Origin: an uncultured Candidatus Saccharibacteria bacterium
GTDB taxonomy: Bacteria; Patescibacteriota; Minisyncoccia; Phycocordibacterales; CSBR16-119
Reading direction: 5' to 3'
Assembly: GCA_964589975.1 (NCBI GenBank)
Contig: CAZPVH010000001.1
Location: forward strand, 164,853-228,852
Length of the DNA: 64,000 nt
Positions 1 to 64,000 of the stretch are shown here, piece by piece (position 1 is the stretch's first letter; each line of letters starts with the position of its first letter). A model generated the notes under the pieces. That model worked only from the letters and a program-made list of their open reading frames with translations. It searched no databases and had not been told where the DNA came from. The position numbers and the translations under genes were made by a program.

Positions 1-876
1 GACAACAAGCATGAAGCAGAGGACCAAGATAAAATCCTTGCCGTTTCGAATGAAGAGCATATTTTCAGTAACGTTCATACCGAAGATTCCGGTAATAAGC
101 GTGATTGGCAGCATGGTAAAGGTCATGGCTGTCAGAGTCTTCATGGTTTGGTTTGTTCGGGTGGTCAAAAGCGAGTCATTTGTCTCACGAAGGTCCGAGA
201 GAATCTCCTTGCCGACATCCAAAGTGTTCTTGACTCTGTTGTATTCTGATTGAACTAATTCCATTGTGTGCCTGAAACGGGCGTCAAAGAGTTCTACAGC
301 GACGGTTTCGAAAGATGAAATTATCTCGCCATGATGTCTGAGGGCTTGTTTAAAATTTAGGAACTTTCTATTCGTGTTCGATATGATCCCTACAGCTTCT
401 GCTTGACGACCCTTGAAAATATCTTCCTCGATCTTTTTAAGCGAGTCGTTTATGTTCTCGAGGTTCTCCAATGAATGCTTGTAGATCTCGCGCATGAGTC
501 CGGCGAAGATATAGCCGGCGTGTTCGCCGAGGCGACTGATCTCTAGAAACGATTCTTTGTCGAAAAGCCTGGAGAAATTGTGCATTGGATCGATCTTTTC
601 ATAACGCGTGGTGATGAGATAGTTTTTGCCCACGATAAAATCAATCTCCTGTTCAGAATTTTCCCGGCCGGGGGCAATGACGGGGAAGTGGAGCACCAGG
701 TAAATTAGCTTATTGCGCTCGTAGTACTCGACTTTTGAGCGAAGTGTGCAGGTCCCGAGGTCATCGGCCATGGATTCGGGCAAATCAAATTCCTCGAGTG
801 TTGTCATTATCTCAGCTCTGGTCGGAGACTCCAGATCTACCCAAACGGTATTTTTCCATTTATATTTAGACACCAT
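1..876 (-). CDS. corA: Magnesium/cobalt transporter CorA (partial; C-terminal TM region runs off window start)
   Basis: ATG at 876 on minus strand; translation reads through coordinate 1; GMN signature (GIFGMNV) precedes the final TM helices. Confidence 0.8.
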   Translation of the reverse strand, partial: MVSKYKWKNTVWVDLESPTRAEIMTTLEEFDLPESMADDLGTCTLRSKVEYYERNKLIYLVLHFPVIAPGRENSEQEIDFIVGKNYLITTRYEKIDPMHNFSRLFDKESFLEISRLGEHAGYIFAGLMREIYKHSLENLENINDSLKKIEEDIFKGRQAEAVGIISNTNRKFLNFKQALRHHGEIISSFETVAVELFDARFRHTMELVQSEYNRVKNTLDVGKEILSDLRETNDSLLTTRTNQTMKTLTAMTFTMLPITLITGIFGMNVTENMLFIRNGKDFILVLCFMLVV

Positions 877-979
877 GATACGGACAATTATAGCCTGAAA
901 ACACCCTTTATTTCATGATTTATTTGGGGATAAGGGCGGGGATTGCATTTTTTTAGGTTTCGGGTAGAATACTCCCATT

Positions 980-1297
980 ATGCAATTTGCAGTTATAAAA
1001 ACAGGCGGAAAGCAATACAAGGTCGCCGAGGGCGATACTTTGAAGATCGAGAAACTCTCGGGCGATTTCAAGAAGGGCGACAAGCTCTCTTTCGACGAGG
1101 TACTCTTCCTCGATGACGGTTCCAAGTCGACTCTCGGTATGCCCCTAATCTCAGGCAAGAAAGTAGAGGCTACTTTTGTTGAAGCTGGCCGAAACAAGAC
1201 TATCGACGTTATCAAATACAAGGCTAAGTCTAACTACTACAAAAAGCGTGGTCACCGACAGCCATTTTTCAAGGTTAAAATCGGAAAAATCGCCTAA
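980..1297 (+). CDS. rplU: 50S ribosomal protein L21
   Basis: MQFAVIKTGGKQYKVAEGDTLKIEKL... is the classic L21 N-terminus; 105 aa. Confidence 0.9.
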   Translation: MQFAVIKTGGKQYKVAEGDTLKIEKLSGDFKKGDKLSFDEVLFLDDGSKSTLGMPLISGKKVEATFVEAGRNKTIDVIKYKAKSNYYKKRGHRQPFFKVKIGKIA

Positions 1298-1302
1298 CGA
1301 AA

Positions 1303-1328
1303 ACCCTCCGGCAACGGAGGTTTTTTGT
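1303..1328 (+). terminator. Intrinsic terminator after rplU
   Basis: cctccggcaacggagg hairpin followed by a T-run. Confidence 0.7.
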
Positions 1329-1399
1329 TGATCCTAGTATCACCCTTGAGGTTGACAAAAGCCATTTTTTCGTGTAAACAGAGGACAAAACCCAGAACA

Positions 1400-2287
1400 A
1401 TGAAAAAATGTAGCCAGCTTCTCCTTGTCGTCCTTGTGGCGAGCATCGAGTCGTGTACTAACGGAAGGCCAATATTCGCACCGAACATCCCAGATGACGT
1501 CGAGATACCCTCGAATGCGGATCCGGTTACGGCCCGCCGAAACCAAAGGCTCGACTCCACTGTCGTCAGTATTGAGATATTAGGAAATAAGGATTCGGTT
1601 ATTTCTGAGGCAAAGCTTGTTCTTGTTGAGCGAGCATCTTTTCGGGACGGATACGGACGGCCCTATTCTACATACAGCGTAGGTGCAGGAAAGTACGTAA
1701 AAAAGTTCGGTCTGCCGGAAGAGCACTTCAAGATGGGTTCGGACAGCGTCCTCTATGACTGGTTTGGTCTACCGGTAGGTAGGTTACGACTTGAGTTCAA
1801 CTGTCCCTGTACCAAAAGTACTGGAACCAAACTCGAGTTTTGGCAGGATTCAATGGCAACTCGCCTGCCGGTAAAGCTGCTAATGGGTAAGCCTAAACTG
1901 GTCGACGATCATAACGGAAAGTATCCAATCCCAGGGATATCTGTCTATGCACTTGATACGATAGTGAGCCCTAAGGATTCGAGTGCATTCCTTCTGGCCC
2001 CTGTTGTAAAAGGGGATCGGGTATGCAAGTTCTTTGAGCTCATACGAAGCGACCGCTTCGTCGCAAACGGAGTGAAGGAAACATTCTACCAGCCACACTT
2101 TTCTGACTATCGTCATCTTGGTAAGAAGCAAAACAAGGATGGCAGTGAGGACTACACGGTAGACGGTGTTCGCATCAAATACTTCGTGATTGTGACAGAG
2201 GTGCCAACCGTGATCATGGGTGCTGTAAAGCAGAAGCACGAAGGACGTGACAGAAAAAAGCGCAAAGGGAAAAAGCCCGTTTCCTGA
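1400..2287 (+). CDS. Hypothetical secreted protein or lipoprotein
   Basis: MKKCSQLLLVVLVASIESC signal-like N-terminus; start chosen at the internal ATG of the 1325..2287 ORF; no recognisable domain. Confidence 0.5.
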   Translation: MKKCSQLLLVVLVASIESCTNGRPIFAPNIPDDVEIPSNADPVTARRNQRLDSTVVSIEILGNKDSVISEAKLVLVERASFRDGYGRPYSTYSVGAGKYVKKFGLPEEHFKMGSDSVLYDWFGLPVGRLRLEFNCPCTKSTGTKLEFWQDSMATRLPVKLLMGKPKLVDDHNGKYPIPGISVYALDTIVSPKDSSAFLLAPVVKGDRVCKFFELIRSDRFVANGVKETFYQPHFSDYRHLGKKQNKDGSEDYTVDGVRIKYFVIVTEVPTVIMGAVKQKHEGRDRKKRKGKKPVS

Positions 2288-2291
2288 AGAG

Positions 2292-2320
2292 AGGCCCGCC
2301 ACCACGGGCCTTTTTCTTTT
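2292..2320 (+). terminator. Intrinsic terminator
   Basis: ggcccgccaccacgggcc hairpin plus T-run. Confidence 0.7.
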
Positions 2321-2391
2321 CCACATAGGGATTTGACAACCTTGCGGAAAATTTGCGGATAGATATAATTGGTTTAAACCTCCTAACACCC

Positions 2392-2790
2392 ATGAAGATC
2401 GTTAAAACTGTCCTCCTCGGACTCGCGGCGCTCTTCATGAGTCCCGCATTTTCCCAAGAAGCGTCGGGAAGCTCTCTTCCGCCTGGTTGTGCCCTCGTTG
2501 AGTCGGCCAACTCGGATGGAAGCCTGAACCTCTCGCCGCAGTACAGCAGCACCTTCCCTCGTCGCGAGGGTAAGACATACTGTTGCACCGTCTCCGTCTC
2601 AAACGAAGACTTCCTTCTGCACTACACTCAGGGAACCTTCTACCTCTGCAAGCAGCAGTTCGATGGGACGATACGCAACATCACTTTTCGGATCCCAGGT
2701 CCTTTTGTTCTCGCGCCCTGTGAGAAGAAAAAAGGTCCAGAGGCTCCGGCAATCTCGGTCAATCAAGATCTTGGCACCCTACTGCCGTGA
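2392..2790 (+). CDS. Hypothetical small secreted protein
   Basis: MKIVKTVLLGLAALFMSPAFSQ signal peptide; internal start of the 2353..2790 ORF. Confidence 0.45.
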   Translation: MKIVKTVLLGLAALFMSPAFSQEASGSSLPPGCALVESANSDGSLNLSPQYSSTFPRREGKTYCCTVSVSNEDFLLHYTQGTFYLCKQQFDGTIRNITFRIPGPFVLAPCEKKKGPEAPAISVNQDLGTLLP

Positions 2791-2845
2791 TCGATTGCCG
2801 AACAAGGTCCCCGCATTGTCGGGGGCCTTTCAATTTGTATAAAAA

Positions 2846-3463
2846 TTATTTGCGATTGGTAAACGCGCTTTCAAAAGTTTCTTTATCAGAATACTCGAGC
2901 TCTGTTCCGGTTGAGAGTCCGCGGCCGAGGATGGAAATTTTGAGGCCCTTCTCCTCAAAAGCTTTTAATTTCTCTTTCAGATATTCCAGGGTGTACTCAC
3001 CCTGAGGATTAAGCGACAATCCAAGAATGAGTTCTTTAAGTTCTCCCGCTTCAATTTTTTTCCTAACTATTTCTTGAAGTTCACGAACACGAATTATGTC
3101 GTCAGGATTCTTCGCCAAGACGGGGATAGAGCCGCCGAGTACAAAATAGAGGCCTTTATAAAAATGCATACTTTCGAGGTTTTCGAGATCGGAATCTTTT
3201 TCTACAACCAGAAGCAGCGTTCGGTCGCGGTTTGGGTCCCGTACAATAGGGGAGAGAGTTTCTTTTGGATTTTCAGAATAAAAATATTGAAAAGATTCCT
3301 GACAGAGACGAATATTATCCTTGAGTCTTGCGATAGCGTTCGTAAGGTCTCTTGAAAAGGCTGAATTTTTCCTAAGTAAATAATAGACAAATCTTTTGGC
3401 CTGACGCTTGCCGACGCCCGGAAATTTCTCGAAATATTCGGCTAGTTTTTCAATGCTGTTCAT
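2846..3463 (-). CDS. recR: Recombination protein RecR (variant lacking the C4 zinc finger)
   Basis: N-terminal HhH (FPGVGKRQAKRFVYYLL), Toprim LLLVVEKDSDLENLE; only one Cys where the CxxC..CxxC finger is expected. Confidence 0.85.
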   Translation of the reverse strand: MNSIEKLAEYFEKFPGVGKRQAKRFVYYLLRKNSAFSRDLTNAIARLKDNIRLCQESFQYFYSENPKETLSPIVRDPNRDRTLLLVVEKDSDLENLESMHFYKGLYFVLGGSIPVLAKNPDDIIRVRELQEIVRKKIEAGELKELILGLSLNPQGEYTLEYLKEKLKAFEEKGLKISILGRGLSTGTELEYSDKETFESAFTNRK

Positions 3464-3465
3464 AT

Positions 3466-4872
3466 TTAGAATTCATCGAATGAATTTTTTGCCTGCGTTG
3501 GTGTCGTTACGCCAAAGTCACCATTCTTTTCTATTGATAGGAAAGTAGAATTTTTCTCGTCGAAGAACAGATCCACTTTACCAACAGGACCATTTCGGTG
3601 TTTCTCGATGAGGATCTCAGCGATACCCGTGGACTCGGCATCGGTTCGGGTGCCCGCACGGTCTTCGCGGTGTATGAACATGACCACATCGGCGTCCTGC
3701 TCGATGGAACCGGAGTCTCGAAGGTCAGACAGACGTGGTTTGCCGCCACGTGATTCCACCGCACGAGAGAGCTGTGACAGGGCGAGCACTGGTACATCGA
3801 GCTCTCGGGCAAGACCTTTCAACGAGCGGGAAATTTCTGTAACTTGGTTCACCATACTGTCATAGTTTTTTGATGTGGTCATGAGCTGGAGATAGTCAAT
3901 GACGATGAGCCCAAGGCCGAACTCACTCTTCAGGCGTCTTGCGACGGACTTCATTTTAATAATTGAGTTACCGGCCTGATCATCAATATATATTGGAGCT
4001 TGAGAAAGCTCGTTAAGAGAATCACGGATTTTGCCGAAGTCATTTTCGTTTGTAATTTTTCCAGTTCGAAGTTTCCAAGCGTCGACATGCGACTGAGCAG
4101 AGAGCATGCGCTGGGTTAACTGATTGGCGCTCATTTCAAGTGAGAAGATACCGACAGGGATCTTTGATTTGACGGCGGCGTTTCTCGCAATATCGAGCGC
4201 GAGAGTAGTTTTACCGACGGATGGACGTGCGGCCAAGATGATGAGGTCAGACTTATGAAGTCCGCCAAGGAGGTTATCAAGCGCCGGATATCCTGTCGGT
4301 ACGCCACCAGGGCCGCCGTCTCCGCTATGAAGCTTTTCAAGCTGATCCCAAACCTCCGTCAAACTTTGTTTGATCGATACGAATTTCTGACCTTTTGGGT
4401 CGCCGGTAATGGCAAAGATTTTTTTCTCTGCTTCGTCCATGATTGTCTCGACATCGGTATCGGATTCGGAAAAACCGACGGTCGAGAGGTGCTCGCCGGC
4501 CTCGATGAGCTTTCTCATCAGCGCTTTCTTATATACGATACCCGCGTAATGTTTTACGTTAGTTGAAGCTGGTACTGAGTTCGTGAGATCGGTCAGGTAT
4601 GCTCGGCCACCGATCTGTTCGAGTTGGCCGCGGCTCTTGAGACTTGTTGAAAGCGAGAGCAGGTCGATCGGCTCATTCTTTGAAAAAAGGTCGATCATGG
4701 CCTTGAATATTATTCGGTGCTTTTCTGAGTAGCACGACTCGGCATTGAAGATATCAATGATTTCGTTCAGCGCGGCTGGGTTTAACATTATAGATCCGAG
4801 GGTTGCTTGCTCGGCATCCAAGTCGTGTGGTGGCACGCGCACGTGTTTAGGTTTTATCGGGGCTTCAGACAT
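3466..4872 (-). CDS. dnaB: Replicative DNA helicase DnaB
   Basis: 468 aa; Walker A ARPSVGKTTLAL, DnaB N-domain, SEQDADVVMFIHRED motif; 2-nt gap to recR. Confidence 0.9.
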   Translation of the reverse strand: MSEAPIKPKHVRVPPHDLDAEQATLGSIMLNPAALNEIIDIFNAESCYSEKHRIIFKAMIDLFSKNEPIDLLSLSTSLKSRGQLEQIGGRAYLTDLTNSVPASTNVKHYAGIVYKKALMRKLIEAGEHLSTVGFSESDTDVETIMDEAEKKIFAITGDPKGQKFVSIKQSLTEVWDQLEKLHSGDGGPGGVPTGYPALDNLLGGLHKSDLIILAARPSVGKTTLALDIARNAAVKSKIPVGIFSLEMSANQLTQRMLSAQSHVDAWKLRTGKITNENDFGKIRDSLNELSQAPIYIDDQAGNSIIKMKSVARRLKSEFGLGLIVIDYLQLMTTSKNYDSMVNQVTEISRSLKGLARELDVPVLALSQLSRAVESRGGKPRLSDLRDSGSIEQDADVVMFIHREDRAGTRTDAESTGIAEILIEKHRNGPVGKVDLFFDEKNSTFLSIEKNGDFGVTTPTQAKNSFDEF

Positions 4873-5016
4873 AGGGTGATTCTAGCACATTGGCGAGGTT
4901 CAGAAATCGGAAGGGAATAATGGGGATTGAGTGGATTGTGGGGAAATGGGGAGTATTGATTTAATTCTAAATATATGGTAAAAACTAGCAAAACCAGAAC
5001 CTAAAAACCTGTAAAC

Positions 5017-5736
5017 ATGGAGAACCGATTCACTGAGAGGGACTCGATTCCTTACATTAAAAGATTCCTGCAGAGTCTTGCTCACGTGACCTTTTTGGTA
5101 GTGAGTATCCCGTTCCTCACGCTGCTTATCCGCTACATGACGGGTCAGCACGACAATCCTGTTCTTGTTGCCATGGTGGGCTTTTCGACCGTAGCGCTGT
5201 GGCTGCTCTTGGCTGTTTTTTATATCTTCTTCCTTGATCGTTTGGTAGAACATCTGGGTCAAAGCAAGAATTGGTATATGCGCTTTTTGCGCCACGAGCG
5301 AATGGTAAACTCGAGTCTTCTCGAGTACTACAACAATCAGGGGAAGATCAGATCCATGTATCGCAACAGCTGCAAGAGGCTTCTGGCTTCCAAAGGCGAC
5401 CGTGATCAGCAGCGGGAGTTTCTCTTGAGAACGCATCGACAATACTTGAGTCAGCTTCAGACCGCCGTTACCAGGCTTCCGAAATCCGAGCAGAAAGCGG
5501 CCGAACGGAAAAGGGAGCTAGAGACGGACAGGTTCCTAGACAAGTTGCTTGATCTCGAGGATAAGCCAATTGATCCGGAGAACGCGGAATACATTTTGGA
5601 GAAGAACGCGGCTTTGGCTGGTGCGGAGAAGGACATCGCCGAGCTTCGGGAGCTTTACACGGAAACAAAGAAGCGTATTGCTGAGCTCGATAGGCTCATC
5701 AATGAGAGCGAGCGGGTCCAGGAAGTACACGTATGA
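5017..5736 (+). CDS. Hypothetical membrane protein with C-terminal coiled coil
   Basis: two TM helices then a charged coiled-coil region; no family recognised. Confidence 0.5.
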   Translation: MENRFTERDSIPYIKRFLQSLAHVTFLVVSIPFLTLLIRYMTGQHDNPVLVAMVGFSTVALWLLLAVFYIFFLDRLVEHLGQSKNWYMRFLRHERMVNSSLLEYYNNQGKIRSMYRNSCKRLLASKGDRDQQREFLLRTHRQYLSQLQTAVTRLPKSEQKAAERKRELETDRFLDKLLDLEDKPIDPENAEYILEKNAALAGAEKDIAELRELYTETKKRIAELDRLINESERVQEVHV

Positions 5737-5740
5737 AGAA

Positions 5741-5768
5741 AGGCGCCTCTCGGGGCGCCTTTTCTTAT
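5741..5768. terminator. Bidirectional intrinsic terminator
   Basis: ggcgcctctcggggcgcc hairpin flanked by A-run and T-run. Confidence 0.6.
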
Positions 5769-6208
5769 TGCAGTTTTGTCTTCTTGATCCTGTGTGAATC
5801 CTTGCTAAAGAACCTAGCGTAAGGAGTTTTGAAGAAGTACTGATAGATATCTGAGTCGTCTAGATGGAGATCTATTCCCGTACGCTCACAGTATTCAGCT
5901 TTGGTCTTGTCCCAGAGGTATGGATCCAGGTGGGGTTCGTTTTTCTCATCCCAGCGTATATCTGTGCCGATTTCTGTATGATAATCAGTAATAGAGAAGA
6001 AGTGCGTAAAAGATATGCCAAGTTCTCGCACGACCTCTTCTTCTTGGCTTCTTCGCGTTCCTGTAATGAGATGAACCTCCCAGCCGGACGCCACCAATAT
6101 CCTTGTTAGCTCTTTAAAAAATTCTGGTTTCGAATCCGCGACGCCATGGATGTCGATGCCAATTTTGAACGCTTTTTCCATGCCGCTATTATATATCCTT
6201 TTTAACAC
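5765..6208 (-). CDS. HAD-superfamily NT5C-like putative 5'(3')-nucleotidase (DxD motif replaced by DIH)
   Basis: IGIDIHGVADSKPEFF resembles the NT5C motif I; small Rossmann-like protein. Confidence 0.45.
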   Translation of the reverse strand: MLKRIYNSGMEKAFKIGIDIHGVADSKPEFFKELTRILVASGWEVHLITGTRRSQEEEVVRELGISFTHFFSITDYHTEIGTDIRWDEKNEPHLDPYLWDKTKAEYCERTGIDLHLDDSDIYQYFFKTPYARFFSKDSHRIKKTKLQ

Positions 6209-6242
6209 TATTTCCAGGGGCTATGTTATAATTTCTCCCGTC

Positions 6243-7910
6243 ATGATACATCTATTGTTTCCGGGAAGGCATCTTTTGAATACTAAGTTTCAAGAAGATT
6301 ACTTATGGGAGGTTTTGCGCCTACCTATTTCGAAGCTAAATTTGATAAGAAATGGAGACGTCCCGACAGATGAAAAGATTGGTAGCATTATATTTGCGGT
6401 TACTTCTTCAAACCAAGCAAACTCGAGGTATAACCCAATTGCATTTCATCACCGAATTATCAATCTTGATCGTTTTGCAAAGCAGTACAAGGATAATCTG
6501 GGAGTAAATTATAAGATATTCGGTGTCCCCAGATTTCCGCACACTGATAGGTTTGCTGAGTACGTATTGAAAGAAATTGCCGAAGTCTCTGAAAGCGATC
6601 TCAAACTTACCCCAGAAAATACCATCGTTCTTTGTTCAACAAAGAATCTAATTGATCAGTACAGAGGGCTTGGTTTCAGTATTCTTCCTGCTGAATTTGA
6701 TCCAGAGGATGGAACCACAAAAGCCGATACACCGATAGATATTGTGAGGCAAATTGTAGGGCGGGGGGAATATTTTGACCACGACAAAACCCTGACAGAA
6801 AAAATTTCGCGAACGAGCCTTCAATTCTTAGGTGATTTTCCTGATGTGGTAAAAAAGATTTTGCGGCTATGGCACGATCCCTTACTTACTGAATCTGGTT
6901 CATTGACCGAAGAGCGTAACTACAGCACTTACGCCTACGGTATGAATCATATGAATCTTATCAATCTAAAATACCAGGACATCGTGGGGGCGGTGAGGGA
7001 AGGAAAGATCGCCGACGAAGGCTGCGCCGACGGCGCGCTCATGGTTAAACTCGCCCATGATTTTCCGGACTCAGACATTATAGGAATTGAAATCACGACA
7101 GAATTTACTGCCCGTTGCGAAGAGCGTCTCCGGGCCGGCGAGTTCGGCGGCTCATTCGTATATTTCCATCAGCGCAATCTCCTTGAAAAGATTTTTGAAG
7201 ATAACAGCATTGACACTACTATCTGTAACTCCACAACTCATGAACTCTGGTCATATGGCGAAAAGGGTGAAAGCCTCATGAATTATCTTGGCATGAAGTA
7301 TGACCAGGCTACCAAAAATGGTCGGATCGTTATTCGTGATGTTGTGGGTCCAGAGAATAAAGATTCAATGGTCTATATGGAGCTAAATGATAGTGATGGA
7401 TCTAATGAAAACATTTTTCATAATCCGGAGCATAAAGAAGACCTGGCGGCGCATTTGTCAGCCCTTTCTACCTACGCCAGGTTTCTTCGATTCGCCGAGG
7501 ATTATCTCTCCGGCATGAGAAGCTCTGGTAGGCGCGGAGAGGATTCAAGAATTAAATTCAAAGAGGTGGAAATTGCCAACAAGAAATACATTTATTTACG
7601 TCTTAAAGACGCGGTGGAATTTATAACGAAAAAGGATTATACCGATAACTGGAACAGCGAGCTGAATGAAGAGTTTGCGTTTTGGAGCTTTAGTGAATGG
7701 AAAGCAAATCTACGAAAGGCTGGTTTCCGAATCATCGAAAATCCAAATGAACCAAATACGTCATCCCGGGAATACAGCAATCATTGGATAGTTGAAAACC
7801 GATGGAAGGGAAAAGTGGGATTTTTTGAAATGAAAGACGGTAAGTTATCTGAACTTCCATATCCGCCGACGAATATGGTGCTAATTGGAGAAAAATATCC
7901 AACTAAATAG
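6243..7910 (+). CDS. Two-domain protein: N-terminal unknown alpha/beta domain plus C-terminal class I SAM-dependent methyltransferase
   Basis: motif I DEGCADGALMVKL, post-I IIGIEIT, TTICNSTTHELW; the N-terminal 250 aa are unassigned; leaderless arrangement with TATAAT at 6227-6232. Confidence 0.55.
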   Translation: MIHLLFPGRHLLNTKFQEDYLWEVLRLPISKLNLIRNGDVPTDEKIGSIIFAVTSSNQANSRYNPIAFHHRIINLDRFAKQYKDNLGVNYKIFGVPRFPHTDRFAEYVLKEIAEVSESDLKLTPENTIVLCSTKNLIDQYRGLGFSILPAEFDPEDGTTKADTPIDIVRQIVGRGEYFDHDKTLTEKISRTSLQFLGDFPDVVKKILRLWHDPLLTESGSLTEERNYSTYAYGMNHMNLINLKYQDIVGAVREGKIADEGCADGALMVKLAHDFPDSDIIGIEITTEFTARCEERLRAGEFGGSFVYFHQRNLLEKIFEDNSIDTTICNSTTHELWSYGEKGESLMNYLGMKYDQATKNGRIVIRDVVGPENKDSMVYMELNDSDGSNENIFHNPEHKEDLAAHLSALSTYARFLRFAEDYLSGMRSSGRRGEDSRIKFKEVEIANKKYIYLRLKDAVEFITKKDYTDNWNSELNEEFAFWSFSEWKANLRKAGFRIIENPNEPNTSSREYSNHWIVENRWKGKVGFFEMKDGKLSELPYPPTNMVLIGEKYPTK

Positions 7911-7925
7911 GGCCAATAACACATA

Positions 7926-7954
7926 TTGACAAATTAATTTATATATGCTATAGT
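7926..7954 (+). promoter_or_regulatory. Consensus sigma70-like promoter TTGACA-N17-TATAGT
   Basis: ttgaca at 7926-7931, 17-nt spacer, tatagt at 7949-7954. Confidence 0.6.
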
Positions 7955-7988
7955 GTAGTAGAAATTCACAAAACCAAAACATTTCATC

Positions 7989-8198
7989 ATGATCCAGATC
8001 ATCAGTCAGAGTCCTGTGAAAGCGGGTGGCCATGCCAAGCGCATGCAGATCGTCGAGAAGACCCGCGACGGCAAGAAGCTGTCCTCCAAGACGCGGCATC
8101 TGCGTCTGACCAACCCCAAGGAGGGTCGCTACGTGGACGGGTCTGACGGCAGGATCGCCTTCTGCGTCAAGGATCGGGAGTTGCATCGCGCCGCCTAG
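7989..8198 (+). CDS. Hypothetical 69-aa protein in a GC-rich segment (possibly acquired; could alternatively be a structured RNA)
   Basis: ORF between a consensus promoter and a strong terminator; GC visibly higher than neighbours; no SD; sequence looks protein-like but no family assigned. Confidence 0.4.
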   Translation: MIQIISQSPVKAGGHAKRMQIVEKTRDGKKLSSKTRHLRLTNPKEGRYVDGSDGRIAFCVKDRELHRAA

Positions 8199-8214
8199 AT
8201 GCATCATGATGGAA

Positions 8215-8247
8215 AAGGGCCCGCTTCGCGCGGGCCCTTTTTCTTTT
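8215..8247 (+). terminator. Intrinsic terminator
   Basis: gggcccgcttcgcgcgggccc hairpin plus tttttctttt. Confidence 0.75.
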
Positions 8248-8279
8248 GCTCATCTTTTGAAGTCTGTTAAAATATAAGC

Positions 8280-9254
8280 ATGGAAAAGAAGATTCTCGTT
8301 TCCGGCATCAAGCCGACTGGTGCCGTTCACATTGGCAATTATTTCGGCGCCATCAAGCAGTTCGTAGATATGCAAAAAGACTTTCAGTCGTTTGTCTTTT
8401 TGGCTGATTATCACGCTCTGACTTCTGTCGCGAGCCGCGAAACCATGATAAAGAATTCTTTCGATGCTATCTGTACATATCTTGCTTGCGGCCTAGATCC
8501 AAAGAGCGTCACACTCTACCGGCAATCGACCCTCCCTGAGCATGCCGAACTCACTTGGATGTTTAACTGTCTCGTCACTATGCCATGGCTTCAACGCGCG
8601 CATGCTTACAAAGATGCCGAAGCAAAGGGAAGTGAGATAAATGTAGGAACTTTTGATTACCCGGTCCTCATGGCCGCGGATATTCTCATGTATGACGCCG
8701 ACGTCGTGCCGGTTGGCCGCGACCAGGTTCAGCATGTTGAGATGGCTCGAGAAATTGCGGATAAATTCAATAATACCTACGGCGAAACTTTCAAGCGTCC
8801 GAAGGAGCTTTTGGTGAAAGATGTCGAAACTGTACCTGGAGTCGACGGTCGCAAGATGTCAAAGAGTTATGGCAACGTCATTCCACTTTTTGGGACAGAG
8901 GAGGAGATAAAAAAGGCCATCATGGGCATTGTAACCGACTCAAAGGCTCCAGAAGAGAAAAAAGTCGCCGAAGAAAATAATATTTATAAAGTATACAAAC
9001 TCCTGGCAACGCCGGATGAGCGAGAAGAAATGCGTCGCGGCTTCGAGGAGGGGGGCCTCGGTTATGGTGAGGCGAAGAAAAGACTTTTAGAGAAATTCAT
9101 GGCTTATTTCGGGCCTATGCGAAAGGTCTACGAAAAGCTTCAGAGCAATCCGAAGAAGGTGTATAATATCCTTCGCCGCGGTGAGAAAAGAGTCCGCAAG
9201 ATCGCCGAGCGCAAGATGGAAACCGTTCGAAATCTGGCCGGCTTGCGAAACTGA
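8280..9254 (+). CDS. trpS: Tryptophan--tRNA ligase
   Basis: 324 aa class I aaRS; GIKPTGAVHIGNY (HIGH-like) and KMSKSYGN motifs. Confidence 0.9.
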   Translation: MEKKILVSGIKPTGAVHIGNYFGAIKQFVDMQKDFQSFVFLADYHALTSVASRETMIKNSFDAICTYLACGLDPKSVTLYRQSTLPEHAELTWMFNCLVTMPWLQRAHAYKDAEAKGSEINVGTFDYPVLMAADILMYDADVVPVGRDQVQHVEMAREIADKFNNTYGETFKRPKELLVKDVETVPGVDGRKMSKSYGNVIPLFGTEEEIKKAIMGIVTDSKAPEEKKVAEENNIYKVYKLLATPDEREEMRRGFEEGGLGYGEAKKRLLEKFMAYFGPMRKVYEKLQSNPKKVYNILRRGEKRVRKIAERKMETVRNLAGLRN

Positions 9255-9291
9255 GTCGGATAGAGGCGTTTATAATCTAATTTTTTATATC

Positions 9292-9480
9292 ATGAAGAAT
9301 TTCGTAATGATCCTTATCATTTTGGTTGTGGCTATAGCCGTCATCGTTTTAGTGAAGCGCGGACAGGGAACAGATCTTCCAGATAATTCTGCCGCCGGAG
9401 GAACGATGCTCGAAGGAACACCAGAGCCGGATAATGGCATGATCGGTGGAGACGCTGATGCAGGAGTGATCGTGCAATAG
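9292..9480 (+). CDS. Small membrane protein (62 aa)
   Basis: MKNFVMILIILVVAIAVIVLV TM helix; internal start of the 9181..9480 ORF; TATAAT 16 nt upstream. Confidence 0.4.
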   Translation: MKNFVMILIILVVAIAVIVLVKRGQGTDLPDNSAAGGTMLEGTPEPDNGMIGGDADAGVIVQ

Positions 9481-9548
9481 TTTTGACAAACCCAAAGATC
9501 TGAGTAAACTTTTATACTGTAACGTACAAAAACCAAAAACCGAAAGCC

Positions 9549-9773
9549 ATGGCTAAAGAGACGAGAAAGAGACGCGGGCGTCTTCCGGTTGATCCGAATT
9601 TGGATGTAAGGGGCATGCTCGATATCGAGCGAGACGTAGAACGAGAAACCGACATTTTCAAGCCTGACTCAACCGAGTCCGAAGACGTACAGATCTTGCG
9701 TCTTAACGAAGAGAAGAGCAGTTCTTCCTCAGAGGAAAAGGAGGGAGAGAAAAAGGTCGCGGCTGAAGGTTAA
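9549..9773 (+). CDS. Small acidic hypothetical protein (74 aa)
   Basis: ORF with its own downstream terminator; Ser/Glu-rich tail. Confidence 0.4.
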   Translation: MAKETRKRRGRLPVDPNLDVRGMLDIERDVERETDIFKPDSTESEDVQILRLNEEKSSSSSEEKEGEKKVAAEG

Positions 9774-9782
9774 CCCATTTGA

Positions 9783-9815
9783 AGGGCTCCGCTTGCGGAG
9801 CCCTTCGCTTTTCTT
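9783..9815 (+). terminator. Intrinsic terminator
   Basis: gggctccgcttgcggagccc hairpin plus T-rich tail. Confidence 0.6.
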
Positions 9816-9858
9816 GCCCATAGCCCAATTTTCTGTTATAGTCCCGAAAACTTCGCTC

Positions 9859-10185
9859 ATGCCAAAAGAGTATTCCATAGAAGAGCTCCGGATCATTTTG
9901 AAATGCAGAGCGGCTAGAAAAAAACACGTTTTTCTCGCCATACTCGCTCTGTTCTGCGCGATGTTCGCGATCGGCTACTCATTTACACTTACGCTTGCTC
10001 TGATCGGCCGTCTGGCGCTCAGTACGAAAGTCGTCGTCGGCGCTCTGTTCTTTGGCGGCTCGGTGGCTTATGTTATTTGCTACCTTTTGGTTGTACGTCC
10101 CGGAAGTCGTTCAAATTTCCTGGCCCTAAGGACCAAGGCCGATGAGATAGAATGTCTGCACCGAGACTCTATACCCTCCAAGTGA
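9859..10185 (+). CDS. Hypothetical membrane protein
   Basis: two or three TM helices; internal ATG of the 9793..10185 ORF. Confidence 0.5.
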   Translation: MPKEYSIEELRIILKCRAARKKHVFLAILALFCAMFAIGYSFTLTLALIGRLALSTKVVVGALFFGGSVAYVICYLLVVRPGSRSNFLALRTKADEIECLHRDSIPSK

Positions 10186-10215
10186 AGCCCCTGACATTAG
10201 GGGTTTTACTTTTGG
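10186..10215 (+). terminator. Intrinsic terminator
   Basis: cccctgacattagggg hairpin plus tttt. Confidence 0.55.
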
Positions 10216-10261
10216 GGTGGGGCTTGCATCTTTTTTTAAGATATGCATAATGATATTTAGA

Positions 10262-10432
10262 TAGAAATGCCACTGGTTTTTGGTTTTAGTCCCCATGGTT
10301 GGGAGGGATCCCGACCCAAGGATTCTGAGGATTTCCCCTGGAAAACAGGTTTGCCTCGGTGCCAGTTGGTGTAAGACGGCGTACCCGTCGGACCCGGAAG
10401 CTGATGCTTCCGGGTCTTCTGTTTCAAGTTGA
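10262..10432 (+). ncRNA. Candidate small RNA or cis-regulatory leader (unclassified)
   Basis: promoter-like TTGCAT-N17-ATAATG at 10224-10252; GC-rich, non-coding-looking 170 nt; perfect 11-bp hairpin gacccggaagc/gcttccgggtc (10397-10428) followed by a U-rich tract; 44 nt upstream of the deaminase gene. Confidence 0.25.
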
Positions 10433-10474
10433 AAATATCGCGAAAAAGTGTAGGCTTAACAAAAAACCAATCCC

Positions 10475-10855
10475 ATGAAAACACTGGAGGAGGCCGCGGC
10501 CGAATCTACCTGTCAGAAGAGACTGGTAGTGTGCGAGATATATGACGAATACGGAAAGATTTTGGCCGTGGAGTCGAACAGATGTTCTCCAACCGGCGGA
10601 TTGTGTCATCGCATTGGTGTTGTTCAAACAAAGGCCGACTATGACGTCACAAGCGCTTGTAATTGGACACATGCGGAGATCATGGCTATCCGAGCATTAC
10701 CGCGTGGAAGTTATACTCCTCATCGGGCGGTAATTTACGGACATAGTTATCCGTGTGACGCTTGTGAATCGGCTCTGCGGCGGGTCGGTGTCGAGATCAT
10801 CGATATAAAACCTGCCAGTAGTTTTCTCATTCACAAAAGACCCATTCTTTCATGA
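10475..10855 (+). CDS. CMP/dCMP-deaminase-family zinc deaminase (126 aa)
   Basis: HAE (WTHAEIMAI) and PCDAC zinc-binding motifs of the CDA fold. Confidence 0.7.
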   Translation: MKTLEEAAAESTCQKRLVVCEIYDEYGKILAVESNRCSPTGGLCHRIGVVQTKADYDVTSACNWTHAEIMAIRALPRGSYTPHRAVIYGHSYPCDACESALRRVGVEIIDIKPASSFLIHKRPILS

Positions 10856-11070
10856 CCATTAGACTTAAACCGCCGAAATTTTGGCGCTGGTCTAAAGGAC
10901 CCTTTTCTCATCCAGAGCTTGTGGCTTCGGAAAAAGAATATGAGGTTTTGGATCAGAAGGGTGGTAGGGAACACTGTCCGTTTTGCGATCAGCAATATCG
11001 CTTCCATGAACGAGCAAAGCCTGAGATATGGCTTCGGACTCTCTGTGATGGAACCCACGTAAAGCTTTAG
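10852..11070 (+). CDS. Small Cys-containing (zinc-ribbon-like) protein, translationally coupled to the deaminase
   Basis: ATGA start/stop overlap with the upstream gene; CPFCDQ...C; followed by a terminator. Confidence 0.45.
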   Translation: MTIRLKPPKFWRWSKGPFSHPELVASEKEYEVLDQKGGREHCPFCDQQYRFHERAKPEIWLRTLCDGTHVKL

Positions 11071-11098
11071 GCCGGCGACATATGTCGCCGGCTTTTTG
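11070..11098 (+). terminator. Intrinsic terminator
   Basis: gccggcgacatatgtcgccggc hairpin plus ttttt. Confidence 0.7.
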
Positions 11099-11100
11099 TA

Positions 11101-11136
11101 TGGAAAAGAAAAAGGCCCCGCATCTGCGCGGGGCCC
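11101..11136 (-). terminator. Intrinsic terminator for the minus-strand TPM/YgcG gene
   Basis: ggccccgcatctgcgcggggcc hairpin with a T-run on the minus strand. Confidence 0.65.
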
Positions 11137-11152
11137 TTCACTATATGTACTG

Positions 11153-13120
11153 TTAGAAGCGTCCAGACGCTCCTCCTCCACCTGACCTACCTCCACCAAA
11201 GCCTCCAAAACCGCCTCCGCCTCCGCCGATCCGAATCGATCCGCCACCGATACTCGATGATGGACGATACTTCGGCCTAGCAGCTTCAACTCGTGCTGCG
11301 TGAGCGGCACTGATCTGACTGTTGGCCTTACTGATGGCGTTTTGGGAGTACTCGTTTGCTTTCTCGAGAGCTTCATATGCTCCGATCCAGTCGGGACGAG
11401 AGAGACTTGCCAGCCTCTCCACTTCATTGATCGAAGCCTTAGCGTTCTCAACCATCTGCTTTGCTGTCCTGCCGACATCGCTGTGATCAACCTTTTTCTT
11501 GGCCGACTCGTACAGAGACTTAGCTGACCTCAAAGCTTCGGCGTACCCGCGCTTCTTGGTGCCGATATCGCCCTTTCGAGATTCGACAGCTGAGATGCCT
11601 TCTTTGAGACGTGTGAGCTTCTTCTGCGCTTCATTCCGAAGCATGTCTGCGCCGTTGTATTTGAGGCGCGTGCTGCTACGGATCAAGTCGTAAGCTTTCG
11701 CGCGGTTGCTGGTGCCATCTTCGAAGAGCTTTGCGAGAACGACGTAGGTCAGGAGTCCTTCGAGGCACTTTCCGGAGTATGAGCTCTGGAGCGTCTCGAG
11801 GTCCGTCTTCGTCGTCTTGAGAGAGGCCTGTGCTTGTTCATAGTCGAATTCAAGCTTCGACATTTTCTTGTTGTTCTCGAGTCGTAGGCGCTCTTCGTTC
11901 CAGAGTTCTTCGATGATGCTTTCGCACTGCTTATCAATGGCTTGCGAAGTGAGATAAACACCACGGTGGTCTTCCTTCGTCAGGATGACCAACTTTTTGA
12001 GCTCCTCGGCTTTCGCCTTGAGAAGGTCAGTGTATTCACTCGTGGAATGTCGGTCAGCCATTTCAGAGACTAGTTTCTCTGTTCTCTGGAGCGTGTTCTC
12101 TGCATGCCTGTGCATATTCGCAGCGCTGTCAGCGTACTTCTTCATATCCTCGATGGTCTCGAGCATCAAGCTCTTTGCCTTCATCACTTCTCCGACCTGC
12201 ATTTCTGTCTTGTCGAACAGGGCGTCATCAATTTCGATGATCGTCTTTTTGTCTTTCGGCAGGTATGCAAGCATGGCATCGGCTTGTCTCCTTTCGATAT
12301 CATGGACATTCGAGTAATGCTCGAATTTCTTCTGCGTCCAATTAGGCCACTCTGGGTCCATTTCTGGAACATCGCAAGCCGTATCGAAGGTCTTTCTCAT
12401 GTCATCCATCCATTTGCGACGGTCGGCTAATTTCTTCTGCCGCTTGTACGCCACATAGACGAGATAACTGAGAAGTCCCAAGCCGAGCATGGAAGCGAGG
12501 ACGAGTAGTAATGACTGCATATTGTCAGAGCTATCTTGTTCTGATTTCACCTCGCGAACGCGGGCGATTTCTTCCTTTTGAGCTTTGCCGTACGCTTCCT
12601 TACTTCCGTTCACCGCTACTTCGGATTTTCCGAGCTCCTTGATAATACGGTTTACGCCTGCTTCGATGCCTTTGGCATAGTTTGCCCTATGCATGTGCGG
12701 CAGGATCGTTTCGTTGATGATCCGTTTGCAAACAGCGTCAGGTAATTCTCCTTCCATGCCGTAGCCGGTTTCAAGACGCACTCCACGGTCGGCCTTATCC
12801 ATCGAAATGAGGAACAGGAGACCGTTGTCGAGCTCTTTTTTACCGATGCGCCAGTGTTCATCATTGAACAGGGCATTCGCGACTCCCTCGAGGTCGTAAC
12901 CCGCGTTTGAGGTGAGGGTCACTACCGCGACTTCAACTGTTGCGCTTTGTTCGAGCGCGAGCAATTTTGCTTCGAGATCACTTTCCATTGCGGGAGGGAT
13001 CAAGTTCGCGAAGTCGTTTACGAGTCTTGGGGGACTCATTGGTTTCGGGATCTGTCCCGAAACGAACATGGTTGTCCAGCAAAGGACGACCGTCAGGAAA
13101 ACGGATTTTACTGCGTTCAT
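11153..13120 (-). CDS. TPM-domain (TLP18.3/Psb32/MOLO-1) protein of the YgcG type with TM helix, long coiled coil and Gly-rich C-terminal tail
   Basis: signal peptide, TPM phosphatase-like domain (YDLEGVANALFNDEHWRIGKK...GYGMEGELPD), TM helix, coiled coil, GGGGGGFGGFGGGRSGGGGASGRF tail as in E. coli YgcG. Confidence 0.75.
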   Translation of the reverse strand: MNAVKSVFLTVVLCWTTMFVSGQIPKPMSPPRLVNDFANLIPPAMESDLEAKLLALEQSATVEVAVVTLTSNAGYDLEGVANALFNDEHWRIGKKELDNGLLFLISMDKADRGVRLETGYGMEGELPDAVCKRIINETILPHMHRANYAKGIEAGVNRIIKELGKSEVAVNGSKEAYGKAQKEEIARVREVKSEQDSSDNMQSLLLVLASMLGLGLLSYLVYVAYKRQKKLADRRKWMDDMRKTFDTACDVPEMDPEWPNWTQKKFEHYSNVHDIERRQADAMLAYLPKDKKTIIEIDDALFDKTEMQVGEVMKAKSLMLETIEDMKKYADSAANMHRHAENTLQRTEKLVSEMADRHSTSEYTDLLKAKAEELKKLVILTKEDHRGVYLTSQAIDKQCESIIEELWNEERLRLENNKKMSKLEFDYEQAQASLKTTKTDLETLQSSYSGKCLEGLLTYVVLAKLFEDGTSNRAKAYDLIRSSTRLKYNGADMLRNEAQKKLTRLKEGISAVESRKGDIGTKKRGYAEALRSAKSLYESAKKKVDHSDVGRTAKQMVENAKASINEVERLASLSRPDWIGAYEALEKANEYSQNAISKANSQISAAHAARVEAARPKYRPSSSIGGGSIRIGGGGGGFGGFGGGRSGGGGASGRF

Positions 13121-13164
13121 TTATGGTTTTTTGGTGTTGGTGGTTGTCAAAGTGTCCATCTAGT

Positions 13165-13193
13165 ATATTAGCACAAAATACAGGAAAAGTCAA
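13165..13193 (-). promoter_or_regulatory. Promoter TTGACT-N17-TAATAT for the YgcG-like gene
   Basis: reverse complement of 13188-13193 is ttgact and of 13165-13170 is taatat; spacer exactly 17 nt. Confidence 0.45.
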
Positions 13194-13212
13194 GGTAAAA
13201 AGCCTTATACGG

Positions 13213-13246
13213 TAAAAGAAAAAGGCCGCCTAACGGCGGCCTTTCT
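13213..13246 (-). terminator. Intrinsic terminator
   Basis: ggccgcctaacggcggcc hairpin with a T-run on the minus strand. Confidence 0.6.
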
Positions 13247-13716
13247 TCACCTTTTCACCAGGATTCTTTGCTGCTCCTCGATGATTTCACGAAAGTTCCA
13301 ATTAGACCCTTCTACATGGGATAAGTAGTAGTCTCGGGGCGGATCAATCACCAGATGGTTAAAGCGAACATCGGTAAGTTCCATTTCGCCAAGACTCCCG
13401 ATCATCTCAAGTCCCCAAATGTTCCGACTCTCATCAAGCTCCGCTTTGAAGCCGCAGCCAATGATGCCGCAGACGATCTCACTCTTGCAGTAGATGGTAT
13501 CGCCCTCGCGCCGATTCTTCGGCGGATAGATGATGTGTGGGGTGAGGCCTCTGTGATCTTTCGAAAGTACCCCGACATGGACTTTATGATCAGCTGTCGG
13601 CGAGCGCCGGCATAGACTACATACGCTGTGGTTGTCTTTGGTCGACCCGCATCAAAGCATTTCTGGCAGAGCAGTGTTCGACTGAAAGGAGTTCCCAGCT
13701 CAAATATTGCTTCCAT
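13247..13716 (-). pseudogene. Frameshifted Cys-rich gene (single-base indel near 13570-13610); product unassigned
   Basis: N-terminal frame (MEAIFELGTPFSRTLLCQKCF...) degenerates into an R/S/A low-complexity tail, while a second frame with no start codon encodes a clean C-terminal 110 aa (...HIIYPPKNRREGDTIYCKSEIVCGIIGCGFKAELDESRNIWGLEM...VKR) ending at 13247. Confidence 0.5.
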
Positions 13717-13775
13717 GGTGGATTTTGGTTTTTTGATATTAAACCAAATGATTTTTATTTAGGCAAATTAAATAC

Positions 13776-13804
13776 CCCCGCCAGCTTTCATTGCTGGCGG
13801 GGGA
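13776..13804 (-). terminator. Intrinsic terminator for the small minus-strand gene
   Basis: cccccgccagc / gctggcggggg hairpin plus T-rich tail on the minus strand. Confidence 0.55.
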
Positions 13805-13807
13805 CGA

Positions 13808-13954
13808 TCACTTCTTCTGCTCCATGCTGGGCGCCGCAGCGGCGGACTTCAGGGGGTGCCCGTTGGTCATGGCAATAGCCAGGATCAAAATGAACAACAC
13901 AGCGCAGATACCGGCAGCGACAGGAGACGTCTGGGGAGGAGCGGTATTTCCCAT
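13808..13954 (-). CDS. Small membrane protein (48 aa)
   Basis: MGNTAPPQTSPVAAGICAVLFILILAIAMTNG... single TM helix; terminator immediately downstream; below the ORF-track size cutoff. Confidence 0.35.
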   Translation of the reverse strand: MGNTAPPQTSPVAAGICAVLFILILAIAMTNGHPLKSAAAAPSMEQKK

Positions 13955-14016
13955 GGCACGAAGGTTTTGGTTTGGTTTCGTATTAATATTAACTCAGTAT
14001 AAAAATGATGTCAAAA

Positions 14017-14045
14017 GGGGCGCGGCTTTGCCGCGCCCCTTTACT
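14017..14045. terminator. Bidirectional intrinsic terminator
   Basis: ggggcgcggctttgccgcgcccc hairpin. Confidence 0.6.
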
Positions 14046-14202
14046 TGGTTTCTGCTTGTTCATCCTGCGATTTTTCAGACCCTTCTTCCATTTGCCAGCT
14101 CTTGTTGAGAAGCGCATACCCGATCAAAAGGAGCGCGGCGCAGATGGCGAATCCAATGCGTTGCCGCTTCTTTAGCGCAATAGCTTCCATGTCTTTGTCC
14201 AT
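14041..14202 (-). CDS. Small membrane protein (53 aa)
   Basis: MDKDMEAIALKKRQRIGFAICAALLLIGYALL; promoter-like TTGACA-N17-TACTAT just upstream on the minus strand. Confidence 0.4.
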   Translation of the reverse strand: MDKDMEAIALKKRQRIGFAICAALLLIGYALLNKSWQMEEGSEKSQDEQAETK

Positions 14203-14286
14203 GGGTTGGTTTTTTCTAGATAGTACATCTGTTTCCTGGAATGTCAAATATTTGATTTAAAGCCGGGCATAGCAGATAATTGACCC

Positions 14287-14778
14287 ATGAAATTAGCAAA
14301 GATCATCTTTGGTGCTATTGTGGCCATTATTATTTCTCTCGTTTTGATTTATAAGCCAGCCCATGCTCCAACAGACAGGGAACCGGACACCACTGGCATT
14401 GTTGACGGAGAGTATTGTTTCTCACGTGACCAAGCCGCGACTCCAAGCGAGCCGTATGCTGTGCAAGAGCGTATCAGCCTTTCCATTTTGGGCAACTCTG
14501 TTGTCGGAGAAAAGTCGGGAACGCAATCAGGCCCTGACATGACGAATGGCTACAGCGGAACACTTGCGGGAACACGCATGGACCATGACCTAAAACTCAC
14601 TTTTTCTTACACTGTGGAAGGTTCCTCGAACAAAGAAGTCGAGCTCTATACACTTGTCGATACTGAGCTCCGCAAAATCCGTTATGCGCTGAAAGAAGAG
14701 GGAGGAATGCTTGTGCCAGATCTCTCCAGTGTCCCCAAAAATATTATTTATGAAAGAGAAACGTGCAATAATAATTAG
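14287..14778 (+). CDS. Hypothetical membrane-anchored or secreted protein
   Basis: N-terminal TM/signal anchor; no domain recognised. Confidence 0.5.
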   Translation: MKLAKIIFGAIVAIIISLVLIYKPAHAPTDREPDTTGIVDGEYCFSRDQAATPSEPYAVQERISLSILGNSVVGEKSGTQSGPDMTNGYSGTLAGTRMDHDLKLTFSYTVEGSSNKEVELYTLVDTELRKIRYALKEEGGMLVPDLSSVPKNIIYERETCNNN

Positions 14779-14795
14779 ACACAAGTTTCTAACAC

Positions 14796-15215
14796 ATGAA
14801 CAAGCACAATATTTATAAAACTCTGCGTTACGCCATGTCATTTATTTTCTTGTGGGCATTTGTCGACAAGACTTTCGGACTCGGGTACGCAACTGTCGCA
14901 GAAAAAGCTTGGCTAGTGGGCGGCTCACCAACAACTGGCTTTCTTCTGCACGGAACTAGTGGACCATTTGCTGAATTTTTCCAGAGCTTGGCGAATCATG
15001 CAGTTATCGACTGGGTGTTTATGTTGGGGCTCCTAGGTATCGGTATTGGCTTACTTATACCAAAGTACATAAAATGGGCCGGACTTGCGGGTATTGTCAT
15101 GATGCTACTCATGTATCTTGCCGGATTCCCACCAGAGAATAATCCGATAGTAGATGAACACATCATTTATATCTTGGTCTTTGCCGTACTTGCATTTGAA
15201 CATAAGCATTCATAA
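14796..15215 (+). CDS. Membrane protein (DoxX-like topology, tentative)
   Basis: four TM helices, 139 aa. Confidence 0.5.
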   Translation: MNKHNIYKTLRYAMSFIFLWAFVDKTFGLGYATVAEKAWLVGGSPTTGFLLHGTSGPFAEFFQSLANHAVIDWVFMLGLLGIGIGLLIPKYIKWAGLAGIVMMLLMYLAGFPPENNPIVDEHIIYILVFAVLAFEHKHS

Positions 15216-15217
15216 AG

Positions 15218-15646
15218 ATGGAAAAAGGAAAATTTGAGGAAATTATAAAAAGACTTTCTGTGTTTGCCGCAATCGCTGGCGCGCTTACAATCCTTGGCTT
15301 TATTTTTGTATTGGGGATGGGTACCATGGTCTTGGGCGGTGATTTGCCACTTGGCGTAGAGATTTTTTCGGTAATCATCATTGCCACCATCTCATTTATA
15401 TTCTTCGGCGCTTCGACTAGACTTCGTCGTAATATGGATAATCAGAAGAAGCTTCGACTGCCGGCCATCTTTCTCTTGGTCACGAGTATAATTGCTGTTA
15501 CCCCTATCATAACCAGTATTTTCGGTTTTCACCCCAGGGTGGTTTTAGCGATAGGTCCGATGAGTAATATTGGATACTTGGTGGCTATAGTTATTATTTC
15601 AGATTCCATAAGGGTTCTGAAAGAAGTAAAGAAATCTCCGAATTAA
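15218..15646 (+). CDS. Hypothetical membrane protein
   Basis: four TM helices; 3-nt gap from the upstream gene. Confidence 0.5.
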   Translation: MEKGKFEEIIKRLSVFAAIAGALTILGFIFVLGMGTMVLGGDLPLGVEIFSVIIIATISFIFFGASTRLRRNMDNQKKLRLPAIFLLVTSIIAVTPIITSIFGFHPRVVLAIGPMSNIGYLVAIVIISDSIRVLKEVKKSPN

Positions 15647-15721
15647 CAAACTAACAGTTTAAATATTTATTCAATGGAAGGGGTGATATAATTATCCCAT
15701 TATTATTTTCATATCTATTTT

Positions 15722-15865
15722 ATGGGAAAGACACTAATCATGCTCGCAGCGTTTATCGCATTCGTATTATCAATCTATCTCTGGTTCAAAGGAGATCGCG
15801 ACGCTGGAATCTTCGTCGGACTTTGGGTGCCATCGATCCTCGCGCTCGGTAATCTAAAGAAATGA
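15722..15865 (+). CDS. Small membrane protein (47 aa)
   Basis: MGKTLIMLAAFIAFVLSIYLWF...; below the ORF-track cutoff. Confidence 0.35.
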   Translation: MGKTLIMLAAFIAFVLSIYLWFKGDRDAGIFVGLWVPSILALGNLKK

Positions 15866-15948
15866 TACAAGGCTCGGAAACAATAATATTTGCCGTGGGC
15901 GCCGTCGTAACTGTTATCGCCCTTCTCGGACTGTTCATGGATAACTAG
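15862..15948 (+). CDS. Micro membrane protein (28 aa), ATGA-coupled to the upstream gene
   Basis: MIQGSETIIFAVGAVVTVIALLGLFMDN; overlap-coupled start. Confidence 0.2.
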   Translation: MIQGSETIIFAVGAVVTVIALLGLFMDN

Positions 15949-15953
15949 CATTC

Positions 15954-16391
15954 ATGATGACCCTTTCTATTTTTATCACACTCGCTGGGTTCATAATTGG
16001 ACTTGGGGCTGTGACCGTCATCGACCTTCACGGATTTCTTGGGCGCAAATCTCACTACTGGACCGAAGCTACTATTCGTACGCACAAAGTCACGAAGCCT
16101 CTCATCTGGCTCGGGACTATTCTCGTCCTCGTGGGGCACATCATGCTTGAGAGATTCGGATTCTGGGGAATACCTGAGTTAACACTTCGGCTCCTTATAA
16201 TTTCTGCGCTTGTTCTAAACGGATGCTTCCTGTCATTCGTTGTAAGCCCGGCACTCCTCAAAAGGGAAATGGATGGTCACGCAAAAGACTTATTACCTCA
16301 GGCGCTTCAGAATAAGATAACTATTTCATTCATAATTTCTTTTACCGGTTGGTGGGGATTGGTTTATCTTTTTGTTAGAAGTTTAGTTTAA
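15954..16391 (+). CDS. Hypothetical membrane protein
   Basis: four TM helices, 145 aa. Confidence 0.5.
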   Translation: MMTLSIFITLAGFIIGLGAVTVIDLHGFLGRKSHYWTEATIRTHKVTKPLIWLGTILVLVGHIMLERFGFWGIPELTLRLLIISALVLNGCFLSFVVSPALLKREMDGHAKDLLPQALQNKITISFIISFTGWWGLVYLFVRSLV

Positions 16392-16559
16392 GAACCAGAC
16401 AAAATTGAAAGCCGCGGAAACCTTTCGGTTCCCGCGGCAGCCGGCGCGTTTGGCGTGCATCGCATTCGCACGTTACAGATTTGCTTGGCCAGAACAATTC
16501 AGAGTCATTTTATCATGATTTATTTCTATGTAAAGCCGTCTAAATCTATGCTAATATGT

Positions 16560-16845
16560 GCCCAACTTCGGCTCTTTAACGAGGCATAGTACGACGCGAT
16601 AGGCTGCGATAAGCCGCGGGGAGGCGCATAATATCCTACGATCCGTGGATTTCTGAGGCGTGCCTTCTGGTGGATCTCTCTATACTTTGGTAGGTAGACG
16701 AGAGGTAATCTGCTGGAAAATTCGGTGGTGTTAAGGTCCACCGAAAGCCAAACCTGGGGAGAACTGTAGTTGAGCACCCAGAGGAAATAGCGAAGCCAGG
16801 ATGAAACACTCACTAGTAGTGACGAGCGAAAAAGAGGACGCCATC
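16560..16845 (+). ncRNA. Candidate structured non-coding RNA (unclassified; could also be a long 3'UTR)
   Basis: about 470 nt without a convincing ORF, many local stems (cggtgg/ccaccg, ctggg/cccag), ends in a plus-strand intrinsic terminator; RNase P, tmRNA and SRP signatures not confirmed. Confidence 0.2.
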
Positions 16846-16880
16846 CGGAACCCGGGACTTAGGTCTCGGGTTTTCCTTTT
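16846..16880 (+). terminator. Intrinsic terminator
   Basis: cccggga / tctcggg 7-bp stem with loop cttagg, followed by ttttcctttt. Confidence 0.6.
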
Positions 16881-16919
16881 GAACAGGAGGGTTTATTTTT
16901 TGTAGGATATAATCTCCGT

Positions 16920-17741
16920 ATGAATCGGAAAGCGAAAATCATTATTGGGATACTTGCGACGCTACTCGTGACAGCACTCGCACTCTACTTTTTTATTTTC
17001 AGACTTGAGCGTATTACATATTCGACTATGGATAACTTTGAGGACTTGGGTTACGATCCGAGCTGTAATGTTGCTGGTATAAACATACACGGGGACTTGT
17101 ACACATATCTAAGTGAGGATGAATACTCAGGTGACAACGCTTCAGGAGAGGATATTTATGCAGCACTCGATGACGCAGAAAAAAACAAACAGATCAGGGC
17201 GGCAATACTCGATATCGACTCTTATGGCGGATCACCCGTCGCAGCCGAGGAACTTTCAAATAAAATCCGGTCCATGGAGAAACCTGTCATAGCGGTGGTA
17301 CGCACCGTCGGAGCGTCGGCGGCGTACTGGGTGGCGTCTTCGGCTGACCGGGTCTTCGCTTCAGAGTTATCCGACATCGGGTCTATCGGCGTAAGTATGT
17401 CTTATGCAGATCAGTCAGGGTTAAACCAAAAAGAAGGATACACTTGGAATAGTCTCAGCACTGGCAAGTTCAAGGATGCTGGGAGTTCTGACAAACCTCT
17501 CACGGCCGAGGAACGCGCACTCTTTGAACGAGATATAAAACTCACTTTTGAAAAATTCATTGCCGATGTGGCAGAAAACAGGGGACTAAGCGTCGAAAAG
17601 GTTCGCGCACTAGCGGACGGGTCAACCATGATGGGCAAGCAGGCTCTAACAAACGGCCTCATAGACGAAATCGGCTTCATGCCCGAAGCGGAGAAATACC
17701 TAAAATCCACCCTCAGTATAGAACCCGTCGTTTGCTGGTAA
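16920..17741 (+). CDS. sppA: Signal peptide peptidase SppA (S49 family)
   Basis: DIDSYGGSPVAAEEL...AVVRTVGASAAYWVASSADRVFASELSDIGSIGV; N-terminal TM; TATAAT at 16906-16911 makes it effectively leaderless. Confidence 0.8.
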   Translation: MNRKAKIIIGILATLLVTALALYFFIFRLERITYSTMDNFEDLGYDPSCNVAGINIHGDLYTYLSEDEYSGDNASGEDIYAALDDAEKNKQIRAAILDIDSYGGSPVAAEELSNKIRSMEKPVIAVVRTVGASAAYWVASSADRVFASELSDIGSIGVSMSYADQSGLNQKEGYTWNSLSTGKFKDAGSSDKPLTAEERALFERDIKLTFEKFIADVAENRGLSVEKVRALADGSTMMGKQALTNGLIDEIGFMPEAEKYLKSTLSIEPVVCW

Positions 17742-17933
17742 AAAATCAATTTTAAGGCAGAATTGGATTTACATAGAAGGGTTACACTGGCTTCGCATTC
17801 ATCTACGCAATATTTAGCTGGTGTGGTTTTTATGTAGCAATAGGGAAGAATACCTGTCCTGTTGATGTTTAGTTTTAGAAAGAGTACCGTTTGCTGGTAA
17901 AAGTTTGTGTAAAGCCATGGGTCTCAAACTAAA

Positions 17934-17962
17934 AGCACCGCACTCCTCGCGGTGCTTTTAAA
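17934..17962. terminator. Bidirectional terminator
   Basis: gcaccgc actcctc gcggtgc hairpin with T-runs on both strands. Confidence 0.6.
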
Positions 17963-17980
17963 CCAAACAAAGTTGGTGTG

Positions 17981-18256
17981 CTAAATGTTATCCTTAATCC
18001 ACATAGAATGCTTGTCAGTTAGACCACCCCAAGCGGCAGCGTCACTTGTAATATTTATTACAAGCAACCGATCGTTGCTGTCAATGTATGAATTCGTGAT
18101 TGTGTCACGAACCTCTTTTGCTGACTTACCAGTCTTAATTAACCACAATGATTCTAGTGGTTTAACGAAGCCTGAGTATGTCTGAAGATGGTCCCAAAGA
18201 GCTTGATAGTTTTTTTCAGGACTACGAAGATCATAGTTAATGAGAATTGTGTTCAA
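17981..18256 (-). CDS. Hypothetical 91-aa protein at the edge of the AT-rich island
   Basis: MNTILINYDLRSPEKNYQALWDHLQTY...; N-terminal beta-strand ILINYDL is reminiscent of Cas2/VapD-like ferredoxin folds but is unverified. Confidence 0.45.
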   Translation of the reverse strand: MNTILINYDLRSPEKNYQALWDHLQTYSGFVKPLESLWLIKTGKSAKEVRDTITNSYIDSNDRLLVINITSDAAAWGGLTDKHSMWIKDNI

Positions 18257-18475
18257 GTGTCTGTTGATATCTTTACTGTTAAATGCAGACTGTCAGTGAT
18301 ATATTTGTAGTGTAGTTACATATCGGTTATTTTGAACGCGAGACGACCTGATAGAGGGTTACCAATTCGCGGAAAATGTTCAATCTGGAAAGGCTGCCTC
18401 AATATGGCAGCTTTTCGTTTATATTTTATGCTATAGGGGTTTTCTGTCAACCTTGTCAACTATGTGGAAAAGTAT

Positions 18476-18503
18476 TTGCTAACTTTTGACAAGGTAGTAT
18501 AAT
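18476..18503 (+). promoter_or_regulatory. Promoter for the LexA-like gene (leaderless; TATAAT 6 nt before the ATG) with flanking inverted repeats
   Basis: ttgcta-N16-tataat; inverted repeat CTTGTCAA (18451-18458) / TTGACAAG (18487-18494); tandem TGTCAAC x2. Confidence 0.4.
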
Positions 18504-18509
18504 GTTCAC

Positions 18510-19154
18510 ATGCATCCAATACAAGAAAAGTTACTAAAAATCATTAGTGAGAAGAATATTGGGGATCTCACACTACGTGATATCGGTGATCTAATTGCCG
18601 AAAAGTTACCTCAGAAGATTAAACACCACCTTTTTCAGCTTGAGAGGAAGGGGTTTATTGTTGTCGACAAGAAAAAAAAGTCTATCACTAGAGTGATCGG
18701 TGCAAAAAAGACTCCAAAAGAAATGTTTATTTCCTTACCTATAGTCGGATCAGCTAATTGTGGTCCTCAAACTATTTATGCCGAACAAAACATTGAAGGT
18801 TATTTGAAAGTCTCTAAAAGAATAGTTCCAAAGGCTAATAATGTATTTATACTTCGTGCTGAAGGAAATTCATTGAATAGAGCAGACATAAAAGGTAAGA
18901 GTGTAGAGGATGGTGATTTTGTCATTGTTGATAGTGAAAGTACATCTCCAAAAAATAATGATTATATTGTTTCGATAATTAGTGGCTTGGCAAATATTAA
19001 AAAATACGTGTTTGATAAAGAAAATTCACAAATTGTCCTACTCTCAGAATCTTCACAACATTTTGATCCCATATTTATACATCAAGATGATGATTTTAGG
19101 GTTAACGGTAAAGTGATTGGCGTAATTAAAAAACCTAAGTTTATTAGCCATTAG
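18510..19154 (+). CDS. LexA-like repressor (N-terminal winged-helix plus C-terminal S24 autopeptidase)
   Basis: wHTH N-domain; PIVGSANCGP cleavage-site region, S24 Ser (AEGNSL) and Lys (ANIKKY); very low GC. Confidence 0.75.
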   Translation: MHPIQEKLLKIISEKNIGDLTLRDIGDLIAEKLPQKIKHHLFQLERKGFIVVDKKKKSITRVIGAKKTPKEMFISLPIVGSANCGPQTIYAEQNIEGYLKVSKRIVPKANNVFILRAEGNSLNRADIKGKSVEDGDFVIVDSESTSPKNNDYIVSIISGLANIKKYVFDKENSQIVLLSESSQHFDPIFIHQDDDFRVNGKVIGVIKKPKFISH

Positions 19155-19162
19155 TTAGTTAA

Positions 19163-19927
19163 TTGATTATAATTACATTTATGAAAACTGTTGAGTGTAT
19201 AAAAATAAAAATTGAAAAAAAGCAGACACCTCTAGATTGGAACGATTGGAAAAATACTATCCAACAAATGGATTGTTTGACTGGCCTACAACACATCCCA
19301 GATGGTTCTATTGATTTAATTGTTACAGATCCGCCTTACGGAATAAGTAAACAACTAAATTGTAAAGGAAAGAGGCTTGGATCAACAGCTAAACTAGATT
19401 TTGATTTCGGTGAGTGGGATACTTTTAGCAAGGACTGGTTCCATATCGCCGTAAAAAAGACTCGTGGGTGGATGATGACTTTTTGTGCAAAAAAAGATGT
19501 TGGCTTTTTTATTGACACTCTAGAGAAAGAAGGCTTTATAGCTGTTGATGTATTGGTTTGGCAAAAACCTGATCCGGTCCCTCTTAATGCAAAATCACGC
19601 TTTTTAAACGCATGGGAAGCTGTTGTTATAGGTAAGCGTCCAGGTTCAACTTGGAATAGCACTTATGAGCACAATATAATCAAATGCCAAGCTCCAAAGG
19701 GTAAAAATAGATTTCATCCAACACAAAAACCAGTTGAATTGATTAAAAAACTTATATCATTGGCAACGAAAGAAGGAGATATTGTTCTTGACCCATTTAT
19801 GGGTAGCGGAACTACTGCGGTTGCATGTGTAGAATCAAAAAGAAACTATATTGGTTTTGAATTATCAAAGGAATACCACAAGATGGCGCTAAATAGAATT
19901 AAAGAGTTGCCCACTCAACTATTTTAA
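19163..19927 (+). CDS. DNA methyltransferase, beta-class (N6-adenine or N4-cytosine), M1
   Basis: motif IV LIVTDPPYG near the N-terminus, HPTQKP, motif I DIVLDPFMGSGTT near the C-terminus; 9 nt after the LexA-like stop. Confidence 0.85.
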   Translation: MIIITFMKTVECIKIKIEKKQTPLDWNDWKNTIQQMDCLTGLQHIPDGSIDLIVTDPPYGISKQLNCKGKRLGSTAKLDFDFGEWDTFSKDWFHIAVKKTRGWMMTFCAKKDVGFFIDTLEKEGFIAVDVLVWQKPDPVPLNAKSRFLNAWEAVVIGKRPGSTWNSTYEHNIIKCQAPKGKNRFHPTQKPVELIKKLISLATKEGDIVLDPFMGSGTTAVACVESKRNYIGFELSKEYHKMALNRIKELPTQLF

Positions 19928-20911
19928 TTTTTGGTCTGATGAATAAATAAGTTTTGCTTTGATATCTCGTGCGTCCTTAACAGATAAGGAGGCTTGCTTC
20001 CTTCTTATTTCTTTACCTTGATCTTTATACCTTACTTCTTTTACTTTTAATTTCTTTTTAAGTAATTTAACAATCTTTTTTGTATCTGCTTCGTATATTT
20101 TTTTTACAACAAAATCATTTTTATCAACGGTGGCAAGAATTATGCTTTTATCTGTCATGTATTTCTTCAAAACATCTTTTGAAATATCTTGAAAACTCCA
20201 ACTCGATCCTTTTGCCACTTTGTATTCATACATATTACCAAAAGCATCTGTAGCGTCATGTTTTGATTGTTCAGACTGAACCTTATGTCCTAAGCGCAAA
20301 GCTACTAAAACCTCCCAAAACTTGTTGCTAGTTAAAATGTCACTGGTGCCAACCTGCTGTTCAATTTTTAAAATAACGTCAACAATCTTTTTAATCCATT
20401 CAGAATAAATTCCAGAGCACAATCCCGTGGTTGTCTTTTTTTTGAAAGCCAGGGTTGTTTCGATCTGCCTAGGTCCCACATTGATCATTTTTCTATTATT
20501 AGTAATTCGTTTTGTAGCTTCAAATAGATACCCCGATATTATTATTCCGGGAACTTCGTAGTACCAGTCAAATACCGGAAACGGAACATTTTCATCTTGT
20601 ATGTGAGCAAAGATAACACTTTTGGCTTTGATCAATTTCTCGATTGTTGTGTCTGAAAAATCATTAAATGTCCAGGTGTGATTGGAGCTACTCTCCTTGT
20701 AATGCTTATACTCAAATTCGTTACCATCGTCGTCTTTTGCGTCTCTTGATCCTGAATGACCAGAAATAAGCTTATGATTCAACGTGTCAGCGATAAGTAC
20801 CTCAAATATCTTACTATTTGTTATAATGTCTGTAACACCGAAGGTGGCATAGAAATCAGCCTGAATTTTCTTGAGTTGCCCTATAAGGTTTTCTGTGTCA
20901 TTAGTGTCCAT
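19919..20911 (-). CDS. Putative restriction endonuclease with two tandem PD-(D/E)xK modules (single-chain pseudo-dimer)
   Basis: internal repeat: ...FEVLIADTLNHKLISG...DAKDDDGNEFEYK... and ...WEVLVALRLGHKVQSE...DATDAFGNMYEYK...; each has a D...EYK catalytic signature; flanked by two methyltransferases. Confidence 0.6.
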   Translation of the reverse strand: MDTNDTENLIGQLKKIQADFYATFGVTDIITNSKIFEVLIADTLNHKLISGHSGSRDAKDDDGNEFEYKHYKESSSNHTWTFNDFSDTTIEKLIKAKSVIFAHIQDENVPFPVFDWYYEVPGIIISGYLFEATKRITNNRKMINVGPRQIETTLAFKKKTTTGLCSGIYSEWIKKIVDVILKIEQQVGTSDILTSNKFWEVLVALRLGHKVQSEQSKHDATDAFGNMYEYKVAKGSSWSFQDISKDVLKKYMTDKSIILATVDKNDFVVKKIYEADTKKIVKLLKKKLKVKEVRYKDQGKEIRRKQASLSVKDARDIKAKLIYSSDQKLK

Positions 20912-20914
20912 ATA

Positions 20915-21736
20915 ATGAAAACTATATCAATAAAAACTAAAATAAGCACTACCGACGAAAACGCATTGATTTTTGGTGATGCAATAGCAATTTTAAAATC
21001 CCTACCTGATAATTCAGTTGATCATTGTTTTACTGATCCGCCATATAACATATCTGGATACGACAATAAGAAAAAGATAGGCTGGCTTCAGTCAAACAAG
21101 ACATGGGTTGAAGAAAAGAAATTTACAAAGATAGATGCAAAGTGGGATAAATTTTCCGACGACGATTATGTTGCTTTTACCAAAGCGTGGATATTGGAAG
21201 TTATGAGGGTTTTGAAACCAAACGGTAATATTATTATTTTCGGTTCGTATCATAATATCTATAAAATTGGTTCCATACTCCAAGATTTTGATCGAAAATT
21301 AATAAATTCTATTACATGGTATAAAAGAAATGCCTTTCCAAATGTAACGCAAAGAATGTTTTGTGAAAGCACAGAGCATATTATCTGGGCTGTAAATGAG
21401 ACACAGAAAAAAGCAAAGAATTGGAAATTTAATTATAAGGAAATGAAGGCCTTAAATGGAGGTGTCCAGATGAGAAACATGTGGGACATTGTCGCAACTC
21501 CAACATCAGAGCGAGCTCATGGTAAGCACCCATCGCAAAAGCCAATCGAGATATTAAATCGTCTAGTAATAGGATGTAGTAATAAGGGCGACGTTATTAT
21601 CGATCCATTTATGGGTAGCGGCACCTTGCCCGTTGCTGCACAGATTAATGGCCGGAAATACATTGGTATTGATAGTGAGAAGGAATTTTGTGACCTTGCT
21701 CTAAAGAGGGTTAGGGCTAAAGAAAACCGATTATAA
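20915..21736 (+). CDS. DNA methyltransferase, beta-class (N6-adenine or N4-cytosine), M2
   Basis: FTDPPYN, HPSQKP, DPFMGSGT; ATG only 3 bp from the divergent endonuclease start codon. Confidence 0.85.
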   Translation: MKTISIKTKISTTDENALIFGDAIAILKSLPDNSVDHCFTDPPYNISGYDNKKKIGWLQSNKTWVEEKKFTKIDAKWDKFSDDDYVAFTKAWILEVMRVLKPNGNIIIFGSYHNIYKIGSILQDFDRKLINSITWYKRNAFPNVTQRMFCESTEHIIWAVNETQKKAKNWKFNYKEMKALNGGVQMRNMWDIVATPTSERAHGKHPSQKPIEILNRLVIGCSNKGDVIIDPFMGSGTLPVAAQINGRKYIGIDSEKEFCDLALKRVRAKENRL

Positions 21737-21743
21737 TAAATTT

Positions 21744-22688
21744 ATGCCACTATTTAAAATATATAACAATAAAGTAACAAAAATTGAAAAACGTAATATT
21801 CTTGAAAAAGATATTCAAAAGATAATAGAAGAAAATCTTCTAGAGATATTAGATATATACTTCCTAGGTACAGAATTTGTTACTACTGATGGACGAATAG
21901 ATTCCGTAGGTTTGGACAAGCATGGGTCGCCAGTAATTATTGAATATAAGAGATCCCAAAATAATAGCGTTATAAATCAAGCTACTTGGTATCTAGAATG
22001 GCTACTTGATCATAAAGAAAAGTTTGAAAAGCTTGTTGAAGATAAGTTAAAAAAACATTTTGTTAATGAGCTAAAAGATACTATGGAGCCAGTAGATTTT
22101 CCTACAATTGATTGGATGAATCCGCGCCTTATTTGTATAGCGGAAAGTTATAATAAATTTGATCTTGGCCTCGTGAAGTTTTTACCATTTAAAATTGAAC
22201 TTTTGAAATATCGTCTCTATGATGATCTATTGTCTATCGAGTCAGAGAATATACAAAAAGGTATGAGGATTAGTGAAAGAACAAACTCATTAGCAATTGA
22301 TGAAGATAGTAAGCCTATTAGAGAATACGGTAAGGAATATTTAATAACTGATCTGTTTAAAGATAGTTGGGCAGAGAGTCGTGAGCTCTTTGAGCAAATT
22401 CGTGAGAAAATTTTGGAGTTGGATAGTAATATTGAAGAGAAAATAACAAAACTTTATATTAGTTATAAAACAGAGAATATTTTCTGTGAGATAATACCTC
22501 AAGCTAAGGGCTTATGGATCCATGTCACAATTCCTATTGATAATGTTATGAAAAACAAAATAGAACTTCATGACGTAAGCGAGAAAGGGCACTGGGGAAC
22601 AGGCGAGACAAAATTCAGAGTAGAAAAACCATCTGAGGTAGATCTCGCTGTAGATTATATTAAGCAATCTTATGAGTTTGGCTTATAG
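21744..22688 (+). CDS. NucS/RecB-like PD-(D/E)xK nuclease-domain protein with an unknown C-terminal domain
   Basis: TDGRIDSVGLDKHGSPVIIEYKR matches the NucS/DUF91 nuclease core; about 200 aa C-terminal region unassigned; 7 nt after M2. Confidence 0.55.
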   Translation: MPLFKIYNNKVTKIEKRNILEKDIQKIIEENLLEILDIYFLGTEFVTTDGRIDSVGLDKHGSPVIIEYKRSQNNSVINQATWYLEWLLDHKEKFEKLVEDKLKKHFVNELKDTMEPVDFPTIDWMNPRLICIAESYNKFDLGLVKFLPFKIELLKYRLYDDLLSIESENIQKGMRISERTNSLAIDEDSKPIREYGKEYLITDLFKDSWAESRELFEQIREKILELDSNIEEKITKLYISYKTENIFCEIIPQAKGLWIHVTIPIDNVMKNKIELHDVSEKGHWGTGETKFRVEKPSEVDLAVDYIKQSYEFGL

Positions 22689-22697
22689 TGAATCTGT

Positions 22698-23261
22698 ATG
22701 GACATATTTGCACATACGTTATGGGCGAATGCTGGGGCGAGGGGAGTGAATGCCTTCCGGAAGAAGAAAGGGAAGCCTCCTGTTATGCATGCTGGATGGA
22801 CGGGGTTCTGGGGAGTTTTCCCGGACCTGTTTGCTTTCGTGATTCCATTTGTCATCGTCATTTGGAAAGTCCTGACCGGACAGCTCGCACTGTCATCATT
22901 TGGCGGACATCACCTGCCTGTCGCCGGGTTCGACCTCGCCTCATACCTCTACCAATACAGTCACTCGCTTGTGGTGTGGCTCATTGTGTTTCTACTTGTA
23001 TGGATTATTTCCAAACGTCCGCGGTGGGAGCTACTTGGTTGGGCACTGCATATACTCATAGATATTCCGTCACATGATATCGACTTCTACCCCACGCCAT
23101 TTCTATTCCCACTTTCAGATTACCGCTTCCCGTACGGCGTTGCGTGGAGCAATATGTACTACATGATCATCAACTACTCCGCACTCCTCATCGTCTGGGG
23201 CGGGATCGCTATTTCCAAAATCCGCAAATCCCAAAAACCTAACCCTACTCAGACCATCTAA
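22698..23261 (+). CDS. YdjM-like membrane-bound metal-dependent hydrolase (DUF457 family)
   Basis: multi-TM protein with His-rich loops (HAGWTGFWG, HILIDIPSHD); moderate GC, so likely native. Confidence 0.55.
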   Translation: MDIFAHTLWANAGARGVNAFRKKKGKPPVMHAGWTGFWGVFPDLFAFVIPFVIVIWKVLTGQLALSSFGGHHLPVAGFDLASYLYQYSHSLVVWLIVFLLVWIISKRPRWELLGWALHILIDIPSHDIDFYPTPFLFPLSDYRFPYGVAWSNMYYMIINYSALLIVWGGIAISKIRKSQKPNPTQTI

Positions 23262-23317
23262 CCCTATAACTACGACCCATCCCATATACACCCACCAATA
23301 CATAACGTTATTAATCC

Positions 23318-23340
23318 CTAATTCGCGCGAATTAGCGAAT
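23318..23340. repeat. 23-bp repeat copy 1 containing the palindrome ATTCGCGCGAAT
   Basis: ctaattcgcgcgaattagcgaat; second copy at 23680-23702 with one mismatch. Confidence 0.7.
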
Positions 23341-23432
23341 GTAATAATTCGTAAACTAAGGTAGAAAAATATTGAAACAAAATTAAACAAATGTGGCTAA
23401 CGGAAATAAAAATTTGTTATAATTGATTTATT

Positions 23433-23696
23433 ATGAAGAATCTAGAGCGCATAATAAAAGCTCTTGCTAATGGCCGACGTATGGCTATCGTTAGATATTT
23501 AGGGAAGCATAAAGGTTCAACTGTCGGAGACATTGCTCGGAATATAAAGTTATCTTTTAAATCGACTTCGAAGCACCTTGCGATACTTTACGCCGCAGAG
23601 CTGGTGGACAAAGAGCAAACAAGTATTTTGGTTAAATACTTTTTACCAAAGAAGCCTCACCCACTGGTAAAGTTTATCTCTAATTCGCGCGAATAA
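23433..23696 (+). CDS. ArsR/SmtB-family winged-helix transcriptional regulator
   Basis: IVRYLGKHKGSTVGDIARNIKLSFKSTSKHLAILYAAELV HTH pattern; 87 aa. Confidence 0.65.
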   Translation: MKNLERIIKALANGRRMAIVRYLGKHKGSTVGDIARNIKLSFKSTSKHLAILYAAELVDKEQTSILVKYFLPKKPHPLVKFISNSRE

Positions 23697-23702
23697 GCGA
23701 AT
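23680..23702. repeat. 23-bp repeat copy 2 (overlaps the ArsR stop codon and abuts the GIY-YIG start)
   Basis: ctaattcgcgcgaataagcgaat. Confidence 0.7.
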
Positions 23703-23948
23703 ATGTATCATTTATATATATTGAAATGCGCTGACAATACTTTGTATACAGGTATTACGACGGATTTGAAAAGGAGAGTGGGGGAGCACAATGACGGAAA
23801 AGTTGGTGCGAAATATACGCGTGGGCGCGGACCGGTAACGGTTATGTATTCGCGGCGGTTCCGTAACCGTGCGAATGCCTCACGGGAGGAGGCGCGGATA
23901 AAAAAGCTCTCTCGGACAGACAAGTTACTTTTAGTAAAAAATATATAA
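23703..23948 (+). CDS. GIY-YIG nuclease superfamily protein (YhbQ/UPF0213-like)
   Basis: YHLYILKCADNTLYTGITTDLKRRVGEHN. Confidence 0.75.
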   Translation: MYHLYILKCADNTLYTGITTDLKRRVGEHNDGKVGAKYTRGRGPVTVMYSRRFRNRANASREEARIKKLSRTDKLLLVKNI

Positions 23949-23952
23949 AAAG

Positions 23953-23977
23953 AAGCGGCGCCCGCAGGGCGCCGCTT
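23953..23977. terminator. Terminator hairpin (mainly for the minus-strand gene)
   Basis: aagcggcgcccgcagggcgccgctt. Confidence 0.55.
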
Positions 23978-23995
23978 GATCTTCATGTGTGTCGG

Positions 23996-24337
23996 CTATA
24001 CGCCGAGATCATTCTTCTTGAAATTCTCGAGCCGGGTCTTGTTCGATCGAAGGATCATTTCGAGTGCCGTTTTCGCCGATTCCGCATTGTGCTTCTTCAT
24101 GATCTCCGGTGCATCGGAGACGCGCTCCATCCTTCTTTCATACATCTCGTATGCTTCGTTGTTCGATCTTTCGATATCAACCTTCAGCTCCTCGTAAAGC
24201 GCCAAGAGAATGCGTTTACGCTTTTCCTCCAGAGCACCCTGTACGATCGCAAACTTGCGATCCAAGACCACTTTCAGGTCTGCAACTTCCTTGTCTCCCT
24301 GGGCCTTCAGGTTCTGGAGGATTTCTTTATAGTCCAT
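23996..24337 (-). CDS. Hypothetical coiled-coil protein
   Basis: 113 aa, charged and helical; terminator downstream. Confidence 0.45.
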   Translation of the reverse strand: MDYKEILQNLKAQGDKEVADLKVVLDRKFAIVQGALEEKRKRILLALYEELKVDIERSNNEAYEMYERRMERVSDAPEIMKKHNAESAKTALEMILRSNKTRLENFKKNDLGV

Positions 24338-24396
24338 GTGGTAGGTTCGTTTTTATATACCATACACTAAAATTCTGACTTGTCAATAAAATGAAT

Positions 24397-24419
24397 ACGC
24401 CCCCGTCAGACGGGGGCGT
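24397..24419 (-). terminator. Intrinsic terminator
   Basis: acgcccccgtcagacgggggcgt. Confidence 0.6.
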
Positions 24420-24427
24420 ATATTACT

Positions 24428-24835
24428 TTAGGTTTTCTCCAGGGCCTTATCGATGGACGCCCTCGTCTCCATGTGCGTTTTCTCCAGAAGTTGGTATGTC
24501 GCCAGGATACCTGCTTCATCAAGCTTTTCGAGACCGTGACTCCTGATGATCTTTTCGAGAGCCACCGTGGCTTCGCTTTGGGATTTCCAGAAATGGAACT
24601 CGTAACCATCTGCATGGAATTCCTTTTTGGTTCCAAAGGTCCGCTCGGTGATGGTGAAGCGAGCTTCCATATCTGTTAGCTCTTTCTTCACACCGTTCAA
24701 GGTGTAGGAGAGCATCGGTCTGGCTGGACGTATTGCCAGCATGAGAAGAGTGCAGTAGTTTCGCTTGTAAGCGCGATTGAAATCGAATTTCGGATCGAGT
24801 CTGCGAAGGTCGTCCAGGGTGACTTGGTTTTCCAT
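24428..24835 (-). CDS. Hypothetical protein
   Basis: 135 aa ORF with a terminator. Confidence 0.45.
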   Translation of the reverse strand: MENQVTLDDLRRLDPKFDFNRAYKRNYCTLLMLAIRPARPMLSYTLNGVKKELTDMEARFTITERTFGTKKEFHADGYEFHFWKSQSEATVALEKIIRSHGLEKLDEAGILATYQLLEKTHMETRASIDKALEKT

Positions 24836-24894
24836 TTTCTTTTTTCATCATAATACCCATGAATTAGAGTCTGTCAAAGCGTGCTTGATTACAA

Positions 24895-25359
24895 GTGACT
24901 ACTCATATAATGTATGCCAAAACCACTCACATGAACATTTCCAAGCAGCCGCAGGCCGCAACAGAAGCATCAGTCCGGCTCAGTACCGATCTCCAAAGAC
25001 TTGTCGATGAGCACACTCTCGAAAATGTCTCTTGGGCCCTGGAGCAAATTAGGAGGGAGCGCTCTGATGCCGCGCTTTTTCCGAAGCTTCAGGAGCTTTT
25101 GGCGGCGCTGCCCTCGGCATTACGCATCCATGTATTTTATGACGGCGACAAAGTTAGCTACTTCCGGATCCACGTAGAGGAAAGGAAGGGAACAAAGGAT
25201 CGAAGGAAAAGGAGGAAGCTTTGCTCAGCGTTAGAAAATCTCTGGCGCAAAGAGTTTTTCAGGCCGACGGGTGACATGCTCGACTTTGTGTCAAAGCCGA
25301 ATTTTGAAATGCATCGCGCGCAGATTGGCGCGACGCCGGTCGTAATCGAAAAGAAATAG
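24895..25359 (+). CDS. Hypothetical protein
   Basis: 154 aa ORF, basic C-terminus; terminator follows. Confidence 0.4.
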   Translation: MTTHIMYAKTTHMNISKQPQAATEASVRLSTDLQRLVDEHTLENVSWALEQIRRERSDAALFPKLQELLAALPSALRIHVFYDGDKVSYFRIHVEERKGTKDRRKRRKLCSALENLWRKEFFRPTGDMLDFVSKPNFEMHRAQIGATPVVIEKK

Positions 25360-25364
25360 AACTG

Positions 25365-25400
25365 AAAAGGCCCCGCGTGAACGCGGGGCCTTCTTCTTAT
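25365..25400. terminator. Bidirectional terminator
   Basis: ggccccgcgtgaacgcggggcc. Confidence 0.65.
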
Positions 25401-25732
25401 TTCATGAACTCTACCATGTAGTTGTACAGGACGCGTTTTGGTGTCCGTAATGAGGCCTCTAATTGTTTTTTTGCTTCCTCAAGTGCGTCCGTGCGAGCTC
25501 TGTTTGGTACATCTCTTCTTTTCAGGACATCTTCGAAAAGTTGGAACGCCGTGATGTACTTTTGCTCTGTCTCAACTTTAATGGCATCAAAGTTTTTGAT
25601 CGCTGCTTGGCGAGACATTTCGCCCACTTGGCCGTTCAGGCGTTCCAGATGGTCAACGAATGTGCTTCGAAGATCGTCGAGTTCCGTCCTCTTTGAGTTC
25701 TTGAGGTTGTGGAAGTATGCATCGTAGTCCAT
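25397..25732 (-). CDS. Hypothetical coiled-coil protein
   Basis: start MDYDAYFHNLK...; 1-nt gap after the upstream zinc-ribbon gene. Confidence 0.4.
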   Translation of the reverse strand: MDYDAYFHNLKNSKRTELDDLRSTFVDHLERLNGQVGEMSRQAAIKNFDAIKVETEQKYITAFQLFEDVLKRRDVPNRARTDALEEAKKQLEASLRTPKRVLYNYMVEFMK

Positions 25733-25733
25733 C

Positions 25734-26066
25734 TCATGCTCCGTTTTTCGTTCTTTCTGGCACCTGGGCCGAATCATACATCGGGGTTTTCTTGGTAAGG
25801 CCGTCCCAGATAGAGATATCGAACGGACTCTTGCATTCCGAACAGTGGAAGGAGGTGAGCATTTTCCCGGGTTCTCCAATCGGCTTCGGCTCGGTGGCCA
25901 CAGTCGCCTCTTGAGGCAATTCCGGCTTTGTCGCTCCGGCGCATTCTATCTTTGCAGCATGGTCCTTGCGAACCAGCGTGTGCCCGTTGCAATGATGACA
26001 TTGGAAAAAGTACGTGGTGGTGCGCTCGACGAAGAAGGTAACTTCGTGTGTGAGAGTATCGTTCAT
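25734..26066 (-). CDS. Zinc-ribbon protein (two CxxC pairs)
   Basis: QCHHCNGH ... HCSECKSPF. Confidence 0.45.
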   Translation of the reverse strand: MNDTLTHEVTFFVERTTTYFFQCHHCNGHTLVRKDHAAKIECAGATKPELPQEATVATEPKPIGEPGKMLTSFHCSECKSPFDISIWDGLTKKTPMYDSAQVPERTKNGA

Positions 26067-26177
26067 GGTGCTGGTTTTTCGTGATATTTACATTATTAGG
26101 GTCATTTGTCAATGTGTTCATTCGGAGATCGGCGTATAATAGATATACCGAAAGATTATCAGAATAATTCAAAATAT

Positions 26178-26510
26178 ATGGCACTAATAATTGGAATCAT
26201 CTTGGGCGCGGGTGTTGTCATCTTCGCTCTGCAAAATGTTCAGACGGTCATGGTTACGTTCTTGGGGTGGGGATTTGAAGGATCGGTGGCCTTGATAGTA
26301 ATCTTGGCGCTACTCGCCGGTATTATCATCAGCTGGCTTATGGCTATCCCGTCATTTATTAGAGGAATGATGAATGAATCAAAACTTCGGGGACATAACG
26401 ACGCTCTCCACAGAGAGCTGGAAGTCCACAAACAGAAATTGGCCGAGACCGAGGGTAAACTTGCCGAGGCAGAGAATAAACCGGACCAAGTCATCATTAC
26501 GAAAATCTAA
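26178..26510 (+). CDS. LapA-like (DUF1049) inner-membrane protein with a C-terminal coiled coil
   Basis: MALIIGIILGAGVVIFALQNVQTV... two TM helices then a coiled coil. Confidence 0.5.
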   Translation: MALIIGIILGAGVVIFALQNVQTVMVTFLGWGFEGSVALIVILALLAGIIISWLMAIPSFIRGMMNESKLRGHNDALHRELEVHKQKLAETEGKLAEAENKPDQVIITKI

Positions 26511-26578
26511 AATAAGGAAAATAACAGGTCCTTTACATTCTTACCGTTTTTCGTTACGTTGAAGTAAAAGGACCATAC

Positions 26579-26980
26579 ATGGGAGATCTCGGAATGAATA
26601 CACGCGTGATCCAGGTGGAGCAGCTGCAAAGTCTGCCTATCTGGGAGTCACTCGACAAAGGTCGTGGGCGTGTCGCTCTCTGGCTAAAGCTGGGATCATC
26701 GAATGCTTCTTGGCAGCTGGTCAGGTTCGATATAACACCCGACACGAAATTCCACCAAGTCGCGGCGCTCTCATCTGAGATCACGCTCACGCTCGGAAAT
26801 GTCGGCCTGCAAGTCGAATCCGAAAGCCTGGTTGCTATCGGCAAGTTGCATGAGAACCAGCAACACTGGGGACTCGCCATACTCTTGGCTAATCCAACAA
26901 GTCCAACGGGGTTCCTCAGGGAGAACTTGCCTAAGCGCGGAAATCCCTATGACGTGCTTCGCCGACACCTGGGCTGCTAA
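26579..26980 (+). CDS. Hypothetical protein
   Basis: 133 aa ORF with a terminator. Confidence 0.4.
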   Translation: MGDLGMNTRVIQVEQLQSLPIWESLDKGRGRVALWLKLGSSNASWQLVRFDITPDTKFHQVAALSSEITLTLGNVGLQVESESLVAIGKLHENQQHWGLAILLANPTSPTGFLRENLPKRGNPYDVLRRHLGC

Positions 26981-26989
26981 TAAAAAGTA

Positions 26990-27017
26990 ATCGCCTCCAT
27001 GCGGGGCGATTTCTTTT
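26990..27017 (+). terminator. Intrinsic terminator
   Basis: atcgcctccatgcggggcgat plus ttctttttgg. Confidence 0.6.
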
Positions 27018-27030
27018 TGGATAAAAGAAG

Positions 27031-27056
27031 AGCGCCACCCCTGGTGGGGTGGCGCT
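27031..27056 (-). terminator. Intrinsic terminator
   Basis: agcgccacccctggtggggtggcgct. Confidence 0.6.
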
Positions 27057-27075
27057 TGCCGATTGACTTCTTCGC

Positions 27076-27363
27076 TTAGTGGCGGTTACGAACGCGACGG
27101 TTGCGGCGGTCACCGCACTTCGAACCCTTGGCACGGTTCTTGGCGCGTTTGCGGTCCGCTTTGCTCGTGCCGACACCGTGTTTGCGCTTCTTCTTGCATT
27201 GCTTGAAGTGCTTCCGCTTTTTGGGTCCGAGTTCCAGTGTCAGGGAACCGCTCATGTCCGAGCGAAGCTCGGTATTCGCTGAGTGAAGGATCAGGTCGTT
27301 GGCTTCGGCTTTTGCAGGCTTTCCGAGGCAGAGCAGGAGTATCGAAAGGACGATGGCTTTCAT
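27076..27363 (-). CDS. Small secreted basic protein
   Basis: signal peptide MKAIVLSILLLCLGKPAKA; Lys/Arg-rich C-terminus. Confidence 0.4.
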   Translation of the reverse strand: MKAIVLSILLLCLGKPAKAEANDLILHSANTELRSDMSGSLTLELGPKKRKHFKQCKKKRKHGVGTSKADRKRAKNRAKGSKCGDRRNRRVRNRH

Positions 27364-27483
27364 GCGTATTGGGTTTTTAAGGTTATTTATATATTACCAT
27401 AATAAGTATATTTTGTCAAGTAAAGAGTTTTTGGCACTTTTCCATATTGCTTAGGCCATAAAATTGGCTATAATCCTTCTTAT

Positions 27484-27630
27484 ATGACTAAAAGATCAAG
27501 CGTAGATATCCGGCCGCAGAACGCCAATCCACGAAAGACGAAGAAGCGTCTTGCCGTGAAGAAGGCTATGCTGGCTGACCGCGCAGCAAAAAAAGCTGCC
27601 GCTAAGCGAAAAGCTTGGAAGAAAAAATAA
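27484..27630 (+). CDS. Small highly basic protein (48 aa), leaderless
   Basis: MTKRSSVDIRPQNANPRKTKKRLAVKK...; promoter TTGCTT-N16-TATAAT with the ATG 12 nt after the -10; terminator follows. Confidence 0.35.
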   Translation: MTKRSSVDIRPQNANPRKTKKRLAVKKAMLADRAAKKAAAKRKAWKKK

Positions 27631-27642
27631 TAGAAAAAGTTT

Positions 27643-27668
27643 AAGCCCCGCACACGTGTGCGGGGCTT
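27643..27668. terminator. Bidirectional terminator
   Basis: aagccccgcacacgtgtgcggggctt. Confidence 0.65.
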
Positions 27669-27676
27669 CAGCTTCT

Positions 27677-28003
27677 TTATGGGTGATCGGGGATATGGTG
27701 CTTGATGCGGAAGTTCTCCAGGTCGCGTTGCAGACGCTTCAGGGTTGCCTGATAAGCGGCTTCGATCATGTCATCCATGTCTTTGCCGGCATAATCCTTG
27801 AGCTGGCGATCCCGCATGTTCTTGGCGTCTTTCATTCCTTTGGCGGTGTCGGCCCGGAGTTCCTTGTAGTCACGTTCCACGAGCGAATTCGTGTGACGCT
27901 GGAGGTAACCGGCGAACTGTTCAAGAGTCCGTTCGAGCAAATTGACGTATTCGGCGGTAGATCTTGTCGTTTCTTCTTGTAGGGCAGTGTTGGATGGGTG
28001 CAT
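27677..28003 (-). CDS. Hypothetical protein
   Basis: 108 aa charged helical ORF. Confidence 0.4.
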   Translation of the reverse strand: MHPSNTALQEETTRSTAEYVNLLERTLEQFAGYLQRHTNSLVERDYKELRADTAKGMKDAKNMRDRQLKDYAGKDMDDMIEAAYQATLKRLQRDLENFRIKHHIPDHP

Positions 28004-28099
28004 GGATTTCGTTTTTTCTTATAATACCCTCTAATGTTTTTTTGTCAAATATGTCGTTCTAGAATACAATTAATTTATTAGAGCTAACAAACTTCTTTC

Positions 28100-29017
28100 A
28101 TGAAAAATATAATCTGGGGAATAGCGGGAATTGCACTTATCGTCATCATCATAATCCTCTCAGGTAAAAATAATTCCGCCGCGCCAACACCGAGCAATTT
28201 GAATCCGGACGGCATGGAGACAAGCGGACTGATGCCGCGGCTTACTTCTAATGTTTGGGTTTGGCAGAAGACGGCTTATGAGGACGGCAGCTCCATGACA
28301 CCGAATCATCCCGGGGCTTTTACAGTGCAGTTCATGACCGATGGCACGGTTACAGGCACGACTGACTGCAACGACTGGGGCAGCAAGTTTACTTTGGGTG
28401 AGGATGGGACAATTCGTCTCGAATCAATTGTTAGCACTTTGAAGTTCTGTGAGTATTCCGAGGAGTCGCCGTATTTCTCTAGCATTGGCGGCGCCGATAA
28501 AATTAATTTTGCCGAGAATGGCGATTTATTGCTCACGATTGAGATTGATAATGTTGGCCCCATCGCCACTATGACTTTTTCTTCGGCGGACGCGCCGTCC
28601 GAGTCGGGTGATTGGAACAGCACAACGAGCGGCGGTAAAACTTTTAAGTATCCGGCAAGTCTCGGGACGAAGTACATAAGTCTGACAGATTGGCCGCCTG
28701 TTCTGAATATTACTAATGAGGCCTTCTCTTGTTTTCAGGCGGGAGCGGAGATAGAGCGCGCCGGGGAGACAAAAACAGAAGTCATCAATGGCCATACCTA
28801 TTGTGTAACGCGTGTGAGCGAAGGCGCTGCTGGAAGCATGTATACGCAGTACGCGTACGCGAGAGCGGCCGGATCAAAAACGGAAATCCTGATTTTTACT
28901 CTCCGCTTTGTTCAGTGTGGAAATTATAATGAGCCTGAAATGTCTAAATGCCAATCCGAAAGGAACGCATTCGATATTGGTCCGGCAGTAGATAAGATTT
29001 TCCAAACAGTTAAATAA
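28100..29017 (+). CDS. Secreted protein with a META (HslJ-like, DUF306) domain
   Basis: N-terminal TM anchor; W.WQK...DG...G...DCNDWGSKFTLGEDGTI...LKFCE pattern. Confidence 0.55.
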   Translation: MKNIIWGIAGIALIVIIIILSGKNNSAAPTPSNLNPDGMETSGLMPRLTSNVWVWQKTAYEDGSSMTPNHPGAFTVQFMTDGTVTGTTDCNDWGSKFTLGEDGTIRLESIVSTLKFCEYSEESPYFSSIGGADKINFAENGDLLLTIEIDNVGPIATMTFSSADAPSESGDWNSTTSGGKTFKYPASLGTKYISLTDWPPVLNITNEAFSCFQAGAEIERAGETKTEVINGHTYCVTRVSEGAAGSMYTQYAYARAAGSKTEILIFTLRFVQCGNYNEPEMSKCQSERNAFDIGPAVDKIFQTVK

Positions 29018-29055
29018 CTATAGATAGATCAAAAATTGTGGTAGTCTCTAGACCT

Positions 29056-30540
29056 ATGTCAAAAGACGAGACAATCCTCCGTTTCGAAGAAGTCAGTTTC
29101 GAATACGGCCCCTTGAAGCCTATCCTCGACGAGGTGTCATTTTCTGTGCGCCGCGGCATGAAGCTGACTATCATGGGTCAGAACGGCGCAGGGAAGTCGA
29201 CACTCTTTAGTCTCATCACCGGCGAATCCGAACCGAACTCCGGGGTTATAAATATTACAAATGGCACGACCATTGCCATCGCTCGCCAGGTCATCCCGCG
29301 GGATCAGATGGACATGACGGTGCGAGAATTTTTCCAGAACTGTTTTAAGGAAAAGATCTATGATATTGATCCGCGAATAGACGAAGTCTTGGAGATCGTG
29401 CATTTGAAAGGCCATGAGAAAGTTCACGATCGCGTTATCAAAACTTTTTCAGGTGGTCAGCAGGCGCGTATATTACTCGCTTCCGCGCTCATTCAGGAAC
29501 CGGATATATTGCTTCTCGACGAGCCGACGAATAATTTAGATAAAGCGGGAATCGAGCACCTGACTAAATTCCTAGTTGACTATAGAAAAACGTGTCTGGT
29601 AATTTCTCATGATGCCGAATTTTTGAATTATTTTACAGATGGCGTCCTTTATCTTGACGTACATACAAAAAAGATTGAGCGTTATGTCGGAAATTATTAT
29701 GACGTCGTGAAAGACATAAGCGCGCGAGTCGAAAAAGAAAATATAAAGAATGCCCGGCTTGGGAAAATTATTCAAGCCAAGAAAGATCAAGCAAATGTCT
29801 TCGCGCACAAGGGTGGGAATCTTCGTGCGGTGGCCAAAAGGATGCGTGACCTAGCTGCCGATTTAGAAGAAGAGCTTGTTGATGTTCGTAAGGAAGACAA
29901 GACAATTAAGTCGTTTACGATTCCGTTCCAAGGAGAAGGACTTATTGGTGACCTGATAATTTTTGATAGTGTCTCAGTGATTCACAACCATAAGCCCAAA
30001 ATCAAGAAAGTTAATATTAAGCTGAAGAAAAACCAGCACCTATTACTCAGGGGTCCAAATGGTATAGGTAAGTCAACACTACTTGAAAGCATTGCGAGAG
30101 GCACTGCGGGCGGAATGCGGCTGGGAGATGGTGTCCGTATTGGATATTATCGTCAGGACTTCTCGACGCTAAATTTCAGTCAAACAGTGTACGAATCTCT
30201 AAAAGACGGCATGGCTGTAGCAAACATGCCGCTAAATGATGAGCGTTTGCGGGCAACGGCCGCGGGGTTTCTGATCACCAGCGACGTGATAAATACAAAA
30301 ATTGGCAGTTTGTCAGAGGGGCAAAAGGGTTTGGTTGCCTTCGCGAGGCTTGTTTTAGAGCGACCGGGACTCCTTATACTGGATGAGCCCACAAATCACA
30401 TAAATTTTCGTCACCTGCCGATAATTGCTGAGGCGCTTGATAAATTTGAGGGCGCAATGATATTGGTCTCCCACGTGCCAGATTTCGTTAATCTGATTCG
30501 AATTGATGAAATTCTAGATCTAGACAAAAAATCTTCTTAG
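29056..30540 (+). CDS. ABC-F family ATPase (tandem ABC domains, no TMD)
   Basis: two Walker A sites (GQNGAGKST; GPNGIGKST), two signature motifs (FSGGQQ; LSEGQKG) and a linker. Confidence 0.85.
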   Translation: MSKDETILRFEEVSFEYGPLKPILDEVSFSVRRGMKLTIMGQNGAGKSTLFSLITGESEPNSGVINITNGTTIAIARQVIPRDQMDMTVREFFQNCFKEKIYDIDPRIDEVLEIVHLKGHEKVHDRVIKTFSGGQQARILLASALIQEPDILLLDEPTNNLDKAGIEHLTKFLVDYRKTCLVISHDAEFLNYFTDGVLYLDVHTKKIERYVGNYYDVVKDISARVEKENIKNARLGKIIQAKKDQANVFAHKGGNLRAVAKRMRDLAADLEEELVDVRKEDKTIKSFTIPFQGEGLIGDLIIFDSVSVIHNHKPKIKKVNIKLKKNQHLLLRGPNGIGKSTLLESIARGTAGGMRLGDGVRIGYYRQDFSTLNFSQTVYESLKDGMAVANMPLNDERLRATAAGFLITSDVINTKIGSLSEGQKGLVAFARLVLERPGLLILDEPTNHINFRHLPIIAEALDKFEGAMILVSHVPDFVNLIRIDEILDLDKKSS

Positions 30541-30576
30541 TTTCTTCAGATTTTCCAAATGTGGTAAAATACAGAC

Positions 30577-31113
30577 ATGGAAAATTCAAACACAAAAACT
30601 TGGCAGATAATCCTGGGATTAATTATAGTAGCAGTCATAGCTTATTTATTGGTTAAGGCACCAGACCCTGTTGCGCAACAGCCAAACTCTGAAGAGCCTG
30701 TCGTAGAAACTGACCCTTTTGATGATCCAAATGTTAAGGCCGAACAGCTTTGCTACATCTGGAATACCGAAGCAGGAGACAGGGCCCAGCTCTCAATGGA
30801 TATCAGGGGTGGTGAAGTTATAGGGGAATTTAATTGGCTGCCGGCAGAAAAAGATAAAAAGACCGGCGTATTTGTTGGTAATGTAACAGGTAGTGCTGGG
30901 GAGAGGATGGTAAATGCCTGGTGGGAAGCAAGCGGGGAAGGCATGACCAACCAAGAACAAATAATTATTAAGTTTGGAAACGGTATCGCGGCAGTCGGAT
31001 TTGGTGAGATGAAGCAATTGGCGGATGGACGATGGGCGTACGCAGATCAGAATAATCTTTCGTTCGCGCCCAATCTTTCTGAAACAGATTGTGGGGACAG
31101 TGCAATGGATTAG
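30577..31113 (+). CDS. Hypothetical membrane-anchored protein
   Basis: N-terminal TM helix; 178 aa. Confidence 0.45.
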   Translation: MENSNTKTWQIILGLIIVAVIAYLLVKAPDPVAQQPNSEEPVVETDPFDDPNVKAEQLCYIWNTEAGDRAQLSMDIRGGEVIGEFNWLPAEKDKKTGVFVGNVTGSAGERMVNAWWEASGEGMTNQEQIIIKFGNGIAAVGFGEMKQLADGRWAYADQNNLSFAPNLSETDCGDSAMD

Positions 31114-31236
31114 TATTTACAAATTAACTTCCGCCTTCGCTTAATAAGCTACGGCGAGACAAAAATGGGAAAAGGAGATTTTAGCCAGCGCAAAGAAAAA
31201 AAGAAACCAAAGAAGCCGAAAGCATAAATTAAAAAA

Positions 31237-31263
31237 AGTCTGCCGAGTGGCAGACTTTTTTTA
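31237..31263. terminator. Bidirectional terminator
   Basis: agtctgccgagtggcagact between A- and T-runs. Confidence 0.65.
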
Positions 31264-31315
31264 AGTTATCCTCTTTGATATCAGAAATTAAGTTTGTAAA
31301 ATATAAGAGCTAGTA

Positions 31316-34300
31316 ATGTTTAAATCAATCTGGAAAAATAAAAACGGAAAAATATTCGTAGCGCTTTTTCTTACGTTCGCTTTTTTGCTACTCAGTTCCG
31401 GGTTTGCTGAGGCCGTTGCACCAACAGTTATAACTGGCGCGGCAACAAGTATCACCAAAACAAGTGCGGTATTGGCGGGGTCCATTGCAAATAATGGCGG
31501 TGAAATCATAACCGATACCGGTTTTCAATTTGGCCTTACCGCAAGTTATGGTCAAACAATTGCTTCAACAGATAACACGACAGAATTTTCTTCCAAATTC
31601 GGTTCATTTGGTAGTGGTAATGGGCAGTTTGCAAATCCTTTTGACATAGAGTTTGATTCCGCCGGCAATATATATGTTCTAGAATTAGACAACTCTCGCG
31701 TGCAAAAATTTAACTCCGCAGGTGTCTACCAATCACAGTTCGGTACGTCCGGTGTAGGGGACGGGCAGTTTCAATTTCCAAGGGGCCTCGGCATAGATTC
31801 AGATGACAATATATATGTAGCTGATCTTGCTCGCGTCCAAAAATTTAATTCTTCTGGGGTATACCAATCACAACTTACTGGCAGCTTTACAAACCCCTAT
31901 GATGTTGGAATCGACTCCTCAGACAATGTATATGTTGTAGACACCGGAGAGCAAGAAATTGACATTTATAATTCAGCCGGGGTCTTTCAGAGCACCATTG
32001 GTGCGTCCGGTTCCGGAAATGGTGAGTTTAATGACCCAATGTTTATAGCCTTTGACTCCTTGGGAAATTTTTTTGTAACAGACTTTGGGAATCATCGTGT
32101 TCAAAAATTTAACTCCGCAGGTGTTTACCAATCACAGTTTGGTACCACCGGTAGCGGCAATGGGCAGTTCAGCTATATCCGGGGTATTGATATAAATTCA
32201 GAGGATTATATTTATGTGAGTGACATAGATACAATGCGTGTTCAAAAATTTAACTCCGCAGGAGTTTACCAATCACAGTTCGGATCACTTGGCTCTAGTG
32301 ACGGGCAGTTTAATGGACCATATGGCGTCAAGATTGATAGCCTGGATGCAATATATGTTGCTGACTCATTGAACAATCGTATTCAAAAGTTAACTGAGCA
32401 GTTTTCAGCAAGCTTGAATGCTGTAGTGCCGGCTTTGACTTGTGGTACGACCTATCACTATCGGGCATATGGAACAAACGCAAGTGGAACTAGTTATGGA
32501 AACGACGCAACTTTTACAACTTTGGCTTGCGAGGATTACTTGGTTAGAACTGGGATCGCTTCATCTATTACCGACACGACTGTATCACTTACAGGTTCTC
32601 ATGAGGGCGAGGGAAGTCTTAATATTACAAGTCGTGGGTTTGAATATGGTGCCACGACATCCTATGGACAAAGTTCAAGCGAAGCAGGAGATCTTTTTAT
32701 TGATGATTTTGGGAGTTCGGGTGGCGGTGGCGGAAATGGTAGTTTTGTTTTCTTGAATACAGCCGGTACGGATACGGATGGAAATATATATACAACTGAT
32801 CAATTTGAGGATGTTGTCCAGAAATTTGATTCAAGTGGAAATTTTGTTGATCAATATAATGTTAGTGCTCCGGCGCCTGGAGGGGTAACCATTCCCTCAT
32901 CCGTAAGGGGGGCTCCCGATGGAAAAATATATATCGTTGATTTTACAAATAGTCAGATCGTTAGATTTGATGATAACGATTTTACTAATCCGACCCTTTT
33001 TGCTGCTGGCGCAGGACTTTCATCTCCAACCGACATAGCTTTTGATAGCGGTGGTGGTATTTATGTTGCCGACTATGGAAACAATAGGATTGTTAAGCTG
33101 AATTCTTCCGGGGCAGTGGTATTAGAAATTGGAGAGGGCACTGGTTCTGGTGATGGTGAGTTTACAGGCGTTGCCTCTCTAGGAATTGATTCATCAGGAA
33201 ACATATATGCAGTTGATTCAGGAAACAACAGAATCCAGAAGTTTAATGCCTCGGGTGCATATGTCGGCCAGGTAGGAATCGCCGGGAGTGGCAATGGGGA
33301 GTTCGGTTTTTCAATGTTTTCATTTTTGTCCGTTGATGAGAACGACTATGTTTACGTAGCTGATACTTCTAATAACAGAATTCAAAAATTTAATTCGAGC
33401 TTAGTCTATCAGTCTCAGTTTGGTGTATCTGGAACAGGGAACGGGGAATTTTCTAGCCCTGCAAGTGTCGCTATAGGGGCAGATGGTTCTCTTATTGTTT
33501 CTGATTCAGGAAACAATAGAATTCAGATATTTAATGAAAATTTTAGTCGTGATATATCTGGGCTTACTTGCGGAACTACATATCACTATAGAGCAACTGC
33601 CTCCGGCCCGGATGGTACAGAGACGGGAGATGATGATACATTTACCACGTCAGCTTGTCCTGGTGGTTCAAGTGGCGGCGGCGGTTCTAGCGGAACTCAC
33701 TTTATTTGTATCGATCCTTTGGCCCTTAATTACACTAATGATCTGGCCTTCGGCAAAATAAATAACAAAATCTGTAGATATCCTAAAAAAGATACGCCAC
33801 CAAATGAACTTTCTTGCAATACGCCCATATATTTAACTCGTCCAGTAAAGTACACCTCCATCAACGATCCAGCCGATGTTAAGCTTCTTGAGAAATACTT
33901 AAACACTTACGAAGGGTACTCGCTTCCTGTGGACGGTATTTATGCCAAACCTGATTTCGATGCCGTTGTAAAATGGCAGGAAAAATACTACTCTGAAATC
34001 CTGAAGCCGTGGGGACTAGCGAAGGGCACAGGGTATGTATTCTTAACCAGTTTAAAGAAGATCAAATCTATCCACGAGGCAGAGTGTGCCAAGCAAGGAA
34101 CCGCTTCCTTAATGGATGGATGCTATCTATATGATCAAAAGCTAAAGCGCGGCGATAACAACAATTTCGTCAAATTCGCGCAAAAGGCGCTTAGGGCTTC
34201 CGGAAGTTTGGCTGGTACCGCTGACGGAAAATTTGGACCGGCGACAGAGCTTGCCGTGAAAGATTTTCAAAAGAAAAATAATCTGTATGCGGACGGTATT

Positions 34301-34351
34301 ATCGGCGCAACTACTGGTAAGAAGCTTGAAGGTGTAAAATGCAGCATATGA
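31316..34351 (+). CDS. Large surface protein: signal peptide, about 14 NHL-type beta-propeller repeats, two Fn3/Big-like modules, C-terminal peptidoglycan-binding domain
   Basis: repeats R(V/I)QKFNSAGVYQSQFG...GNG(Q/E)F; TCGTTYHYRA twice; C-terminal PG_binding_1-like ...GTADGKFGPATELAVKDFQKKNNLYADGIIGATTGKKL. Confidence 0.7.
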   Translation: MFKSIWKNKNGKIFVALFLTFAFLLLSSGFAEAVAPTVITGAATSITKTSAVLAGSIANNGGEIITDTGFQFGLTASYGQTIASTDNTTEFSSKFGSFGSGNGQFANPFDIEFDSAGNIYVLELDNSRVQKFNSAGVYQSQFGTSGVGDGQFQFPRGLGIDSDDNIYVADLARVQKFNSSGVYQSQLTGSFTNPYDVGIDSSDNVYVVDTGEQEIDIYNSAGVFQSTIGASGSGNGEFNDPMFIAFDSLGNFFVTDFGNHRVQKFNSAGVYQSQFGTTGSGNGQFSYIRGIDINSEDYIYVSDIDTMRVQKFNSAGVYQSQFGSLGSSDGQFNGPYGVKIDSLDAIYVADSLNNRIQKLTEQFSASLNAVVPALTCGTTYHYRAYGTNASGTSYGNDATFTTLACEDYLVRTGIASSITDTTVSLTGSHEGEGSLNITSRGFEYGATTSYGQSSSEAGDLFIDDFGSSGGGGGNGSFVFLNTAGTDTDGNIYTTDQFEDVVQKFDSSGNFVDQYNVSAPAPGGVTIPSSVRGAPDGKIYIVDFTNSQIVRFDDNDFTNPTLFAAGAGLSSPTDIAFDSGGGIYVADYGNNRIVKLNSSGAVVLEIGEGTGSGDGEFTGVASLGIDSSGNIYAVDSGNNRIQKFNASGAYVGQVGIAGSGNGEFGFSMFSFLSVDENDYVYVADTSNNRIQKFNSSLVYQSQFGVSGTGNGEFSSPASVAIGADGSLIVSDSGNNRIQIFNENFSRDISGLTCGTTYHYRATASGPDGTETGDDDTFTTSACPGGSSGGGGSSGTHFICIDPLALNYTNDLAFGKINNKICRYPKKDTPPNELSCNTPIYLTRPVKYTSINDPADVKLLEKYLNTYEGYSLPVDGIYAKPDFDAVVKWQEKYYSEILKPWGLAKGTGYVFLTSLKKIKSIHEAECAKQGTASLMDGCYLYDQKLKRGDNNNFVKFAQKALRASGSLAGTADGKFGPATELAVKDFQKKNNLYADGIIGATTGKKLEGVKCSI

Positions 34352-35610
34352 GGCTCAGCAATAGAACCTGGGACACCGTAGCAAAAATTCTAATAATTCT
34401 TTTGGTCCTGGCAGTACTCGGGAAGATTTATATTGATAAAAAGATCGGCAGCATAAATGTGCCGTCAAAGGAAAATCCGACAGAAACTGAATCTGTAGGA
34501 GAAGAAGTTTCATTTTTGAAGTTACCGCCAGGCTTCAAGGCGATATATTTTGCCAAAGGAGTTGATGGCGCCCGGGTTATGGAATGGGATCCGAACGGCA
34601 GGATGATCGTCTCGCAGACCAGTGAAGGCAAGATTTCTGTTCTTGAAGATGTGGATGGGGATGGGGTTGCTGAAAAGGCAAAGATCCTAATTGACGGACT
34701 CGACAAGCCTCATGGTCTAGTCATGAAGTGTAGTCCTGTTGGTAATCCGCCATGCCACTTGTATGTCGCGCAGCACGGCGAGCTTTCGCGGTATGTGTAC
34801 GACGCGGAAATAATGACAGTATCTGATTACACCAAACTTTTGGATTTGCCCAAATCAAAAGCAGATCGGCATTTTACACGTACTATACTCGATATGAGTA
34901 CAGTCAAAGAAAACAAACTCCTCATTTCCGTCGGATCATCTTGCAATGTTTGCGAGGAAGAGAACGATATGCGGGGGAAGATCATTTCTTACAATCTTGA
35001 TACTAAAGAAGTCACAAAATACGCCAAAGGTCTGCGAAATGCCGTATTCATGACCAGGAATCCGATAAACGGAATAGTTTTTTTGACTGAAATGGCGCGC
35101 GACGGACTCGGGGACGATATTCCGTCCGATGAAATAAACATCATTGATCCCTCAACGGTCCAGCAGGAAGGTGCACCGTACTTTGGCTGGCCGCTTTGCT
35201 ATGGAAAAAATATTCACGACGGAGATTTTGATAAAAAAAATTACATACGCGATCCTTGTTCGGATATGGATCCTTCATTTGCTGACTTGCAAGCGCATTC
35301 CGCTCCGCTCGGTCTCTCTTTTATTCCCGAAGAAGGCTGGCCGGAGGAATACTGGTTCGACCTGCTCATTGCGTACCATGGCTCATGGAACCGCTCTGTG
35401 CCGACGGGTTACAAGATTGTGAAAATGGGAGTTGACGGCAAGGGTAATCCACAGCCAGTGGAGGATTTCATTACCGGCTGGCTGACGTCGGAGGGTGAGA
35501 AGCTTGGACGACCGGCAGATATAAAGGCCATGCCTGGAGGAGTAATTTACATTACCGATGATATGAATGGCGTCGTCTATAAAATTTCTAGAACCGAAGA
35601 AGCGCGTTAA
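34348..35610 (+). CDS. PQQ-dependent sugar (glucose/sorbosone) dehydrogenase-like beta-propeller protein
   Basis: ATGA overlap with the upstream gene; N-terminal TM; C-terminal GRPADIKAMPGGVIYITDDMNGVVYKI typical of the GSDH family. Confidence 0.65.
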   Translation: MRLSNRTWDTVAKILIILLVLAVLGKIYIDKKIGSINVPSKENPTETESVGEEVSFLKLPPGFKAIYFAKGVDGARVMEWDPNGRMIVSQTSEGKISVLEDVDGDGVAEKAKILIDGLDKPHGLVMKCSPVGNPPCHLYVAQHGELSRYVYDAEIMTVSDYTKLLDLPKSKADRHFTRTILDMSTVKENKLLISVGSSCNVCEEENDMRGKIISYNLDTKEVTKYAKGLRNAVFMTRNPINGIVFLTEMARDGLGDDIPSDEINIIDPSTVQQEGAPYFGWPLCYGKNIHDGDFDKKNYIRDPCSDMDPSFADLQAHSAPLGLSFIPEEGWPEEYWFDLLIAYHGSWNRSVPTGYKIVKMGVDGKGNPQPVEDFITGWLTSEGEKLGRPADIKAMPGGVIYITDDMNGVVYKISRTEEAR

Positions 35611-36128
35611 TATTTGACGCAATAATTCTCGTCGCTGACGCAGATGTTTCCGTCATCGATGATGATGCGAGTTTCTGTGTCGCGATAGTCAAAGTGAATG
35701 TCCTTGCCGAGATTGACCGCAATGATGATGACGGCGGCTATGGCGAGCGCGAGGAGTATGGCTCCCGTAATGATCTCGTGATTTTTGTAGCGGTTCTTCA
35801 TTTTGGCGAGTGACCAGAAGCCTTTGGTAATGAGGGCTACCGGCCAATAGACTATATAGAGCACTGACGTGATCAGAATAGAGAGGACGTAGGGCGGAAT
35901 GCCGAAGAAAACGGTGTAACCTAGAAGCTTGCCAGAAACCAGAACTGTTACGACGCTTGCGAGCCAACTTATGCCAATGGCAACCAATACGATGGAAAAG
36001 ATTACAGCAACCAAGCTAAAAAAGACCTTGAATAAGGTCAGATGCGGTTTTTTGGCCGGGTGTGTTTGGATTCGGTAGGCCGGTTTTGGGGTCTCACCGA
36101 TGACTTTCCATTCATGGTTTAAATCCAT
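35607..36128 (-). CDS. Hypothetical membrane protein
   Basis: four TM helices; convergent 4-nt overlap. Confidence 0.5.
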   Translation of the reverse strand: MDLNHEWKVIGETPKPAYRIQTHPAKKPHLTLFKVFFSLVAVIFSIVLVAIGISWLASVVTVLVSGKLLGYTVFFGIPPYVLSILITSVLYIVYWPVALITKGFWSLAKMKNRYKNHEIITGAILLALAIAAVIIIAVNLGKDIHFDYRDTETRIIIDDGNICVSDENYCVKY

Positions 36129-36235
36129 GGCCGTATTCTATTCTCATTCTCGTAAATATCAACTATTTTGACTCTTGAAAATATTTATGCTTTAATGCGG
36201 GAGAAACAAGAACATACACAAAAAAGAGGGAAGAG

Positions 36236-36976
36236 ATGGAAAAAGAGGTAGAAGGCGTGAAGGAGATGAGCGAGCTCGATTACTTCACAGAGATCGACAA
36301 GAATGCGATCAAAAGGGGTTATGGACGCTCGCGCCACCATGAGATGCGCAGTCAAATGTGGCAGCGGATGGTAGAGCTTAACCCCGAGCTGAAGAGTGAG
36401 GGTGGTCAAGGACCAACGGCGGTGTATACCTACACTTCGTCGGTTAGCAATATGACCTCCAAGATCTGCACTGGCTTCATCATTGAAGCCGGAACATTCA
36501 AGAAACGCGGTTACATCTTCTGTCTGATCGAAGACCCTGAAGAGAGGGATGCGAATGGAAACCCGAAAGTCGTGTACTGGGCAACGCTCACGAAGCGGAC
36601 CATGACATCGAGCATGGTTTATAAAGTCGACATGCGTTCATGGCTTTGTATGGAGCGGACTCGTAATGCACCGATCTGCAAAGATCCAGCGTGTCGGAAG
36701 CGCTTCCGTTTCCGTTCAAAGTATCACGAAACGACCGGCAGGACTTCGCACTGGTGGCAGTGTCCGAATGTTTTGCACCACGGACCGGGCAAGTGTCCTC
36801 GTAAGGGACCTGACTACAATCTGCCGTCAGAGCTCAAGGATTTTGTGAAAATCGAGCGCGCCAATCGTGATCGTGACACACTTGATCCCCGCCGAAAGAG
36901 TCCCAGAAAAGGGAAGTTCGGTAAACGAAAGGCCACATGGAAACGAGGAAAGCGTGCAGTTGCCGCTACTTCCTAG
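36236..36976 (+). CDS. Hypothetical basic protein with a Cys/His-rich C-terminal region
   Basis: CMERTRNAPICKDPACRKRF...WWQCPNVLHHGPGKCPRKG; Lys/Arg tail; GC elevated. Confidence 0.45.
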   Translation: MEKEVEGVKEMSELDYFTEIDKNAIKRGYGRSRHHEMRSQMWQRMVELNPELKSEGGQGPTAVYTYTSSVSNMTSKICTGFIIEAGTFKKRGYIFCLIEDPEERDANGNPKVVYWATLTKRTMTSSMVYKVDMRSWLCMERTRNAPICKDPACRKRFRFRSKYHETTGRTSHWWQCPNVLHHGPGKCPRKGPDYNLPSELKDFVKIERANRDRDTLDPRRKSPRKGKFGKRKATWKRGKRAVAATS

Positions 36977-36983
36977 GAGAACG

Positions 36984-37008
36984 GGCCCCGACTTGTCGGG
37001 GCCTTTTC
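36984..37008 (+). terminator. Intrinsic terminator
   Basis: ggccccgacttgtcggggcc plus tttt. Confidence 0.7.
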
Positions 37009-37064
37009 ATTGGAAAAAATAGGATTTTGGGTTAGAATAGCCGGGTAAATTAACAAATATCAAT

Positions 37065-37934
37065 ATGAAAAAATTTCTCATTGCATTCGTAATAATGGCG
37101 GTTCTGGTTCCGGCCGCGGCATTTGCCGAAACATCCAAGGTCGTTTCAGAGCAAGCTGAAATCGACGCCCTTTTGCAAAAAATCAATCTTCTTTACGGAG
37201 AAATCTACAAACTCGGCGGAAAAGTCGAGACCAGTGTTTCGACTGACGGGAAAATAATTGCTGAACCAGCCAAGGCTGATTCCGGCAAGGGCGAAGTTCC
37301 AATGCGCAGATCAAAAGATAAAACTCCGCGTGTCATGTACTGGTGGGGCAAGGTTAATCAGCATTTCAATCTGCAAACTGGCTATTGGGAAACTGATCCT
37401 GATGGAGTTTCCGGCGCGGATCTCGACATGCTGAAGTACTGTCAGAAGTGGTACCCGAAAACAAAGTCGGTCAAAGAGCACAAACTTGAGACGATCAAGA
37501 GCTGGAAGAATCGCGGCAATCTTCTAAATTTTGAATCTCGCAAGATGTCTTATGAGTGCAGCGAGAAAGTCGGATCAAAGCCGGTTACAACTACTACAAC
37601 AAATACAGCCAATACGAATCCTGTGAACACAACTCCGTGGGTCTCTCCAGTAGAAGTCGAAGACCAGGACAATGGTGGTGATGTCGATAAAGACATGCAG
37701 ATCATGTACTGGTGGGGCAAGGTCAATCGACATTTGGATGATAAAGAATGGGTCTCAGATCCTGATGGAACATCTGGCGCAAGTATTGATAAGTTGGCTT
37801 ACTGCAAGAAGTGGTATCCACACAGTATCGGAGTTAGACAAAATACTTTGGTCACAGCAAGTGGCTGGCACGATGCCGGAAACGTTAACGAATACACGTC
37901 GATCAAGATGTCTTATTACTGCCTCCAGGACTAA
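37065..37934 (+). CDS. Secreted protein with an internal duplication (two MYWWGKVN...DPDG(V/T)SGA...KL(A/K)YC(K/Q)KWYP modules)
   Basis: signal peptide; two about 90-aa homologous modules. Confidence 0.5.
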   Translation: MKKFLIAFVIMAVLVPAAAFAETSKVVSEQAEIDALLQKINLLYGEIYKLGGKVETSVSTDGKIIAEPAKADSGKGEVPMRRSKDKTPRVMYWWGKVNQHFNLQTGYWETDPDGVSGADLDMLKYCQKWYPKTKSVKEHKLETIKSWKNRGNLLNFESRKMSYECSEKVGSKPVTTTTTNTANTNPVNTTPWVSPVEVEDQDNGGDVDKDMQIMYWWGKVNRHLDDKEWVSDPDGTSGASIDKLAYCKKWYPHSIGVRQNTLVTASGWHDAGNVNEYTSIKMSYYCLQD

Positions 37935-37939
37935 TTTCT

Positions 37940-39265
37940 ATGCGAACTCTCATAAAGGATCTCAAGAATCATAAAGGCGAAGAAGTTACCATAAAAGGCT
38001 GGATTAGTGTGCGGCGCGATCAGGGTAAAATGGTCTTTTTCGACATTCGCGATTTCTCCGGAACAATTCAGACCGTTGTACTGCCAAATAGTGAGGCGAT
38101 AACTAGCGCGAAAGAGGCGAGTCCGGAATCTGTTGTTTCTATCCTCGGAAAAGTTAACGAGCGTCCTGAAAAAAACAAAAATGCAAAGGTTCAGAACGGT
38201 GATATCGAACTTGAAGTACTTGGACTTGAAATTTTGGCCAAGGCAGAACCTCTTCCGTTCGATATGTCGGTTGACGGATTTAACCTCGACCTTACAACCG
38301 AGCTTGATCACCGAGCGCTTACGCTTCGTCATCCGCGACTACAATCAATATTTAAAGTTCAGGCAGTAATCATCGACTCATTCCGCGAATTTTTAAAAAA
38401 ACAAGATTTCTTCGAGTTCCAGGCCCCAGCGATGGTTCCAGCCACAGCAGAAGGCGGGGCAGAGGTTTTTAAGATTGATTACTTCGACAAGAAAGCCTTC
38501 CTTTCTCAGTCGCCGCAACTCTACAAGCAAATTGTTATGACTGCTTTTGAGCGTGTCTTTTCGGTTAATAAGGTTTTCCGCGCCGAACCATCGGCGACGA
38601 CTCGTCATCTTACCGAAATTGTTTCCCTCGACGTTGAGATGGGATTTATCGAATCATGGCGAGATATCCGCGACCTGTCCGAACAAACAGTTAAATTTAT
38701 TCTGGAAGAAGTTCGAACCAAATGCGCCAAAGAACTCGAATTTCTAAAAGCTGAACTCCCAGTCATGATTGAGTCTACACCGACACTCTCACTTACCGAG
38801 GCGCTACAGAAGCTTGGAGCCGGAGCTGATAAAGATTTGAACCCGGAGCAGGAGAGAAAGCTCTGTGAGATGATCAAAGAAGAAACCGGATCAGACTTCG
38901 TTTATGTTTACGGCTACCCGACACGACAAAAGCCATTTTATGTTTATCCAAATCCAGAGAATCCTGAATTCAATGAGGGTATGGATCTATTGTGCAGAGG
39001 GGTTGAGTGGCTCTCAGGCGGACGCCGGGTAAATGACTATAAGCAGCTCCTCGATCACGTCGAAAAATGGAAAATGGATCCGGAAAAAATTGAAATGTTC
39101 CTGGAAGCGTTCCGCTACGGCGTCCCACCAGAAGGCGGATTCGCTTTCGGCGCTGAGCGTATGACCATGCAGATCCTTGGGCTCAAGAATATCCGCGAGG
39201 CAACGATGTTCCCGCGAGACATGAACAGAATCGACGGACGACTGAACGACAACAAGGAAGAATAA
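37940..39265 (+). CDS. aspS: Aspartate/asparagine--tRNA ligase (class IIb, archaeal/eukaryal-type, 441 aa)
   Basis: N-terminal OB anticodon-binding domain, class II motifs, C-terminal GAERMTMQILGLKNIREATMFPRD. Confidence 0.85.
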   Translation: MRTLIKDLKNHKGEEVTIKGWISVRRDQGKMVFFDIRDFSGTIQTVVLPNSEAITSAKEASPESVVSILGKVNERPEKNKNAKVQNGDIELEVLGLEILAKAEPLPFDMSVDGFNLDLTTELDHRALTLRHPRLQSIFKVQAVIIDSFREFLKKQDFFEFQAPAMVPATAEGGAEVFKIDYFDKKAFLSQSPQLYKQIVMTAFERVFSVNKVFRAEPSATTRHLTEIVSLDVEMGFIESWRDIRDLSEQTVKFILEEVRTKCAKELEFLKAELPVMIESTPTLSLTEALQKLGAGADKDLNPEQERKLCEMIKEETGSDFVYVYGYPTRQKPFYVYPNPENPEFNEGMDLLCRGVEWLSGGRRVNDYKQLLDHVEKWKMDPEKIEMFLEAFRYGVPPEGGFAFGAERMTMQILGLKNIREATMFPRDMNRIDGRLNDNKEE

Positions 39266-39274
39266 GAACGAAAA

Positions 39275-39300
39275 AGGCCCCCGCAATGCGGGAGCCTTTC
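39275..39300. terminator. Bidirectional terminator
   Basis: aggcccccgcaatgcgggagcct. Confidence 0.65.
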
Positions 39301-39314
39301 GTTTCGAACACCAA

Positions 39315-41093
39315 TCAGTTTAGGGCCATATCGAGTTTCTGCTTCTTCACCAGCTCTCTGTAGATCTCGCAAGATTTCATCAGAGTTGCGTGATTATCAA
39401 AGGCGATGAGCCTACCTTTGTCCATTACCATGATCCTGGAGCAGGACTTCAGGGTTGCAAACCGGTGGGCGATGATGATCGTTGTTACTCCTTGGAGCTG
39501 CTGACTGATCACATTCTCAAAGATCTCACCTTCGATCTTGGCATCCATTTGACTGGTTGCTTCGTCAAGAATGAGAATCTTTGCTTTCCGGATAGTTGCC
39601 TGGGCGATCAGAAGCCTTTGACGTTCACCGCCCGAGAGCTTGATGCCGCGTTCGCCAACGAATTCATCGAGCCCCTTTCTCGTTTCGCGGACTCGCTCGT
39701 CAAGACGCGCGTCTTTCAGCGCTTTCCAGAGCGTAGTATCGTCAACCTCGGTATCGGCTCCGAATGTCAGGTTGAAGCGGATCGTATTATCGAACAGCTG
39801 TCCTTCCTGTTGTACGAAGGCGATCTGTCGACGGTAGCTTCTGTCGAAATCCGGCAATGGCGTGTTGTCGATGTAAATGCCGCCCGAGGACGGATCATAC
39901 GCTCGTGTGATCAGCCTGATGAGGGTTGTCTTGCCAGCGCCGGATTCACCGACGATGCCGACTGTCTCTCCAGCTTCAATATCGAACGTCACATCTTTCA
40001 CCCCACGGTCATTTTCATCTTCAGCAGATCCATACGTGTATGAGACTCGGCTCATAGAGATCTTTCCATAACTGATGTCTCTCTGTGTGCCGTTCTCATT
40101 GAGATCAGGCTCGGTCTCCACGAGATGAAGATATTTCTGGATCGTCGGCACTTGCCGTGCGATCTGTCTCATCTCGCTTCGAATGCTGCCGAGACGCGCC
40201 GTGGTGCTACCGGTCCAAGAGAAGAGCATCACTAGCACTCCTGTCGACTCTGACCCGCTTTGAACGAGATGGATGCCGAATACGAGCATGGCGATCGTGA
40301 TACTGATCTTCAAGAAACCGATCATGTGTGACCCAGAGCTGTAGCGAAGCCAAAGAGTTCTGGCAAGAGTGTTTACGCGGGAAATTTCCTGCATGTATAG
40401 CTCGTTGAACCATTCTTCCTGGCCGCCGAGCTTTACGGGGATAACGTTCCGGAGCATCTCTGACTTGAACTTGCCGCGATTTCTATGCTCTTCTTCAAGC
40501 TTTAAGAGGGGGTCCTCATACGACTTGTTGAATTTTAGAGCTGCTGTCAGATAGACACCCGACAAGATTGCGATCATGAGACCCATCTGCCATGACACCA
40601 TAGTTGTGGCGAGGACGCAGAGACTGACATAAAAGATGTGTGGCAGCAGGCTGAAGAGCATGCTGATAACAAAATCCTTTAGCGAGCTTACACCCATGCC
40701 GATCGTTTCGTTGATGACACTCGAGTTCATGTTCATGTGCTGTCCGAGCGAGAGCGACATCAGTCGGCGCGTTGCAAAGCCTTCAATCTTTTCGTTGAAT
40801 GTGAAGAAGTACTTCTTCAGGTCAACGTATTCTCGAAGCCACTGCGCAAAATGCGCCGAAACGAGGAACGCGACGGCGCCAATAGCGTAAATGTAGGCTC
40901 CGTCGGCCTTCCCACTCAGCTTATTGATGATCTGTCCGAAGAGGTAGGGGATGTATATCCCGAAGATCTCTCCGACAATGAGAAGCGCAAGGGAGATCAT
41001 GATAAAACCATGAAATCCTCGGAGCTGTGTCCAGGCGTGCTTTATGATTTGCTTCATGTCTGTTTGGTGTTCGTTTTTTGAGGTTCTTTTCAC
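39315..41093 (-). CDS. ABC transporter, fused permease/ATP-binding exporter (MsbA-like)
   Basis: six TM helices then an NBD with GESGAGKTT, LSGGERQR, ILILDEATS. Confidence 0.85.
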   Translation of the reverse strand: MKRTSKNEHQTDMKQIIKHAWTQLRGFHGFIMISLALLIVGEIFGIYIPYLFGQIINKLSGKADGAYIYAIGAVAFLVSAHFAQWLREYVDLKKYFFTFNEKIEGFATRRLMSLSLGQHMNMNSSVINETIGMGVSSLKDFVISMLFSLLPHIFYVSLCVLATTMVSWQMGLMIAILSGVYLTAALKFNKSYEDPLLKLEEEHRNRGKFKSEMLRNVIPVKLGGQEEWFNELYMQEISRVNTLARTLWLRYSSGSHMIGFLKISITIAMLVFGIHLVQSGSESTGVLVMLFSWTGSTTARLGSIRSEMRQIARQVPTIQKYLHLVETEPDLNENGTQRDISYGKISMSRVSYTYGSAEDENDRGVKDVTFDIEAGETVGIVGESGAGKTTLIRLITRAYDPSSGGIYIDNTPLPDFDRSYRRQIAFVQQEGQLFDNTIRFNLTFGADTEVDDTTLWKALKDARLDERVRETRKGLDEFVGERGIKLSGGERQRLLIAQATIRKAKILILDEATSQMDAKIEGEIFENVISQQLQGVTTIIIAHRFATLKSCSRIMVMDKGRLIAFDNHATLMKSCEIYRELVKKQKLDMALN

Positions 41094-41188
41094 TCTTTAT
41101 ATAGCATAAAAAAAGCCTAATGTCAAATTAGAAAATACCCACTTTTTCCCTTAAAACACAGCATTTTCATGTTAAAATATCAAACATC

Positions 41189-41959
41189 ATGACTGAAACG
41201 TCGTACCAAGTTAAAACTGGGCAATTTCAAGGCCCGCTTGATGTACTTCTTGGTCTTATTGAAAAACGTAAGCTTTTTATTAATGAGATCTCTCTTGCGT
41301 CTATTACGGACGACTTTATTGTTTACGTTCAGGCACTGGACAAGAAAGACATCGAATCCTACACATCATTCATCTCAGTCGCAGCGACGCTCATCCTAAT
41401 CAAGTCTCGCTCGCTCATTCCGAACCTCGAGCTCACAGAAGATGAACAAAATGATATCGGGGCCCTTGAACGAAGATTGGAACTATATCGTTTAATAAAA
41501 GAGATTGGAGTTGAGATAGAAGCGAAATTCGGCAAGCAAATTATTTTCCCGAGACTTGAGAAAAAGATTGAGACAAAGGTGTTCGCGCCCGATGCGCAGA
41601 TCACTAAAGACTCGATGCTCTCAAACATCTACGACGCGATAAAATTAATTCCGATTCCGGAGCCACCGAAGCCTGAAGTTCTGGTTCTAAAAGTAAAAAG
41701 CATCGAGGAAACGATCAATGATTTGGTAGAAAGGGTCACAAAGAGTTTCAAAATGAGTTTTCGAGAATTTTCTGCATCGCACGGGTATAAAGACGAGAAA
41801 GAAAAGAAGGTCGGAACAATTGTCTCATTCCTTGCCATGCTAGAATTGGTCAGGAACGGATTTATGGAAGCATTCCAGACAGATGCGTTTGAGGATATCA
41901 GTATTGAAAAGATAGAAATTAAGCCGGAAGTAACAAATCAAAATGACATTAGCGAATAA
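41189..41959 (+). CDS. scpA: Segregation and condensation protein A
   Basis: FQGPLDVLLGLIEKRKLFINEISLASITDDF. Confidence 0.8.
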   Translation: MTETSYQVKTGQFQGPLDVLLGLIEKRKLFINEISLASITDDFIVYVQALDKKDIESYTSFISVAATLILIKSRSLIPNLELTEDEQNDIGALERRLELYRLIKEIGVEIEAKFGKQIIFPRLEKKIETKVFAPDAQITKDSMLSNIYDAIKLIPIPEPPKPEVLVLKVKSIEETINDLVERVTKSFKMSFREFSASHGYKDEKEKKVGTIVSFLAMLELVRNGFMEAFQTDAFEDISIEKIEIKPEVTNQNDISE

Positions 41960-42503
41960 AATCGAAGCGTATCTTTTTTGGAAAGGCGAACCTCAGACCC
42001 ACTGGGAGATTGCGGTCGCACTTCGCGTAGAGCCAACCGATATTCAACCGGCAATTGAGGAGCTCCGCGCAGCGCTAGCGGAAAGGGGAATCTCACTTGT
42101 TGCCCATGAAGACAAAGTCATGCTTGGAACGTCTCCCGAAATGTCAGACTTTTTCGAAACTCTTCGCAAAGAAGAGCTGTCGAAAGACTTGTCAAAGGCA
42201 GCGCTCGAAACTATCTCTATAATCCTATATCGTTCCGGCGCCACGCGCTCAGAGATAAATTTTATTCGGGGCGTGAATTCCGGGTATATTCTCCGAAACC
42301 TCGAAATCCGAGGTCTTGTGGAGCGTGATATGCATAAAACTGACGGGCGACTCAATATTTACAAGCCGACTCTCGAATTGCTATCATTCCTTGGTGTCGG
42401 AAGCGCTGGAGAATTACCAGAATTTCAGAAAGTACGTGACACTTTGGCCGAAAAGCTATCCGGCGGAGCTAAAAGAGAATTAGAGAATGAATCTAACCCA
42501 TAA
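41943..42503 (+). CDS. scpB: Segregation and condensation protein B
   Basis: IEAYLFWKGEP...ETISIILYRSGATRSEINFIRGVNSGYILRNLEIRGLVER. Confidence 0.8.
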   Translation: MTLANKIEAYLFWKGEPQTHWEIAVALRVEPTDIQPAIEELRAALAERGISLVAHEDKVMLGTSPEMSDFFETLRKEELSKDLSKAALETISIILYRSGATRSEINFIRGVNSGYILRNLEIRGLVERDMHKTDGRLNIYKPTLELLSFLGVGSAGELPEFQKVRDTLAEKLSGGAKRELENESNP

Positions 42504-43425
42504 AGAAAGAGAACTAATATTTATAATGTTCATGCTCGCCATCGTGGCGGTTTTTTATGCTATCTCGATCAAGGACGAGATAGCTCGTGGAATTATAATT
42601 GAACAACAAGTTGCGGAGTATCAGAAAAGCATCGAACCGTTTTTGGATTTGGCTTTAAACGCCAAAAGTTTTGCGATCTACGATATGGATAACAAGAATT
42701 TCGTTTACAAACGCGATGCCGAACGGCAGATGCCACTTGCTTCGCTTACAAAGGTTATGTCGGCGATAGTTGTTATGGAACATGTTCCGGCCGACCATGT
42801 CTTCCAGATTTCCAAAGATGCTTTGTCCGAAATCGGAGACAATAAGCTTCTTCTCGATGAGAAATGGGGAAGGGACGAGCTCCTAAAATTCGCCTTGGTG
42901 GAGTCTTCAAACGACGCGCTCTGGCAGATGGCCTATGAGACGGGAAAAATCATCGATCCGGCTTCCGGAGATCCCATCTCTGTATTTGTTGCGCGCATGA
43001 ATGAGGAGGCTAAAGAAATGAGACTAGCTGGATTTGAATTCAAGAATCCTTCCGGACTCGATATCGGCGACGGTACGAACGGGGGATATGGCAATGCGCG
43101 AAATATGGCTAAGCTTTTTGCGGAAGCCGTCACGAAATATCCGGAAATATTTTCTCCGACCAAGGATCAGGCGCCAATTTTCCGCTCGAATGACGCAGAG
43201 CATGTGGCCAAGAACACGAATCCATTCACTCATGAAATCCCTGGACTCGTTGCTTCAAAAACAGGATTTACAAATATTTCAGGCGGCAATTTAGTCGTGG
43301 CGGTAAAGGACGAACAGGGACGTAATCTCGCTATCGTGGTCATGGGTTCGACTTTTGATGACCGCTTCACGGATGTAAAGACAATTTCCGGGTCGCTAAG
43401 AAGTCCCCAGGAATCCGGATTCTAA
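42487..43425 (+). CDS. D-alanyl-D-alanine carboxypeptidase (S11 family PBP)
   Basis: SLTK (SxxK), SSN (VESSNDA), SKTGFT (KTG). Confidence 0.8.
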   Translation: MNLTHKERELIFIMFMLAIVAVFYAISIKDEIARGIIIEQQVAEYQKSIEPFLDLALNAKSFAIYDMDNKNFVYKRDAERQMPLASLTKVMSAIVVMEHVPADHVFQISKDALSEIGDNKLLLDEKWGRDELLKFALVESSNDALWQMAYETGKIIDPASGDPISVFVARMNEEAKEMRLAGFEFKNPSGLDIGDGTNGGYGNARNMAKLFAEAVTKYPEIFSPTKDQAPIFRSNDAEHVAKNTNPFTHEIPGLVASKTGFTNISGGNLVVAVKDEQGRNLAIVVMGSTFDDRFTDVKTISGSLRSPQESGF

Positions 43426-43443
43426 TTCTGCTAGAATATCCTT

Positions 43444-44520
43444 ATGATAAATCTAAGCCTCATTAAACTATTTTTGCCGGCGGTTCTCACCTTCGTGCTC
43501 GGTATTGCCATAACGCCATTTTTCACAGACTTTTTTTACAAGCACAAGATGTGGAAGAAGGTGGCACGTAAAGTAGATGGTGAAGATAAGCGCGACGAAA
43601 TGTCGGCCGAGTTTAAGCGGATCTCGAATGGCGATCATGAACTTCACACGCCGCGCGTTGGAGGCATGATTATTTGGGCCAGTATTTGTCTCTCTGCACT
43701 CATTCTTTTCCTTATCCCTACATTTCTTCCGAATGATATCTCGCAAAAACTTAATTTCGTTTCCAAAGAACAAACACTCCTGCCGTTTATCGCGCTACTT
43801 ATTGGCGCATTTCTTGGTCTCGTGAACGACTTAATGACTATTTATGTGACGCGCGGAGTTTTTGTAAACGGTTTTCCGCGAAAGTACATGCTTTCCATGA
43901 TCGCGCTCACCGGACTTGCCTTTGCGCTTTGGTTCTTCTTAAAGCTCGGTGACGCGCAACTAGTCATCCCTTTCGCGCATCAAGCGTGGTACCTCGGCTA
44001 TTGGTTCATTCCTGTTTTCATCCTTGTCTTTATGGCGACGTTCTCTTCCGGAGTAATCGACGGGATAGACGGTTTGGCTGGAGGCATTATGGCTATCATC
44101 TTCGCCTCGCTCTCTGTCATCGCTTATTTTCAAACCCAGATCGACATTGCGGCGTTTTGCCTCGTGGTCTCTGGCGCCATTCTCTCATTCCTTTGGTTCA
44201 ATATTCCGCCGGCCAGATTTTGGATGGGGGAGACGGGCATGCTCGGGCTCCTCTTCGCGCTTGTTGTTGTGGCATTTCTAACCGATACGGTTCTCATCCT
44301 TCCAATCATCGGTTTTCCGCTTGTCATGACTGCGCTCTCGTCTGCTATCCAGATAATCTCGAAGAAGTTGCGTGGTCCCGTGAAAGGCAAGATCTTCCGC
44401 GTCGCGCCGCTCCATCATCATTTTGAGGCTATTGGCTGGTCCCGCGAAAAGATCACCATGCGCTACTGGATTATATCCATTATGTTCGCTGTTGTTGGAG
44501 TCATCGTGGCCCTATTGTAG
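43444..44520 (+). CDS. mraY: Phospho-N-acetylmuramoyl-pentapeptide transferase MraY
   Basis: GVIDGIDGLAGG and APLHHHFE motifs; 10 TM helices. Confidence 0.85.
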   Translation: MINLSLIKLFLPAVLTFVLGIAITPFFTDFFYKHKMWKKVARKVDGEDKRDEMSAEFKRISNGDHELHTPRVGGMIIWASICLSALILFLIPTFLPNDISQKLNFVSKEQTLLPFIALLIGAFLGLVNDLMTIYVTRGVFVNGFPRKYMLSMIALTGLAFALWFFLKLGDAQLVIPFAHQAWYLGYWFIPVFILVFMATFSSGVIDGIDGLAGGIMAIIFASLSVIAYFQTQIDIAAFCLVVSGAILSFLWFNIPPARFWMGETGMLGLLFALVVVAFLTDTVLILPIIGFPLVMTALSSAIQIISKKLRGPVKGKIFRVAPLHHHFEAIGWSREKITMRYWIISIMFAVVGVIVALL

Positions 44521-44597
44521 ATATTGACTCACATAACTATTTGTGCTAGTTTGCCATCCATAAACGGCTCTTTTTAAATATGAATATGTAAGTCAAA

Positions 44598-44655
44598 AAC
44601 GGTCAAGAAAAGCCATGAGGTGGCGAACATTCGTCATTTCTTAGCTTTTCTTGAC
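44598..44655. repeat. Perfect 13-bp inverted repeat (GGTCAAGAAAAGC / GCTTTTCTTGACC) with a 32-nt loop, upstream of the flotillin gene
   Basis: read directly from the sequence. Confidence 0.6.
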
Positions 44656-44776
44656 CATCGGTACAAGATAGCCCGCACCTAGAGGTACCTGGAAACCATC
44701 AAAAAACCACTACATGGTATTGCTCTCGTTCTAGTTTGAAATCCCTTCGTGGGCGCCAACGGTTGGCTTATGGCTA

Positions 44777-46636
44777 TTGGCTGTAGCACTACTGTTGGTA
44801 TTCTCGAAACTCATCTTTGGATGGGTCTTCATCGGTGAAACCCAGAATGGTATCATCGTGAAAAAATGGGGTGTTGGAGGAGGTGCTCGCTTGCCAGAAA
44901 ATCGCATCATCGCGACCAAAGGCGAGGCGGGTATTCAAGCCCAGATGATCGGCCCCGGTCTCCACCTCTGGTACTGGCCATGGATGTACTCTGTCACCAA
45001 ACAAGGTGTGACCGAGGTACCCAACGGACAGATCGGTATCGTGGAAGCCATCGATGGAGACAAACTGGAAGATGGCGCGATTCTCGCCCGTAAAGTCGTG
45101 GACTGCAACAACTTCCAAGATGCAGCCGCCTTCATACGAAATGGAGGACAAAAGGGCTGGCAGTTGAACTACCTGACCGCAGGTCAGTACCGTATCAACA
45201 AACAACTGTTTCGAATCGAAATGGTTGCCGCTACGAATATTCCTTCGGACGACATCGGTCTGGTGACGACGCTTGACGGTACACCACTCCCAACTGGCAA
45301 GATTGCCGGAGAAGAAGTGGCCGGTCATGCCCATTATCAAAACGCTGAGGCCTTCCTGAAAGGGGGAGGGTTCCGTGGTCTGCAGGAGCAGATACTTTTG
45401 CCGGGTAACTGGTATATCAACCCGAAGTTTGCCCGTGTGGATATGATAAAAATGACCGAGGTGCCAGTTGGCTTCGTGGGCGTCGTGAACTCATTCATCG
45501 GACAAGACGGGGAAGACACCAGCGGAGAAGGTTTTACTCACGGAAACATCGTGAAGAAGGGCCAAAAGGGTATCTGGAACGAGACGTTCGATCCAGGTCT
45601 TTATCCAATTAATACACGCTTGATGAAAGTTGTGTTGGTACCCACGACGAATATCGTGCTCAACTGGGCTGAAAAGGGAGAGGATCACAACTTGGACAAG
45701 GATTTGGATACGATCCAGCTTCGGTCAAAAGATGGCTTCACTTTCAAGCTCGACGTGACGCAGGTGGTTAACATCTCAAGCGTTGCTGCTCCGAAGGTTA
45801 TCGCACGCTTCGGCTCCATGGAGAACATGGTGTCGCAGGTGCTCGAGCCGACCATCGATTCTTACTTCCGCAATTCGGCGCAAACCAGCGACGCGCTCGA
45901 CTTCGTCGATCATCGCGCGGAGCGTCAAGCGGAAGCGAAGGCTCACATCAACAATATCCTGGACAAGCACAACATCGTTGGTGTAGATACGCTCATCGGT
46001 GATATCGAGCCGCCTAAGCAGCTGATGGAGATTCTTTCGGACAGAAAGATCGCTCAGCAACAGCAGGCGATGTTCGAAATGCAGATGGCGTCGGAAGGCA
46101 AGCGTCAGGAGTATGTGAAGGCCAAGACAGCCGCTGACAAAGAAGCGCACCTGACAGCAGCTCGCTACGACAAAGACATCGCAACTCAGCAAGCAGCTGC
46201 AAAAGTTGAAGCTGCAAAAGGTGACAAGGAGGCGGCGGTTATCGCAGCGCAGGGTGAGGTCATTGTTCTTACCACTGTCGGCGATGCCAAGGCCCAGAAC
46301 ATCAAAGCGGTTGGCGGCGCGGAGGCGGACGTGATCAAACAGAAGACCTCAGCTATGGGCACCAAGGAATTCGCCATGGTACAGGTCGCCCAAACACTAG
46401 CAGAGCACAAGATCCAACTCGTGCCTCAGATCCTGGTGCAGGGCGGTGCTCAGAGTGGCGGTACCGGCAGTATCCTCGAAGCCCTCATCGGTAACGAGAT
46501 GTTGAAGGACCTCCGGAACAAGAGTCCCGAGTCCGTGAAGAAGGAACCAGATGCTCCTGCGGCATCATCAACACCGGAAGCACCAGCCCCTCCATCAGCG
46601 CCGAATGCTGAAGGCGGAGGTGTGAAGGGCTCATAG
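44777..46636 (+). CDS. Flotillin-like SPFH/band-7 domain protein
   Basis: N-terminal TM, SPFH domain, long Ala/Glu/Gln-rich coiled coil (flotillin EA repeats); GC clearly elevated. Confidence 0.75.
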   Translation: MAVALLLVFSKLIFGWVFIGETQNGIIVKKWGVGGGARLPENRIIATKGEAGIQAQMIGPGLHLWYWPWMYSVTKQGVTEVPNGQIGIVEAIDGDKLEDGAILARKVVDCNNFQDAAAFIRNGGQKGWQLNYLTAGQYRINKQLFRIEMVAATNIPSDDIGLVTTLDGTPLPTGKIAGEEVAGHAHYQNAEAFLKGGGFRGLQEQILLPGNWYINPKFARVDMIKMTEVPVGFVGVVNSFIGQDGEDTSGEGFTHGNIVKKGQKGIWNETFDPGLYPINTRLMKVVLVPTTNIVLNWAEKGEDHNLDKDLDTIQLRSKDGFTFKLDVTQVVNISSVAAPKVIARFGSMENMVSQVLEPTIDSYFRNSAQTSDALDFVDHRAERQAEAKAHINNILDKHNIVGVDTLIGDIEPPKQLMEILSDRKIAQQQQAMFEMQMASEGKRQEYVKAKTAADKEAHLTAARYDKDIATQQAAAKVEAAKGDKEAAVIAAQGEVIVLTTVGDAKAQNIKAVGGAEADVIKQKTSAMGTKEFAMVQVAQTLAEHKIQLVPQILVQGGAQSGGTGSILEALIGNEMLKDLRNKSPESVKKEPDAPAASSTPEAPAPPSAPNAEGGGVKGS

Positions 46637-46659
46637 CCTGACTTACAAATTCATATGGA

Positions 46660-46690
46660 GGCCCCCGACATTGTCGGGGGCCTTTACATT
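46660..46690 (+). terminator. Intrinsic terminator
   Basis: ggcccccgacattgtcgggggcc plus a T-rich tail. Confidence 0.7.
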
Positions 46691-46721
46691 TTTATATGAT
46701 TTCTTTGGTATACTTTTATCC

Positions 46722-47825
46722 ATGTCATCCATCGGCAAATCCGACAAAGTTTTTTTGTATACGGTAATTATTCTCCTGGTCTTTGGATTCTTCTGCTTCG
46801 TGTCCGCGTCATTTGGAATCTTGGCGGCGAATTCGTCAAAGTTTTGGAGCGTAGTTGTCAGTCAGTTCCTTGGGCTAGTCTTTGGCGGTATTCTCATGTA
46901 CGTTCTTTCTCGAGTTGATTATAAAGTCTGGCGAAAGAATGCATTTTATTTATTCCTCATCTCAATCGGCCTGACCCTCCTGGTATTTATCCCATCAATC
47001 AGTCTTGAGCACGGAGGCGCCAGACGCTGGATTTCTTTTGGCCCAGTTTCGTTCCAGCCGGTCGAACTTTTAAAAATCGCTTTTGTTATATATTTCGCTG
47101 GGTGGTTGTCGTGGGTAAAGGGGAAAGCCAAGCAGGTTCGTTACGGTGTCTTGCCGCTTGTCGCCATGCTCGGTATTGTTGCGGCTATTCTTCTACAACA
47201 GCCTGATACAAAAAGCATCATTCTCATTTTCGTTGCTTCAGCCTGTATGCTCATGCTCTCCGGCGTACCGTGGAAATATATCGGAATCGCTTTTGGCATC
47301 GGTGTTTTTATGTTTGGAGTCTTGGCGTTCACTAAGCCATACCTCGTGAAGCGAATCACGACATTTATGGATCCAACTTCCGATCTTCAGGGTGCATCCT
47401 ATCAGCTCCAGCAGTCATTGATCGCGATTGGTTCCGGCGGCGTCTTTGGACGCGGTTGGGGAGAGAGCGTGCAGAAATTTACTTATCTTCCGGAACCGCA
47501 CGGCGACTCGATCTTTGCTGTTATTGGCGAGGAATTCGGCTTTATTGGCACCTCGTTTGTTGTTGTGATGTATCTCATTTTTGGTCTCCGCGGCCTTCGG
47601 ATTGCGTATCGGGCGCCGGATTCTTTTGGTAGACTAATGGTTGCCGGAATTGTTATACTACTTCTCGCGCAGTCGTTCTTGAATATTGCCTCCATCATCG
47701 GCCTTTTCCCATTGACCGGTGTTCCGCTGGTCTTCATAAGTCATGGCGGAACAAGTCTCATGATAGCCATGGCGGCGGTCGGCATAATCCTGAATGTCTC
47801 CAAATATCAACTGAGCAACAAATAG
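46722..47825 (+). CDS. ftsW: SEDS-family peptidoglycan glycosyltransferase FtsW/RodA
   Basis: 10 TM helices; RWISFGPVSFQPVELLK, GIAFGIGVFMFG and related conserved blocks. Confidence 0.85.
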   Translation: MSSIGKSDKVFLYTVIILLVFGFFCFVSASFGILAANSSKFWSVVVSQFLGLVFGGILMYVLSRVDYKVWRKNAFYLFLISIGLTLLVFIPSISLEHGGARRWISFGPVSFQPVELLKIAFVIYFAGWLSWVKGKAKQVRYGVLPLVAMLGIVAAILLQQPDTKSIILIFVASACMLMLSGVPWKYIGIAFGIGVFMFGVLAFTKPYLVKRITTFMDPTSDLQGASYQLQQSLIAIGSGGVFGRGWGESVQKFTYLPEPHGDSIFAVIGEEFGFIGTSFVVVMYLIFGLRGLRIAYRAPDSFGRLMVAGIVILLLAQSFLNIASIIGLFPLTGVPLVFISHGGTSLMIAMAAVGIILNVSKYQLSNK

Positions 47826-47950
47826 TGGGCATGAATCCCGTTAGAAGCCGCGGCCGCTGTGAATTAAATATCATATGAAGAGAATCAAATTAAATTTTAT
47901 AAAAAATAACAGGGTGGGTGGCGGAACGACCGCGACCTGCTTCTAACCGG

Positions 47951-49081
47951 ATGAAAGTTCTACTTACAGGCGGAGGTTCTGGAGGACATGTATATCCGCT
48001 TATTGCTGTGGCGGAAAAACTTCGCGAGCTTACACTTACTGAAAAAATCCTCGATATGGAGCTTTTCTATATTTCTGATACACCGTATGATCAGTCTGCT
48101 CTCGATGATAACGAAATTAAATTTCAAAAGCTTGAAACCGGAAAACAGCGGACATATTTTGCACTCGAAAATATTTTCGATATCTTCAAAACTTTTTTCG
48201 CAACTATGAAGGCGCTCTTTATGGTCTACCAGATAATGCCCGACGTTGTTTTTTCAAAAGGTGGCTATCCGTCAGTTCCAGTAACTCTTGCCGCTAGGTT
48301 TCTCGGGATTCCTGTCATTATTCACGAGTCGGACACCGTTCCGGGTCGCGCGAATAAAATGGCTTCAAAATGGGCAAAGAAAATCGCTATCTCTTTCCGC
48401 GAAGCGGCAGACTATTTCCCAAAAGAAAAAACCGCTTTTGTGGGACACATTGTCCGTCCAGAAGTCAGGAGCCCACTTAAAGAAGGAGCATTTGAATATC
48501 TAAAACTAAAATCAGTATTGCCCGTGGTTTATATTGTTGGAGGATCTCAAGGGGCAAAACTTATAAATGATTGTGTTTTGGACGCGTTGCCCGAGATGGT
48601 TACTCGCTACCAGGTGATTCATCAGACAGGTACAAAAAATTTCGAAGAGGTAAAAAATATGGCTGACATTATTCTAAAGGAATCCGGAGGTACAGAAAAT
48701 TATTATCCATTTCCATATCTTAATAAGCTCGCAGTCAGAATGTCAGCCGGTGTAGCCGCAGTAATTGTTTCAAGGGCCGGCGCAGCTTCAATCGGTGAGA
48801 TTGCTTGCTGGGGCAAACCTTCCATCCTTATCCCAATCACAAAGTCTAATGGAAATCATCAGCGTAAAAATGCCTTCAGCTACGCTGAGACCGGAGCCTG
48901 TGTTGTTATTGAAGAAGCAAATTTAAAACCGCATGTGCTACTAGAGGAAATTGATCGCATCACTAATGATGCCGAATTAGCAAAGAAAATGTCCGAGTCG
49001 GCAAAGGAGTTTGTTTATCCTGATGCAGAGGAAAAGATCGCTAGAGCAATTATAAGTATTGGTCTCGCTCATGAAAGATAG
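47951..49081 (+). CDS. murG: MurG, UDP-GlcNAc:lipid I N-acetylglucosaminyltransferase
   Basis: MKVLLTGGGSGGHVYPLIAVAEKL; C-terminal GT-B domain. Confidence 0.9.
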   Translation: MKVLLTGGGSGGHVYPLIAVAEKLRELTLTEKILDMELFYISDTPYDQSALDDNEIKFQKLETGKQRTYFALENIFDIFKTFFATMKALFMVYQIMPDVVFSKGGYPSVPVTLAARFLGIPVIIHESDTVPGRANKMASKWAKKIAISFREAADYFPKEKTAFVGHIVRPEVRSPLKEGAFEYLKLKSVLPVVYIVGGSQGAKLINDCVLDALPEMVTRYQVIHQTGTKNFEEVKNMADIILKESGGTENYYPFPYLNKLAVRMSAGVAAVIVSRAGAASIGEIACWGKPSILIPITKSNGNHQRKNAFSYAETGACVVIEEANLKPHVLLEEIDRITNDAELAKKMSESAKEFVYPDAEEKIARAIISIGLAHER

Positions 49082-50369
49082 TATCGTAACCAGAATGGCC
49101 CCGTCGCCGACGGGCAAGTTTCATGTCGGTTCTGCTCGAACGGCGCTTTTTTCTTATCTTTTTTCTCGTCATCATAATGGTAGGTTTATCTTGCGAATCG
49201 AAGATACTGACAAAGAGCGCTCGAAATCAGAGTTCGAACAAAACATTATAGACTCATTCGAGTGGCTGGGGTTAAAGTACGACGAATTCTTTCGCCAATC
49301 TGAGCGCACAGCAATATACAAAGATCACATTCAGAAATTAATTGATAATGGTTCGGCGTATGTGTCCCAGGAAGAAGCCGGGGAGGGGAAGAGGGGAGAA
49401 GTAATCCGCTTCAGGAATCCTAATACCAAAATCAAATTCACTGATGTGATTTTGGGTGATATTGAAATTGATTCGACGGATCTCAAAGACTTCGTGATTG
49501 CCAAAGATTTGGACACACCGCTGTACCACTTGACAGTTGTTGTGGATGATGGTCTTATGGAAGTTAGCCACGTGATTCGGGCCCAGGAGCATATTGCCAA
49601 TACCCCTCGGCAAATCCTTATTTTAGAGGCTTTAGGCTTCCAGAGGCCCGTATATGCTCATATACCGCTTGTTTTGGCGCCGGACAAGACCAAGCTTTCC
49701 AAACGACACGGCGCTACTGCCCTCCTGGACTTCCGAGATATGGGGTACCTCCCAGAAGCAGTCATAAACTTCTTGGCATTCCTTGGCTGGAATCCTGGGA
49801 CCGAACAGGAGCTTTTTACAATGGACGAGCTTATTCGCGATTTCTCTCTTGAAAAAGTTGGTACTGGCGGCGGAGTTTTCAATATTGAAAAGCTTGATTG
49901 GTTCAATAAAGAATATTTAAAAAAGCTTCCTGAAGCGGAAATTATTATGGAGGTCAGGAAACGCCTAGATCTCTCGGACGAAATGCTAAAGCGCGCTTTG
50001 CCATCAATCATGGAGCGAATTTCAAAATGGAAAGATTTGGAAAACGAATCAGAATTTGGATTTTATAAAGACGCGGGGGATTATGCCGCGGAAAATCTGA
50101 TCTGGAAGAAGTCCGACAATGAAAAGACTTTGGCGCACCTTGGAAAAGTTAAGGAACTACTCCAAAATGCAGATTACTCATCTGTTGAGTCTGTGAAATC
50201 GGCTGTCTGGGATTACGCCGAAGCCGCCGGACGCGGAGATGTCCTTTGGCCGCTTCGCTATTCACTCTCCGGCAAGGATAAATCACCTGATCCATTCACT
50301 TTGGCTTACATTTTAGGGAAAGATGAGGCAGTTTCTCGTATCGAGAATGCCATTGAAAAATTAGGTTAA
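49071..50369 (+). CDS. gltX: Glutamate--tRNA ligase (short form)
   Basis: RMAPSPTGKFHVGSARTALF (HIGH) and KLSKRHG; 11-nt overlap with murG. Confidence 0.9.
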   Translation: MKDSIVTRMAPSPTGKFHVGSARTALFSYLFSRHHNGRFILRIEDTDKERSKSEFEQNIIDSFEWLGLKYDEFFRQSERTAIYKDHIQKLIDNGSAYVSQEEAGEGKRGEVIRFRNPNTKIKFTDVILGDIEIDSTDLKDFVIAKDLDTPLYHLTVVVDDGLMEVSHVIRAQEHIANTPRQILILEALGFQRPVYAHIPLVLAPDKTKLSKRHGATALLDFRDMGYLPEAVINFLAFLGWNPGTEQELFTMDELIRDFSLEKVGTGGGVFNIEKLDWFNKEYLKKLPEAEIIMEVRKRLDLSDEMLKRALPSIMERISKWKDLENESEFGFYKDAGDYAAENLIWKKSDNEKTLAHLGKVKELLQNADYSSVESVKSAVWDYAEAAGRGDVLWPLRYSLSGKDKSPDPFTLAYILGKDEAVSRIENAIEKLG

Positions 50370-50381
50370 GTGGATACAAAA

Positions 50382-50410
50382 AACGGGCCGGCCATGATGG
50401 CCGACCCGTT
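50382..50410 (-). terminator. Terminator hairpin (T-run on the minus strand only)
   Basis: aacgggccggccatgatggccgacccgtt preceded on plus by an A-run. Confidence 0.5.
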
Positions 50411-50427
50411 GCACTTCCAGCTCCTTT

Positions 50428-50610
50428 TTAGCACTTGTTAGGGTCTCCTTCTTCGAGTCGTTGCTGGGTCCATTCACCGCCGAGCGGTGTTGTGGGTTTT
50501 GTTCCCAGGCACACATTGCAGTGACAGGTGTCAGTGTTGGGCTCATTGAACACATCGCCAGGCGGGGGTGTGGGAACGTGACCTGGGGGAAAGGACTTAG
50601 GTTCAGGCAT
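50428..50610 (-). CDS. Possible small Cys/Pro-rich protein (60 aa)
   Basis: CHCNVC...C; supported only by a minus-strand terminator immediately downstream. Confidence 0.25.
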   Translation of the reverse strand: MPEPKSFPPGHVPTPPPGDVFNEPNTDTCHCNVCLGTKPTTPLGGEWTQQRLEEGDPNKC

Positions 50611-50704
50611 GATCTTGATTTGTTGGTTTACCCTTAAACTACTTCAACATTATTCATTGGTCAAGCTTTTTGCTTTATTTACTCCTAGGAAATATACTTA
50701 GGAG

Positions 50705-52009
50705 GTGAATAGAAGTTTCAAAATCATATTTTTTATTATCGTAATTGCTGCTTTCGGCAGAGCCTTCGCGCAATCCGACCTGGAAGCCGAGCTTGAGGCG
50801 AAGAGAAAAGCCAAGGCTGAGCTAGAAGAACAGCTTCGACAAGATCAATTGAAACTCGATGCAGTGAGTAAAGAAAAGAATACTCTGAATAAGGCTGTCA
50901 CAGAGCTCGACCTCACCGGCAAGAAGCTTTCAACGGAGGTTCGACTGACAGAGTCAAAAATAAATGAGACAGAATCCACAATTAAGAATTTGAACCTGAC
51001 CATTGCGGAGAAAGAAGAGAAGATTGGAATTTTCAAAAAAACTATAGGGGTCGGTATCCAAGACTTGCACGACTTTGACCAAGAGCCCTTTATCGTTTCT
51101 GTTATCGCCAAAGGTTCGATCACGGAAGCCATGACTATTGCCGACAGTCGCCGAACGCTAAACCGAGAACTGGGGCGCGCGATTCACAATCTGTTTTCTG
51201 AGAAAGAGCTTCTAGCGCTGGATAAAAGAAACCGTGAAGAGAAAAAAGAAGAACTTTTAGATTACAAAGGGGAAGTGGTGGAGGAGAAAAAAGAAATCGA
51301 CAAGAATAAGAGCGAGAAGACCGTACTTCTAAACAGGACCAAGCAGCAGGAGGCCGAGTATCAGAAAATGATCGAGGAAAAGCTTCGGCTTCAGGCTCAG
51401 TTTGAAGACGAACTGGCTGCCATCGAAGCGCAGATTGAATTTGATCTTGATCCAAACTCTTATCCGAAAGCTAAAAATGGAACTCTGACCTGGCCGCTTG
51501 AGCACGTTTTGATCACTCAGGGATTCGGCCAGACCGCGAGCTCTTTGAAACTGTATAGTTACCGGACTGGAGCATGGGCCGGCAAGCATGCTGGCGTAGA
51601 TTTCCGAGCAAATAACGACAGAGTCTTGGCTATGGGCGACGGCGTGGTTGTCGGTGCCGGCAACACGGATCAGGTTTGCCCGAAGGCTTCGACAGGAGTC
51701 TGGCTTCTCATAAAATATGACAACGGCCTCGCCAACACCTTCTTCCACCTCTCGTCGACGCTCGTGAAGGCGGGCGACAGGGTGAAGGCCGGCGACTTGG
51801 TCGCGTACAGCGGCAACACTGGATACTCGACAGCGCCGCATCTACATGTCGGTGTTATGCCTGCTTCAGCGGTCTCTGTTAAAACGTGGGCTTCCAAAGG
51901 CTGCCCAGGCAAAAACTACACGACGCCGGTCGTGGCGAACTCGCTTTATCTAAATCCACTCGATTACATGCCAAAGGCAGCCGCCAATATGTTCAAGGAA
52001 AATCTATAA
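50705..52009 (+). CDS. M23-family metallopeptidase with an N-terminal coiled coil (EnvC/NlpD-like)
   Basis: signal peptide, coiled coil, C-terminal HAGVDFRA...YSGNTGYSTAPHLHVGV; probable GTG start beside AGGAGG. Confidence 0.8.
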   Translation: MNRSFKIIFFIIVIAAFGRAFAQSDLEAELEAKRKAKAELEEQLRQDQLKLDAVSKEKNTLNKAVTELDLTGKKLSTEVRLTESKINETESTIKNLNLTIAEKEEKIGIFKKTIGVGIQDLHDFDQEPFIVSVIAKGSITEAMTIADSRRTLNRELGRAIHNLFSEKELLALDKRNREEKKEELLDYKGEVVEEKKEIDKNKSEKTVLLNRTKQQEAEYQKMIEEKLRLQAQFEDELAAIEAQIEFDLDPNSYPKAKNGTLTWPLEHVLITQGFGQTASSLKLYSYRTGAWAGKHAGVDFRANNDRVLAMGDGVVVGAGNTDQVCPKASTGVWLLIKYDNGLANTFFHLSSTLVKAGDRVKAGDLVAYSGNTGYSTAPHLHVGVMPASAVSVKTWASKGCPGKNYTTPVVANSLYLNPLDYMPKAAANMFKENL

Positions 52010-52041
52010 ATATAAGGACCCTCGCTTCGCCGTCAGGAAAT

Positions 52042-52299
52042 ATGAAAACGTTTAAGGAAAAAGTTTTAGACGTCGTTAGAAAAATTCCAAAAGGGAAAAC
52101 TTTAACGTACAAGGATGTGGCCGTGAAAGCAGGGGCGCCAGGCGCGGCTCGGGCTGTCGGCACCATAATGTCCGGAAACTATCTTCCCGATGTTCCGTGT
52201 CACAGAGTCGTGAGGTCGGACGGGAAGATCGGACACTACAATCGCGGCGGCCAAGCGGCCAAGTGGAAACTGTTAAAAACCGAAGGCGCGCTTAAATAA
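52042..52299 (+). CDS. Methylated-DNA-protein-cysteine methyltransferase DNA-binding-domain-only protein (86 aa, active-site PCHRV retained)
   Basis: TYKDVAVKAGAPGAARAVGTIMSGNYLPDVPCHRVVRSDGKIGHY. Confidence 0.65.
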   Translation: MKTFKEKVLDVVRKIPKGKTLTYKDVAVKAGAPGAARAVGTIMSGNYLPDVPCHRVVRSDGKIGHYNRGGQAAKWKLLKTEGALK

Positions 52300-52321
52300 G
52301 TTTTGATACAATATATTCATC

Positions 52322-52660
52322 ATGATTAGGCTCTTGGTAGTCGCAATTCTCCTTTTAGTAATTCTTGGGCTTCTTGGCGTGTCTGTTCAGCATGATATTG
52401 TCGAGAATCCGGGAGTTCAAGAAAATACTTCTTATGTTGGTACCGGTATTGCCAGCTTCTTTACCACATACCTCGCGGCGCCGTTTGATTATCTCTGGAA
52501 TGATATTTTCGTCGGCATTCTTTGGGGCACATTCGTCGAGAATATGGAGAGACTCCAGAACGGCGAACCGCCGACATACTTCCAAGGCCAGACTCAAGGC
52601 GTCATTCCGTCAATTCCGCAGATGATCGACGACTACAACGAAGCCCATCCGGCTAATTAA
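52322..52660 (+). CDS. Hypothetical membrane-anchored protein
   Basis: N-terminal TM helix; 112 aa. Confidence 0.4.
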   Translation: MIRLLVVAILLLVILGLLGVSVQHDIVENPGVQENTSYVGTGIASFFTTYLAAPFDYLWNDIFVGILWGTFVENMERLQNGEPPTYFQGQTQGVIPSIPQMIDDYNEAHPAN

Positions 52661-52666
52661 AAAGAA

Positions 52667-52692
52667 GAAGCCCTGACTTTCGTCAGGGCCTC
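52667..52692. terminator. Bidirectional terminator
   Basis: gaagccctgactttcgtcagggcctc. Confidence 0.65.
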
Positions 52693-52708
52693 TTTTCGAG
52701 TGAGCATG

Positions 52709-52924
52709 CTATTGTCCATTTCCAAGCCAAGCAAAGGCTGTAACGAAACTTCCACCGATGGCGATAGGTATGACCGTACAGGCGGTGCCTCCAAGTTCGC
52801 TGACGGGGCAGAGTGTGTAGAAGCAGAAGTCGCAACCGAACACCAGGAAGGTGATCAAATTGATTACCGCGACAAACACAGAAATGATGGAAACAACGCC
52901 GATGACGTTGAGCAGGGTTTTCAT
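52709..52924 (-). CDS. Small membrane protein (71 aa)
   Basis: two hydrophobic helices, Cys cluster. Confidence 0.35.
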   Translation of the reverse strand: MKTLLNVIGVVSIISVFVAVINLITFLVFGCDFCFYTLCPVSELGGTACTVIPIAIGGSFVTAFAWLGNGQ

Positions 52925-53029
52925 GGGTGCAGTTTTATGGTTCTAAATTTATTATATCATGAATATATACTTATGTCAATGATAAAAGCCCCGGAGTAAT
53001 CCAGGGCCTTTTTATCTTTTGTACTGAGC

Positions 53030-54286
53030 TTATACCTTAGTCGCTAGATGGTAATTCTCATACCACTCACTCGCGCCATCAGTCGGCTGCCAAAGCATGC
53101 GAATCTGCTCAACGACCATCTCGAGCTGTTGCAGGTCGCCCGTAATTGCGTCCAGAACGCGAATCATAAGGAGCGCTATCGTCAGCTCGATCTGTTGCGG
53201 AGGCATAGCGTGTCGCAGGCCGTCAAAAGTGATCGGGAAGCCTCCATTTACTAGGGTTCTCCCCTCGAGTCGGTAATTCTGATGGAGTGTGCCACTAGCG
53301 TTGCGGAATGGTACGGCGGGGAATTCGCGATCAGACGACGACATACTAATGAGCGAAACTTTAGGATGTAGTTCACTCAAGTCGTTTTCTCGCAAAACCT
53401 CTTTGCCCGACGTACCAATAATCACATCAAAGTAGGGTAACCGAGTTCGTAGCTCGTCCTCAGAACGGATGAAGTGTTCTGGCCGCAGAAGATCGAAGAC
53501 ACCCTTTAAGCCAAAAGGCTCTTTGTGGATATTATCGAGTCCAGGGTCAAACACCGCCCCCGCCAACTTATGCGAGCAGAGAAATTGTCCAGCCATCTGT
53601 CGTCCGATATGTCCGAGACCCATGATGAGAATCTTCGGATCAGTTAGTCCGGTCTCTTTCAGGTATCGGAGAGTCTTCTCTGTCCCGCATTTCCCAATGT
53701 AGGGAGATTCGTACATGAGCTTTTGATATGACCGAGCGACCGAGATCGAACGAAACTTTACGCCGGCATCTTGGATCTTGTGGTGGCCAGACGAAGTTTG
53801 TTCAATGCCAACGATGTTTGTTAGACCACTGCAGAGCTTGTTTGCCACGAGGTGCATGAATCCACCATCATCGAGGATGATCACTTTGTCGTACTTTGCC
53901 ATTGGTCGGCGAGAGATCTCACTGGCAATATAGACAGAAAGTTTCTCTTCGAACCAAGAATCAAATGAAACGAGGGGATCAAACTCATGACTGAAAGGAG
54001 CAACAATGGATCCCGTTACTTCGAGTTCACGTAGAACTTCAGCGCTAGTCGAGTAGTTCTTACCGACGACAACGCAATTTTCTGGCTTGAGACCCATTTG
54101 GAACAGGTGCTCAAACATTCGCTTTTGTGGTTCCAGCAAGTGCTGGCAAGCTAGGAGGAGCACGTTTCCGAGCCCTACCTCTTCGTAGAGTTCTGAAACT
54201 CTCTGGAGTAGGGGATAGCTGTGCATGTTATTTGTAAGGTTCAGGTTACGACTCGCTTTATAACACATAAATTCATATTTTGTCAA
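53030..54286 (-). CDS. S-adenosyl-L-homocysteine hydrolase-family (AdoHcyase-like) NAD-binding protein, divergent
   Basis: colinear blocks matching AdoHcyase: ILDDGGFMHLVAN (cf. ILDDGGDLT), GIEQTSSGHHK (cf. GISEETTTGVH), ILIMGLGHIGRQMAGQF (cf. VAGYGDVGKGCAQAL). Confidence 0.5.
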   Translation of the reverse strand: MTKYEFMCYKASRNLNLTNNMHSYPLLQRVSELYEEVGLGNVLLLACQHLLEPQKRMFEHLFQMGLKPENCVVVGKNYSTSAEVLRELEVTGSIVAPFSHEFDPLVSFDSWFEEKLSVYIASEISRRPMAKYDKVIILDDGGFMHLVANKLCSGLTNIVGIEQTSSGHHKIQDAGVKFRSISVARSYQKLMYESPYIGKCGTEKTLRYLKETGLTDPKILIMGLGHIGRQMAGQFLCSHKLAGAVFDPGLDNIHKEPFGLKGVFDLLRPEHFIRSEDELRTRLPYFDVIIGTSGKEVLRENDLSELHPKVSLISMSSSDREFPAVPFRNASGTLHQNYRLEGRTLVNGGFPITFDGLRHAMPPQQIELTIALLMIRVLDAITGDLQQLEMVVEQIRMLWQPTDGASEWYENYHLATKV

Positions 54287-54298
54287 TACAAATATTAA

Positions 54299-55231
54299 AT
54301 GTTACAATGTCTACGCATGGGCTACAGTCTGTCTACAGACGACTTAAGAGAGAAATTCGGAAACCTGGTTTTAGAACTCATTTATCATAAGGAAAATAAA
54401 AGGACTTCTTGTGTTCGGAGATTGTCTGACAATGCCGCGCTGGCTTATAGCTACGTGGCATTTTTTAATGAAGGAATTCTGGCGCTCGGCAAAGAACTAC
54501 ACGACCAAATCGTGTCGGGAAAAAGTATCGGGGAAGTTATCAGAGACTCTGGAGTGCTTCATGAGCGCACGGAAAGCAAAAATTTTTCCTCTAAAGTAAA
54601 CCTCGGCTTATCTTTTTTATTTGATACGAGAAAGGATTATTGTCTGAGCAGGAAAGTTGATTACAAAATAAAAGGAACGTCGTATGCTTCGATTGTTGAA
54701 TTTTATAATCCGGAATACTTATCTATAGAGGATTCAAATCCACGACAAGATAATATTGGAATCGAGGACTACCTGATCATTGATCGACTGAAGCCCGGGT
54801 TTGAGGAAAAATATTTAGCGCTCGCGCATGGATTCCTGAAAAAACAAATGCATCTTGGTATCGAAGACCAGGATACTTTTATCGAAAAGACCCGAGAGAC
54901 ACTAAATTTACTCACGAGTGATACTAACACCAGATTATTCGTTGCGGCAAACCAAAGAGAATTTATTGGCTACATCGCCATCAACATTCACCCGGCGCTC
55001 CATATTAATGGCCTGGAATGCGTGGCGCGCGAGCTGTATGTCAAAGATGAATATCAGCGTAAAGGAATCGGCACAGCTCTAATGGCCTATATTGAACGAT
55101 ACGCAGCAAAGTTAGGATGCAAAAGGATATCATTAGCGACTAATTTGGAAAACGAGGTTCAGAAGGCATTTTATGAAAATATCGGTTTTTCTAAGCGCTG
55201 TGATTTTTTAACAAAAAGACTCACTGACTAA
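54299..55231 (+). CDS. Protein with a C-terminal GNAT N-acetyltransferase domain
   Basis: LYVKDEYQRKGIGTALMAYIERYAAKLGCKRISLATNLENEVQKAFYENIGF. Confidence 0.7.
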   Translation: MLQCLRMGYSLSTDDLREKFGNLVLELIYHKENKRTSCVRRLSDNAALAYSYVAFFNEGILALGKELHDQIVSGKSIGEVIRDSGVLHERTESKNFSSKVNLGLSFLFDTRKDYCLSRKVDYKIKGTSYASIVEFYNPEYLSIEDSNPRQDNIGIEDYLIIDRLKPGFEEKYLALAHGFLKKQMHLGIEDQDTFIEKTRETLNLLTSDTNTRLFVAANQREFIGYIAINIHPALHINGLECVARELYVKDEYQRKGIGTALMAYIERYAAKLGCKRISLATNLENEVQKAFYENIGFSKRCDFLTKRLTD

Positions 55232-55477
55232 ATGGGGAGGAGTAAATAAAATTCTGATTCAAAAATTATTTTAAATGATCCAAACCCTAACGGGGAACGG
55301 TCTAAGAACCCATTCTTAGGTAAAAATTTTAATCGCTGTAGGGAAGAAGTCCCTAGGAGGAAGCGTCGTAAAAGATATATTGTGCGACGCTTATCTATTC
55401 TGGAAAAGCCCTTCCCCCTATGAAAATGGCTCGGACTTTTAAATCCGGCCACTCATCAAATCCTCTGCTCTTTTCAC

Positions 55478-55792
55478 CTAGCACGACGCCGCCGGCGTAA
55501 GTCCGCTTCCCTCAGCTTCTTCCTTCGATTCAAAGAAAACTCTATTTTCAGGTTTTATGCGATTTATACTTTTGCAGCCTTTTGGATAGTATTTTGTCCC
55601 GCTCTTTGATGCCACAAAGGCATACTTTGACTCATCTATTGATAGGTTTTGAAGCTCTGGGATGATCACACGAGCTTCGCTCTTATCGCGGTACTCTTCG
55701 GCGACTGAAAGTCTGCCCAATCCGAAAGAAGCCGTGGCAGATAAAATAATAATAGCAATCAGCGCAATAGATTTTTTATCGATACTTTTCAT
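55478..55792 (-). CDS. Small secreted protein
   Basis: MKSIDKKSIALIAIIILSATASFG signal peptide. Confidence 0.4.
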   Translation of the reverse strand: MKSIDKKSIALIAIIILSATASFGLGRLSVAEEYRDKSEARVIIPELQNLSIDESKYAFVASKSGTKYYPKGCKSINRIKPENRVFFESKEEAEGSGLTPAASC

Positions 55793-56528
55793 CGACAATA
55801 TCTCCTAACTCATCAAAGTCAATTACAACTTCTTGAAGTCCGGCAGCCCATGGCGCAACCTGATACGGCTGGAAAATGATTACAAGCTTATTATCAAGTG
55901 TCAGATAAAACGCTTCGAAGTTAGTGCTGACAGGTTCTGTGCCGTCATTTATCCAATTCCCTTCAGTTCCAAGTTTCTCAGTAAGCTTCGTTCGAGAAAT
56001 CTCAGAAAGTTTTTTTAGGAACGCTGACTCGGGTACGAAAATACTTCCGAGGTACACTCGCTTTCCAGTTCGGTCATAAGTAAAGGTCTTTACTGCCAAG
56101 TTTCCATGCGCGCCGCCTGTGTAAGTTTCTATATTAAATATTATTGTTGTCGTATCCTTCCCTGCTGCAATCTTGAATTCGGAAATGAATGCATATGGCG
56201 CTGTTTGTCCAGGATACGGTTCGCCGCTCTGCTCCTTGAATTCGGCAATGGCTTTATTTATAAAATTTAGAATTTCGCTATCGACAGAGTCTATTCCTGT
56301 TACCGGGTATTCTGCTTTTATTGTGAAATGTCCGCCGTCTTCGGAGATCTTTTTTTTGACAGGATCCTTTGTTTCTGGGGTCTCACTTCCCTCTTCCCCA
56401 TCCGGGATCTCTGTATTTCCGAGATCTTCCGGCGCCTGATAATCAGGGCTATCTTTCCGAATCAAGAAGTATCCAAGTGCCAAAACTGCCAAAACCAGCA
56501 ACAAAATAAGGGTGTTTTTCATGGCCAT
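55776..56528 (-). CDS. Secreted or membrane-anchored protein (possibly DUF3298/DUF4163-like)
   Basis: N-terminal TM anchor, acidic linker, ...TYTGGAHGN... motif. Confidence 0.35.
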   Translation of the reverse strand: MAMKNTLILLLVLAVLALGYFLIRKDSPDYQAPEDLGNTEIPDGEEGSETPETKDPVKKKISEDGGHFTIKAEYPVTGIDSVDSEILNFINKAIAEFKEQSGEPYPGQTAPYAFISEFKIAAGKDTTTIIFNIETYTGGAHGNLAVKTFTYDRTGKRVYLGSIFVPESAFLKKLSEISRTKLTEKLGTEGNWINDGTEPVSTNFEAFYLTLDNKLVIIFQPYQVAPWAAGLQEVVIDFDELGDIVDEKYR

Positions 56529-56671
56529 ATTTTACCCTCACACCAATTAAATTGGAAGTGCACAAAAAGCCCAGATTTCACCACAGAATTGGTGTGAGGG
56601 TTTACCATATTGCATTTTTAGGGCATATGTTATATAGTTTCTGGACTTAAAAGCGTTTATTTAACACATAT

Positions 56672-56950
56672 ATGGCCCATAGAAAAGCCGGCGGTACAGC
56701 TAGAAACCTAAGAGATTCAAACCCTAAATACCTGGGGGTTAAGGTTGCAGACGGACAGTCTGTTAACGCGGGTGGAATCATTGTCCGCCAGCGTGGAACA
56801 GCTTTCCTTCCAGGAAATAACACCGATATGGGCAAGGATCATACAATTCATGCCCTGAAGGATGGAAAGGTCAAAATTGGCCTCACCAGGAAAGTTGGAT
56901 TCGATAATCGAACAGTTTCAAAGAAAATAATCCACGTTGTAACAAAGTAA
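56672..56950 (+). CDS. rpmA: 50S ribosomal protein L27
   Basis: [24 protein letters not shown]...IIVRQRGT. Confidence 0.9.
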
Positions 56951-56969
56951 TCCTTGAAACGAAAAGCGA

Positions 56970-56994
56970 AACCCCGGACATGCCGGGGTTTTTG
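56970..56994. terminator. Bidirectional terminator
   Basis: aaccccggacatgccggggtt plus tttt. Confidence 0.7.
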
Positions 56995-57012
56995 CTTGTT
57001 CATACTGCGAGC

Positions 57013-57216
57013 TTAATCAGCTTCCATACCGGCGTTCAATGGAGCTCCGCCAGTTGCCCGATGACACTTTGCAAACCGCTCTGAGAGGTCGCGCGCTCTA
57101 ATTTCATGCTTGAGTCGAACACATTCTTTCCGAAGCATTTTGATCTCCGAGCTCTTACTTGTCCTTTTTGACTTTCTTCCGCTCATTGCTCTGGGTATTT
57201 TCAAATACAATATCAC
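57013..57216 (-). CDS. Doubtful small basic ORF downstream of rplI
   Basis: ORF only; lies between the rplI stop and a shared terminator. Confidence 0.2.
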   Translation of the reverse strand: MILYLKIPRAMSGRKSKRTSKSSEIKMLRKECVRLKHEIRARDLSERFAKCHRATGGAPLNAGMEAD

Positions 57217-57237
57217 GGGTTTTAATCAGTCGCAATC

Positions 57238-57675
57238 TTAATCTGCTTCGATTGAGATTTTGAGATTATGTCCTTCTGCACCGACAATCGGAAGTTCTAA
57301 CTCCCCTGTCTTCTTTATTGGACTTCGTAGATCTAAATTCTTTTCATCAAGATGAATTTCCTTTTCTTTTAGAAGCGTCAGGATTTCCCGAGCTGAGACG
57401 CCTGAGAATAGATGTCCTTCATCATTTGCCTTCTTCTTTATCACAAGTGTGAAGTCGGTAAGCTTATCAAGTGCATCTTGAAACTCCTTGGAGTGCTTAG
57501 CCACCTGTCCTGCTCTCGCGTCAGTTCTCTTCTTTAGCTCAGCGAGCATTCCCGGCGTGGCTTCGACAGCCAATTTCTTCGGGATCAAGAAATTTCGTGC
57601 GTATCCTTCGTTTATCTCCTTTACTTCGTCTTTCTGCCCCTTCTTCTTTACGTTCTGGAGGAATATGACTTTCAT
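57238..57675 (-). CDS. rplI: 50S ribosomal protein L9
   Basis: MKVIFLQNVKKKGQKDEVKEINEGYARNFLIP. Confidence 0.85.
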   Translation of the reverse strand: MKVIFLQNVKKKGQKDEVKEINEGYARNFLIPKKLAVEATPGMLAELKKRTDARAGQVAKHSKEFQDALDKLTDFTLVIKKKANDEGHLFSGVSAREILTLLKEKEIHLDEKNLDLRSPIKKTGELELPIVGAEGHNLKISIEAD

Positions 57676-57794
57676 CCCGTTAAAAACAGGTCGCGGTCTT
57701 CGCGCTACCCGTTTTTTGAATACTTATAATGATTTAAGATATTACCATAAAGAAACATTGCACGCGACTGCGGTTTCTAACGGGATTCATATCT

Positions 57795-59000
57795 TTATTT
57801 TAGTATTTCTATGGCTTTTTCAAGCTGTGTATCAATCTTGTTCTTTTCAAGCTTCTCTAAGTCAAGTTCGACCTCATAGTCAGGCTTTAGACCTTCTTTT
57901 GAGATGGACTTTCCGTTTGGCGTAAGCCACTGCGCGATGGTGAGCTTCAGGGCCGTACCGTCGTCCATTGGGATTAGTTCCTGAACTGAACCCTTGCCGA
58001 ATGTCTGGGTCCCGACAAGCTTGGCCGCGCCATGTTCTTGGAGCGCCCCGGCCATGATTTCAGACGCCGAAGCGGATCCGCCGTTTACGAGTATTGCCAT
58101 TTTGTAATCGCCTGAAAGGAAATGGCCTTTAGCTTTGAATTCACGATCTTCGGTATCGTCTTTACCATCCTCAGAGACGATAAGCGTCCCTTCGGGTAGG
58201 AACCAGCTGGAGATATCGACGGCTGCTGAAAGGTAGCCTCCGGGATTGTTTCGAAGATCAACAATGAGCCTTTTTGAACTGGTATTTGCAAACAGTTTGA
58301 GCGCCTCCTGAAATTCCTTGCTGGAATTATCGCCAAAACTTGAGAACTTTATAAGGAACACGCCATCGTCACGGAGATATTCCGTTTCAATGACCGGAAC
58401 AACAATGAGTTCTCGCACTATAGAAAATTCCAAAACTTCATCAGACCCCTTTCTGGCCACAGAAACAACAACGGTTGTTCCCTTCTCTCCCCTAATAAGA
58501 TCCACCGCTTCGTCAAGCGTGAGTTCGGCCGTGTATGTTTCGTCAACCTTTAAGAGCACATCGCCCGCAAGTATTCCTGCGCGTTCGGCCGGAGAATTCT
58601 TGAGCGGCGCAATGACTGTAATTTGTTCTCCACGCATACCAACTTCCATGCCAACACCAGAGAACTCGCCTTTGAGATCAGTGTGCAGATCTTCATTTTC
58701 TTCCGGAGTCAGATAGTTGGTGTACGGATCGCCGACAGAATCAACGAGACCCTTTATCGCTCCCCAGACCTTCTCCTCGTCACTTGTCTCAGTTCCAGCC
58801 GGGTGGCGTTCCTCGATCAGGCGCCAAACCTCCCAGAAATCCTTAAAATCTGCTCTCCTAGATATATCAAACGGTGCAAGGCTGTTGTTAACCTTTGCAA
58901 CTTGGCTTTCGGCAATGCTGTTGTGCGAACCGATATAGAGTCCGGCGGCAAACGTTATAATGGCAAGTAGTGTGCCTGTAAAAAATTTATGTGGTTTCAT
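57795..59000 (-). CDS. ctpA: Carboxyl-terminal processing protease (S41; PDZ-containing)
   Basis: PDZ region plus ILVNGGSASASEIMAGALQ and FGKGSVQ. Confidence 0.85.
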   Translation of the reverse strand: MKPHKFFTGTLLAIITFAAGLYIGSHNSIAESQVAKVNNSLAPFDISRRADFKDFWEVWRLIEERHPAGTETSDEEKVWGAIKGLVDSVGDPYTNYLTPEENEDLHTDLKGEFSGVGMEVGMRGEQITVIAPLKNSPAERAGILAGDVLLKVDETYTAELTLDEAVDLIRGEKGTTVVVSVARKGSDEVLEFSIVRELIVVPVIETEYLRDDGVFLIKFSSFGDNSSKEFQEALKLFANTSSKRLIVDLRNNPGGYLSAAVDISSWFLPEGTLIVSEDGKDDTEDREFKAKGHFLSGDYKMAILVNGGSASASEIMAGALQEHGAAKLVGTQTFGKGSVQELIPMDDGTALKLTIAQWLTPNGKSISKEGLKPDYEVELDLEKLEKNKIDTQLEKAIEILK

Positions 59001-59054
59001 GTTGAATGGTTCCAGATATAAGTCTGGCTATTTTAGCATTAAAAGGTCTAAATA

Positions 59055-60212
59055 CTAATCTGGCGTATATGCCGCTTTTGTGTAGTTATTTCGTGGGTCC
59101 CACATGAGCCACGACGTCAGCCCGGCGTCATAAGTTGCCGTCATCTGGGCTTTAACCATCTCTGCGGTATATGTTGCGCCGAGGTTAAAATCTTGGAGCC
59201 AAGGTCTAATTTTTGTTCGAGGCTCGCCCATTGCCTCCATCCGATCCCCTGCCTTATCCATGGTTATCTTTATGACGTCATATGGGTGTTCAGCGGGATT
59301 TTTGAAGCCATTCCAGCCGTTCGGGAAGTGGGATGGATAGACCATTGGCGCGATGTAGTCAAAGTATGGCGCGGCGCGCTCCAGCACCTGCCCGATCCCC
59401 AAGTCGTCCGTGTTGGTGGCGACCATGCCGAAAAGATCCGCCGAGATTACCATCGGCTTTTTGCCGACGCGGAGTTTCTCGTCGGCATATTTGAAAAATG
59501 ATTCCAAGACTTCCGGCTTGGCCTTGCCGTCAGATAGTGGGAAATAAATATTTTGCATGTCGCCGTCCGATGGGAATCGGATGTAGTCAAAATTAATCTC
59601 GTCAAATCCAACGGCATACGATTCTTCAGCGAGAGCAATCACGTAATCCCAAACTTTTTGGCTGCCGGCATCAAACCAACCGATCCCTTTGTGATCTGCC
59701 CAAAGTTTAGATTTGTCTGCCTTTTGCTTCACTGCTTCTTCGGGCCACTTTTTTATGAGGTAGGGATCCTGAAAAACGGCAATTCTACCAATGACGTAAA
59801 TATTTTTATCATGAAGCCTATCGATAAGTTCACGGATTTCAGGAATCCTGTTATCAGAAGATTCCAAACTTTTGAAGGGTTCATTTTGGATATCGAAAGA
59901 AACTTTTCCGGTCGCGTCTTTTATATCTATTACCACAGCATTTACCTCTGTTGTATCTATTAGTGTAATAAGGCGTTCACGTATGCTTGGCGTACCACCC
60001 ACCCAGCTTGTCATGTAAACAGCCTTTACCGCTTCTGGGGTTGGTAAGTGCCGTACCACTGGACCAGTATCGGGAATTTCTATAACACTGCCATTAAAAA
60101 AATTCTCACTCGCAATTGCGTTGGCAGAATATTCACGAGATGGCGCATAAAAATATATCCCGAGCGGGATAATAGTTGCGAATCCTAAAATAGCCATGTT
60201 CTTCTTATTCAT
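59055..60212 (-). CDS. Putative secreted TIM-barrel glycoside-hydrolase-like protein
   Basis: signal anchor; FDEINFDYIRFPSDGD block typical of GH-like families; family not pinned down. Confidence 0.4.
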   Translation of the reverse strand: MNKKNMAILGFATIIPLGIYFYAPSREYSANAIASENFFNGSVIEIPDTGPVVRHLPTPEAVKAVYMTSWVGGTPSIRERLITLIDTTEVNAVVIDIKDATGKVSFDIQNEPFKSLESSDNRIPEIRELIDRLHDKNIYVIGRIAVFQDPYLIKKWPEEAVKQKADKSKLWADHKGIGWFDAGSQKVWDYVIALAEESYAVGFDEINFDYIRFPSDGDMQNIYFPLSDGKAKPEVLESFFKYADEKLRVGKKPMVISADLFGMVATNTDDLGIGQVLERAAPYFDYIAPMVYPSHFPNGWNGFKNPAEHPYDVIKITMDKAGDRMEAMGEPRTKIRPWLQDFNLGATYTAEMVKAQMTATYDAGLTSWLMWDPRNNYTKAAYTPD

Positions 60213-60314
60213 CCCGATAGTGACAGGTCGCGGTCTTCACGCAACAATCAAGTTCAATTTTAATAATTTTTCGATTTTTTATCATATATGTCTGAAATTT
60301 CTGAGCGACCACGG

Positions 60315-60680
60315 TCACTGACGGGATTCATGAACGGCAGTATCTTTTTTCTTTATAAAAACGAACCCGTTTGATTCGAGTGGCGGCGTTTCTTTGACAA
60401 GTGGCGGCAGATAAGGACTTGGGATTTTCTTTTCAGCACGCTTTCGAACGGCAACCGGTTTCTGAACTACAATTTTCGGCTCAGCTGCTTTTTTCTTTTC
60501 AATGTATAAGCTGTATGCAGAAATTAGAATGATAAAACCGAATCCGAAATACACGGCATTCTCTACCATGCCGGAAAATCCAAGGTGCGGCAAAGCCATA
60601 GTGAGAAGTCCAATCAAAAAAAGTCTTTTAGCGCGTCCCATAACACGCTCATTGTACACCCGCCGCTTTAAAACCCCCAA
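60315..60680 (-). CDS. Hypothetical membrane protein
   Basis: two TM helices, Pro/Lys-rich tail. Confidence 0.4.
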   Translation of the reverse strand: MGVLKRRVYNERVMGRAKRLFLIGLLTMALPHLGFSGMVENAVYFGFGFIILISAYSLYIEKKKAAEPKIVVQKPVAVRKRAEKKIPSPYLPPLVKETPPLESNGFVFIKKKDTAVHESRQ

Positions 60681-60692
60681 ATTTCCTGTTGA

Positions 60693-61379
60693 TTACGAGG
60701 CTGAAACGATGACTACGAACTCTCCGCGGATCTTGTCCGGGTTTTGTTTGAAGTACTGGAGAACGTCCGAAGCCGACCCAGAGACTGTTTCTTCAAAGAT
60801 TTTTGTCAGTTCTCGGGCGATGACGACTTTTTTGTCGTCCTCAAGGTATTTAGCGAGTGATTCGAGAGTTTTTTCTATTCTGTGCGGAGATTCGTAGAAG
60901 ACCGACGTCCTTTCTGAGGCTGCAATCTCTTTGAATAAAGTCTCCCTGCCCTTCTTGTGCGGAAGGAATCCATAAAAAGTAAACTGTGGGCTCGGAATAC
61001 CGCTTATCGATAGAGCGGCGGTTAGGGCCGAAGCTCCAGGGATGGCGACAATTTTTACATCAGGCAATTCACGCTTAACCATCTCGATCAACATCACACC
61101 TGGGTCTGATATTGTCGGCGTACCAGCGTCGGAAACTAGAGCGAGTGACTTCCCCTCGCGAAGCATTTCAATTATCTTCTCGTGCTTTGAGAGCTTTGAC
61201 TGGGCATGATAGCTCATAGTTCCAGTGCCGATAGCATAGTGATCTAGGAGGTGTCTGGTCACTCTGGTATCCTCACACAGCACTAAATCAACGCTTTTAA
61301 GCGTCTCTATGGCCCTGTGGGTCATATCCCCCATGTTCCCTATTGGGGTGGCTATGACGTATAAATTGCCAGGATTCAT
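60693..61379 (-). CDS. rsmI: 16S rRNA (cytidine1402-2'-O)-methyltransferase RsmI
   Basis: tetrapyrrole-methylase fold; MNPGNLYVIATPIGNMGDMTHRAIETLKSVDLVLCEDTR. Confidence 0.85.
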   Translation of the reverse strand: MNPGNLYVIATPIGNMGDMTHRAIETLKSVDLVLCEDTRVTRHLLDHYAIGTGTMSYHAQSKLSKHEKIIEMLREGKSLALVSDAGTPTISDPGVMLIEMVKRELPDVKIVAIPGASALTAALSISGIPSPQFTFYGFLPHKKGRETLFKEIAASERTSVFYESPHRIEKTLESLAKYLEDDKKVVIARELTKIFEETVSGSASDVLQYFKQNPDKIRGEFVVIVSAS

Positions 61380-61439
61380 GAGGTGTATAATACTTGACTT
61401 TTAAGTAAATGTCTAGTATAAAGTAAAAAACTTCACCAA

Positions 61440-61703
61440 ATGCCCTGTGTACTTTTGGCCGTGACGGCCGCCATCATCGGTACCCTCATTGGTTACCATA
61501 TCCTCCAAAGAAAAAGGAGCGTAACCTGTCCAGACTGCCATCGGTCCCTACATTTCGAAAGAGGGATGGTCAGGATAGCTCCCGCCGGATTCACCATCAG
61601 AGAAGAAACCGTCCATTGCCCTGATTGTTTCAAGGCCTATGGAAGAACGGTTACCATGGATTCGACATGTGAAGAATGTGTGAGCGAATGGGTCCCGATT
61701 TAG
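61440..61703 (+). CDS. Small membrane protein with two CPDC zinc-ribbon motifs
   Basis: TM helix; CPDCH...HCPDCF. Confidence 0.45.
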   Translation: MPCVLLAVTAAIIGTLIGYHILQRKRSVTCPDCHRSLHFERGMVRIAPAGFTIREETVHCPDCFKAYGRTVTMDSTCEECVSEWVPI

Positions 61704-61704
61704 A

Positions 61705-61747
61705 CACCCGCAGAAGGACACCCCTTCGCGGGTGTTTCTTTTTTATG
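61705..61747 (+). terminator. Intrinsic terminator (type CACCCGC...GCGGGTGTTTCTTTTT)
   Basis: near-identical to the terminator at 62035-62075. Confidence 0.7.
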
Positions 61748-61776
61748 TTGACTTAATAAGGCTTCTCCGGTATAAA
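61748..61776 (+). promoter_or_regulatory. Promoter TTGACT-N17-TATAAA
   Basis: same architecture as 62089-62117. Confidence 0.5.
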
Positions 61777-61793
61777 CGGAAAAAACATACAAA

Positions 61794-62024
61794 GTGATGA
61801 CAACATCAGCAGAGCTCAAAAGTCGTGTGGGAATACTCGAAACCAGAGAACAGCTGGAAAAGTCGATACAGGAGATCCGGGACAAGGCCAATGCTGAAAT
61901 GAAGCCCCTTCAGGATGAACTCGCGAAGCTTCAAAAGAAATGTTACCACCCAGGCATGCCGTATAATCCATACAATGGTACATCAATTGGATGGACATGT
62001 CCGGATTGCAAAGCGAACTTCTAA
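61794..62024 (+). CDS. Small coiled-coil protein with a C-terminal CPDC zinc-ribbon motif
   Basis: ...KKCYHPGMPYNPYNGTSIGWTCPDCKANF; paralogous C-terminus to 61440..61703. Confidence 0.45.
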   Translation: MMTTSAELKSRVGILETREQLEKSIQEIRDKANAEMKPLQDELAKLQKKCYHPGMPYNPYNGTSIGWTCPDCKANF

Positions 62025-62034
62025 GACATCACAC

Positions 62035-62075
62035 TCACCCGCACTGAAACACCTTAGCGGGTGTTTCTTTTTACC
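62035..62075 (+). terminator. Intrinsic terminator (same family as 61705-61747)
   Basis: cacccgc...gcgggtg tttcttttt. Confidence 0.7.
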
Positions 62076-62088
62076 CTATCTAATAAAC

Positions 62089-62117
62089 TTGACTCAAGCT
62101 TCGGCGCAGGGTATAAA
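62089..62117 (+). promoter_or_regulatory. Promoter TTGACT-N17-TATAAA
   Basis: 17-nt spacer; ATG 20 nt downstream. Confidence 0.5.
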
Positions 62118-62136
62118 GTGACAAACAACACAGCCC

Positions 62137-62415
62137 ATGACAGATACAGTAGCCCCTCCAAAACCCAAATTCAGCACGAAGTTCGCCTTTGAGATCCAAG
62201 AGATCTCGGGAATTCCAACAGAGAAGTCCTCGCAGGCGATCATGATCTTCAATGAAGAAAGGTGTCGGCAGGGTTTCAGGATATACGCCGCGCGTTACGA
62301 AGATGGCCATTTCGTTAAGGCCGAGAATGACGGCAGCCACCACAGTTTCTACGTCCGCGTTCCCATCGGCCGTTTCGGCGAGATCATAAAAGAACTCAAG
62401 GCGCTCACCCTCTAA
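62137..62415 (+). CDS. Hypothetical 92-aa protein
   Basis: ORF with its own promoter and terminator. Confidence 0.45.
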   Translation: MTDTVAPPKPKFSTKFAFEIQEISGIPTEKSSQAIMIFNEERCRQGFRIYAARYEDGHFVKAENDGSHHSFYVRVPIGRFGEIIKELKALTL

Positions 62416-62434
62416 GGATCCCGATACGAACGCA

Positions 62435-62460
62435 AAGCCCGGCCATGTGCCGGGCTTTTT
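62435..62460 (+). terminator. Intrinsic terminator
   Basis: gcccggccatgtgccgggc plus ttttt. Confidence 0.7.
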
Positions 62461-62502
62461 CGCTGCCATTTTTAATTTAATTACATAATTTCTTGCAAAA
62501 GT

Positions 62503-63321
62503 TTATTCAATTTTTTCCTTTTCCAGCAATAAATCAGTTATTTTTACCATTGACTCATAGTTTTCTGTCTTTAAGGCAAATGTTTTAGCAATTTCCAGCT
62601 CCTCTTTGCTCAAATCTTCGTGGCTGTGGGCCAAATCAACCATTTTTAAATAGGCCATACTTAATATAATTTCAGCCACATCACTTGGATCTGACCACTT
62701 AATCTCCGGAAGATTATTTAGAAGCGAAGCAAGAACAAGAAATTGGGCTGAACGAAGCTGGTTTAAAATATTTTTTTCCTCATAGTCATCATCTCCTGGG
62801 ATACCTGGATCAACTACCGGCCCTATCTTTTTTAATTCATTTCTTATTTTCGATATCGCGATTGTTCTTTCTTCAGCTGACAATTCTTTTCCCAGGGTCA
62901 TTTTAGTCGACGTCTCTGATATCTTGCTTCTTTGATCCTTAATCTCTTTTATTCTAACGGCAAGATTTTCACGATTAGACTTATTTGCCATTGTTATAAG
63001 ATCGTCAATGTCATGAGTCATTTTAAAACTAAGGAATTTCTCCTGTTCATCCTTTGATGATAATTCAAAAATTTTTAAATCCATATTCAAGAAAACATCT
63101 GATATGTCCTCTGCGTTCTCGAAGAACATAGAAAATTCCGCTTCGTTTCTTATCTTTTTAAAAATAATTTCTCTCCTGTCTGAATCACTAAAATTTGAAT
63201 ACTCCTTGCTAATAGAAGAATATCTCTCCATTATTCGGAACCATTTCCTTTTTATTTCATCAATAGCATTCTTTTCATTATTTGATTGTATTGGCCCGCC
63301 CTCCATAATTATTTCCGCCAC
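62503..63321 (-). CDS. Hypothetical coiled-coil protein
   Basis: 272 aa, Lys/Glu-rich; 13-nt overlap with atpC. Confidence 0.45.
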   Translation of the reverse strand: MAEIIMEGGPIQSNNEKNAIDEIKRKWFRIMERYSSISKEYSNFSDSDRREIIFKKIRNEAEFSMFFENAEDISDVFLNMDLKIFELSSKDEQEKFLSFKMTHDIDDLITMANKSNRENLAVRIKEIKDQRSKISETSTKMTLGKELSAEERTIAISKIRNELKKIGPVVDPGIPGDDDYEEKNILNQLRSAQFLVLASLLNNLPEIKWSDPSDVAEIILSMAYLKMVDLAHSHEDLSKEELEIAKTFALKTENYESMVKITDLLLEKEKIE

Positions 63322-63734
63322 TTCTTGCCAATATTAATTCGATTTAATTCTTTTTCCATCATGCTTTGCATGCGAGCATAATCCACATCGGCAATATTCT
63401 GATCCATAACCATTGCTTCCTGCGCGCGCTTGTAGGCGTCTTCGGCCCGAGCGACATCAATGTCATGCGCGAGTTCACCGCGTTCAGCGAGAATAACTAT
63501 AGTGTGGCCATCGCGAACTTCAAGTATGCCGCCGGAAACAGCCAGGCCGAGAGTTACGCCATCTTTTATCAAATGCGCCTCGCCGGTCTTGATCGGCGCG
63601 ATGAGCGGAATGTGTCCTGGGAGAACTGTTATCTCGCCCTCCTTGGTTGGGATTGTGACAGACGAAATACCGACAGAATCATAAACGACTCGGTCCGGCG
63701 TCACAATCTTCAGTTCGAGGAGTTTCTGTTCCAT
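63309..63734 (-). CDS. atpC: F-type ATP synthase epsilon subunit
   Basis: LKIVTPDRVVYDSVGISSVTIPTKEGEITVLPGHIPLIAPI. Confidence 0.85.
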   Translation of the reverse strand: MEQKLLELKIVTPDRVVYDSVGISSVTIPTKEGEITVLPGHIPLIAPIKTGEAHLIKDGVTLGLAVSGGILEVRDGHTIVILAERGELAHDIDVARAEDAYKRAQEAMVMDQNIADVDYARMQSMMEKELNRINIGKKWRK

Positions 63735-63736
63735 TT

Positions 63737-64000
<264 letters not shown>

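Follow-up and report, generated by a model that had tools for sequence, protein, structure and literature searches.

A NucS-type nuclease–DUF5655 protein of candidate family PDC-S18 next to a Type II restriction-modification cassette in a Saccharibacteria genome

The window, a 64,000-nucleotide stretch of DNA from an uncultured Candidatus Saccharibacteria bacterium, carries a low-GC island whose genes and domains are listed in Table 1. A promoter-like site lies at 18476–18503, before the gene for a LexA-like protein. This gene is followed by a DNA methyltransferase (M1), a restriction endonuclease (R), a second methyltransferase (M2) and an ORF for a NucS-like nuclease joined to a DUF5655 domain, which is the last gene of the island. 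The restriction endonuclease matched the PADLOC model REase_II on aa 10–102 and Pfam Endonuc-PvuII on aa 186–303, and its two halves were 43% identical to each other (E 4e-15). M1 and M2 are paralogous, with a common 38-nt motif (79% identical). Because these two methyltransferases flank a tandem two-half endonuclease, M1-R-M2 is already a complete restriction-modification (R-M) system for an asymmetric site, and the initial annotation was right to describe the adjoining gene as an extra nuclease. No tRNA gene was detected in the window, no convincing direct repeats were found flanking the island, and the examined region around the island contained no recombinase gene.

M2 probably starts at M54 (position 20915), inside a listed ORF that opens at 20756, and ends at 21736 with TAA. 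The nuclease–DUF5655 ORF begins 7 nt downstream in the same direction, as first annotated, and the gap reads taaattt. Since no terminator-like site was found between them, M2 and this ORF probably form one operon. The ORF is a genuine gene: 945 nt of open frame in DNA of 31–35% GC, together with 2146 homologues of the 314-aa product at E≤1e-3, exclude a chance occurrence. The nearest non-self homologues showed 68–69% identity over 100% of the length and had the N-terminus MPLFK in common with the protein. The closest of them (68% identical) likewise follow a LexA/S24 gene, two methyltransferases and a restriction endonuclease. A conserved frame of LexA-like and nuclease genes around a swappable R-M core was considered and ruled out; the LexA-like proteins were only 25% identical, so the arrangement appears to be convergent and not one shared island. 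A 91-aa ORF was also considered as common to the relatives, and no similarity was found.

Table 1. Coordinates of the island, its genes and the domains of the nuclease–DUF5655 protein (positions within the window).
Feature	Coordinates	Strand	Description and basis
Low-GC island	18000..22690	.	LexA-like gene, M1, R, M2 and ORF; 31–39% GC vs 41–53% (flanking 500-nt windows)
LexA-like protein	18510..19154	+	HTH + S24 peptidase; first island gene; profile matches
M1	19163..19927	+	N6/N4 DNA methyltransferase; profile matches
R	19919..20911	-	Restriction endonuclease of Type II system, two tandem PvuII-like halves; Pfam, PADLOC, self-comparison
M2	20915..21736	+	CcrM-like N6/N4 DNA methyltransferase; profile matches; ends 7 nt before ORF
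Nuclease–DUF5655 ORF	21744..22688	+	Complete; 314 aa, ATG start, TAG stop; NucS-like nuclease, linker, DUF5655
Nuclease domain	21744..22244	+	aa 1–167; PD-(D/E)xK, NucS/EndoMS/Shedu type; AF2 model, Foldseek, NucS_C match, invariant residues
Catalytic motif TDGRIDSVGLDKHGSPVIIEYKR	21885..21953	+	aa 48–70; D53, E67, K69
QxxxY motif	21978..21992	+	Q79...Y83, as in RecB/NucS-type nucleases; invariant; aligns with NucS Q187/Y191
Inter-domain linker	22254..22328	+	aa 171–195; disordered; pLDDT below 50, variable alignment columns
DUF5655 domain	22341..22685	+	aa 200–314, C-terminal; PF18899 match, domain-only model

In the AF2 model (pLDDT 86.6), the strands and helices of the nuclease domain extend to aa 167, and a variable insertion is located at about aa 100–125. 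D53, E67, K69, Q79 and Y83 were invariant in an alignment of 50 homologues (42–72% identical to the query), and the same within-family alignment showed further invariant residues at E21, Q25, E44, R128, N137, D140, E152 and Y159. A PDB profile search aligned the former five with D160, E174, K176, Q187 and Y191 of NucS (2vld), which Ren and co-workers reportedly identified in 2009 as catalytic residues. In this search the NucS match was the only one, and marginal (E 0.41). Pfam NucS_C matched aa 22–90 with E 1e-4 and 22.7 bits, slightly short of the required 24 bits, and PF01939 is annotated in many close homologues in the precomputed list. The NCBIfam NucS models gave 28.1 bits (E 9.5e-7) against an equivalog cut-off of 216, and 20.3 against 252. 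The best Foldseek matches were the EndoMS/NucS structures 5gke (E 1e-4) and 2vld, and Shedu SduA (8ps5) was matched at E 5e-3. Motif, profile and modelled fold support a NucS-type N-terminal core, in agreement with the N-terminal placement that the initial annotation had read from TDGRID...EYKR (residues 48–70). The conserved active site suggests that the nuclease is catalytically intact and would cleave.

The rest of the protein had been annotated as a single 200-aa domain that matched nothing. This description had to be revised, as the nuclease domain continues to approximately aa 167 and is followed by the linker and by a catalogued Pfam domain, DUF5655. Most homologues have a basic linker (median pI 9.7). 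PF18899 matched aa 202–312 over profile positions 2–108 of 109 (E 1e-12; 48.5 bits vs a cut-off of 24), and the domain displayed the conserved motifs YIxYK, GHWGxG and QSY. In the window protein it is acidic, with a net charge of -7 and a pI of 5.0. A domain-only model (pLDDT 93.2) was predicted to fold as a sandwich of helix, antiparallel sheet and helix. No solved structural relative was found in the PDB sequence search. Foldseek with the domain-only model matched YjbR (2fki; probability 0.97, TM 0.47) and YdhG/DUF1801 (2oc6; probability 0.94, TM about 0.53), both weakly (E 0.02–0.1, identity 13–14%). The same helix-sheet-helix sandwich occurs in these proteins, a likeness at the fold level only, and the match gives no mechanism because neither protein has an established function. 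The fold comparison yielded no housekeeping fold; the initial annotation had named such a fold, together with homologues outside defence contexts, as bearing against its reading.

DUF5655 occurs in 2889 clusters at 50% identity. It occurs at the C-terminus of fusions of GmrSD_N, which we take to be DUF262, a ParB-like NTPase, with the HNH nuclease domain GmrSD_C, that is, of Type IV enzymes. It is also found C-terminal to GmrSD_C or HNH alone, to T5orf172 (presumably a GIY-YIG-like nuclease domain) and, weakly, to HSDR_N_2. Because it is fused both to GmrSD (HNH) and to T5orf172, DUF5655 looks, from these domain assignments, like a reusable accessory module of several nuclease types.

The architecture as a whole has already been named. 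The PADLOC model PDC-S18 PDLC04946 matched aa 2–311 over profile positions 22–321 of 365 (E 2.9e-81), and PDLC04945 matched with E 1.2e-57. By sequence, the window protein is a further member of this catalogued candidate family, and the system type is not new. Among the homologue annotations we observed the IMG name 'predicted transport protein', which belongs to COG3586, presumably the same PDC-S18/DUF5655 family. The JGI name 'transport protein' was ruled out, since the model shows a soluble nuclease fold with two domains. Kosinski et al. (2005) described COG3586 as a putative endonuclease family linked to a Type I R-M cluster. PADLOC PDCs are phage-defence candidates whose nomination rests on their location inside BREX, DISARM or Type I R-M systems (Payne et al.). 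PDC-S18 has the same whole architecture and sequence as the window protein and is likewise found in or beside R-M operons; its nomination context was inside Type I, BREX or DISARM systems, whereas the window member follows a Type II M-R-M cassette. Because PDC-S18 is a candidate family only, membership gives no established mechanism. PDC-S18 was named in no paper found by our literature search, nor in the supplementary text files of Payne et al., and the sole mention of DUF5655 in that search was in an unrelated genome note; no experiment on a family member was found.

The genomic contexts of the homologues were then considered. Five of six contexts sampled singly adjoin Type I, II or III R-M genes, and the remaining one adjoins an AAA_13/SMC-like ATPase; an integrase or serine recombinase gene was near the homologue in five of the six. 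On Cupriavidus and Acinetobacter baumannii plasmids the gene lies between hsdS and hsdR. On the Cupriavidus plasmid hsdM is also upstream and there is a 4-nt overlap. In Staphylococcus nepalensis the order is hsdR-S-M-S followed by the gene. For a neighbour census, 80 loci were fetched and 77 homologous loci were analysed. R-M-like genes accounted for 15.8% of the genes lying up to three positions from the homologue and for 1.0% of those seven or more positions away (odds ratio 17.7, p 2e-15). An R-M gene was present within two positions in 43% of the 77 loci, and none was detected within five positions in 45%. The gene directly downstream encoded a methyltransferase in 18 of 73 loci, nearly always co-directionally; of the R-M-like downstream neighbours, 17 of 19 were co-directional, and in 13 of these 17 the distance from the stop codon to the neighbour's start is at most 9 nt.

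The R-M systems beside the homologues are of the unrelated Types I, II, IIB/G-like and III, with methyltransferases of the HsdM, D12, N6_N4 and EcoRI-like classes. C5-methyltransferases were rare among the neighbours (1, vs 62 amino-methyltransferases). At some loci, M and S genes occur without HsdR, and a split system using the NucS–DUF5655 nuclease was considered; it was set aside, as the methyltransferases (570–660 aa) carry Eco57I/MmeI-type domains and come with an S subunit, which we take to be a complete BcgI-like Type IIB/IIG system. Large serine recombinases were among the commonest neighbours (8 of 142 immediate and 5–6 of 134 second-neighbour proteins), and GmrSD_N appeared four times among second neighbours. 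A PDDEXK_1 neighbour was present at two homologous loci (L001 and L003) and absent from another (L007) and from the window. The family was found on 51 plasmid records and was almost absent from phage records, and Patescibacteria and DPANN genomes account for many of the 80 fetched loci.

No conserved partner gene was found, and each neighbour family was confined to about a quarter of the 77 loci or fewer. The suggestion of a composite defence system, made when the gene was first annotated, is not supported for this reason. The behaviour of the family is that of a one-gene module added to Type I, Type II and Type III R-M operons. Autonomous action is favoured because there is no fixed partner, given the unrelated R-M types and the loci with no R-M gene nearby. 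The neighbours of the homologues are R-M genes and recombinases, with no conserved housekeeping genes, and the defence role proposed earlier (a Type IV-like arm or an effector) is the reading that this context favours.

Three groups of defence enzymes resemble the window protein. Shedu SduA (DUF4263), a nuclease that acts in defence as a single gene, belongs to the same structural clade, and its accessory domain is variable. SduA carries this accessory domain at the N-terminus and the nuclease at the C-terminus, the reverse of the order in the window protein. Pfam SduA_C gave no match at E≤0.1, and there was no Shedu model among the PADLOC matches to the window protein. A true Shedu gene, separate from the homologue, lies directly upstream of it at one relative locus. 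GmrSD Type IV enzymes with DUF5655 have the same C-terminal domain after the nuclease and occur in the same genomic surroundings, but their nuclease is of the HNH type (GmrSD_C) and is combined with GmrSD_N, neither of which is present in the window protein. Mrr-type Type IV enzymes consist of a DNA-binding module and a PD-(D/E)xK nuclease, have no cognate methyltransferase and lie beside R-M systems, as in mrr-hsdRMS of E. coli. The proposed logic of the window protein is like that of Mrr, although its domains come in the opposite order and have different folds.

We consider it about an even chance that the protein is an autonomous Type IV-like DNA endonuclease that forms a second layer beside the adjacent Type II system. 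The NucS/Shedu-type PD-(D/E)xK nuclease (aa 1–167) would cut DNA, and DUF5655, on its flexible linker, would be a DNA-recognition or substrate-sensing module that chooses what is cut. Foreign DNA, modified or otherwise marked, would be attacked, and the gene, probably co-transcribed with M2, would act against phages escaping M1, R and M2. Type IV-like action is the most likely because the protein lacks a cognate methyltransferase and the family is a single-gene module inserting into R-M operons. Nuclease activity, DNA binding by DUF5655, a defence phenotype and modification dependence are what we infer for the protein; modification dependence in particular is suggested by analogy with the GmrSD fusions and by the lack of a cognate methyltransferase. 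The acidity of DUF5655 in the window protein and the weakness of its likeness to YjbR and YdhG count against this explanation, and the tight operonic coupling to methyltransferases could indicate functional dependence on R-M instead of autonomy. A wider proposal, which we consider less likely than not, is that DUF5655 would be a sensor of foreign DNA (for example of a base modification, a DNA end or an anti-restriction factor) on at least three unrelated nuclease types (NucS-type PD-(D/E)xK, GmrSD/HNH and T5orf172), and that NucS–DUF5655 proteins would form a large Type IV-like class serving as a second layer in R-M operons. On this proposal, the scarcity of C5-methyltransferase neighbours could reflect incompatibility with 5-methylcytosine, which would hint at a cytosine modification as the target.

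The coupling and the acidity would both suit a guard of the PrrC kind, kept latent by the R-M enzyme or by DUF5655 and freed by an anti-restriction protein to cut phage or own DNA (abortive infection). In the prr locus, prrC lies between hsdS and hsdR, and the plasmid order hsdM-hsdS-[gene]-hsdR places the present gene in the same slot; the acidic DUF5655 could then sense by binding a protein instead of DNA. PrrC is almost only embedded in Type I R-M (Payne et al.). The family described here lies beside Types I, II, IIB/G-like and III, which, together with the 45% of loci lacking a nearby R-M gene, is hard to reconcile with a specific physical R-M partnership, and autonomous GmrSD enzymes carry a fused DUF5655 as well. 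We regard such a guard as unlikely. Slightly less likely is an accessory nuclease that recognises the ends or nicks left by restriction and destroys the resulting fragments, making restriction irreversible, which would be especially useful in small genomes without RecBCD/AddAB. Its association would be independent of R-M type, as observed; the frequent Patescibacteria and DPANN loci agree with it, and so does the likeness to the SduA fold, Shedu SduA having been described as a DNA-end sensor. The many loci with no nearby R-M system speak against it, and the DUF5655–GmrSD fusion suggests a primary role in recognising foreign DNA rather than in clearing fragments.

The recombinases, the integrases near several sampled homologues and the plasmid records raise the idea that the protein serves a mobile element in integration, excision, maintenance or spread of the island or plasmid. 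The operonic partner, however, is R-M and not a recombinase, the window island lacks a recombinase or tRNA in the examined region and phage records almost lack the gene, and we judge this role distinctly improbable. Marginally more improbable is a conventional, sequence-specific Type II restriction enzyme with its cognate methyltransferase encoded next to it (here M2), so that the window would hold two R-M pairs. A nuclease with a separate putative DNA-binding domain does resemble a restriction enzyme, and the frequent co-directional methyltransferase downstream would fit; yet the C-terminal domain is conserved while the adjacent methyltransferases are of unrelated classes, the gene is often inside already complete Type I systems, and in the window the M1-R-M2 set is complete with its endonuclease between M1 and M2. 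Finally, NucS/EndoMS is the best structural match, with the same PD-(D/E)xK core (D, ExK and QxxxY), and a housekeeping mismatch repair endonuclease could be proposed from this common core. However, the N-terminal DNA-binding and dimerisation domain of NucS is absent, with no NucS_N match and only ~20 residues before the core; the protein carries DUF5655 instead, and no clamp-binding tail was identified. The NCBIfam score lies far below its equivalog cut-off. NucS is found in a repair context, whereas the context of this family is R-M and mobile elements, with a patchy distribution over plasmids and islands and, in the window, a low-GC island. A housekeeping role is hardly credible.

In the window, the gene is probably a second defence layer added to the M1-R-M2 island and does not define a new system type. 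If active, the family would be among the commonest single-gene companions of R-M systems, and its range includes clinically relevant plasmids of Acinetobacter baumannii and Staphylococcus. The target of DUF5655, once known, would explain a domain common to GmrSD and could yield a modification- or structure-specific nuclease tool. If DUF5655 is a sensor of foreign DNA, the NucS–DUF5655 class would be especially common in Patescibacteria and DPANN genomes.

The ORF is a real gene, and both its position and its 7-nt spacing (taaattt) from the M2 stop codon at 21736 were exactly as given in the initial annotation. No terminator-like site was found between the two genes. Homologues of its product numbered 2146 at E<=1e-3, and the nearest non-self ones showed 68-69% full-length identity and shared its MPLFK N-terminus. 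The GC content across the ORF was 31-35%. It is the final gene of a low-GC island (~18000-22690; 31-39% GC vs 41-53% in the flanks, in 500-nt windows), which otherwise holds a LexA-like/S24 gene, the methyltransferase gene M1, a minus-strand REase gene and the methyltransferase gene M2.

Features of the low-GC island and its immediate surroundings
Feature	Coordinates	Strand	Remarks
NucS-DUF5655 gene (the ORF)	21744-22688	+	314 aa, 945 nt; ATG start, TAG stop; motif TDGRIDSVGLDKHGSPVIIEYKR at residues 48-70 of the product
REase gene between M1 and M2	19919-20911	-	Tandem duplication, two PvuII-like halves
LexA-like HTH + S24 self-cleaving peptidase gene	18510-19154	+	Heads the R-M island
91-aa ORF	17981-18256	-	At the island edge; weak Cas2b-like match (PADLOC, E 0.005)
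30-nt repeats with palindrome TAATTCGCGCGAATTA	23311-23340, 23673-23702		90% identical copies
Small HTH-like ORF	23433-23696		Flanked by the repeats, just downstream of the island

An AlphaFold2 model of the ORF product (50 homologues as input; mean pLDDT 86.6) showed two domains, both acidic in composition, with a disordered linker between them (aa 171-195, pLDDT <50). Residues 1-167 formed a PD-(D/E)xK nuclease fold, whose top PDB matches by Foldseek were EndoMS/NucS (5gke, E 1e-4, and 2vld), ahead of Shedu SduA (8ps5, E 5e-3) and the SfsA, Cap4 and Card1 nuclease domains. D53, E67, K69, Q79 and Y83 were unvarying in the homologue alignment, and a profile-to-PDB alignment paired them with D160, E174, K176, Q187 and Y191 of Pyrococcus abyssi NucS, which Ren and co-workers reportedly identified in 2009 as catalytic. 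The fold match and these invariant residues support the NucS-type core proposed at the outset. R128, N137, D140, E152 and Y159 were also invariant and lay in the second half of the fold, indicating that the nuclease domain is ~100 residues longer than first taken; part of the supposed 200-aa C-terminal domain thus belongs to the nuclease. Pfam NucS_C scored 22.7 bits on the ORF product, slightly under the 24-bit threshold, and was present in many close homologues in the precomputed Pfam list. Assignment as a NucS orthologue was rejected: the product lacks the N-terminal domain of NucS, and it scored 28 bits against an equivalog cut-off of 216 bits.

The C-terminus, first described as uncharacterised, is an already catalogued domain of unknown function: residues 200-314 match Pfam DUF5655 (E 1e-12, above threshold). 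A DUF5655-only model (pLDDT 93.2) gave a sandwich of helix, antiparallel sheet and helix, with conserved YIxYK, F247, GHWGxG and QSY. No PDB match to this model was found at E<1e-3; weak likeness was seen to YjbR (2fki; prob 0.97, TM 0.47) and YdhG/DUF1801 (2oc6; prob 0.94, TM 0.53), with frataxin/CyaY ranking lower. A DUF5655 profile search returned 2889 clusters at 50% identity, and 38 of the best 150 carried a NucS-like N-domain. Long DUF5655 proteins were mostly Type IV restriction enzymes with an HNH nuclease, of GmrSD_N+GmrSD_C+DUF5655 architecture (P0145, P0165, P0168, P0176, P0183 and P0188), and two (P0129 and P0164) combined DUF5655 with T5orf172, which we take to be GIY-YIG-like. 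The remaining architectures were GmrSD_C or HNH, a weak HSDR_N_2, or ankyrin repeats with DUF5655, tandem DUF5655, and DUF5655 with DUF7662. Because DUF5655 is a C-terminal appendage in GmrSD Type IV enzymes, T5orf172 proteins and the NucS-like nuclease alike, unrelated nuclease types all of the restriction world, it behaves as a module for target recognition or regulation would, and not as part of a catalytic core. No mention of its fusion to these nucleases was found in the literature searched; a 2015 GmrSD survey gave DUF4268, DUF4357 and DNA_binding_1 as extra domains.

The whole product matched the PADLOC model PDC-S18 (E 2.9e-81) and is a member of this already nominated candidate family. 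The PDC set comprises 145 untested candidate systems, picked for being embedded in BREX, DISARM or Type I R-M loci (Payne et al., bioRxiv 10.1101/2024.01.29.577857), and validation is missing for most of them according to a 2026 survey of archaeal immunity. In the literature searched, no paper mentioning PDC-S18 was found, and the single paper found on DUF5655 concerned an unrelated subject. Public names of homologues were "DUF5655 domain-containing protein", "transporter" and the JGI "predicted transport protein", the last presumably being the name of COG3586. In Kosinski et al. 2005 (PMC1189080), COG3586 is given as a family of putative endonucleases found alongside a Type I R-M cluster in Methanosarcina acetivorans.

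Six homologue contexts were inspected singly. Two 68%-identical homologues followed a LexA/S24-D12-methyltransferase fusion, a second D12 methyltransferase and a minus-strand REase; the others lay after a Type I system and Shedu, before a Type III Mod-Res pair, facing an N6_Mtase and Methylase_S pair, and after an AAA_13/SMC-like ATPase. An integrase or serine recombinase gene was near the homologue in five of the six. On plasmids, the order was hsdM-hsdS-homologue-hsdR with a 4-nt overlap (Cupriavidus), hsdS-homologue-hsdR (A. baumannii pRBH2-4) and hsdR-S-M-S-homologue-recombinase (Staphylococcus nepalensis). A PDDEXK_1 (Cas4/RecB-like) gene of ~250 aa directly followed the gene at two loci of close homologues (L001, 8901-9656; L003, 8951-9697) and was absent from a third (L007) and from the window; it might act as a second, optional partner nuclease.

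A one-genome-per-species scan found 344 relatives, and ORFs were called in 80 fetched loci, many titled Patescibacteria or DPANN archaea and others Gammaproteobacteria, Methanosarcinales, Elusimicrobia and more; the homologue was located in 77. The leading Pfam families among 142 immediate neighbours were N6_Mtase (12), serine recombinase (8), Eco57I (6), HsdM_N (5), HSDR_N_2 (5), N6_N4_Mtase (4) and EcoRI_methylase (3), and among 134 second neighbours Methylase_S (8), N6_N4 (6), D12 (6), resolvase (6), ResIII (4), GmrSD_N (4) and HNH (4). By local phmmer with an internal distance control, R-M-like genes occupied 15.8% of positions within three genes vs 1.0% of those seven or more genes away (odds ratio 17.7, Fisher p 2e-15); an R-M gene lay within two genes in 43% of loci and none was detected within five positions in 45%. 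As the seeds covered only some R-M classes, the figures set a lower bound on R-M content. The frequency of R-M-like genes was 26% at +1 and 4% at -1, a strong asymmetry which indicates that the commonest arrangement is homologue-hsdM-hsdS-hsdR. Of the R-M-like downstream neighbours, 17/19 were co-directional, and 13 of these 17 began no more than 9 nt from the homologue's stop. The window copy, placed after a Type II M-R-M cassette, is slightly unusual. The 1228 ORFs called in the 77 loci included 62 amino-methyltransferases (N6A/N4C) and one C5-cytosine methyltransferase, six genes from the homologue. These are raw counts. The many Type I/III neighbours account for part of the scarcity, which could also reflect incompatibility with 5-methylcytosine.

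Elsewhere in the island, the REase halves were 43% identical over 84 aa (E 4e-15) and each held a D...EYK motif, indicating that the enzyme is a single-chain pseudo-dimer, as would suit an asymmetric recognition site with two methyltransferases; no sequence relative was found in the PDB. The longest M2 ORF has its first codon at 20756, so that it shares 156 nt with the 5' end of the divergent REase gene. Because the similarity to methyltransferases sets in near residue 62, the probable start of M2 is M54 (20915). This lies only 3 nt from where the REase gene starts (20911) and would place each promoter inside the neighbour's coding sequence. The LexA-like/S24 gene ends 8 nt before M1. At two loci of the closest homologues, L001 (3900-5405) and L007 (3946-5451), the same two domains formed a 501-aa fusion with a D12 methyltransferase, with only 25% identity to the window protein; the link between LexA-type repressors and R-M is recurrent and apparently independent, and hints at SOS-style control of restriction. 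The 91-aa ORF had no Pfam match and no similarity to the 91-aa ORF of L003. The TAATTCGCGCGAATTA repeats may be an operator pair.

The best-supported reading, to which we give about an even chance, is an autonomous Type IV-like DNA endonuclease whose NucS-type domain would cut the substrate that DUF5655 would select. The protein would form a second layer carried within R-M operons, and the window copy would be expressed together with M2. Autonomy is argued by the absence of a constant partner gene, the spread of neighbouring R-M systems over different types and methyltransferase classes, the share of loci with no R-M gene detected within five positions, and the sharing of DUF5655 with GmrSD enzymes that stand alone. 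For the protein itself we infer nuclease activity, DNA binding, a defence phenotype and modification dependence. The defence-related reading proposed initially withstood the check set for it: the C-terminus did not match a known housekeeping fold, and homologues lay beside R-M genes and recombinases instead of conserved housekeeping genes.

A latent backup resembling PrrC is rather unlikely, although the hsdS-homologue-hsdR position is the slot of prrC in the prr locus. An end-directed accessory nuclease finishing off restriction fragments is doubtful, and a mobile-element function would be quite improbable. The protein is unlikely to be the cognate Type II REase of M2, because its putative recognition domain stays conserved next to methyltransferases of unrelated classes, and M1, R and M2 already make up a complete set. 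A NucS-like repair nuclease is very unlikely. The window copy adds little by itself; the interest lies mainly at the level of the family, in the occurrence of DUF5655 on three nuclease types, the close operon linkage of the family with R-M systems of every type and, further, the dearth of C5-methyltransferase neighbours.

Follow-up and report, generated by a model that had tools for sequence, protein, structure and literature searches.

The classical targets of ArsR/SmtB family members are 12-2-12 inverted repeats in the promoters of their own genes, and autoregulation by an ArsR-family protein through a palindromic operator is a well-known arrangement. The operators of SmtB, CzrA and CadC contain TGAA/TTCA-like half-sites, resembling the GAAT/ATTC elements of the site described below; the NolR operator has the form (A/T)TTAG-N9-A(T/A), and HlyU and YgaV use cysteine residues.

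The Patescibacteria (CPR) comprise ultra-small bacteria, most of them uncultured, whose reduced genomes encode few regulators; to our knowledge, almost nothing is known about their transcriptional control. The searchable literature yielded no description of the motif or of a regulon of the kind reported here, and no paper containing its core 12-mer; searches combining Patescibacteria or Saccharibacteria with ArsR, regulon or palindromic motif returned nothing relevant.

Here we analyze a small locus within a 64-kb stretch of DNA (‘the window’), in which a first-pass annotation made from the sequence alone had proposed that an ArsR-like repressor and a GIY-YIG nuclease gene are bracketed by two copies of a palindromic repeat. 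Judged by sequence comparison, Patescibacteria share a conserved module in which one site precedes the promoter and arsR and a second site follows them, and the gene behind this module is variable.

Results

Two copies of an imperfect palindrome in the window

The two 23-bp repeats lie where the first-pass annotation had placed them (copy 1, 23318-23340, CTAATTCGCGCGAATTAGCGAAT; copy 2, 23680-23702, CTAATTCGCGCGAATAAGCGAAT) and are identical at 22 of 23 positions. Their similarity is wider than 23 nt: segments 23311-23340 and 23673-23702 are direct repeats identical at 27 of 30 positions, with a spacing of 362 nt. The palindromic 12-mer ATTCGCGCGAAT is indeed used twice, with exactly two occurrences in the 64-kb window even when one mismatch is allowed; its chance expectation there is 0.41, and two occurrences were reached in 4 of 100 shuffles, while the expectation for the 23-mer repeat is 0.00. 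A position weight matrix (PWM) built from 172 related sites scored the two copies at 38 and 48 and everything else in the window at -14 or less, and thus revealed no third site. Copy 1 includes a perfect 16-bp palindrome, TAATTCGCGCGAATTA, and the core of site 1 (ATTCGCGCGAAT, 23321-23332) is flanked by TTAATCCCTA and TAGCGAATGT.

Copy 1 had been assigned to the promoter region of the arsR-like gene; it does lie upstream of that gene, but ends ∼75 nt before the extended -10 element and does not overlap the core promoter. This element (TGTTATAAT) stands 9 nt ahead of the arsR ATG, so that the leader would be very short or absent. The ATATAAT element can also be aligned in the two closest related loci (L001 and L002), and a -10 element followed by 6 nt and an ATG is a common pattern among related loci; a scan for two-hexamer sigma-70 promoters detected none for arsR. 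Site 2 extends over the arsR stop codon (23694-23696) and into the GIY-YIG start codon, of which it takes in the first two bases, and supplies the last five codons of arsR in addition to its stop. The proposal that copy 2 encodes the end of the regulator (...S-N-S-R-E-stop) was correct, its last base, 23702, directly preceding the GIY-YIG ATG (23703). Scans of the whole window produced 0 Rfam 15 matches at the gathering score and no tRNA.

Table 1. Features at and around the arsR-like locus, in window coordinates.
Feature	Position	Strand	Basis
YdjM-like membrane protein gene, upstream neighbour in the window	22698..23261	+	Pfam YdjM 21.3 bits, below cut-off; synteny
Site 1, ∼32-bp imperfect palindrome, candidate upstream operator of the ArsR-like gene	23311..23342	+	PWM 38.2; repeat comparison
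Extended -10 element TGTTATAAT of the ArsR-like gene	23415..23423	+	Read by eye; alignment
ArsR/SmtB-fold winged-helix regulator, 87 aa	23433..23696	+	Pfam HTH_5; PDB profile; AF2/Foldseek; family alignment
Site 2, second palindrome copy, core 23683-23694	23673..23704	+	PWM 47.6; repeat comparison
GIY-YIG protein, stand-alone, 81 aa, UPF0213 (BH0048/EF2693-like)	23703..23948	+	Pfam; PDB profile
GC-rich hairpin, 11 pairs, before convergent gene 23996-24337(-)	23953..23977		Sequence; T-run on minus strand only

An ArsR/SmtB-fold regulator

The ArsR-like protein carries an HTH_5 domain (PF01022; 31.4 bits, cut-off 22), and its AF2 model, computed as a monomer, has a pLDDT of 93.8 and the ArsR/SmtB topology alpha1-alpha2-alpha3-alpha4-beta1-beta2-alpha5 (helices at residues 2-11, 14-25, 31-38, 42-54 and 77-83; strands at 59-63 and 66-70). 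The first 45 Foldseek matches in the PDB are all ArsR/SmtB-type winged-helix regulators, the top ones being HlyU, YgaV, CzrA, CadC, PagR, NolR and SmtB (TM ∼0.8), and a PDB profile search returned HlyU (3jth, 2e-13) and NolR (2e-9), as well as YgaV and CzrA. The protein scores below the NCBIfam cut-off of every named subfamily, including NF033788 (HTH_metalloreg; 50.2 versus 55) and NF033789 (SdpR autorepressor; 40.6 versus 100), and exact-protein look-ups returned no record for it, for the GIY-YIG protein or for P0001.

Its 55 detectable homologues range from 79 to 135 aa, and the named ones are annotated as Patescibacteria. Across this family the recognition helix, LSFK(S/A)TSKHL, hardly varies, and some of the homologues end in an unusual sequence, ISNS(R/L/H/Y)E, that is the translated repeat. 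The family alignment contains no inducer-sensing site of the types sought (Cys in alpha3/alpha3N, His/Asp/Glu in alpha5, a reactive Cys pair), no conserved acidic/His cluster in alpha5 and no metal-ligand cluster; the window protein has no Cys, and the sole invariant His (H48) lies in the recognition helix. These features would place the protein among the sensor-less or unknown-ligand members of ArsR/SmtB, leaving its family membership unaffected. Base composition was also considered as a sign of foreign origin and rejected: arsR (39.8% GC) and the GIY-YIG gene (44.3%) are not distinctive relative to the window (45.5%), and only the intergenic spacer and a nearby restriction-modification (R-M) island are clearly AT-rich.

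Anatomy and taxonomic spread of the site

When related sites are aligned, the element emerges as a ∼32-bp imperfect palindrome, cTATTCTCTAATTCGC followed by GCGAATAGGCGAATAGt, composed of four GAAT-type hexamers at 8-bp spacing (consensus half-sites ATTCnC-nn-ATTCGC and GCGAAT-nn-GnGAAT). The outer arms are GCGAAT or the variants GAGAAT/TAGAAT, in any combination. Among sites beside arsR found with a relaxed core, the centre varies (GCGC, GCTC, GCAC, GTGC, GTAC) and ATTCG...CGAAT is constant, as would be expected of two half-sites contacted by protein. By its length, the four-hexamer palindrome would offer enough room for more than one dimer; its 8-bp hexamer period is unlike that of a single canonical ArsR dimer, a point against the reading favoured below.

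The pattern CTAATTCGCGCGAATNNGCGAAT, with 21 specified bases, was searched against a species-representative genome collection, taking MAG taxonomy as deposited and calling genes in related loci as heuristic ORFs. More than 119 stretches were found among the matches listed, against a chance expectation of ∼0.3 in the whole collection by our own estimate. Every named lineage among these matches belongs to the Patescibacteria (Saccharibacteria, Paceibacteria/Parcubacteria, Uhr-, Doudna-, Kerfeld-, Veblen-, Wolfe- and Lloydbacteria), the rest being MAGs labelled ‘bacterium’ and six third-party MAGs labelled Gammaproteobacteria, and the identical 23-mer is shared by many Patescibacteria lineages among the matches listed. 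A viral collection contained no contig with the motif.

The position of the sites relative to genes is structured. Among the matches listed there are 166 exact-core sites, ∼140 of them intergenic, and 111 of these ∼140 have a gene start no more than 150 nt away on the GCGAATAG side, where the distance from core to gene start has its mode at 17-18 nt. Away from arsR, copies are mostly found 13-50 nt ahead of start codons, in front of diverse genes, where they overlap or adjoin -10 or -35 elements: class I sites have the outer arm AATAGT exactly at the -10 position, and class II sites abut or overlap the -35 element of a TTGCAA-17-TATAAT promoter. Both arrangements look like that of a repressor operator. 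In site-bearing genomes, 13 of 52 strong -10 matches conform to a -10 hexamer, 6 nt and an ATG, a frequency that points to leaderless mRNAs.

A two-sided bracket around arsR

Within the loci fetched through the motif matches listed, a family HMM identified 42 main-family ArsR genes, 40 of which have a palindromic site on each side, the upstream one at ≤260 nt and the other no more than ∼60 nt from the stop codon; the bracketing sites of these genes share one orientation and are 292-468 nt apart. These frequencies are biased, since it was the motif that selected the loci of this large sample, and homologues retrieved by protein sequence alone therefore served as an unbiased check: P0016, P0034, P0037 and P0053, which are 49-53% identical and were fetched by protein only, are all bracketed by motif-like palindromes, and with the 87%-identical P0002 included the bracket is present in five of five protein-retrieved homologues (49-87% identity). 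We estimate that a stretch of 320 nt would contain one such site by chance with a probability of ∼0.01.

At the 3' site, the stop codon is the TAA of cTAAttcgc in 14 cases, giving a protein that ends in ...ILSLL, and in five cases, including the window, a stop-overlapping site is read in another frame (...ISNS.E). Divergent paralogues with other recognition helices are either siteless (L120, L038b, L067b) or flanked by sites with altered outer arms (L072). No helical phasing was detected in the distances between the paired sites (Rayleigh p = 0.3-0.5), which thus lend no support to a loop of fixed geometry. The concern that the repeat might be a common genomic motif unrelated to this locus was borne out by half: it is common in Patescibacteria, yet tightly tied to arsR. 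In seven assemblies among the matches listed, a bracketed arsR locus is accompanied by further sites remote from it, and most sites, in ∼80 of the loci listed, have no arsR within 8 kb.

Variable neighbours and rearrangements

What follows the 3' site of arsR varies, encompassing YdjM-like, MsrA, acylphosphatase, TspO, RarA and other genes. Taken over all sites, the genes directly behind them encode acylphosphatase (3), NUDIX (3), TspO (2), SpoU methylase (2) and APH (2) proteins, as well as MsrA, Mpg, RNase H, ExoX-like, PIF1, RarA/MgsA, NYN, Mrr, PGK, malic enzyme, DoxX and YdjM-like proteins and many without a Pfam family; an unannotated 580-aa Zn-ribbon gene is preceded by a site in 8 loci. 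Repair and damage-control enzymes recur in this set. A single coherent target pathway was considered and rejected, the targets being heterogeneous and many of them lacking a Pfam family.

P0002 is found on two JGI contigs, L001 and L002, within the same repeat bracket; there the YdjM-like gene is directly behind the 3' site, whereas in the window it lies upstream of arsR. L001 corresponds to L002 minus a DoxX gene, which is located between two direct repeats, the crossover being placed within the repeat core. Upstream, each contig also carries a 54-bp duplicate of the 5' end of ydjM; this att-like fragment is present only in L001 and L002, the window having none.

Sites inside tRNA-modification genes

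The motif is also found within coding sequence. In miaA of nine divergent genomes it lies antisense and in frame, encoding I-R-L-F-A-R-I, a stretch collinear with RIEQRFHQML of E. coli MiaA with no insertion; in L034 the miaA-internal motif is 25 codons upstream and in a different frame. Four loci (L014, L019, L101 and L116) have it within mnmA, likewise in frame. Neither the motif nor IRLFARI occurred in a metagenomic sample of 80 MiaA loci (332 kb) that had been gathered without reference to the motif, so that a chance origin of the miaA-internal motif from a conserved peptide was rejected and the peptide follows the DNA motif, rather than the reverse.

The GIY-YIG gene and the defence island

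The GIY-YIG domain makes up nearly the whole of the protein (Pfam 56.8 bits, cut-off 22.6; residues 1-72 of 81), with PDB matches to 1zg2 (1.3e-16) and 1ywl (9.9e-15); by these matches it is of the ordinary UPF0213 type, and PADLOC gave no match for it. A GIY-YIG gene is found near arsR in 4 of 37 ArsR loci, compared with 6 of 85 other loci, among the matches listed, and directly adjoins arsR only in the window among these loci.

The first-pass annotation had placed the unit immediately beside a defence island. The island is genuine and lies ∼0.6 kb upstream, with two methyltransferases (19163-19927 and 20756-21736), a PvuII-like endonuclease (19919-20911, minus strand) and a PDC-S18/NucS-like gene (21744-22688), but ydjM separates it from arsR. 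An R-M control (C) protein acting at a C-box was rejected for the regulator, which is a winged-helix rather than an Xre-type protein; ydjM intervenes, and the motif occurs at non-R-M loci.

Discussion

A probable operator of the protein it brackets

We consider it likely that the repeats are the cognate sites of the ArsR/SmtB-fold protein that they bracket, which would regulate itself and control a dispersed regulon. The idea of an autoregulated winged-helix repressor with the repeat as its operator, put forward in the first-pass annotation, is thus strengthened by the bracketing in 40 of 42 main-family genes among the matches listed and in five of five protein-retrieved homologues, and by the near-invariant recognition helix.

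In the window, the protein would bind sites 1 and 2, and arsR would be transcribed, nearly leaderless, from the extended -10 promoter. Repression, both of arsR and of the dispersed regulon, would most likely involve occlusion of RNA polymerase, since sites elsewhere are on or next to core promoters and many of the genes are probably leaderless. Site 1 itself is 30-75 nt upstream of the core promoter in the window and in L001 and L002, which is not ideal for simple occlusion and counts against this reading, as does the functional heterogeneity of the putative regulon.

Given that site 2 spans the end of arsR, stop codon included, and adjoins the GIY-YIG start, GIY-YIG expression is expected to depend on the occupancy of site 2. 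Except at GAATAA, there is no space for a separate GIY-YIG promoter, and only 6 nt divide the arsR stop from the GIY-YIG ATG, which makes it most likely that this gene is translationally coupled to arsR and co-transcribed with it through a site 2 that, when occupied, would act as a roadblock or form a loop with site 1. Alternatively, transcription might start from the weak -10-like GAATAA, 6 nt before the ATG and inside site 2. Occupancy of site 2 would stop read-through or initiation. In this best reading, the UPF0213 gene is the 3' member of the ArsR-like regulon in this genome, and the hairpin that follows it is the probable end of the arsR-GIY-YIG transcription unit; its T-run is on the minus strand only, and we infer terminator function on the plus strand.

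Alternative readings

It is improbable, in our judgement, that something other than the ArsR-like protein reads the motif, be it a second regulator or, if the motif is a promoter element, RNA polymerase or sigma, with arsR merely a constant member of the regulon. Such a factor would account for class I sites, whose AATAGT arm occupies the leaderless -10 position 6-7 nt before the ATG, for the many loci listed that have sites without arsR, and for an ArsR-like protein with no visible sensor site. It would leave unexplained why, in almost all genomes, arsR is the only gene with a site on either side (40 of 42 genes, matches listed) and why site variants co-vary with the arsR copy that they flank (L122, L125, L025b, L072); moreover, a promoter alone needs no four-hexamer palindrome.

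We assign little probability to the sites being primarily recombination junctions that bound single-gene cassettes beside arsR, in an integrase-free, integron-like array. The DoxX indel that distinguishes L001 from L002, with its crossover in the core of two direct sites, is what such an array would produce, as are the site-gene-site-gene-site series with one gene per interval (L002, L033, L039, L053, L097, L025) and the different gene behind the 3' site even between 87%-identical arsR loci. Yet no recombinase is associated with the sites, and a deletion between 30-bp direct repeats needs no dedicated function. The low copy number (2 in 64 kb), the structured distance to start codons and the orthologous positions in divergent genomes (the 580-aa Zn-ribbon gene in 8 loci, miaA in 9) also speak against this explanation. 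From the comparison of L001 with L002, a recombination role appears real at least as a by-product, one that leaves the orthologous, promoter-registered positions unexplained.

An RNA-level element, in which a hairpin at cistron junctions terminates or stabilizes transcripts or masks the adjacent start codon, is very unlikely. The site is palindromic and often falls between a stop codon and the next start codon, and its perfect-palindrome versions would be very stable (L125: -36 kcal/mol, z = -9.4), but the window copies and the typical site fold no better than shuffled sequences (z = -0.8, -1.6 and -1.4). The commonest pair of arms, TCTCTA and TAGGCGA, is non-complementary, variants such as GGTAGAAT retain GAAT rather than pairing, and there is neither an Rfam match nor a U-tract.

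The model of the first-pass annotation, a dedicated repressor-nuclease pair, toxin-antitoxin-like or tied to the defence island, that gates a potentially toxic GIY-YIG protein, is highly improbable and, on the comparative evidence, largely refuted. In its favour are the GIY-YIG start codon that abuts site 2 and the R-M island (two methyltransferases, PvuII-like endonuclease and PDC-S18 candidate) 0.6 kb upstream, and restriction-type genes precede the locus in L001 and L002 as well. The pairing is nevertheless not conserved: GIY-YIG genes are about as scarce near arsR as elsewhere among the matches listed (4/37 versus 6/85), the closest arsR relatives have a YdjM-like gene downstream, and the 3' site is constant whatever lies behind it. 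The nuclease is of a ubiquitous type and has no PADLOC match, and the regulator and its sites are conserved over several classes irrespective of defence genes. A REP/RAYT or MITE-like mobile palindrome was rejected: there are two copies in 64 kb, conservation extends across classes, the bracketed gene encodes a winged helix and no transposase is present.

Implications

If the sites are operators of the ArsR-like protein, the regulator/site pair, which can be recognized from sequence in Saccharibacteria, in Paceibacteria and in several further lineages, would offer a testable entry point into patescibacterial gene control: the 32-bp site is sharply defined, and candidate targets can be listed. 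It would also illustrate how a DNA site can constrain the protein sequence of a housekeeping enzyme (MiaA), and how operator repeats can become junctions of deletions or insertions. For the window itself, the arsR-GIY-YIG pair is most probably neither a special nuclease switch nor a defence module.

A bolder and decidedly tentative reading, which we regard as possible if doubtful, is that the 87-aa protein and the four-hexamer site, as an operator combined with a leaderless core promoter, constitute a master regulatory system of several Patescibacteria classes that governs a damage-control response. Selection at the DNA level would then maintain the site even within tRNA-modification genes (miaA, mnmA), genes would be moved in and out of the regulon by site-site recombination on a portable 30-bp site, and Mpg, Fpg, ExoX-like, RNase H, PIF1, RarA, NUDIX, MsrA, TspO, DoxX and the UPF0213 nuclease would together represent the damage control of reduced-genome bacteria.

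Comparison with known systems

The ArsR-like protein resembles HlyU (Vibrio), NolR (Sinorhizobium), PagR (B. anthracis) and YgaV (E. coli) in fold, size class and the palindromic site at its own gene. In contrast to HlyU and YgaV, it has no Cys to use; unlike other non-metal ArsR/SmtB regulators, its gene has an obligatory second site on the stop codon; and where NolR has a single dyad, four GAAT hexamers are found here at 8-bp spacing. SmtB, CzrA and CadC share with the present system a long (∼26-32 bp) imperfect inverted repeat that can hold more than one dimer, and autoregulation is typical of them, but the alpha3N/alpha5 metal ligands are absent here and the putative targets are not metal efflux or sequestration genes.

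HrcA-CIRCE and the NrdR boxes offer a parallel of another kind, in that a near-invariant palindromic operator and a conserved regulator are likewise found over large distances and at several unlinked promoters. The present system differs from them in protein family, in its heterogeneous targets, in the two-sided bracket and in having sites within coding sequence (miaA, mnmA). With REP/RAYT elements and integron attC sites it shares a single-copy gene between two copies of a dispersed palindrome, site-gene-site arrays and one cassette-like indel, but the gene encodes a winged helix rather than a transposase or integrase, copy number is low, and the sites are conserved across classes at promoter-structured positions. 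Set against these systems, four features are not well known: the constant two-site bracket, the four-hexamer site, its near-invariance over several Patescibacteria classes and its presence inside coding sequence.

Sites within miaA and mnmA

Among the matches listed, the 23-nt core of the predicted operator of the ArsR-like regulator is held in frame by miaA (tRNA dimethylallyltransferase) in L010, L029, L030, L035, L055, L057, L065, L104 and L105, related loci in which it translates as IRLFARI; in L034 it also lies in miaA, at a different position. Both motif and IRLFARI are absent from 80 MiaA loci retrieved independently, so the protein sequence at the internal site is dictated by the DNA site. 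At L125, an independently retrieved locus, arsR and miaA are divergent neighbours with an upstream site common to both, and miaA contains a degenerate internal site as well (ATTCGCGCGAGC; peptide IRLLARI). An in-frame motif is also found in mnmA (tRNA 2-thiouridylase) in four of the matches listed (L014, L019, L101, L116), where it reads YSLIRANKRI, immediately N-terminal to the C-terminal VRYRQPL segment.

Genes adjacent to sites

Directly 3' of the site, the most recurrent non-ArsR gene among the matches listed encodes a ∼580-aa protein (L006, L007, L013, L049, L052 [two copies], L118, L120). The protein matches no Pfam family and has a Zn-ribbon-like CxxC...CxxC at its N-terminus (MKSEIKNCQNC...); the ATG of the gene lies 13-23 nt past the site core. 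In L017, two sites 348 nt apart bracket a gene for a 64-aa PspC-like membrane protein, the same architecture as for arsR, but no ArsR-like gene lies within 8 kb.

L001 and L002, the contigs with the closest arsR relative, differ by a DoxX gene, L001 corresponding to L002 without it, and the breakpoint falls within two direct site copies. In both, a 54-bp copy of the ydjM 5' end (MDILAHTLWANAGARGVN-stop) precedes the first site. This copy breaks off at the ydjM sequence GGAGCGAATAA, which is similar to a site arm. Just 5' of ydjM, where the window carries a restriction-modification island, these contigs have other restriction-type genes (PDDEXK_1, DpnI). Pfam found no N-terminal DNA-binding domain in the Peptidase_S24 protein preceding that island.

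Positions of features in the window and in related loci
Feature	Position	Remarks
Peptidase_S24 protein	window 18510-19154	214 aa; LexA/UmuD/phage-repressor type; immediately 5' of island
Restriction-modification island	window 19163-22688	low GC (34%); two N6/N4 methyltransferases, PvuII-like endonuclease (minus strand), PDC-S18 (NucS_C/DUF5655) candidate defence protein
GC-rich hairpin	window 24395-24421	perfect 13+13, ATACGCCCCCGTC-A-GACGGGGGCGTAT
DoxX difference and duplicated ydjM 5' end	L001:1579-1690; L002:769-880, 1340-1385	
Bracketed PspC-like gene	L017:3295-3655	
Divergent arsR and miaA	L125:2974-4261	
(TG)-TATAAT, 6 nt, ATG	L046:920-975; L091:5347-5400; L107:1121-1160; L125:3961-4003	examples

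Taxonomic labels, hairpin and promoters

Six third-party MAG contigs among the matches listed (L054, L073, L085, L087, L119, L121) carry the motif under the label 'uncultured Gammaproteobacteria'. These labels are probably wrong, because L085 and the Patescibacteria MAG L113 have almost the same sequence around the site.

Two minus-strand genes of the window are separated by a hairpin that scores as a terminator on both strands.

A frequent promoter form in the related loci is (TG)-TATAAT followed, after 6 nt, by ATG, which suggests that these Patescibacteria commonly produce leaderless mRNAs.
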